In this document: one piece after another, positions 1 through 19,739 of the stretch
How positions within the stretch are numbered: the first letter of the stretch is position 1
How the letters are laid out: each line of letters begins with the position of its first letter
Source of the DNA: an uncultured bacterium
Lineage (GTDB): Bacteria > Lernaellota > Lernaellaia > Lernaellales > Lernaellaceae
Direction of reading: 5' to 3'
DNA length: 19,739 nucleotides
Assembly (NCBI GenBank): GCA_964534375.1
Contig: CAZHPN010000117.1
Location: 1 to 19,739, forward strand
Translations under genes and position numbers: made by a program
Notes under the pieces: generated by a model
What the model saw: only the letters and a program-made list of their open reading frames with translations
What the model was told of the DNA's origin: nothing
The model's database searches: none

Positions 1-567
1 CCGGCGTTCGACTTCCTGACCGCGGCGGAATTGCCGGCGCTGACGGCTTTCGAGCAATCGCTGGGCTTCAAAGACGCCGACGTCCGCGTCGCCCGCCAGC
101 GCGAGTGGAAACCGCAGGCCGTCGCCGCGTTCGAAGGGGGCACCGACGCCAACATCGCGTGGCTGAACAACCACGTGCCGCCGGGCTGGCGCAGCGTGCC
201 GAATCCGTATCCGACGACGGCGGCCGGCCTGACTCGCGGCCATCGCGTCTACGAAGATTTCTGCATCGGCTGCCACGGCGAGGTCGGCGACGGCATGGGA
301 CCGGCGGCGGTGCGGCTGTATCCGCCGCCGCTCAATTTCACGACGTTGCACAGCCGCGAAGTCAGCGGCGGCATCCTGTATTACCAGATCATGAACGGCA
401 TCACGGGCACGGCGATGCCGTATTTCAAACGCGACCTGGAGTCGGAAAAAATCTGGGAAGTCGGCGACTACGTCGCCGTCTATTTCATCGCCAAGTCGGA
501 CGCCGGCCGTGCGCCGAAGGGCATCGACGCGGCCTACGAGACGCCGGAAAGGACGCCGACCCCATGA
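1..567 (+). CDS. ccoO: cbb3-type cytochrome c oxidase subunit II (CcoO-like) C-terminus fused to a class I cytochrome c domain; 5'-truncated by the window edge
   Basis: Frame is open from base 1 (PAFDFLTAAELPALTAFEQSLG resembles the CcoO C-terminal MP..L....ALxAYxxxLG segment); CIGCH heme motif and distal TAMP Met; ccoS directly downstream. Confidence 0.7.
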   Translation, partial: PAFDFLTAAELPALTAFEQSLGFKDADVRVARQREWKPQAVAAFEGGTDANIAWLNNHVPPGWRSVPNPYPTTAAGLTRGHRVYEDFCIGCHGEVGDGMGPAAVRLYPPPLNFTTLHSREVSGGILYYQIMNGITGTAMPYFKRDLESEKIWEVGDYVAVYFIAKSDAGRAPKGIDAAYETPERTPTP

Positions 568-821
568 TCTTTATGAAGATGTTCATGGTTTATCTTTCGC
601 TCGGCGTGGCGGTGACCGTCGCCTTCTTCGTCTGGGCGGTGCGCAACGATCAATTCCGCGATCAGAAACGCGCCGGCTGGTTGCCGCTGGACGACGTGAC
701 GCCGGAGCCGCGGCCGCGCGACGCGAAATGGCCCGGGGCCATGATCCTGACGGCTTTTCTGGCGGGCCTCGGGCTGGCTTCGGCGGCGGTCGCCGCCGCC
801 GTCGTCATCATCGCGAGTTGA
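564..821 (+). CDS. ccoS: cbb3-type cytochrome oxidase assembly protein CcoS-like, with a second C-terminal TM helix
   Basis: ATGA overlap with upstream stop; hydrophobic N-terminus then FFVWAVRNDQFRDQKRAGWLPL, matching the CcoS WAxxxGQFxD motif. Confidence 0.8.
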   Translation: MIFMKMFMVYLSLGVAVTVAFFVWAVRNDQFRDQKRAGWLPLDDVTPEPRPRDAKWPGAMILTAFLAGLGLASAAVAAAVVIIAS

Positions 822-830
822 GGCAAGGGA

Positions 831-1082
831 ATGTTTTACTTTCAACTATACGGGGCCGAGGGCGCGCTGGTCGCGTTCTTGTTCGGCGGCGGTATGATTC
901 TGGCGGCGGTCGCCACGTGGTGGTCGATTCTCCACTATCGCAAGCCGACGGATGAAAACGGCCGGCCCGACGAACACGCGAACCCGGGCGTGCCGCTGGT
1001 GCTCAAGGCCATGTACCTGGGCCTGTTGATCTGGGGGATCGCCGTCACGTATCTGGTGGCGACCATGGGGACGCGGATATGA
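831..1082 (+). CDS. small two-TM membrane protein of the cbb3 cluster
   Basis: 83 aa, two hydrophobic helices, purine-rich RBS (AAGGGA), ATGA overlap with next gene. Confidence 0.7.
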   Translation: MFYFQLYGAEGALVAFLFGGGMILAAVATWWSILHYRKPTDENGRPDEHANPGVPLVLKAMYLGLLIWGIAVTYLVATMGTRI

Positions 1083-1852
1083 ACGAACCGGTCACCCGCG
1101 CCGACCGCGTCAAGGCGTACACGATCGTGACGCTGATCGTCGCCTTCATTCTCGCCTATGCGGCGGCGGCGTACCTGGCCATCGGAACCCGCGGCCCGGC
1201 GCGCTGGAACTACGGCTCGCGCGTCGACGTGCCCGGCGAATCCGTGTATTCGACGCATCCGTACTCGACCGCTTATCTGCACAAGGCGTGGATCACCTCC
1301 GTGTTGATGGGCATCACGCTCGACTTCAATCGCATGCGGTTGACCGAGTTTTATCGTCCGTTCAAAGCGAAAATGCCCGACGTCCCGGCGGGGGCCGTGC
1401 CTGTCGACGGCGGCGAGGAAGTCTGGCGGCAGACGCATCTGGGCGGCCTGGCCAACCCGCTGCCGAACGACGCCGACACGGTGCGGCGCGGGCATTTCGG
1501 GTACGTCTATTTCTGCATTCACTGCCACGGCTCGCTCTACAACGGCGACGGCACGGTCGGCCAGAGTTTCTCGCCGCTGCCGGCCGACCTGCGTTCGGCG
1601 CGCGTGCAGAACATGGGCGACGACGATCTCTTCCGGCGCATCAGTTACGGCAAGGAATTTCTCGGGCCCGACAGCAAAGTTCCGCCGCTGTGCTACACCG
1701 TGTCGGTGGACGACCGCTGGCGGATCATTTGGTTCCTCCGTTCGCTCGGCGTGCGCGGCCCGTCGACCGAACCGCGGCCCTCCGGCGACTTCCCCGGCAA
1801 GACGTACTACCCGGTTGGCACGACGACCCGCAGTCCGCTGCTGCCGAAGTGA
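1079..1852 (+). CDS. membrane-anchored c-type cytochrome
   Basis: N-terminal TM helix, CIHCH motif, NPL..G...Y...CxxCHG..G.G.VG...P.PADL pattern, C-terminal DRW..IWFLRSL. Confidence 0.85.
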   Translation: MNEPVTRADRVKAYTIVTLIVAFILAYAAAAYLAIGTRGPARWNYGSRVDVPGESVYSTHPYSTAYLHKAWITSVLMGITLDFNRMRLTEFYRPFKAKMPDVPAGAVPVDGGEEVWRQTHLGGLANPLPNDADTVRRGHFGYVYFCIHCHGSLYNGDGTVGQSFSPLPADLRSARVQNMGDDDLFRRISYGKEFLGPDSKVPPLCYTVSVDDRWRIIWFLRSLGVRGPSTEPRPSGDFPGKTYYPVGTTTRSPLLPK

Positions 1853-1944
1853 TGGCGCGGTTCGCCGGCGGCCCGGCTCCGCACGGTCGAACGAGATTGA
1901 CTGTCCGCCGTCGATACACCAAGATGTCGTCGCGGAGGTCGGGC

Positions 1945-3276
1945 ATGAATCGCCTCACATTGTGTGTTTTCTTATTGTTTTCGACCGTCGGATTGGCGGC
2001 CGTGGTCCTGGCCGGCTGTTCGGGCGCCAACGCCTCGACCGTGGTCCCGCGCATGGCGGACGACGACGACAACGACGACGACAACGACAACGACACGACG
2101 CCCGACGATGATGACGATTCGTCGCCGGACGACGATGACGACAACGACGATGACGATAACGATGACGCGTCGCCCGACGACGATGATGACAACGACGCGT
2201 CGCCCGATGACGACGATAATGACGACAACGACGCGTCGCCCGCCGACGACGATGACGACAACGACACGGCGCCGCTGCCTCCCGGGTGGATGGTCGATCC
2301 ACAGGCGAACGGGTATACCGATCTGGCGCTTGACAGTCAGCAAAATCCGCGCGTCGCATACTATGAAAGCGGAACGGGCTTGAAATACGCGGCCTGGAAC
2401 GGCTCTTCGTGGGATAAGACCGAGGTCGACACCGCCAACGGGCAAATGGGCATGTATGCGGCGATCACGATGGACCCGACCGGCACGTACGCCTATATCG
2501 CCTATCAAGACGGCCAGGCCCAGGAGCTCAAGTTCGCGCAGGAAACGGCGAGCGGCTGGCAGACCGCCGTCGTGGACAACGCGACCGGCGTCGGCGCCTG
2601 GGCCGCCATTGCCGCGACCAGCAGCGATATCTTCATCAGCTACAACGACAACACGGCCGGCGCGCTGAAGGTCGCTCACAAGTCGACCGCCTGGGCGACC
2701 GAGACGGTCGCGCCGGGGCCGAATTCGGGGCAGTACACCTCGATCGGCGTCGATTCGGGCGGCACGGTGTACGTCAGCTTTTACGACGGCGACACGCGCT
2801 CGCTCAACCTCGCGTACGGCGGCGTCGGCAATTGGACGGTGACGGCGCTCGACACGCCGGGCAACTCGAAAGAGGACGTGGGCAGTTGGACATCGCTGAA
2901 GATCGACGGCGGCGATCATGTGCAAATTGCGTATCAGGATAACTACAACCTGGCGTTGAAGTACGGCGTGTACGCGTCGGGCTCGTGGTCGATGACGACC
3001 GTCGACGGCGTGGGCGGCGTCGGCGCCGACGCGTGCCTGATGGTCGACGCGGCCAACCTGCCGCACATCGTCTACCAGGATGAAAGCAATCTCTCCGTCA
3101 AATATGCGACATCCAACGGCTCGGCGTGGACGCTTTCGGTGCTGATCGACGGCACGTATTACCAAGGCGCCTTCGGTTTCTGGATGGGTTGCGGCTGGCT
3201 GACCACGGCGCCGGTCGTAAGTTCCATCTGGGAACCGAACGGGGGCTTGTTGATTTATCCGGCATACGGGAATTGA
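1945..3276 (+). CDS. lipoprotein with Asp-rich linker and beta-propeller-like domain
   Basis: GGAGG RBS at 1934-1938 before ATG 1945; signal peptide with LAGC lipobox; poly-D/N tract; about 6-7 repeats of G.(Y/W)TS.A.D..G..(Y/H)I(A/S)Y.D.....LKYA.....W. Confidence 0.85.
   Translation: MNRLTLCVFLLFSTVGLAAVVLAGCSGANASTVVPRMADDDDNDDDNDNDTTPDDDDDSSPDDDDDNDDDDNDDASPDDDDDNDASPDDDDNDDNDASPADDDDDNDTAPLPPGWMVDPQANGYTDLALDSQQNPRVAYYESGTGLKYAAWNGSSWDKTEVDTANGQMGMYAAITMDPTGTYAYIAYQDGQAQELKFAQETASGWQTAVVDNATGVGAWAAIAATSSDIFISYNDNTAGALKVAHKSTAWATETVAPGPNSGQYTSIGVDSGGTVYVSFYDGDTRSLNLAYGGVGNWTVTALDTPGNSKEDVGSWTSLKIDGGDHVQIAYQDNYNLALKYGVYASGSWSMTTVDGVGGVGADACLMVDAANLPHIVYQDESNLSVKYATSNGSAWTLSVLIDGTYYQGAFGFWMGCGWLTTAPVVSSIWEPNGGLLIYPAYGN
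2059..2265 (+). repeat. low-complexity GAC/GAT/AAC coding repeat with (D)ASPDDDDDN units
   Basis: Repeated gacgcgtcgccc-gacgacgatgatgacaac-type units. Confidence 0.9.
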
Positions 3277-3353
3277 CGGGGCGGATCGCCGCGGCGCATT
3301 GGCGCCGAGGCGCGGGGCGACACGGACTACGGCATCAGACGGCGGGGGCGGGC

Positions 3354-4250
3354 ATGCGGCGCTCAAAACAAGGCTGCGTTGAGAGTTTTGACGGCACCAG
3401 GATTTGTTACGAGAGTTACGGCGAAGGTTTGCCGCTCGCGCTCGTGGACGGCATCGGCTGCAACGGCTACGTCTGGAAGTACATGCTGCAGCACTTCTCG
3501 AACGATTGCCGCATGGTCCATATGCACTACCGCGGGCACGGCCGCAGCGACATGCCGAAGAATACGAACAATCTCTCGATCGAGGACCTCTCCGACGACC
3601 TCGTTCGCGTCTTGGATGACGACAACGTGGACAAAGCGGTGCTCCTCGGGCATTCCATGGGCTGCCAGGTCGTGCTGGAAACCGCCCGCCGGCACGGCGA
3701 TCGCTGCGCGGGGCTCGTGCCGATCTGCGGCAGCTACGGCCATCCGCTGAAAACGTTCCACGACAACCGCATGCTGGATACGGTGTTCCCGGCGCTGTAT
3801 CCGCTGTTCGTGCTGGCGCCGTGGGCGCCGGCAGCCCTCTGGCGCCGGCTCGTGCCGACCCGGCTCGCCTACGAAATCGCCACGCATTTCGAAATCAACG
3901 GTCGGATGATCAATTACGAAGATTTTATGCCGTATTTGCAATTCATCGGCCGGATCGATCTGCGCATGTTCGTCAAGATGCTCGACTTCACGTCGCGGCA
4001 CACGACCGAGGATTTTCTGCCGGAAATTTCGGTTCCCGTTCTGATCGTCGCCGGCGAAAACGACACCTTCACGCCGATGCGGCTGTCCGAAAAAATGGCC
4101 GCGACCATCCCCGGCGCCGAAATGATTGTCGTACCCCGCGGCAGCCACACGGCGCCCATCGAAATGCCGCAACTGGTCAACCTGCGCATCGAACAGTGGC
4201 TGCTCGAGCACTTCAACCTGCGCCGGGTCGGCAAGGTCGTCAACGAATAG
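3354..4250 (+). CDS. alpha/beta fold hydrolase
   Basis: SFDGTRI.Y, YRGHGRS, GHSMG nucleophile elbow, GEND acid, GSH His; ATG 3354 chosen over the long upstream extension. Confidence 0.9.
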   Translation: MRRSKQGCVESFDGTRICYESYGEGLPLALVDGIGCNGYVWKYMLQHFSNDCRMVHMHYRGHGRSDMPKNTNNLSIEDLSDDLVRVLDDDNVDKAVLLGHSMGCQVVLETARRHGDRCAGLVPICGSYGHPLKTFHDNRMLDTVFPALYPLFVLAPWAPAALWRRLVPTRLAYEIATHFEINGRMINYEDFMPYLQFIGRIDLRMFVKMLDFTSRHTTEDFLPEISVPVLIVAGENDTFTPMRLSEKMAATIPGAEMIVVPRGSHTAPIEMPQLVNLRIEQWLLEHFNLRRVGKVVNE

Positions 4251-4296
4251 CGGCCCGCTCGGGAAATCGGCGGCGCAACCGACAAATCGCGAACCC

Positions 4297-4320
4297 GACG
4301 CCCGTAAATGGCGTCCCTAC
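4297..4320 (-). repeat. GTAG-type REP-like palindrome
   Basis: Minus strand reads GTAG-G-GACGCC-ATTTACG-GGCGTC. Confidence 0.45.
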
Positions 4321-5663
4321 GGCGTCAAACCCGCCGCCCGCATCGTGCGCACGGTTTCCGCAATGGCAGTGCGGGTCGACTTCGGCGTCAAATGACAATA
4401 ATCGACGAAGGCGTGCAGCACGTAGGGATCGCCGTCATCGCGGCTCGTGCGTTCGATGGCTTCGCGAATCTCGGCGAGCGGCGCGCCTTCCTCGGCGGCG
4501 ACTTCTCGGATCGCCCGGTTGAGCGACAACATGCTGCCCAGATTGCCGAAGACGCGTTCGCGTGCTTGCGAATAGGCGTCGATCGCCTGGTCGGTCTCCC
4601 CTAACGCTTCGTACGCTTGCGCCTGCACGTAACGCGGCAACGGCGCCTCCGGCTCGACAGCGATTACCGGCGCGAGCAGCGCCAGCGCCTCCCGCGGCCG
4701 CTTCGCGTCGATCGCCGTCGCCGCTTGCCTCACGGACCGCGCCAGCGTCTCCTGGTTGCGCTCGCCCGTGCGAATGCCAAGCGGCTGCCGCAGCATGTAA
4801 CATACCGGCAAGGTGATGCGAAACGGCAACGTCGTCAGCACGACGGGGATGTTTTTCGTTCGCGCGCGCCGGACGATCCATCGCAGGTTGTCCTGGAAAT
4901 TCCGCACGTAAGCGTCGCGAATGGGAAAGTAGCTCTGCGGATCGAACGCGCGGAAGCGGTCGTAGAGCATGCGCGTGCAATCGCGGCGGAACGGCGCGGC
5001 GTCCCATTGCTCGCGCATGGGGGGCTGCGACCATGGGAGAAAATCGCTGCGGTACAGGCGATGAAAAAAGAGCATCGAACGATAGATGCGGCTGTGCCGG
5101 CCGAGGAACCGCGACGCCTTCGCCCAGTCGACGCCGGCCACGACGCGCGTCAACGGGAAGTACCAGTGCAGAAATTCGTTGTTTCCCGAATAAACGATGA
5201 GCAGATCGACCTTGTAATTCGCGAGCAATGACGCGGCCGTCGCCGCCACCGCCTCGGAGTTCGCCGCGATGCGGCCGCAGTTGAAGACGCGGACGTTCGC
5301 CGGGTCCGCCAATTGGTGGATCAACACGCGGTCAAACGCGTCTTCGTGGCGTACGCCGACGCCGTACATGGCCGATCCGCCCAACAGAAAAATGTTGTTC
5401 CCGGCGCCTGCCGTCTCGTCCGGGGTCAGGAGCCGCCGGCCCTCGCCGTCGCGAACGGAAATCGGTTCGTTGCGTCGGGCGGCGTCCTCATATCGGGCCG
5501 CCGCCGTGGCCGCGTCCGGCGGCATTTCGTTGGCCGGCGTCGCCTGTTCCATTTCCGCGTAACGGAAGAAGAAGTGGAGCCCGATCTCCAACAGTGCCAG
5601 CGCCAGAATCAAGACGAACAGGGAATACCCTGCGAACCGCCAACGCGCGCCGCGATGCTTCAT
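4317..5663 (-). CDS. membrane-anchored SGNH/GDSL hydrolase-like protein with TPR insertion
   Basis: N-terminal TM; LLGGS (block I), VFNCG, YSGNNE (block III), FVDYCH (DxxH); TPR-like helices (AQAYEALGETDQAIDAYSQA). Confidence 0.8.
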   Translation of the reverse strand: MKHRGARWRFAGYSLFVLILALALLEIGLHFFFRYAEMEQATPANEMPPDAATAAARYEDAARRNEPISVRDGEGRRLLTPDETAGAGNNIFLLGGSAMYGVGVRHEDAFDRVLIHQLADPANVRVFNCGRIAANSEAVAATAASLLANYKVDLLIVYSGNNEFLHWYFPLTRVVAGVDWAKASRFLGRHSRIYRSMLFFHRLYRSDFLPWSQPPMREQWDAAPFRRDCTRMLYDRFRAFDPQSYFPIRDAYVRNFQDNLRWIVRRARTKNIPVVLTTLPFRITLPVCYMLRQPLGIRTGERNQETLARSVRQAATAIDAKRPREALALLAPVIAVEPEAPLPRYVQAQAYEALGETDQAIDAYSQARERVFGNLGSMLSLNRAIREVAAEEGAPLAEIREAIERTSRDDGDPYVLHAFVDYCHLTPKSTRTAIAETVRTMRAAGLTP

Positions 5664-5714
5664 TTCGGCTTCTCCGAGTGGCGCGTCGATCGCGGCAGGC
5701 CGAACAACAGCCGC

Positions 5715-6938
5715 TCAATCGCGCGTGACGGCGGCGAGCGCCCGGAACAGCGGAAACCGCACAGGCGTCTGCTTCGGGACGTGCAACTCCAAATCGAACG
5801 GCGCGAGCCAATCGTCCGACTCGGGCGCGAAGCGCAGCGTCGCTTCGACGCTCTGGCCGGGCCGCAGCTCGATCGTCCGGCCCAACGCGTCGCCGTCGCG
5901 CGCCAATTTGGCCGGCGTGGCGTACGCCCCCGCCGACAAATCCAGCGCGAATTGGTTGGGCGCGGGCGTTCGCGCCGGCTTGGGGCCGTCGTTGACGAAG
6001 ACCAGCGCCGCCACGTAGACCTTGCCGGCTGCGGCGCCGGCCTGCTCATTAAACCGGCTCACGCGCACCGTCACGCCGTTGGCCAGGCGCGCGACGAGCG
6101 GAAAGGCCGCGGGCGCGGCCGGCGGGGCGGACGGCGCCGGAGCGGCGGCGGCCGTTTTGGTCGGCGGATCGAACACGAGTTGCTCGGCGCCGAGCCAGAA
6201 GTCGGCGCCGTCGGCGTCGAACGCTTTAAACGCGGCGCCTCGTTGATACACGAGCCGCACACGCTGATTGCGGAAAACGCGGCAATCCTTCTGCTGCGGC
6301 GCGCAACGGGCGTCGCCGTCTTCCCGAACCGACGCCGTGCGGTCGATCATCGCGCCGAAGACCGGTTGCCAGTCGACCCCGAAGCGCACGAGTTCGCCTC
6401 GGAACCGGTAGCCCAGCGGATCCTGCGCCGTCAGGGTCAGCGCGCCCTCGATCACTTGCGGCCGCAATTCAAGATAAATGGGGTCGAGCGGCCGCGTGAC
6501 GCACCGGAATGAGCGCTCGCTGTCCGGACGCCAGGGATCGTTGCTGTCGACGCGCGGCGCGAACCCAAGACCGCCGCTGTGGCGCTCCAGCGCCGTGCGC
6601 TCGCCGAACGTCGCGGCGAGCGTGGCGTAAACGGTGGCGCGATGCACGAGCCGGCGCGCGTTGTTGCGCACGCGGCCGGCGATCAGCAAATGCGGACCGG
6701 CCTCGTCCGCGAGTTGCGCGTTGAGCGGGCCCATGCGCGGATCGAACAAGAGTGCCTGTTCGACGTTGACGGGAAACGCGTCCGCGTCGGCGGCGGCCGG
6801 CGCCGCCGATCGGCGGCTGCCGCCGTCCGGCGGCGGGTCGGCCGCGGCGGTTCCGACACGCTTCGCAATACCGCATTGACAACCGGCCAGCAGTGCGATC
6901 ATAATCAGCAAAACTGTCTTGCTACGGCGAAGGCTCAA
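5715..6938 (-). CDS. hypothetical lipoprotein, multidomain; C-terminal DUF4352-like beta domain possible
   Basis: TTG 6938 with AGGAG 7 nt upstream gives MSLRRSKTVLLIMIALLAGC lipoprotein signal; Pro/Ala linkers; C-terminal V.V.FVN.G......QFAL....ELRPGQSVEATLRF. Confidence 0.7.
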   Translation of the reverse strand: MSLRRSKTVLLIMIALLAGCQCGIAKRVGTAAADPPPDGGSRRSAAPAAADADAFPVNVEQALLFDPRMGPLNAQLADEAGPHLLIAGRVRNNARRLVHRATVYATLAATFGERTALERHSGGLGFAPRVDSNDPWRPDSERSFRCVTRPLDPIYLELRPQVIEGALTLTAQDPLGYRFRGELVRFGVDWQPVFGAMIDRTASVREDGDARCAPQQKDCRVFRNQRVRLVYQRGAAFKAFDADGADFWLGAEQLVFDPPTKTAAAAPAPSAPPAAPAAFPLVARLANGVTVRVSRFNEQAGAAAGKVYVAALVFVNDGPKPARTPAPNQFALDLSAGAYATPAKLARDGDALGRTIELRPGQSVEATLRFAPESDDWLAPFDLELHVPKQTPVRFPLFRALAAVTRD

Positions 6939-6960
6939 GACCAAGCTCCTTGGCGAAGTC

Positions 6961-6988
6961 ATTGTAGCAGCCTTTGGGTCGGACGCAA
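6961..6988 (-). promoter_or_regulatory. putative sigma70 promoter for the 5715-6938 gene
   Basis: TTGCGT-16 nt-TACAAT with extended TGn. Confidence 0.5.
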
Positions 6989-7230
6989 GAAAAGATCTCG
7001 TGCGGACAACAGGGTCGGCAGCGAAAAACAGTCTCGGTTGCGGGTCGCGTTTTTTTTGGCGGCGGACCAAACTGAGCCTTGACAATTAGCTAAAACGGAA
7101 CTCTTATTCCGGCTTTCGAGATGTGGGTCAATTGTATCCGGTAAACGAGCGCCCCGGAAATGCGGTGCCTGAAAACGAAGGCGGGCCATCCGGGGACGAA
7201 ACAACTTCTCTAGAAGGAGGATGAAACGCT

Positions 7231-7902
7231 ATGAAATGGTTGAAGATCCTGGCCCTGGTTTCGATTCTGGCGATCGCGTTCGTCGCGTGCGGCGGCGGCG
7301 CGAAGTCGATGGAACTCAGCCCGGCGTCCGTTAAGTTGGACCAAAAGGGCGCCACCGCGACGTTGATGCCGCAATTCAAAGACGCCAACGGCAAAGTGGT
7401 TGAGTTCAAGAAGACGGTGACCTGGACGAGCAGCGACGAAAAGGTCGCGAAAGTCGCGCCGAGCGGCATCGTCACCGCCGAAGATTCTGGCACGGCCACC
7501 ATCACGGCGTCGGGCGGCGAGCAGCTGACCGCGACCGCGAAAGTGACGGTCCAGATCCCGAAGTCCATCCAGATCATGCCGACGGAGCTCGACTTGGTGG
7601 TGGGCGACAAGAAAGCCCTGACGGCGAAAGTCCTCGACACCGCCGGCAAAGAGATCATGGGCAAGCCGATTGACTGGAAAACCGACAAAGCCACCGTCGC
7701 CACCGTGGTTGGCGGCAAAGTGATCGGCAACGGCGAAGGCACCGCGGTTGTGACCGCCACGTGGAGCACCCTGAGTGCGACCGCCACCGTGAAAGTCGCG
7801 AAAGCGGCCCCCGAACCGGCGAAACCGGCTAGCGTGGGCAAGAAGAACGCGCCGGCCAAGGCTCCGCCGGCCGCTGGCGTAGGCAAAAAGACCAAGAAGT
7901 AG
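7231..7902 (+). CDS. lipoprotein with two bacterial Ig-like (Big_2) domains and a Lys/Pro/Ala tail
   Basis: AAGGAGG RBS; FVAC lipobox; VTWTSSDEKVAKV...GIVTA...GTATITA and IDWKTD...VATV.GG.V...GEGTAVVTA repeats. Confidence 0.9.
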   Translation: MKWLKILALVSILAIAFVACGGGAKSMELSPASVKLDQKGATATLMPQFKDANGKVVEFKKTVTWTSSDEKVAKVAPSGIVTAEDSGTATITASGGEQLTATAKVTVQIPKSIQIMPTELDLVVGDKKALTAKVLDTAGKEIMGKPIDWKTDKATVATVVGGKVIGNGEGTAVVTATWSTLSATATVKVAKAAPEPAKPASVGKKNAPAKAPPAAGVGKKTKK

Positions 7903-7926
7903 TCTCCCTTTCTCGTTAGGTGCATC

Positions 7927-7959
7927 AAGGGTCCCGGCCAAGCCGGGGCCCTTTTTTTT
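7927..7959 (+). terminator. rho-independent terminator
   Basis: AAGGGTCCCGGC-CAA-GCCGGGGCCCTT stem followed by a T run. Confidence 0.85.
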
Positions 7960-7993
7960 CGGAAAGTCGGCGAGCCGCGGCTTCGGCGGGTCG

Positions 7994-8021
7994 TTGCAGT
8001 TCCAGAAAATTTCGTTATGGT
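7994..8021 (+). promoter_or_regulatory. putative sigma70 promoter of the ftsE operon
   Basis: TTGCAG-16 nt-TATGGT, ending 7 nt before the ftsE ATG. Confidence 0.45.
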
Positions 8022-8028
8022 GTGATTC

Positions 8029-8703
8029 ATGATTCGCTTCCACCGGGTCACCAAACGGTACGGCCCGCACACCTACGGCCTGCACGACGTTACCGCACAC
8101 ATTGCCAAGGGCGAGATGGCGTTTTTGTCCGGCCCCTCCGGCGCCGGCAAGACGACGTTTCTGCGGATGATTTACGCGGCAGAAACGCCTACGGACGGCC
8201 AGGTGCTCGTCGCCGGCCGCAACATTGCGAAACTGCGCGAATCGTCGATTCCATATCTGCGGCGCAACGTCGGCGTCGTGTTTCAGGACTTTCGCCTGCT
8301 GGCCGATCGCAGCGTCTTCGAAAACGTGGCCATGGCCCTCGAACCGCTCGCCACGCCGCGCGAACGGCTCCGGCAAAAAACGATGGCTGTGCTCGGCCAG
8401 GTCGGCATGCAGGTGAAAATCGACGAGAAGCCGAACGCGTTGTCCGGCGGCGAACAACAGCGCATCGCGATCGCGCGGGCGCTCGTCAACGAGCCGGCGA
8501 TCATTCTCGCCGACGAGCCGACTGGCAACCTCGACGCCGCCATGAGCCAGCAGATTTTCGACCTGCTGCGGGACATCAATCTGCGCGGCGCCACCGTGGT
8601 CGTCGCCTCGCACAACGATGACCTCGTGGCGCGGTACGCCCAACGCATCTTCCGCCTCGAACGCGGCCGCTTGACCGCGACGGCCGGCGAGGGCCGGCCG
8701 TGA
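8029..8703 (+). CDS. ftsE: cell division ATP-binding protein FtsE
   Basis: GPSGAGKTT Walker A, IPYLRRNVGVVFQDFRLL, LSGGEQQR, ILADEPTGNLD. Confidence 0.95.
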   Translation: MIRFHRVTKRYGPHTYGLHDVTAHIAKGEMAFLSGPSGAGKTTFLRMIYAAETPTDGQVLVAGRNIAKLRESSIPYLRRNVGVVFQDFRLLADRSVFENVAMALEPLATPRERLRQKTMAVLGQVGMQVKIDEKPNALSGGEQQRIAIARALVNEPAIILADEPTGNLDAAMSQQIFDLLRDINLRGATVVVASHNDDLVARYAQRIFRLERGRLTATAGEGRP

Positions 8704-9605
8704 GAGACGTGGTGTACGGGCTGTTCGGCCGCACGTGGCGCAATCTCCGCGCCGATTGGTGGGCCAACGTCAGCACGGTCTTTGCGGTCGGCCTGGCGAT
8801 GTCGATCCCGCTCGTGTTCGCGCTGCTCGCCTGGAACCTGGGGCGATTGGTCGATTCCTTCATCGGTCACCTTGAGGTCGTCGCCTACATCTCCGTCGAC
8901 GCCGCCGACACGCAGATTGCCGCGGCCGCCGAGCGCATCCGGCAGATGCCGCCGGTGGAAACGGTGACCGTCGTCACGCGCGAGCAGGCGCTCCAGCGGT
9001 TCGTCGAAGAAATGCCCGACGCCGCGGGGGTGGCGCACGAATTGGGCGACAACCCGCTGCCGCCGAGTTTGGAAATCGTGCTGCGCCCGGCCTACCGCGA
9101 TCTGCCGCCGACCGCCGACTTCACGGCCCAGATCGCCCGGCTGCCCGGCGTGGTCGAGGTGGACGACGGCCGCCAATGGATCGGCCGGCTCAATCGCGTG
9201 CTTCGCTACCTGTGGATGATCACCCTGTTCATGGGTTTGTTTCTCACGCTGGCCTCGGCCTTGCTGGTCGGCCACGCGATTCGGTTGGCGATTTATCGGC
9301 GGCGCGAGGAAATCGGCATCTACCGGTTGGTGGGCGCGACGAATCGGTTTATCCGCGGTCCGTTGCTGTTTGAAGGCTTTGTCCAAGGCGCCGCCGGGGC
9401 GGCAGTCGGTCTGGCGATCTGCGGGGCGTTGTACCGGTACGTCGCGCATCGGCTGCAAACGGGGGATTCGCTGCAACATTGGCTGCTCGGCGGGCCCGAC
9501 CCGCGGTGGTTTCCGCCGCTGATTGTGGCCGCGGCCGCGGCGATCGGCGGTCTGCTCGGGTTGATTGGCTCGTTCGCCTCGACCCGCCGCTTCCTGAGGA
9601 TCTAG
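8700..9605 (+). CDS. ftsX: cell division permease FtsX
   Basis: NPLPPSLEI, RREEIGIYRLVGATNRFIRGPLLFEG; GTGA overlap with ftsE. Confidence 0.95.
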   Translation: MRDVVYGLFGRTWRNLRADWWANVSTVFAVGLAMSIPLVFALLAWNLGRLVDSFIGHLEVVAYISVDAADTQIAAAAERIRQMPPVETVTVVTREQALQRFVEEMPDAAGVAHELGDNPLPPSLEIVLRPAYRDLPPTADFTAQIARLPGVVEVDDGRQWIGRLNRVLRYLWMITLFMGLFLTLASALLVGHAIRLAIYRRREEIGIYRLVGATNRFIRGPLLFEGFVQGAAGAAVGLAICGALYRYVAHRLQTGDSLQHWLLGGPDPRWFPPLIVAAAAAIGGLLGLIGSFASTRRFLRI

Positions 9606-9610
9606 AACCG

Positions 9611-9682
9611 ATGGCGAATGCGAAAAGGGGAACGAAACGCGCGGCGGCGTTCCGCGTTCCGCATTCGCCATTCGCCATTCTC
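9611..9682. repeat. inverted repeat plus heptamer tandem repeats in the envC 5' end
   Basis: ATGGCGAATGCG (9611-9622) vs CGCATTCGCCAT (9660-9671); cgttccg-cgttccg-cattcgc-cattcgc-cattctc at 9648-9682. Confidence 0.75.
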
Positions 9683-10801
9683 CTGCTGCTGGCGGCGCTG
9701 CTGAGCGCGTCGCTGGCGCGGGCGCAGGCGCCGGACGCCGAGGTGGAAAAACGCGTCGCGGCGGAAAAAGACAAACTGCGCGCTGCGATGCACGCCGAGC
9801 AAGGGGCGCTGCGCCAGATTTACGCGATCGACGCCGTGCGATTTCAGCACGAACGGCAATTGCGCCAAGCCAACGACGGTCTGCGCCAGGTGGAAGCCGA
9901 GATCGCCGACGACCAGGCGACGGCCGCCCGGCTCGAAGCCGATTTGCCGATTCGCGGGGCGCACCTGGCCGCGCGCCTGGCGAGCCTCTACCGCATGGGC
10001 CGCGGCGGCTTCTGGAAAGTCTTGTTCTCGAGCGATTCCTACCGGTCCTTTGCGCGGCGTTACCGGGCGCTGCACCGCGTCGTGCAGGCCGACGCCGAGG
10101 CGTTGTCGATGCATCGGGCGCAATTGCTGGCGTTGCGCAGCCGGCGCGACGCGCTCCGGCAACGGCAGGCCCGGCTGGCCGCGTTGCGCGAACAAGCGAA
10201 ACGGGAAATGCTCGACATCGAGGTCGAGAAGCGGAAGAAAACGTTTCTGCTCGACGAGATTCGCGGCAACAAGACGGTCGCCGCCGGGCTCGCCCGCGAT
10301 TTGGCGAAGCAAGACGCCGCCGTCGGCCGCGCCGTCGCGAACCTGGCGCCGGCAGCTTCGCCGCCGAGCGCGGACCGGCCGCCGCTCCTTGACTTTGCGC
10401 AACGCCGGGGTATGCTGCCGACCCCGGTCGCGGGGCCGATTGTGGGGCGTTTCGGCACGCGGTTGCACGAGGAATTCGGCACGCAGACGCGGTCCAACGG
10501 CATCGACATCGGCGCGCCGGCCGGCGCGCCGGTGCGGTCGGTGGCCGAGGGCGTGGTCAGCTACATCGGCGAGTTTCTCGGGTACGGTCGCGTGCTGATC
10601 GTCGATCACGGGCAGCGGTATCACACGCTGTACGCCCATCTGGGCAATTTTGCGCACGCGAAGGGCGATGTCGTTCACCAGGGCGACGTGCTCGGTTCAG
10701 TGGGCGCCGCGGGTTTGTACGCCGAACCCGCGTTGCATTTTGAGATACGTTACAAAGGGGCGGCGATCGATCCCCTCGAATGGTTGTCGCCGTCGCCCTG
10801 A
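9611..10801 (+). CDS. envC: murein hydrolase activator EnvC family (coiled coil + M23 domain)
   Basis: Signal peptide, coiled coil, NGIDI...GYG..LIVDHG..YHTLYAHL...LHFEIR; position after ftsEX. Confidence 0.85.
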   Translation: MANAKRGTKRAAAFRVPHSPFAILLLLAALLSASLARAQAPDAEVEKRVAAEKDKLRAAMHAEQGALRQIYAIDAVRFQHERQLRQANDGLRQVEAEIADDQATAARLEADLPIRGAHLAARLASLYRMGRGGFWKVLFSSDSYRSFARRYRALHRVVQADAEALSMHRAQLLALRSRRDALRQRQARLAALREQAKREMLDIEVEKRKKTFLLDEIRGNKTVAAGLARDLAKQDAAVGRAVANLAPAASPPSADRPPLLDFAQRRGMLPTPVAGPIVGRFGTRLHEEFGTQTRSNGIDIGAPAGAPVRSVAEGVVSYIGEFLGYGRVLIVDHGQRYHTLYAHLGNFAHAKGDVVHQGDVLGSVGAAGLYAEPALHFEIRYKGAAIDPLEWLSPSP

Positions 10802-10815
10802 TTCCGGAGGAATTC

Positions 10816-12141
10816 ATGTCCCGATCCGCGAAGAAAATCGTCGCTCTGCTTATCGTCGTCTCGGCGGTCATGTGCGGTTGGTACGGCGCCGCCCGCGCCG
10901 TGCAGGCGCTGGCGCCGGACGCCCCGGAGTGGGTCCACATCTTCACGGACGTCCTGGGGATCGTGCACGCCAAGTACGTCGAGGACGTATCGCTCCGCGA
11001 TTTGGTTTACGACGCGCTCGACGGCATGCTCACGCACCTGGATCCGCACAGCGCGTTCATGAAACCCGAGGAAATGCAGGAGTTCGTCAACGATACGCGC
11101 GGCTCGTTCGACGGCCTGGGCATCGAAATCACGGTGCGCGACAACTACATCCTGATCGTCAGCCCGATCGACGGCTCGCCCGCGGCCGACGCCGGCCTGC
11201 AGCCGGGGGACTACATCGTCAAAATCGAAAAGGAATCGACCCGCGGTTTGTCGAGCCTCGACGCCGTGAAAAAACTGCGCGGCAAAGCGGGCACGAAAGT
11301 GAAAATTCAGGTGTGGCGCAAAGGCTGGAGCGAGCCGAAGCCCTTTGAGTTGACGCGCGCGCCGATCACCGTGCAGACGATCCGCAGCAAGTCGCTGGAC
11401 AAGGGCTACGGGTACGTCAAAATCACGCAATTCAACCAGACGACCGCCGATAATCTGCGCGACGCGCTCAAAGGCCTCGAGAAGGCCAACGGCAAGCTCG
11501 ACGGTCTGGTTCTCGATTTGCGCAACAACCCGGGCGGCCTGCTCGACCAGGCGATCGCGGTGTCGGACATGTTCGTCGCCTCCGGCCCGATCGTCTTCAC
11601 GCGCGGCCGCGGCGCCTCGCAAGAGTTCGCCGCCGCCGCCTCCGGGACGGCGTCCTACCGCGACGTCCCGATGACGGTGCTGATCAACGCCGGCAGCGCC
11701 AGCGCGTCGGAAATCGTCGCCGGCTGCCTGCAGGATCATCACCGCGCCGTGTTGATCGGCGAACGCAGCTTCGGCAAGGGTTCGGTGCAAACGATCATCC
11801 CGCTCTCGGACGGCAGCGGCCTGCGCCTGACCATCGCGAAGTATTACACGCCGGCGGGCCGCGACATTCAGGCCAAAGGCATCGATCCCGATCTGGCGGT
11901 CGGCGGCGAGCCGTGGTCCGGTCTCGATGAGAACCAGAAAAAATTGATTCGCGAGGCCGACCTCGAACACCATCTCCAAGGCGCGGGCGAAGGCCCGCCG
12001 GTCGGCGGCGAAAGTCCGATCGTTCCCGAAGACGAGGGCAAGAAGGAAAAACAACCCGCGGGAGATCCGCAACTCGACATGGCGCTGCACGTATTGAAAG
12101 CCTGGCCGGCCTTCCAAAAGGCCGCCACGCCCGCCAAATAA
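10816..12141 (+). CDS. ctpA: S41 family carboxyl-terminal processing protease
   Basis: GGAGG RBS; LDPHS, PDZ GLGIEI, LDLRNNPGGLL, SASASEI, GKGSVQ, GIDPD. Confidence 0.92.
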   Translation: MSRSAKKIVALLIVVSAVMCGWYGAARAVQALAPDAPEWVHIFTDVLGIVHAKYVEDVSLRDLVYDALDGMLTHLDPHSAFMKPEEMQEFVNDTRGSFDGLGIEITVRDNYILIVSPIDGSPAADAGLQPGDYIVKIEKESTRGLSSLDAVKKLRGKAGTKVKIQVWRKGWSEPKPFELTRAPITVQTIRSKSLDKGYGYVKITQFNQTTADNLRDALKGLEKANGKLDGLVLDLRNNPGGLLDQAIAVSDMFVASGPIVFTRGRGASQEFAAAASGTASYRDVPMTVLINAGSASASEIVAGCLQDHHRAVLIGERSFGKGSVQTIIPLSDGSGLRLTIAKYYTPAGRDIQAKGIDPDLAVGGEPWSGLDENQKKLIREADLEHHLQGAGEGPPVGGESPIVPEDEGKKEKQPAGDPQLDMALHVLKAWPAFQKAATPAK

Positions 12142-12146
12142 AGCCG

Positions 12147-13460
12147 ATGCTCGACCGGCGCCGGTCCACTTGGCTCGACCGCGTTGGGCGGCAATTGGCC
12201 GGCGCCCCGCCGTCGGTCCGTTTCGCCGTCGCCGTGGCCGGTCTGATTTTCTTTCTCGGCGTCTCGTCGCTGGCGTGGACGGTCGCCGCGGCCCGCCTGG
12301 CGCCGCTCGTCGAAGCCAGCCTGGCCGAGGCGCCCGCGGCCGACGAAACGCGGCCGGCGGCCGCCGGGGCCGCCGAAACGTTCGCCCAGCGCATCGAACG
12401 CGTGACCGACATCGCCAACGGCGTTTTCCTGGATCTGGGCCTGTCGCGGGCCAATTTTCTGACGCGCTATGCCGATCCGCGGCAGTTCGGCGCGCGCAAA
12501 TTCGACTTCATCGTTTGGGAAGTGTGGGTGGCGCCGGATTTCGACGTCACGCAATTGCTCGACCGCCTGCGCGGCAACAAACGCGTCACGGCGGAAAACG
12601 CGCGCCTGGAGAGCGAGCGGATCGACGAAAAGACCGTGGTCGTCAAAGTCTTCCTCGACGGCATCCAAACCCACCAATTGCTGTTCACGAACGCGGCGCA
12701 GGAAGCGCCCGACGGCGCGCGCGTGATGCTGGCCAACGCCCCGGCCGACGCGACGAAAATCGACATCGCCGCCATCCCCCTGGTCAAATATGCGGGGGCG
12801 CCGCGGCTGGCGATCGTCATCGACGACATCGGCTTCCGCGACGCGGTCGACCGGCTGTTCCTGACGTTGCCCGCCAAGGTGACGTTCAGCGTCCTGCCCT
12901 ACGGGCCGACCTCGCAACAGACGGCGGCGCTCGCGCGGCAGCGCGGCCACGAGGTGATGCTGCACTTGCCGATGCAGCCGCTCGACATGCAGGCGCACGA
13001 CCCGGGCGCCGGCAAGTTGCTGTTGTCGATGTCCGCGGCCGAAATTCGCGGGATCGTCGAGAAGGATCTCCAGGAGTTGCCGGACGTCGTTGGCGTCAAC
13101 AACCACATGGGCAGCGCGTTCACGCGCAACCTCGAGAAAATGCAGGCCGCCCTCGGCCCGATCAAGGAACACAACCTGTTCTTCCTCGACTCGCTGACGA
13201 TCGGCAATTCGGTCGCGTTTCGCGCGGCCAAACTTTCCGGCGTGCGCGCCGCGGTCCGCAATTTATTCCTCGATTACGATCCGCGGCTCGAAGCCATCCA
13301 GCGGCAGGTCGATCTGGCGGGCCGCATCGCGCGGGCGCAGGGGCAAGCCATCGTCATCGGCCACCCGTTCCAAAACACCTTCCAGGCGCTGCAGGAAGGT
13401 TTGCCCAAGCTGCTCGCCGACGGCATCGAAATCACACCGGTCGGGCAACTAGCGCAATAG
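12147..13460 (+). CDS. divergent polysaccharide deacetylase family protein (YibQ-like)
   Basis: LAIVIDDIG, EVMLHLPMQP, GVNNHMGS, FFLDSLT, IVIGHP; N-terminal TM. Confidence 0.92.
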   Translation: MLDRRRSTWLDRVGRQLAGAPPSVRFAVAVAGLIFFLGVSSLAWTVAAARLAPLVEASLAEAPAADETRPAAAGAAETFAQRIERVTDIANGVFLDLGLSRANFLTRYADPRQFGARKFDFIVWEVWVAPDFDVTQLLDRLRGNKRVTAENARLESERIDEKTVVVKVFLDGIQTHQLLFTNAAQEAPDGARVMLANAPADATKIDIAAIPLVKYAGAPRLAIVIDDIGFRDAVDRLFLTLPAKVTFSVLPYGPTSQQTAALARQRGHEVMLHLPMQPLDMQAHDPGAGKLLLSMSAAEIRGIVEKDLQELPDVVGVNNHMGSAFTRNLEKMQAALGPIKEHNLFFLDSLTIGNSVAFRAAKLSGVRAAVRNLFLDYDPRLEAIQRQVDLAGRIARAQGQAIVIGHPFQNTFQALQEGLPKLLADGIEITPVGQLAQ

Positions 13461-13461
13461 A

Positions 13462-13541
13462 AGGCTGCGAGGCTGAGGGACTGAACGGCTGAGAGGTCGA
13501 TCGAACCCTTTCAGCCTCGCAGTCTTTCAGCCTCTCAACCT
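13462..13541. repeat. octamer tandem repeats in inverted arrangement between convergent genes; possible terminator
   Basis: aggctgcg/aggctgag/ggactgaa/cggctgag followed by tttcagcc/tcgcagtc/tttcagcc/tctcaacc. Confidence 0.7.
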
Positions 13542-13546
13542 GTTTT

Positions 13547-14167
13547 TCACCCTTCCACCCGCTTCCGCATCGTCTTGACGATGTTCGGCAAATCTCTTTT
13601 GGTGAGATAGTCCTCGATCGTTTTCGGCACCGCGCGGCCGGTGTCCACCGACACGGTGTAATACACGATCGTGCCGTCTTTGTAAGGCTTGAGGCCCCAA
13701 AAGCCGTCGGTGCCGGCGATGTCGTTTTTCTTCGTTTTGTCGAGGGTCCAGGTGATGACGCCGTTCGCGCGATCCACCTTGTGCGTCAGATAGTACGAGA
13801 GTTTGACGAACGCCACTTCGATCTTGAAATTGACATCGACCTGGGCGTCGGTGCGGGTGTACACCTCCGCGGATTTGACGTGCGGCATGAACTGCGGGTA
13901 GTCCTCGTATTTGAGGATCGTATCGATGATCTTGTCTTTGCCCGTCTTGATGTAGCCGATGGCGAGGCCGCCGCCGCGCGTCCGGCCTTGCGCATCCTGG
14001 AACGTCCGGCTTTCGAGAATGATTTCGCCGCTCTCGATTTTGGCGAGATCGGCCGGATTCAGGTCGCGCATTTGCGGGGTCTGCTGCGCGGGCGCAAACC
14101 GCGGCGCGACGCAAATCGCCAGAATCGCCAGCGCGGCGAAGATCGTCAGAAACGCCTGCTTGCTCAT
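13547..14167 (-). CDS. secreted SRPBCC/START (polyketide cyclase-like) domain protein
   Basis: AAAGGA RBS before ATG 14167; signal peptide; YEDYPQFMPHVKSAEV, ITWTLD, GFWGL. Confidence 0.85.
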   Translation of the reverse strand: MSKQAFLTIFAALAILAICVAPRFAPAQQTPQMRDLNPADLAKIESGEIILESRTFQDAQGRTRGGGLAIGYIKTGKDKIIDTILKYEDYPQFMPHVKSAEVYTRTDAQVDVNFKIEVAFVKLSYYLTHKVDRANGVITWTLDKTKKNDIAGTDGFWGLKPYKDGTIVYYTVSVDTGRAVPKTIEDYLTKRDLPNIVKTMRKRVEG

Positions 14168-14201
14168 AACGCATCCTTTCAAAGGGTTCGAACGTCGCGC
14201 G

Positions 14202-14229
14202 ATTGTAAGGGAAACGAGGAATTCGTCAA
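14202..14229 (-). promoter_or_regulatory. putative sigma70 promoter for the SRPBCC gene
   Basis: TTGACG-16 nt-TACAAT. Confidence 0.6.
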
Positions 14230-14255
14230 TTCGGGACGCGCGACACGGTGGGCCT

Positions 14256-14301
14256 CGTCACTCAATCGGTTCGATGCTCGGTCCGTGCGGCGTGTCGCTG
14301 A
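14256..14301. repeat. direct repeat copy 1 (duplicate of cysS-like 3' end)
   Basis: 35 bp identical (14267-14301 = 14985-15019); extends to 46 bp with 3 mismatches and includes the TGA. Confidence 0.95.
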
Positions 14302-14302
14302 C

Positions 14303-14337
14303 TTGACGCAACCGCTACGGTAATCTATTGTGTTACC
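14303..14337 (+). promoter_or_regulatory. TA promoter with overlapping operator-like inverted repeat
   Basis: TTGACG-17 nt-TATTGT; GGTAA(14319-14323)...TTACC(14333-14337) brackets the -10. Confidence 0.6.
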
Positions 14338-14352
14338 CACGGGGGGGCTCGG

Positions 14353-14628
14353 ATGCGCATCAAAGACTTCGACTGGGATGACGGGAATGAGCTGCATTTG
14401 GCCCTCGGTCACGGGATCGAACCCGAAGAAGCTGAGGAGGTCCTCGCGCTGGCGCCCGTGGTTCGGAAGACCAAGAAAGACCATTATGCAGGCTTTGGGC
14501 GCACGGCGGCCGGCAGGCTGTTGGTGATCGTCTTCGAAATGCGCGAGGCGGGACGCGTCCGGGTCATCACTGGCTGGGACATGCGGGACGCCGAACGCCG
14601 TTATTATCGGCAGCGGCGGAAAGGATAG
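14353..14628 (+). CDS. brnT: BrnT family toxin
   Basis: FDWDDGNELHL..HGI...EAEEV, GRT..GRLLVIVF, RVRVITGWDM...ERRYY. Confidence 0.9.
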   Translation: MRIKDFDWDDGNELHLALGHGIEPEEAEEVLALAPVVRKTKKDHYAGFGRTAAGRLLVIVFEMREAGRVRVITGWDMRDAERRYYRQRRKG

Positions 14629-14631
14629 AAA

Positions 14632-14934
14632 ATGAAAAAGAAGACTGAAAAGCAAGCAGATACTGCGGCCTACTATGACCGCCGCGGCGTGCTGGGTGAA
14701 CTGGAAGAAAAGCCGGTTGAATTCGCGCTGGAAGAGGAATTGCGCGAGCAAATCTTAAATGGCCAACGGAAGCGCCGGCTGAAGAACGTGTCCGTAAAAC
14801 TCGACGAGGCGCAAATTATTGCACTGCGAAAAATTGCCACGCTTCGATCCATCCCGTACCAGACTCTGATTCGGCAGTGGCTTTCGGAAGGGATCGCTAA
14901 GGAACTGCATCTGGGCCGTCGGCGCGGGAAATAA
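14632..14934 (+). CDS. BrnA/CopG-like RHH antitoxin
   Basis: C-terminal KNVSVKLD......LRKIA....IPYQTLIRQWL; directly follows brnT. Confidence 0.85.
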   Translation: MKKKTEKQADTAAYYDRRGVLGELEEKPVEFALEEELREQILNGQRKRRLKNVSVKLDEAQIIALRKIATLRSIPYQTLIRQWLSEGIAKELHLGRRRGK

Positions 14935-14973
14935 GACGCCGCAGGATTGCCGACCGCGATTAGTATTCGGCGG

Positions 14974-15019
14974 CGTCATTCGACCGGTTCGATGCTCGGT
15001 CCGTGCGGCGTGTCGCTGA
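14974..15019. repeat. direct repeat copy 2 (3' end of cysS-like CDS)
   Basis: Matches 14256-14301. Confidence 0.95.
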
Positions 15020-16379
15020 TCTGGAAGCCGCGCTGGCGCAATTCGTCGCGGATCGCGTCGGCGGCAGTGTAATCGCCGGCGGCGCGGGCCGTTTCCCGGC
15101 GGGCCAGCAATTCCTCGATTTCGCGATCGAGTTGGTCGTCGGCGAAATCGAAGACGCCGAGCACCGCATCGATGCGGTAGAGCGTGGCCAGGGCGTCGCG
15201 GGCGTCGGCGCGCGACAGCGGCTGTTCGGCTTGCAGGGCGTTGGTCTTGCGCACGAAGTCGCCGAAGACGGCCATCGCCGCGGAAATGTTGAGATCGTCG
15301 TCGAGCGCGGCGAAGAAATCGCTCTCGGCCTTCATCGCCAGCGCGGCCAGTTCGGGATGCCGTTTGGCGCCGCGCGCATGCCTGAGGCGGCGGGCGAACC
15401 CGTCGATCCGTGCGAGCGCCGCGCGGGCCTGCTCGAGGCCCTCCTCGCTGTATTGCAGCGGCTGGCGGTAGTGGCACGAAATCATCCAGAAGCGCAGCAG
15501 CCGGCCGTCGAAACCGGCCTCGCGCAGGTCGCGCACGGTTTTCATGTTGCCGGAAAAGGCGCTCATTTTCTTGCCGCCGGCGTACACCAATTCGCTGTGC
15601 AGCCACGTGTGCGCGGGCGGCTGGCCGGTCAGCGCGGAAACGATCGCGATCTCGTTCTCGTGGTGCGGAAACGCCAGATCGCGGGTCGATACGTGCAGAT
15701 CGAATTTCAGGCCGAGGTAGTGCGTGCTCATCGCGGCGCACTGCACGTGCCACCCGGGCCGCACGTTTCCCCATTCCGACTTGACGCCGATGCCGCGCCG
15801 CAACTCGGCCAGGTCGCAGCGCTTGAACATGACGAAATCCCGCGGGTCGTCCTTCTCGTAGTCGTCCAGGTCGACCGTGGAGCCCACGCGGATTTTATCC
15901 GGATTGACGCCCGAGAACCGGCCGTAGCCGCGCGTCTTGCTCACGTCGAAGTAGACGTTGCGCAGCATCTCGTAACAGTAACCCGCCTGCATCAGCTTGC
16001 GGGTGAGTTCCAGCATTTGCTCGATGTGGTCGCTCGTGCGCGGCGTGTAATCGGCGGGCAGCACGCCCAGCGTCTCCATGTCGTCGAAAAACGCCTGCTC
16101 GAAGCGGCGCGTGTGCGTCCGCAGGTCTTCGCCGGCCTCGGCGCTGGCGGCGATCGTGCGGTCGTCGAGATCGGTGATGTTCATGACGTGCACGACGCGG
16201 TAACCGCGCACGAGCAGCACGCGCTTGATCAGGTCGTTGACGACGATCCGCCGCGCCAGGCTCAGGTGCACGTGCGCATCCACCGTCGGGCCGTCGGCGT
16301 ACATCTTGACCACGCCCGGTTCGAGCGAGTGAAACGTCTGCACGCGGCGCGTCAGCACATTGCGGAATTTCAGGGCCAT
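14976..16379 (-). CDS. cysS: cysteinyl-tRNA synthetase-like protein with degenerate catalytic motifs
   Basis: GPTV, NITD, RPGWH..C, FPHHENE, HYR.PL, DDDLN, AADAIRDEL retained; HIGH becomes HLSL, KMSKS becomes KMSAF, MYVCG becomes MYADG. Confidence 0.85.
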   Translation of the reverse strand: MALKFRNVLTRRVQTFHSLEPGVVKMYADGPTVDAHVHLSLARRIVVNDLIKRVLLVRGYRVVHVMNITDLDDRTIAASAEAGEDLRTHTRRFEQAFFDDMETLGVLPADYTPRTSDHIEQMLELTRKLMQAGYCYEMLRNVYFDVSKTRGYGRFSGVNPDKIRVGSTVDLDDYEKDDPRDFVMFKRCDLAELRRGIGVKSEWGNVRPGWHVQCAAMSTHYLGLKFDLHVSTRDLAFPHHENEIAIVSALTGQPPAHTWLHSELVYAGGKKMSAFSGNMKTVRDLREAGFDGRLLRFWMISCHYRQPLQYSEEGLEQARAALARIDGFARRLRHARGAKRHPELAALAMKAESDFFAALDDDLNISAAMAVFGDFVRKTNALQAEQPLSRADARDALATLYRIDAVLGVFDFADDQLDREIEELLARRETARAAGDYTAADAIRDELRQRGFQISDTPHGPSIEPVE

Positions 16380-16391
16380 ACCGCCGTACCC

Positions 16392-16811
16392 CTAACGACT
16401 GGTGTTCGGTCGCGCCAACGCCTCGAGAACGGCGTGGCGCGCCATTTCGGCAAGCCGCACAGCTTCGACGGCGTCGTCCTCCGACAACGACGGCAAATCT
16501 CCGGGATAGCGGTCGGTGACGCTACACGGATCCAGCGCGGTGCATTCCTGCAACGATGCGGCCAGCGCCGGGTCGGCTTCCGCCGGCAAATCGAGCAACA
16601 GACCCAGCATGTGCGTTTTCGGGAACTCAATCTCGTGGGCCGCCAGCGCTGCCGTGAGGTGTTTTTCCACTGACTGTTGCGCGTGAAAACCGATCGCCGC
16701 AAGATACGGCGTGTTCTCACTCAATAAAAAAGCGGCGACGCGGTAGTCCTCGTCGGCTTTGACCAGCCGCTGTTGAACAAGTTCGGCGCGGACCTGTTCA
16801 AGCGGCTTCAT
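16392..16811 (-). CDS. HEPN domain protein
   Basis: KADEDY..A, FHAQQSVEK.L, FPKTH.L..L, DRYP; start overlaps the MNT 3' end. Confidence 0.88.
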   Translation of the reverse strand: MKPLEQVRAELVQQRLVKADEDYRVAAFLLSENTPYLAAIGFHAQQSVEKHLTAALAAHEIEFPKTHMLGLLLDLPAEADPALAASLQECTALDPCSVTDRYPGDLPSLSEDDAVEAVRLAEMARHAVLEALARPNTSR

Positions 16812-17118
16812 AAATGACGACGCCTTTCTTGTTGGCGGGAAACGCAATCCCGCCGATCACATCCTTGGTTTCCTCAAAGCGCTCGGCCGTCATGACGATG
16901 ACGTCGAACGGCACACCCATTCCGCGCAGCGCATTGAGGATTCGCACCGTCTCGCCCCGCGGGTCGAAGGCGCCGTTTTCGAGAACCAGCAAGTCAATGT
17001 CGCTATCGTCGTTCGTCTCGCCCGCGGCGGCCGAGCCGAATAAAATAATTCGCGCCGGTTGGGCCACGCCCGTGATGCGGCGAACGATTTCGTTTTTCAG
17101 CGCGGGATCGACGCCCAT
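16798..17118 (-). CDS. minimal nucleotidyltransferase (MNT)
   Basis: ILFGS-X10-DIDLLV and PFDVIV motifs. Confidence 0.9.
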   Translation of the reverse strand: MGVDPALKNEIVRRITGVAQPARIILFGSAAAGETNDDSDIDLLVLENGAFDPRGETVRILNALRGMGVPFDVIVMTAERFEETKDVIGGIAFPANKKGVVIYEAA

Positions 17119-17202
17119 CGTGATTCGCCTTTCGCCTAACGTCCAAGTTAATGCCAAAGTTTTTGTAGAATAAATCCGAACGCTTGGCAACCTGAACGCG
17201 GC

Positions 17203-18117
17203 CTACGCCGCGGGGCTCGGAAACAGATTCGTCGACAGATACCGTTCGCCGCCGTCGGCCAGCAAGACGACGATCAGGCCGCTCGCGATTTCCTTCGCCT
17301 TTTCGAGCGCGAGCCACATCGCGGCGCCGCTGCTCATGCCGCACAGCAGGCCCTCTTCGCGCGCGAGGCGGCGCGTCGTGGCGTACGCGTCTTCGTCCTG
17401 CACGATGCGTTTTTCGTCGACGGCCTTTTTGTTCCAGATGCCCGGCACGTACGCCTCTTTGAGGCTCTTCAGGCCCTGAATCTTGTGCCCGATCTTCGGC
17501 TCGGCGGCGACGATCTGCACCGCCGGGTTTTGTTCCTTAAGATAGCGCGAAACGCCCATCACCGTGCCAGTCGTGCCGATCGCGCCGACGAAATGCGTCA
17601 CCTGGCCGTCCGTCTGGCGCCAGATTTCCGGTCCGGTGCCGCGATAATGCGCCAGCGGATTGGCCTCGTTGTTGTACTGATCGACCAATGCGAATTTGCC
17701 GTCCTTGTCGGCGCGCTCCATCTCGTAGACCCGCTCGATCGCGCCGTCGGTGCCCAGCTCGCCGGGCGTTAACAAAAACTCCGCTCCGTAGGCCGCGAGA
17801 ATTTTACGCCGTTCGACGCTGACGCTTTCGCTCATCGCCAGCAGGCAGCGATAGCCTTTGAGCGTGCAAACCATCGCCAGGCCGATGCCCGTGTTGCCGC
17901 TCGTGGCTTCGAGCACGGTCATGCCGGCTTTCAGCTTGCCGCTCTGTTCGGCGGCTTCCACCATCGCCAGGCCGATGCGGTCTTTGACCGACCCGCCCGG
18001 ATTGGCGCCTTCGAGCTTGGCGAGAATCGTCACGCGCGGATTCGGATTCATCCGCCGAATCTCCGCGACGGGCGTCTTGCCGATCAGGTCCAGCACGTGC
18101 GGCTGTAACTTTTCCAA
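17203..18117 (-). CDS. cysM: PLP-dependent cysteine synthase (CysK/CysM family)
   Basis: IGKTP, KLEGANPGGSVKDR, EATSGNTG, GTTGT, GMSSGA, DGGERYLS; TTG start 18117 with GGAG RBS; CysM vs CysK assignment tentative. Confidence 0.88.
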   Translation of the reverse strand: MEKLQPHVLDLIGKTPVAEIRRMNPNPRVTILAKLEGANPGGSVKDRIGLAMVEAAEQSGKLKAGMTVLEATSGNTGIGLAMVCTLKGYRCLLAMSESVSVERRKILAAYGAEFLLTPGELGTDGAIERVYEMERADKDGKFALVDQYNNEANPLAHYRGTGPEIWRQTDGQVTHFVGAIGTTGTVMGVSRYLKEQNPAVQIVAAEPKIGHKIQGLKSLKEAYVPGIWNKKAVDEKRIVQDEDAYATTRRLAREEGLLCGMSSGAAMWLALEKAKEIASGLIVVLLADGGERYLSTNLFPSPAA

Positions 18118-18152
18118 ATTCGCTCCGTTGGCTTTCGGTTTTCGATGGCTAC

Positions 18153-18161
18153 AGTATAGCA
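18153..18161 (-). promoter_or_regulatory. extended -10 element upstream of cysteine synthase
   Basis: TGcTATACT on the minus strand. Confidence 0.45.
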
Positions 18162-18221
18162 GAACGATGGGGCGTTGGACGGCCCGCTCGTTGCAAAAAA
18201 ACTTCATATCGGAGGCGCAGC

Positions 18222-19493
18222 GTGGAGGACACTTCTCGGACGACGAGCAAAAGCGGCCTGACCATACACGAGCATCGGCGAAAAGATTATCGGCGCGTAT
18301 CGCCGCCGGCCGTAAAAACCGGCCGGAGGGCGCGCGACGTCATCGCGTTGATTGTCTTCGCGGCGGCCGTCGCCGCCGTGGAGATCGGGTTCTTCCACGC
18401 GGATCCCTTGCTGACGCCGCTGATGAAATTCGTGCGGGCGGCCATGATTCTGCTGCTCCCCTGCGCCGCAATCGCCGCGGGCTGGCTCTACATCAACGTG
18501 CGCCGCGGCCTCGTGTCGAAGATGGCTGTCGCCGGGCTGATCTTTGCCGCGTCTCTCTTTGTGCTGCTGGCGACGCCGACCGCGATGACCATCCGCGACT
18601 ACCGCCTCGAAACCAACCTGTCGAATTACCATCCGTTTCTGCAGGTCTCGCCGCCGGACTACCAAGACCGGCCCGCGCCCGTCGGTCAAACGCCCGTGAA
18701 GATTTTCTGCCTCGGCGGCTCGACCACGGAATTCAGCGACAACCACGGCCGGCGCTGGACGGGTCTTCTCGAATCCGAATTGCAGGATCGCTATCGCGGC
18801 AAAGCCGTCCAGGTCTACAACTTCGGCAAACAGTGGTACACAACCGAGCACTTGCTCATCAATTACACGATCAATCTGCGACAGCACAAACCCGACGTGG
18901 TCGTGGTCATGGAGGCCATCAACGACCTCCTGCCCAACGCCGATTTCTCGAATCTCAGCATCGGCCCGTTCCGCGACGACTACCGCCACTTCGTCGGGCC
19001 GCTCTACCGGGTGCTGCAGCGCGAGACTTTCTGGGGGAACGCGATCGAGATCGGCTCGCGCATCTGGTACAGCCATCCGCGGCAGGTCATCGAGACCGAT
19101 CATTTCCCCGGCCTCGCGCCCTATGAGCGCAATCTGCGCACCTTGATCGCCTACGCCCGCGCCGACGGGGTCAAGGTGGTCTTGATGACGCAGCCGACGT
19201 TGCTCAAGGAATCGATGACCCCGCAGGAGCAGGCCGTCTTGATCATGGCGAATTTCGAGGCCGTCGGCCCGACGAAGCGCTGGAGCCGCCAGACCGCGTG
19301 GCGCGGCATGACCCAGTACGACGACGCGGTTCGCCGCGTGGCCCAGCAGGAGGGCGTGCGCCTGATCGACCTGGATCGGGCGATCCCGAAAACGACGGAA
19401 TATTTTTCCGACGACGTTCACTACCACGGCATCGCCATGACCAAAATCGCCGACGTCATCGCCGGAGAATTCCAGAAACAACACATCCTATAA
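18222..19493 (+). CDS. membrane-anchored SGNH/GDSL hydrolase family protein
   Basis: GGAGG RBS before GTG; three TM helices; CLGGSTT, VYNFG, AINDL, FSDDVH. Confidence 0.85.
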   Translation: MEDTSRTTSKSGLTIHEHRRKDYRRVSPPAVKTGRRARDVIALIVFAAAVAAVEIGFFHADPLLTPLMKFVRAAMILLLPCAAIAAGWLYINVRRGLVSKMAVAGLIFAASLFVLLATPTAMTIRDYRLETNLSNYHPFLQVSPPDYQDRPAPVGQTPVKIFCLGGSTTEFSDNHGRRWTGLLESELQDRYRGKAVQVYNFGKQWYTTEHLLINYTINLRQHKPDVVVVMEAINDLLPNADFSNLSIGPFRDDYRHFVGPLYRVLQRETFWGNAIEIGSRIWYSHPRQVIETDHFPGLAPYERNLRTLIAYARADGVKVVLMTQPTLLKESMTPQEQAVLIMANFEAVGPTKRWSRQTAWRGMTQYDDAVRRVAQQEGVRLIDLDRAIPKTTEYFSDDVHYHGIAMTKIADVIAGEFQKQHIL

Positions 19494-19698
19494 GTCGGTT
19501 TTGGCGCCGAGCGTCCGGCACAAGCGAGGGCGCGCTGCGGAGGCGTGTGACATATGAGCCTCTTGCACAAATACCGGCTCAAGGCGCGACCCGTCGCACC
19601 GACCCCTCCCCGACGCGGCATAGGCTTTAGGATTAAGAGCGGCGATGCTTCAAATGGCGCAGAATTGCGCTCTTTGTTGGTCGTGCAGACCTCTCCCC

Positions 19699-19726
19699 GG
19701 AAATTTCGGCTCCCGCCGAAATTTCC
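19699..19726. other. perfect 12-bp hairpin
   Basis: GGAAATTTCGGC-TCCC-GCCGAAATTTCC. Confidence 0.7.
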
Positions 19727-19739
19727 TGCCCCTCCCCGA

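Follow-up and report, generated by a model that had tools for sequence, protein, structure and literature searches.

A CysRS paralog paired with a CysM-like cysteine synthase probably acts as a sensor or docking partner and not as a tRNA ligase

The window analysed here is a stretch of 19,739 nucleotides from an uncultured bacterium of the Lernaellota. On its minus strand, at positions 14976 to 16379, lies an open reading frame of 467 amino acids (P0002) that starts with ATG, contains no internal stops and encodes a protein resembling cysteinyl-tRNA synthetase (CysRS). The Pfam domains found in this protein were the CysRS catalytic domain (2.9e-82), which has a Rossmann fold, DALR_2 and CysS_C, and its score against the NCBIfam cysS model TIGR00435 was 355.7 bits, above the cut-off of 340. 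It has the four-part architecture and the fold of canonical CysRS (EC 6.1.1.16; E. coli CysS, PDB 1LI5/1U0B; 8QHP), with an intact DALR and anticodon-binding domain, but its motifs differ. The translation contains MYADGPTV, HLSL, DFVMFK, WHVQC, DLHVSTRDL, FPHHENE and KMSAFSGN. On alignment with E. coli CysRS, HIGH (H37 to H40) was replaced by HLSL (H38 to L41 of the window protein), KMSKS by KMSAF (K266 and K269 became K271 and A274), the GGG loop by VST, and Cys28, one of the four zinc ligands, by Asp (D29). The three other zinc ligands were retained (C214, H239 and E243, equivalent to Cys209, His234 and Glu238), as were Trp205 and, at the C-terminus, R432, D441 and R444 (Arg427, Asp436 and Arg439). 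A preliminary description of this DNA had reported a full-length frame with altered ATP motifs and a substituted zinc-site Cys, in which the zinc ligands of WHxxC and FPHHENE and the C-terminal DALR/anticodon region were kept; it was accurate on each of these points and in every motif string it quoted. The strand, the family of fusion proteins and the toxin–antitoxin insertion were absent from it. Sequence support came from a contig of another sample's DNA run, which spans positions 15004 to 16295 with 12 differing letters and 16241 to 17518 with none. Because of this coverage, and because all 18 members of the clade described below have the Asp, the motif changes reflect neither chance nor sequencing noise.

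Two genes on the minus strand lie between the CysRS-like gene and its proposed partner. A HEPN-domain gene of the toxin type (16392 to 16811) ends 12 nt before the CysRS-like ATG and overlaps the stop of a gene for a MntA-like nucleotidyltransferase (MNT) of the antitoxin type (16798 to 17118). This MNT/HEPN toxin–antitoxin cassette is inserted between the two halves of a module here: no MNT gene separates the halves in any of five related genomes, and the MNT insertion is bridged by the DNA contig from the other sample's run. RNA-library contigs (X5, X7 and X8) covered only the MNT and HEPN genes and one piece of the partner gene, and the CysRS-like gene had none. Since such assembled contigs may include DNA, their pattern is uninformative on expression either way. 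On the other side, a BrnT-like and CopG/BrnA-like pair on the plus strand (14353 to 14934), scoring just below the Pfam cut-offs (32.0 against 34.5 bits and 26.5 against 28 bits), lies between the CysRS-like gene and a minus-strand gene for an exported SRPBCC (Polyketide_cyc) protein (13547 to 14182). In related genomes the SRPBCC gene is conserved and directly follows the CysRS-like gene.

The partner is a CysM-like, PLP-dependent cysteine synthase of the PALP family (304 residues, minus strand, 17203 to 18117), in the same gene string and on the same strand as the CysRS-like gene. Its start was placed at a TTG at 18117 preceded by GGAG, although the open frame continues to an ATG at 18207. 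The PLP lysine, the TSGNTG loop and the GTTGT loop are invariant (alignment A2), and the best relatives in the PDB are ordinary CysM/CysK enzymes that act on free substrates. In all five related genomes that have the paralog, the PALP gene abuts it (1–4 nt by ORF calls), and at 76 of the 80 genome loci, most of them from Desulfobacterales, the CysRS-like protein is fused behind a CysM-like PALP domain in a protein of about 760 residues labelled 'cysteine--tRNA ligase' (for example in Desulfonema magnum, locus L053). The window PALP was 55–62% identical to 19 fusion PALP halves, compared with 44–46% to the two other PALP genes of its own genome. In two family members without the paralog, a PALP search gave only a cysK-type match of 45–47% identity. 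One genome, G012, has both halves, which fits their linkage, although on different contigs, which counts against our main reading. By one scan the module occurs in at least 80 species-level genomes, of which one, that of Desulfonema magnum, is complete. Recurrent neighbours at the fusion loci were surE, an HD/OB protein, tmk and a 335-residue protein directly downstream (47 of 51 cluster members). This last protein belongs to no Pfam family and is unrelated to the SRPBCC protein of the window; a third partner common to the modules was rejected, and the recurrent neighbours were taken as synteny among related genomes. On our main reading, the CysRS-like gene would be the C-terminal half, now detached, of a module that the cysteine synthase completes. 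Most carriers have the module as a single polypeptide; in this lineage it is two adjacent genes, here separated by the MNT/HEPN insertion.

The CysRS-like gene is not the housekeeping cysS. A second cysS on contig C115 of the same genome scored 555.7 bits, against 355.2 for the window gene, and has canonical motifs (CGV..HVGH, WHIEC, DIHGGGQDL and KMSKSL). A canonical cysS, scoring 481–605 bits, was likewise found in all five genomes checked that carry the fused or split form. A cysK gene (457.8 bits) adjoins a cysE-like gene on contig C28. There is no dedicated tRNA gene in the window, and the draft genome, which is 94% complete, has one tRNA-Cys(GCA) and one tRNA-Sec gene; the single tRNA-Cys gene argues against a dedicated tRNA, which we counted against our main reading. 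The paralog was carried by six of the eight genomes of the family, in four genera, and by 7 of the 17 species genomes in the class. It is under purifying selection and is not decaying: dN/dS was 0.07–0.10 in unsaturated pairs (dS of about 0.2) and 0.21–0.43 in distant pairs, with the same values for the PALP gene. The preliminary description had suggested a repurposed paralog, possibly the partner of a cysteine synthase. A canonical second cysS, a clade that shares the substitutions, dN/dS values well below 1, and the PALP gene adjacent or fused in relatives all agree with this. We give next to no credence to a young pseudogene or decaying cysS duplicate, an idea to which the degenerate catalytic signature motifs might lend themselves: the intact frame, the dN/dS range of 0.07–0.43, the retention across genera, the number of canonical columns kept (below) and the confident structural model stand against it, and we regard it as refuted by the selection and conservation data.

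To place the paralogs we compared 102 of them (18 in the window clade, 78 fusions and 6 in a group termed here the 55% group) with canonical CysRS. In a tree of 44 paralog and 20 canonical rows, built by a quick method with a midpoint root, the two sets were split by a branch with SH-aLRT support of 100 and a length of 0.52, and the window clade grouped with the 55% group, also with support of 100. Canonical columns were defined on only 20 CysRS sequences, chosen by the authors from loci at hand, which is a point against our main reading; by this definition, 104 columns were at least 90% conserved, of which 75 were kept in the paralogs, 5 had switched and 24 were variable. Nearly all of the changed columns (27 of 29) fell within residues 1–300, and 14 of the 16 conserved C-terminal columns were kept.

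Residues that serve ATP and the transition state in class I synthetases are lost throughout the clade, at the end of HIGH, the second lysine of KMSKS and the GGG loop. The last position of HIGH, which is H or N in all 20 canonical rows, was L in all 18 window-clade rows and L, E, Q, M or V in all paralog rows but one. The second KMSKS lysine, present in 20/20 canonical rows, was replaced in the window clade by R (7 rows), A (6) or P (5) and was not among the commonest letters in any paralog group, and in many fusions this loop was acidic and shorter. GGG became [TVAI]S[STG], and an Arg that is invariant in canonical rows (window column 168) was Thr in 102/102 paralogs. At the Cys28 column, Asp was found in 18/18 window-clade rows, and Cys in every canonical (20/20), fusion (78/78) and 55%-group (6/6) row. 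The first His of HIGH was retained in 12/18 window-clade and 66/78 fusion rows, and the first Lys of KMSKS in 18/18 and 69/78, respectively.

These losses would be expected of a protein that no longer charges tRNA, but we also considered that it may still be a ligase, one whose ATP site is unorthodox and whose substrate is cysteine or the product of the PALP enzyme, such as a cysteine analogue, persulfide or selenocysteine channelled from the attached synthase, activated for transfer to tRNA-Cys or another acceptor. The score above the TIGR00435 cut-off, the retained first residues of HIGH and KMSKS, three zinc ligands with Trp205, a complete tRNA-binding architecture, and five active-site columns that have switched to a new conserved residue and not decayed would all suit such an enzyme. 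The family score and the retained His and Lys also count against a non-charging protein, as does the cysteine pocket, which a working ligase would need equally. Moreover, some active class I enzymes, such as human TyrRS, lack the second KMSKS lysine. We nevertheless consider a ligase unlikely, given the altered HIGH end, KMSKS and GGG loops, the Arg-to-Thr switch at column 168, and the canonical cysS in every carrier checked. In addition, according to an excerpt of PMC5660078, the C28D change crippled E. coli CysRS, strongly attenuating its translation activity. The same excerpt names four lysines as necessary for persulfide synthase (CPERS) activity, including K73, K76 and K269; these three are R, A and A in the window protein, and a CPERS role was not favoured. 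The name 'cysteine--tRNA ligase', under which the fused relatives stand in public records and which the cleared cysS cut-off would give the window protein, is probably wrong for both.

In contrast to the ATP site, the tRNA-reading end is kept. The equivalents of Arg427, Asp436 and Arg439, which contact the anticodon in 1U0B (excerpt of PMC13449415), were retained in 18/18 window-clade, 6/6 55%-group and 76/78 fusion rows; at the W432 column the window protein has Tyr, where canonical rows have F (12) or W (8). The C-terminal part of the paralog clade is otherwise 36–47% identical. That precisely these contact residues are near-invariant in so divergent a region is at odds with a pure end-product sensor, strictly like HisZ, in which cysteine at the metal site would inhibit the PALP enzyme and the anticodon domain would serve only for folding or dimer contacts. 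HisZ itself has no anticodon-binding domain, and fusions that have lost some pocket ligands persist (WHLQA with FPHHENI in three rows, WHIQS in one). Although the zinc/cysteine pocket is largely retained, and pairing with the synthase of the cognate amino acid fits the HisZ precedent (excerpt of review PMC9437257), we judge this sensor improbable.

The CP region (131–180) is the best-conserved part of the paralogs, with a mean identity of 0.74 among the fusions and 0.46 among canonical sequences. It carries a clade-specific motif, present in the window protein, that consists of Thr168, TVDLDDYEK..PRDF and an inserted L.EL.RG, and 20 near-invariant paralog-specific columns cluster at 163–196. 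Together with the retained anticodon readers and the covalent fusion to a PLP enzyme of the beta-replacement type, this conservation could point to a scaffold for tRNA-dependent conversion, in which the CysRS-like half holds a tRNA-Cys that carries an amino acid and the PALP half converts this residue in place, in the manner of SepCysS on Sep-tRNA-Cys. We think there is little prospect of this. The TSGNTG loop, invariant in the PALP half, holds the free alpha-carboxylate in CysK/CysM, the closest PDB relatives use free substrates, and we know of no fold-type II PLP enzyme that acts on aminoacyl-tRNA. SepRS (TIGR00470) scored above its cut-off in none of five carrier genomes, G000 included (best score 47 bits).

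Structure prediction gave a confident AF2 model of the CysRS-like protein (pLDDT 92.4, pTM 0.89) that matched the protein chain of the CysRS–tRNA complex (1u0b_B) with a TM-score of 0.80 over 480 columns; Foldseek matches to canonical CysRS structures had TM-scores of 0.80–0.93 at 33–37% identity. A predicted complex of the two halves scored 0.52, with 0.00 for the best control. This is weak support: among solved complexes 116 of 157 reached the score mark, as did 2 of 215 pairs that were mismatched, and scores of 0.60 or less comprised only 18 of the 157 solved complexes, yet both of the mismatches that passed. At least 93% of contacts agreed between runs, partner pLDDT was at least 87, and the prior for binding is high since the relatives are fused. 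The full-length fusion of Desulfonema magnum, modelled as a monomer (759 residues, alignment of 35 rows), had a pLDDT of 85, a pTM of 0.59 and a linker with pLDDT below 50. The low pTM and disordered linker predict no fixed packing of its two modules, and this pTM was also counted against our main reading.

Because the ATP-handling residues are lost, the tRNA-reading end is kept and the protein corresponds to one half, here detached, of a cysteine-synthase fusion, we conclude that it probably serves as a sensor or docking partner and not as a tRNA ligase. In its specific form, which we give about an even chance, it would be a non-charging CysRS-derived subunit that partners cysteine synthase and that binds tRNA-Cys and perhaps also cysteine. 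Aminoacylation would have been lost and binding of tRNA-Cys kept, through the intact anticodon-binding domain, while cysteine or another thiol may bind at the remodelled metal site (Asp/Cys/His/Glu). Through the subunit, how active the attached synthase is, or where it is placed, could then follow the state of the pool of tRNA-Cys or cysteine, with activation by uncharged tRNA, inhibition by cysteine, and docking only as candidate modes.

How does this module compare with known systems? The fusions of Desulfobacterales and their relatives belong to the same clade and have the same lost ATP motifs, kept anticodon readers and partner enzyme. They differ in being one gene with Cys as the first zinc ligand, where the window module is two genes with Asp and has the toxin–antitoxin cassette between its halves. 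The split form is also hosted by a different, small lineage. From canonical CysRS the window protein differs, besides the motifs above, in its CP-region insertion, in being a second copy and in its tie to a PALP gene. In the excerpt of a 2022 review (PMC9437257), the only CysRS paralogs listed are MshC and CysRS*. MshC, the mycothiol cysteine ligase, is likewise a CysRS-derived second copy but an ATP-dependent ligase, and the window protein scored 182.2 bits against its cut-off of 485.1 (TIGR03447). The CysRS* of Mukai et al., another second copy, from Desulfobacterales, lacks an anticodon-binding domain, lies beside selC* and selB* and is believed to aminoacylate a special tRNA (excerpt of PMC5389517), whereas the window protein has this domain and neither gene adjoins it. 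In our full-text literature search, no account turned up of a CysRS-like protein linked to cysteine synthase.

The closest likenesses are ones of logic. HisZ, the regulatory subunit of ATP phosphoribosyltransferase HisG, is a HisRS paralog that lacks adenylation activity and serves the enzyme by which its own amino acid is made (excerpt of PMC9437257). The likeness to it involves no homology, and, unlike HisZ, the CysRS-like clade keeps the tRNA-reading domain and consists mostly of covalent fusions. HisZ is a class II protein, and we know of no fused form of it. In GCN2, the eIF2-alpha kinase, a degenerate HisRS-like domain fused to an effector binds uncharged tRNA and reports amino-acid supply; GCN2 belongs to eukaryotes, has a kinase as its effector and is not restricted to one tRNA. 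The likeness lies in a degenerate synthetase domain joined to an effector enzyme, reading of the charging state being putative for the window protein. It is possible, if on balance doubtful, that the module is a bacterial counterpart of this logic, in which a retired CysRS uses its intact anticodon reader and remodelled 3'-end/cysteine pocket to read the tRNA-Cys pool, and acts as an on/off switch for a second, dedicated cysteine synthase.

If our main reading is right, the module would add a new example of synthetases that have been recycled to regulate, or to dock, the synthesis of their own amino acid, and one that, unlike HisZ, keeps its tRNA reader. It would offer a direct means of testing how tRNA-Cys and cysteine synthesis are connected. 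The module is common, and the split Asp variant is a practical one, since its two subunits can be expressed separately and its metal site is a natural variant. Were the GCN2-like view also true, cysteine supply would be set directly by translational demand, and that demand could be extreme in this lineage, whose genome has 50 open frames of at least 300 residues in which Cys makes up at least 7%; the largest of them has 201 Cys among its 1088 residues.

The CysRS-like gene proved to be a real open reading frame (14976–16379, 467 aa, ATG start, zero internal stops), and all of the motif strings quoted in the preliminary description were found in its translation; the one amendment concerns the strand, which is minus. 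The protein contains the CysRS catalytic domain (Pfam, 2.9e-82), DALR_2 and CysS_C, and scored narrowly above the cut-off of the NCBIfam cysS model (355.7 bits, cut-off 340). Alignment to E. coli CysRS showed that one of the four Zn ligands (D29 = Cys28), the last residue of HIGH (H38-L-S-L41 = H37-I-G-H40) and the second lysine of KMSKS (K271 and A274 = Lys266 and Lys269) are altered. The remaining three Zn ligands are retained, as had been claimed (C214 = Cys209, H239 = His234 and E243 = Glu238), and W210 corresponds to Trp205.

A second, canonical cysS, which the preliminary description had proposed to look for, is present in the same genome (a 6.3 Mb draft of 381 contigs, 94% complete). 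It lies on contig C115, scored 555.7 bits and has the motifs YVCGV, HVGH, WHIEC, DIHGGGQDL and KMSKSL. Of the 48 tRNAs that ARAGORN detected in the draft, one is a tRNA-Cys(GCA) and one a tRNA-Sec; within the window it detected none. The paralog occurs in five of the seven other species genomes of the family (71–77% identity), all five of which have a second CysRS-type match too (37–41% identity), and in 7 of the 17 genomes of the whole class. Both genomes of genus g4 lack the paralog and contain just the CysRS-type match at 37–41% identity. Were the gene a pseudogene decaying neutrally, its dN/dS would be near 1. The Nei-Gojobori values were 0.07–0.10 in three close pairs (dS 0.17–0.23) and 0.21–0.43 in distant pairs (dS probably saturated), and those of the neighbouring PALP gene were nearly equal. 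The paralog is therefore conserved and not decaying, and a pseudogene is barely conceivable.

Upstream of the CysRS-like gene, on the same strand, lies the gene for a PLP enzyme (PALP, 17203–18117, 304 aa), which probably starts at a TTG preceded by GGAG. The protein scored 364.7 bits against the cysKM subfamily model (above the cut-off of 344) and 364.6 bits against the cysM equivalog model (below the cut-off of 394), and enterobacterial CysM structures are its top matches in the PDB. The PLP lysine and the TSGNTG and GTTGT loops are invariant in a 24-row PALP alignment. The genome also contains a third PALP gene and a cysK (457.8 bits), the latter adjoining a cysE-like gene. The two family members that lack the paralog have no PALP match other than a cysK-type one at 45–47%.

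In all five related genomes with the paralog, the PALP gene ends 1–4 nt upstream of the CysRS-like gene, which is directly followed by an SRPBCC gene. In the window, an MntA-like/HEPN toxin-antitoxin cassette (16392–17118) sits exactly at this junction, with the MntA-like nucleotidyltransferase gene at 16798–17118 and the HEPN gene at 16392–16811, both on the minus strand; 12 nt separate the HEPN stop from the CysRS-like ATG. An assembly error cannot account for the insertion, because 16241–17518 is covered with zero mismatches by a contig from DNA sequencing of a different sample. Contigs from three RNA libraries also map on the cassette. At the other end, a plus-strand pair (14353–14934) separates the CysRS-like and SRPBCC genes; its BrnT-like (32.0 bits, cut-off 34.5) and CopG/BrnA-like (26.5 bits, cut-off 28) members are both slightly below the Pfam cut-offs. 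Thus, both flanks of the gene have gained cassettes of the toxin-antitoxin type. The SRPBCC gene itself (13547–14182, minus strand) encodes an exported SRPBCC/Polyketide_cyc protein and is the conserved downstream neighbour in the family (L108:9499–10179; L110:9433–10113, with a 4-nt overlap; L112:3191–3880). Beyond it lies an ordinary cell-division and envelope cluster (8029–13460, plus strand) with ftsE, ftsX, an M23 (EnvC-like) peptidase, an S41 C-terminal processing peptidase and a divergent polysaccharide deacetylase.

Protein searches past the 71–88% group returned ~465-aa proteins at 53–56% identity (the 55% group) and hundreds of ~760-aa proteins with PF00291 and CysRS domains. Among the best 80 loci of a scan in which each species was represented by one genome, 76 carried PALP and the CysRS-like part in a single open frame, PALP first. 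One locus had two overlapping ORFs (L021), two were interrupted by a contig end (L034 and L050) and one was stand-alone, without PALP in the 624 nt upstream (L007, in genome G012). In G012 a matching PALP (66% identity) is on a different contig, and a distant SRPBCC homologue is nearby. The hosts of the 80 loci are mostly Desulfobacterales, with one complete genome, that of Desulfonema magnum. A canonical cysS was also found in all five fusion or split carriers checked (481–605 bits). The window PALP shares 55–62% identity with 19 fusion PALP halves and 44–46% with its genome's remaining PALP genes, so both halves of the module derive from the fusion family. Around the fusion genes, surE, an HD/OB-fold protein and tmk recur upstream, and a 335-aa protein without a Pfam family is encoded ~23 nt 3' (for example L060:7421–8428; 47 of 51 cluster members); these recurrent neighbours probably reflect synteny.

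A 64-row tree, hand-picked from 122 aligned sequences to cover each group (IQ-TREE quick search, LG+C20, midpoint root), separated all 44 paralog rows from all 20 canonical rows by a branch of length 0.52 with SH-aLRT 100, which bears out the expectation of a clade with common substitutions. The window clade (14 tree rows) and its union with the 55% group each had a support of 100, and the union was nested with fusion rows in a 38-row group (support 87). Because of this nesting, the split and stand-alone forms look like fissions of the fusion, a reading that hinges on the branch with support 87 and on the tree being rooted within the canonical rows. Two CysRS with canonical motifs (HIGN, KMAKS/KMSKS), L118 (G045:C27) and L095 (G031:C94), lie in open frames 723 and 646 aa long and thus have long N-terminal extensions; L118 forms a very long branch.

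The full alignment comprises 20 canonical and 78 fusion-type sequences, 18 from the window clade and 6 from the 55% group. In 104 of its columns, conservation among the canonical sequences is 90% or higher. At 75 of these, 80% or more of the 102 paralogs had the canonical residue, five had switched to another conserved residue (T116S, R168T, G206V, S215A and G231S) and 24 were variable. All but two of the 29 changed columns fall within residues 1–300, and 14 of the 16 conserved C-terminal columns are kept. The last HIGH residue is H13/N7 in canonical sequences, E49 L15 Q9 V3 M1 plus one H in fusions (L069, which reads DIGH), L5 M1 in the 55% group and L18 in the window clade. The second KMSKS lysine is K20 in canonical sequences, most commonly E32 R23 D5 S4 L4 in fusions, R6 in the 55% group and R7 A6 P5 in the window clade. 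Cys28 is invariant in canonical sequences (20), fusions (78) and the 55% group (6), and is Asp in all 18 of the window clade. Cys209, His234 and Glu238 are invariant in canonical sequences, the 55% group and the window clade, and are kept in 74, 78 and 71 fusions, respectively. Arg427, Asp436 and Arg439, described as anticodon contacts in the 1U0B complex (PMC13449415), are R19 K1, D20 and R20 in canonical sequences and are kept in 76 of 78 fusions (the other two rows end before these columns), 6/6 of the 55% group and 18/18 of the window clade. Conservation among the paralogs is highest in the CP region (131–180; mean identity 0.74 in fusions versus 0.46 in canonical rows), which has Thr168, TVDLDDYEK..PRDF and an insertion, L.EL.RG, as clade-specific motifs. 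This pattern of loss and retention points to a remodelled site and not to general decay.

The window protein has lost ATP and transition-state residues, largely kept the metal/cysteine pocket and left the anticodon readers intact. An active ligase of an unorthodox kind is unlikely; engineered C28D strongly attenuated the translation activity of E. coli CysRS (PMC5660078). The same study lists K73, K76, K266 and K269 as needed for its persulfide-synthase side activity, a role not favoured here, as three of the four (K73, K76 and K269) are R, A and A in the window protein. A pure cysteine sensor is improbable. A few intact fusions have lost pocket ligands (WHLQA + FPHHENI, WHIQS or FPHHENV; rows L082, L083, L084, L034, L063 and L041), and the metal/cysteine pocket is thus dispensable in part of the clade.

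The AF2 model of the window protein (52-row alignment) had a pLDDT of 92.4 and a pTM of 0.89, with loop 166–173 its sole unsure part. Foldseek gave TM 0.93 against 8qhp_A (normalised to target), 0.80 over 480 columns against tRNA-bound 1u0b_B and 0.75 against MshC. A controlled PALP–paralog binding test scored 0.50, 0.54 and 0.52 (best of three controls, 0.00); the runs agreed in at least 93% of contacts, and partner pLDDT was at least 87. Of 157 solved complexes, 116 attained the mark set for this test, as did 2 of 215 mismatched pairs; at scores of 0.60 or lower, just 18 of the 157 did so, along with both passing mismatches. As the fused relatives make the prior high, the predicted binding lends mild support to a putative complex. 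When a natural fusion was folded as a monomer, the linker was disordered and the two modules took up no fixed arrangement in the model (pTM 0.59).

The window protein is CysRS-like, conserved and under selection, is not the housekeeping enzyme and is genetically linked to a CysM-like enzyme; as far as sequence goes, the earlier reading of a repurposed paralog is supported. We give about an even chance to a subunit that would not charge tRNA but would bind tRNA-Cys, and perhaps cysteine, and would relay this binding information, or docking, to the cysteine synthase. A scaffold for tRNA-dependent conversion is decidedly doubtful, as SepRS was found in none of the five genomes searched and the PALP half retains its carboxylate loop.

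A full-text literature search found no description of a PALP plus CysRS-like module. A 2022 review names only MshC and CysRS* as CysRS paralogs (PMC9437257); the other sources cover class I synthetase paralogs in peptide synthesis (PMC2922099), CysRS* (PMC5389517), SepRS systems (PMC8762117) and a synthetase census (PMC5388404). CysRS-like proteins paired with a cysteine synthase form a widespread, undescribed clade, of which the window gene is a new member, in split form and with Asp at the first Zn ligand. Its genome has 50 open frames of at least 300 aa with at least 7% Cys (for example on C2, C146 and C247), the largest containing 201 Cys (of 1088 aa) and 181 Cys (of 1019 aa). The organism may have an unusual cysteine demand, which could bear on its keeping a second cysteine synthase module.

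Follow-up and report, generated by a model that had tools for sequence, protein, structure and literature searches.

A cysteine synthase gene and a degenerate cysteinyl-tRNA synthetase paralogue as a probable two-gene form of a CysM/CysRS-like fusion

Why should the gene of a cysteine synthase lie next in line to that of a degenerate cysteinyl-tRNA synthetase (CysRS), with only a toxin-antitoxin pair between them? The question is raised by a 19,739-nt stretch of DNA from an uncultured bacterium of the Lernaellaceae (assembly GCA_964534375.1, contig CAZHPN010000117.1), here called the window. The original prediction supposed that only the toxin-antitoxin pair keeps the two genes from being neighbours or a single fused gene, and that they may form an undescribed coupling such as cysteine channelling, tRNA-linked sulfur transfer or regulation of the synthase by a pseudo-synthetase. 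We put at roughly 55% the probability that the gene pair is the two-subunit, split form of a widespread and undescribed CysM/CysRS-like fusion, in which the CysRS-like subunit controls the synthase or receives its product.

The CysM-like, MNT, HEPN and CysRS-like genes are all carried by the minus strand, in this order (Table 1). The order, the intact SVKDR motif of the synthase and the degenerate state of the CysRS motifs, all of which had been predicted, were confirmed from the sequence and by alignment to the canonical CysRS of the same genome. There are 85 nt from the stop of the cysM-like gene to the MNT start, and 12 nt between the end of HEPN and the ATG of the CysRS-like gene. No obvious terminator had been seen between the CysM-like and CysRS-like genes, and indeed the sole minus-strand terminator-like match there is a weak one inside HEPN (16711-16695), while the scan as a whole returned 9 sites vs 5.6 +/- 2.6 in shuffles. 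An independent DNA run (X2, of another sample and study) contains a 1278-nt contig that matches positions 16241-17518 with 0 differences; because this contig bridges both junctions, the CysM/TA/CysRS arrangement is not an assembly artefact. The CysM-like open reading frame spans 17203-18207 and has an alternative ATG at 18207, and its likely start is the TTG at 18117, which has GGAG 6 nt upstream and agrees with the end coordinate of the original prediction.

Table 1. Features of the locus, in window coordinates
Feature	Coordinates	Strand	Details
CysM-like cysteine synthase (PLP fold type II), dedicated partner subtype	17203..18117	-	304 aa from TTG 18117
MNT-type nucleotidyltransferase, antitoxin-like	16798..17118	-	ATG start; NTP_transf_2 (PF01909) 36.9 bits, Polbeta 30.6 bits
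HEPN-domain protein, toxin-like	16392..16811	-	PF05168 56 bits
CysRS-like paralogue, all CysRS domains	14976..16379	-	467 aa; tRNA-synt_1e 276.9, DALR_2 31, CysS_C 32.1 bits
Second TA cassette	14251..15019	.	BrnT-like 14353-14628 (+), CopG/BrnA-like 14632-14934 (+)
SRPBCC/polyketide-cyclase-like gene	13547..14182	-	Polyketide_cyc 32.8 bits

In its overall build the CysRS-like protein resembles a canonical CysRS, with the Rossmann catalytic domain, DALR_2 and the CysS_C anticodon domain all present, and it matches solved canonical enzymes (8QHP at 305 bits, 3TQO, and E. coli 1LI5/1U0B at 268 bits). It barely passes TIGR00435 (355.7 bits vs a cut-off of 340), whereas the canonical cysS of the genome, which sits apart on contig C115, scores 555.7 bits; the two proteins are 35% identical. 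Unlike the canonical copy, the paralogue has HLSL in place of HVGH, KMSAF in place of KMSKS and Asp in place of the Cys28 equivalent, contains a 4-residue insert, and is accompanied by a dedicated CysM-like partner. Scoring of these motifs, as proposed with the prediction, showed that the fourth HIGH position, which is H or N in canonical representatives (HxGH or HxGN), is His in 0 of 120 family members (L in 49, E in 22, N in 21). The position of the second KMSKS lysine, missing in the window protein, is taken by R in 55 of them, G in 14, E in 12 and by others. A housekeeping or sole-CysRS role does not fit this gene, since canonical cysS is present in the same genome and in 10/10 further carriers (511-584 bits, against 358-449 bits for the paralogue). 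In a tree, the paralogue family stands separate from canonical CysRS (SH-aLRT 99-100), and the label 'cysteine--tRNA ligase' that its members bear in databases is a mislabelling. Judged by its sequence and genomic company, the subunit is an accessory paralogue in which the ATP motifs of class I synthetases are gone, and this suggests that aminoacylation has been lost with them.

Most of the ligand pocket appears to have been kept. With the identities of the zinc/cysteine ligands presumed from the E. coli CysRS structure, position 28 is C or D in 120/120 family members, C209 is found in 114, H234 in 120, E238 in 115 and W205 in 114. The window protein has the equivalents of C209, H234, E238 and W205; the Asp at the C28 equivalent belongs to its clade (16/120) and could still bind metal. 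FPHHENE and WH.EC are conserved as well, and the C-terminal R428, D441, R444 and D456, which we take from the E. coli structure to be anticodon contacts, are invariant in the family, canonical copy included. The family-specific insert, 4 residues that canonical CysRS is without, falls in the segment KRCDLAELRRG (residues 186-196; family form KRxxLxELKRG) just before WH.EC. In an alignment of 76 sequences 42 columns never vary, and K186, R187 and L190 of this segment are the same in all of them.

Such retention raises the possibility that the subunit is an ATP-dependent ligase with non-canonical motifs, which would channel new cysteine to tRNA-Cys or to an MshC-like acceptor. Atypical motifs are still functional in some class I synthetases. 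Part of the fused family has HLGN with KMSRS, HxGN being an ordinary form of HIGH that many canonical CysRS carry, and these fusions may still be active, so that the family would not be uniformly dead. The full architecture, the pocket, the anticodon domain, the passed TIGR00435 cut-off and a predicted partner interface adjoining the cysteine pocket all favor a ligase. However, the clade of the window has HLSL or HLGL with KMSAF, in which the second His/Asn and the second Lys are gone, and the window protein also lacks the Gly; in several fusions no KMSKS can be recognised. Among the best 60 representatives, 16 of the 17 with the family insert are without KMSK, whereas the remaining 43, which have no insert, still show (K/R)M(S/A)K. 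Canonical CysRS is present in every carrier genome examined, and the genes flanking the fused loci scanned are varied housekeeping genes that give no pathway hint and among which acceptor-making genes are not conserved. A ligase thus seems unlikely to us, though worth serious attention; its benefit would be that cysteine is protected or prioritised in anaerobic settings rich in sulfide.

MshC, the Cys:GlcN-Ins ligase of mycothiol synthesis, is itself a CysRS-derived, cysteine-binding paralogue outside translation. It retains working ATP motifs. It differs from the window protein in being actinobacterial, and the MshC model TIGR03447 gives the latter 182.2 bits against a cut-off of 485.1. The solved MshC chains 8HFM and 3C8Z align only to residues 20-325, and since this alignment ends at residue 325, MshC is without the C-terminal anticodon domain that the CysRS-like protein keeps.

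The other half of the pair looks like a working PLP-dependent cysteine synthase, with a PALP domain (225.8 bits), the PLP lysine in GGSVKDR and a TSGNTG loop. It passes TIGR01136 (cysKM; 364.7 bits vs 344.15) but stays under the cysM equivalog cut-off (364.6 vs 394.2), and among solved structures it is matched best by E. coli CysM (2BHS, 282.9 bits). While it is 54-68% identical (median 60%) to the N-terminal halves of 96 fusion proteins, it shares only 44-45% with the two other CysK/M genes of the genome. A separate cysK, with an adjoining cysE-like gene, lies on contig C28.

The supposed adjacency or fusion in the absence of the toxin-antitoxin pair was borne out by a fusion and neighbourhood search, in which homologues proved to be linked or fused to cysteine synthase. 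Of the 120 nearest CysRS-like homologues, 94 are fusions of at least 700 aa (about 760-800 aa) with PF00291 and PF01406, the PALP half preceding the CysRS-like half, to which a short linker joins it, just as the genes do in the window, and the same architecture was seen in 10/10 fused loci scanned and at one more locus (L026). The CysRS-like protein is 44-52% identical to the fusions, and both window proteins are, by sequence comparison, orthologous to the fusion halves. In 5/5 same-family genomes (G001, G002, G004, G005 and G007) the genes are 1-4 nt apart and MNT-HEPN is absent between them; in G002, G005 and G007 the last part of the cysM-like gene contains a GGAGG. A translationally coupled gene pair would be the ancestral state in Lernaellaceae. 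The unfused two-gene forms, the window's among them, are not single polypeptides and group in one clade (SH-aLRT 100). They present an independent natural split, after which neither half was lost: five genomes have the two genes side by side, and G012 retains both, unlinked, on separate contigs. The coupling of the two genes is seen too in their strict co-occurrence across 41 related genomes, 7 of which have the CysRS-like gene (at least 54% identity) and the same 7 the CysM-like orthologue (at least 66%; next best match 51%).

Both genes are under purifying selection. In comparisons with relatives the CysRS-like gene has dN/dS values (NG86) of 0.22 and 0.21, and the CysM-like gene one of 0.16; between G007 and G005 the values are 0.08 and 0.06. 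One might read the degenerate motifs, and the landing of two toxin-antitoxin cassettes around the CysRS-like gene, as signs of chance neighbours or of a decaying, functionless duplicate. We disfavor this explanation as very improbable in view of the fusion, the adjacency and the co-occurrence, the 42 invariant columns, dN/dS values of 0.08-0.22, and an intact 467-aa frame that is 88% identical to the nearest relative (P0002) and was left whole by a cassette insertion.

Do the two proteins touch? Prediction of the complex gave an ipSAE of 0.61 (median of three runs), a mark reached by 116/157 solved complexes and 2/215 mismatched pairs, vs 0.00 for the best control, where ipSAE is the model's own confidence and the input alignments, which included fusion proteins in both chains, were outside the tool's calibration. 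The partner interaction that had been predicted is hence backed by a model that passed its controls. The runs share at least 91% of contacts, and the pLDDT of the partners is at least 87. Predicted family-invariant contacts are K186, R187 and L190 on the CysRS-like side, and I127, E128, Y131, D146, N149, Y223 and P225 on the CysM-like side, where the DQYNN and KEAYVPG loops at the active-site mouth are involved. On this model the two proteins would assemble into a complex, a loop found only in this family, next to the cysteine pocket, docking on invariant residues of the synthase. The predicted interface is specific enough to be probed directly, and a natural system of two subunits is convenient for pull-downs and kinetics. 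In CysK-CysE and other CysK complexes, a partner protein engages the active-site mouth of cysteine synthase. The predicted CysRS-like contacts are located likewise, even though here the partner is a CysRS paralogue with an internal loop and not a C-terminal tail.

On the split-fusion reading, then, the pseudo-synthetase would bind the cysteine made by the CysM-like subunit, and possibly tRNA-Cys too, and from its docked position may regulate the synthase or receive what it makes. HisZ has no anticodon domain, whereas the CysRS-like protein keeps its own, and a regulatory role for the latter is proposed by analogy. According to a passage of PMC9437257, HisZ is a HisRS paralogue said to be without adenylation activity that serves as the regulatory subunit of the HisG ATP phosphoribosyltransferase. 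This pairing of a synthetase paralogue with the biosynthetic enzyme of the same amino acid is the nearest functional analogy to a cysteine-sensing subunit, although the synthetase class and the enzyme partner are different and the CysM-like and CysRS-like partners are fused in most lineages. A bolder extension, in which the CysRS-like subunit sits at the active-site mouth of its dedicated synthase, senses free cysteine and the charging of tRNA-Cys, and switches the synthase on or off, is tentative and in our judgement rather unlikely. If true, the state of the cognate tRNA would act directly, at the protein level, on synthesis of the amino acid, as a protein counterpart to the transcriptional role of T-box RNAs, with separable subunits in the two-gene form.

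Two further alternatives concern the chemistry. In one, the pair would produce or process reactive sulfur, with a cysteine persulfide synthase or carrier, or a sulfur donor to the synthase, as its CysRS-like subunit. CARS-type CysRS has been reported as a cysteine persulfide synthase, and CysM-type enzymes accept larger sulfur nucleophiles. A thiol-binding zinc pocket kept while the ATP motifs decayed, a partner closest to CysM and the frequency of the family in MAGs labelled as sulfur-cycling Desulfobacterota lineages would agree with such a role. We nevertheless find it improbable, in that the family has (K/R)TIx where canonical CysRS has a KIIK-type motif, and is also without the KMSKS lysine, and the KIIK and KMSKS lysines are, we assume, the PLP-binding lysines of the reported activity.

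In the other, the CysRS-like subunit would serve as a scaffold for tRNA-Cys, so that the PLP enzyme could turn a precursor bound to the tRNA into Cys-tRNA (cf. SepRS/SepCysS), or else it would be a recoding CysRS. The anticodon-domain residues are conserved, the genome has a tRNA-Sec, and the beta-replacement chemistry of CysM would presumably suit a phosphoseryl or acetylseryl ester. However, neither SepRS nor SepCysS rises over its cut-off in this 94%-complete genome, which argues against an on-tRNA phosphoserine route, and only one tRNA-Cys and one tRNA-Sec are found in the genome, with no tRNA gene found in the window. As described in part of PMC9437257, the CysRS* of some Desulfobacterales charges the SelC* tRNA with Cys, is without the anticodon-binding domain and is linked to SelC*/SelB*. 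On that description it too is a second, non-canonical CysRS beside a normal one in related anaerobes, whereas the window protein is its opposite in keeping the anticodon domain and in being linked to CysM instead of SelC*/SelB* or any tRNA gene. Such a scaffold or recoding function is thus quite improbable.

A published description of the CysM/CysRS-like family was not found in the literature searched, and a large CysRS-like family, accompanied by its own cysteine synthase in the examined genomes, is apparently undescribed. Recruited synthetase paralogues such as HisZ, MshC, GluQRS and CysRS* each opened new biology.

Both toxin-antitoxin cassettes are secondary insertions: MNT-HEPN entered between the two genes and BrnT/BrnA where the CysRS-like gene ends, with neither gene damaged. 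The HEPN ATG overlaps the MNT end, which by sequence is the arrangement of an adjacent, overlapping MNT-HEPN pair; the HEPN gene is single copy in the genome, and the MNT protein carries a GS...DIDL motif while reaching only 29.7 bits against the cut-off of 60 of the MntA_antitoxin equivalog. In the second cassette, both models stay under their cut-offs (BrnT_toxin 32 vs 34.5 bits, CopG_antitoxin 26.5 vs 28 bits). This cassette is flanked by 90% identical 51-nt direct repeats (family D3; 14251-14301 and 14969-15019), which are the duplicated 3' end of the CysRS-like gene; as the insertion duplicated this end, the reading frame stayed whole. The window thus offers an example of toxin-antitoxin cassettes landing precisely at gene boundaries of an operon that remained unbroken. 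Beyond the cassette lies the SRPBCC gene, a conserved neighbour downstream of the pair in Lernaellaceae relatives (L103-L107; tblastn 50-65% identity), where it follows ~65-100 nt past the CysRS-like stop.

The CysM-like and CysRS-like genes of the window are very probably coupled, both evolutionarily and genetically, and we put the probability of this reading at roughly 90%. The original prediction held that the two genes, which lie on the same strand on either side of an MNT-HEPN toxin-antitoxin pair, would be adjacent or fused without that pair. This is indeed what the relatives display. In five genomes of the same family (G001, G002, G004, G005 and G007) the stop codon of the cysM-like gene lies only 1-4 nt from the start of the CysRS-like gene, with a GGAGG within the end of the cysM-like gene in G002, G005 and G007, and 94 of the best 120 homologues of the CysRS-like protein are proteins of at least 700 aa that carry both PF00291 and PF01406. 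Homologues of the paralogue are thus linked or fused to a cysteine synthase in other genomes. Since MNT-HEPN is missing between the pair in all five relatives (0/5), its presence in the window is a lineage-specific insertion.

The two genes also occur together. Among 41 genomes, whose counts are not independent given that the genomes are mutually related, the CysRS-like gene (at least 54% identity) is found in 7, and a CysM-like orthologue (at least 66%) is found in exactly those 7, the next best match being 51% identical. The two genomes of the same family that lack the paralogue, G003 (98% complete) and G006 (84%), have generic CysK/M proteins only, at 48% and 45% identity. Neither gene of the pair is decaying, as judged from codon comparisons: dN/dS by the NG86 method, used in place of maximum-likelihood estimates that were unstable (one value 0.76), is 0.22 and 0.21 for the CysRS-like gene against G004 and G001, 0.16 for the CysM-like gene against G004, and 0.08 and 0.06 for the CysRS-like and CysM-like genes between G007 and G005. 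In G012, a genome of the same class, the CysRS-like gene (L108 on contig C122, 54% identity) follows an unrelated upstream gene, and the CysM-like gene (L110 on contig C201, 66%) lies on a separate contig, the partners being co-retained there without linkage.

Sequence comparison identifies the window pair as a split form of a CysM/CysRS-like fusion family. The fused proteins carry their PALP half at the N-terminus, with a linker of only some 10 residues after GERYLST.LF, an order that is the same as that of the window genes. PALP, tRNA-synt_1e and DALR_2 were found in a single ORF in 10 of 10 fused loci scanned, together with CysS_C in 9 of them, and a further locus (L026) is an eleventh fusion. 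The neighbours of the fused loci are varied housekeeping genes, with DciA upstream in three and thymidylate kinase and SurE in two, and give no hint of a pathway. A 793-aa open frame in G031 was rejected as a fusion, its longest ORF being 646 aa with the CysRS match C-terminal and the CysM-like match absent. The nearest relatives of the window protein are the unfused homologues (53-88% identity), which form one clade (SH-aLRT 100) within a paralogue family that stands apart from canonical CysRS (SH-aLRT 99-100). In a larger quick tree the unfused clade is nested among the fusions. However, a tree that keeps all fusions together is not rejected by the AU test on a subset of 37 rows (p-AU 0.19, lnL difference 11.2), so that the split may have arisen by fission or may be ancestral, the fusion then having happened once. 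A search of the open literature turned up no account of a cysteine synthase fused or paired with a CysRS, and passages in PMC2922099, PMC8762117, PMC5388404 and PMC9437257 do not mention one.

Family scans bore out the gene labels assigned from the sequence alone, as listed in the table below.

Features of the locus and its surroundings, by position in the window
Feature	Position	Strand	Evidence
GDSL-like lipase/acylhydrolase gene	4317-5663		
Cell-envelope cluster	8029-13460	+	
Direct repeat, distal copy	14251-14301		
BrnT-like gene	14353-14628	+	
CopG/BrnA-like gene	14632-14934	+	
Direct repeat, distal copy	14969-15019		
CysRS-like gene	14976-16379	-	tRNA-synt_1e 276.9 bits, with DALR_2 and CysS_C
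HEPN gene	16392-16811	-	HEPN 56 bits; its ATG overlaps the MNT end
MNT nucleotidyltransferase gene	16798-17118	-	NTP_transf_2 36.9 bits
CysM-like gene	17203-18117	-	PALP 225.8 bits; cysKM TIGR01136 364.7 bits (cut-off 344.15); GGSVKDR and TSGNTG
GDSL-like lipase/acylhydrolase gene	18222-19493		

In the order of transcription the genes run CysM-like, MNT, HEPN, CysRS-like. The MNT start lies 85 nt beyond the cysM-like stop, and the CysRS-like ATG 12 nt beyond the HEPN stop. The cysM-like ORF extends to an ATG at 18207, and the TTG at 18117, with GGAG 6 nt upstream, fits the N-termini of the relatives. As had been noted, no obvious terminator separates the genes: a scan found a single weak site between them (overall 9 sites versus 5.6 +/- 2.6 in shuffles). 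No Rfam family or tRNA gene was found in 13400-19739. The arrangement is reproduced in X2, an independent DNA run: one of its contigs (1278 nt) matches 16241-17518 exactly and spans from the 3' end of the cysM-like gene through MNT and HEPN into the start of the CysRS-like gene. A further X2 contig, 912 nt long, matches the 3' part of the cysM-like gene (17231-17518) at about 92% identity and departs from the window at 17231, near the gene end. It may come from a related strain in which another sequence follows the cysM-like gene, possibly without the toxin-antitoxin insert.

The CysRS-like protein is a second, divergent CysRS. It scores 355.7 bits against TIGR00435 (cut-off 340), compared with 555.7 bits for the canonical cysS on contig C115, and is 35% identical to that canonical CysRS. 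Ten further genomes with the paralogue were checked and all ten have a canonical cysS as well, the copy of G002 lying in two pieces on two contigs. Relative to the canonical copy, HVGH is replaced by HLSL, KMSKS by KMSAF, and the zinc ligand equivalent to Cys28 by Asp (YADGP versus YVCGV), confirming that both catalytic signatures are degenerate in the window protein. None of the 120 family members taken as best homologues of the CysRS-like protein has His at the fourth HIGH position (L in 49, E in 22, N in 21), and in place of the second lysine of KMSKS most have R (55), G (14) or E (12). Given that HxGN occurs in many canonical CysRS representatives, the 21 members with Asn, often combined with KMSRS, may still be active. 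Across the same 120 the cysteine/zinc pocket is largely kept: the Cys28 equivalent is Cys (104) or Asp (16), and C209 is present in 114, H234 in 120, E238 in 115 and W205 in 114. The C-terminal residues R428, D441, R444 and D456, which we take from the E. coli CysRS-tRNA structure to be anticodon contacts, are invariant, the canonical copy included. The family also has a signature of its own, a segment four residues longer, F(T)L(F)KRxxLxELKRGI, directly before WH.EC, which is not in canonical CysRS. In the best 60 representative clusters, from a search clustered at 50% that reduces the family to few representatives, 17 have the insert, 16 of these without KMSK, and (K/R)M(S/A)K is retained in the remaining 43. 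Among PDB sequences the CysRS-like protein matched CysRS and MshC chains only, and it falls far under the cut-off of the MshC model.

Physical contact between the two proteins is likely, as suggested by structure prediction. The modelled complex reached an ipSAE of 0.61 (median of three runs) versus 0.00 for the best control, a value that supports rather than shows binding. The input alignments contain fusions in both chains and lie outside the calibration of the tool. Solved complexes attain the ipSAE mark in 116 of 157 cases and mismatched pairs in 2 of 215. Between runs at least 91% of the contacts agree, with a partner pLDDT of at least 87. The predicted contacts of the CysRS-like protein (139, 187-191, 193-194, 196 and 205) correspond to the family-specific insert, whose residues K186, R187 and L190 do not vary. 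Those of the CysM-like protein are 127-128, 131, 134-135, 146, 148-149, 209, 220-221 and 223-226, and the partner subtype shows no variation at I127, E128, Y131, D146, N149, Y223 and P225. Its contact segments GTDGAIE, DQYNN and KEAYVPG differ from the generic CysK of the genome and, going by CysK structures, presumably lie around the active-site entrance. To our knowledge no complex like this has been solved.

How the two would act together can be proposed only tentatively, by analogy with HisZ-HisG, where a HisRS paralogue regulates HisG. The pseudo-synthetase might bind cysteine, and perhaps tRNA-Cys, and either control the dedicated synthase or receive its product. The genome, which is 94% complete, has one tRNA-Cys(GCA) and one tRNA-Sec; it shows no SepRS, and no SepCysS scores over the cut-off.

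The CysM-like protein is nearest to E. coli CysM (2BHS, 282.9 bits). It shares 54-68% identity (median 60%) with the PALP halves of 96 proteins among the homologues, versus 44-45% with the other CysK/M proteins of its own genome. Of these two further genes, one adjoins a cysE-like gene on contig C28, so an ordinary cysteine pathway is present apart from the window locus. Three loci of one genus (L105, L106 and L107, in G007, G005 and G002) and the fusion P0113 have SIKAR or SVKAR as their PLP-lysine motif rather than S(V/I)KDR, with Ala in place of the Asp that follows the lysine.

The MNT-HEPN cassette is present in one copy in the genome; no flanking repeats were found around it, and PADLOC gave only weak candidate-system matches for the MNT gene. 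RNA libraries from three studies hold exact-match contigs over parts of 16693-17112, in MNT and HEPN (X5, 386 nt; X6, 171 nt; X8, 151 and 208 nt), and X6 a 235-nt contig within the cysM-like gene (17581-17815), which are no proof of transcription given possible DNA carry-over and are consistent with expression of the MNT-HEPN pair. None of the three holds a contig over the CysRS-like gene or bridging either junction. A BrnT/BrnA-like pair lies between the CysRS-like and SRPBCC genes, flanked by 51-nt direct repeats that are 90% identical. The distal copy codes the last 13 CysRS-like residues and ends PIE-stop, versus PVE-stop. As the repeats duplicate the CysRS-like 3' end, this cassette entered there, leaving the reading frame intact. 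The cell-envelope cluster comprises an FtsE-like ABC ATPase, FtsX, an M23 peptidase, an S41 (Ctp) protease and a divergent polysaccharide deacetylase, the last also near the pair in G005, and one of the two GDSL-like genes is divergent from the cysM-like gene.
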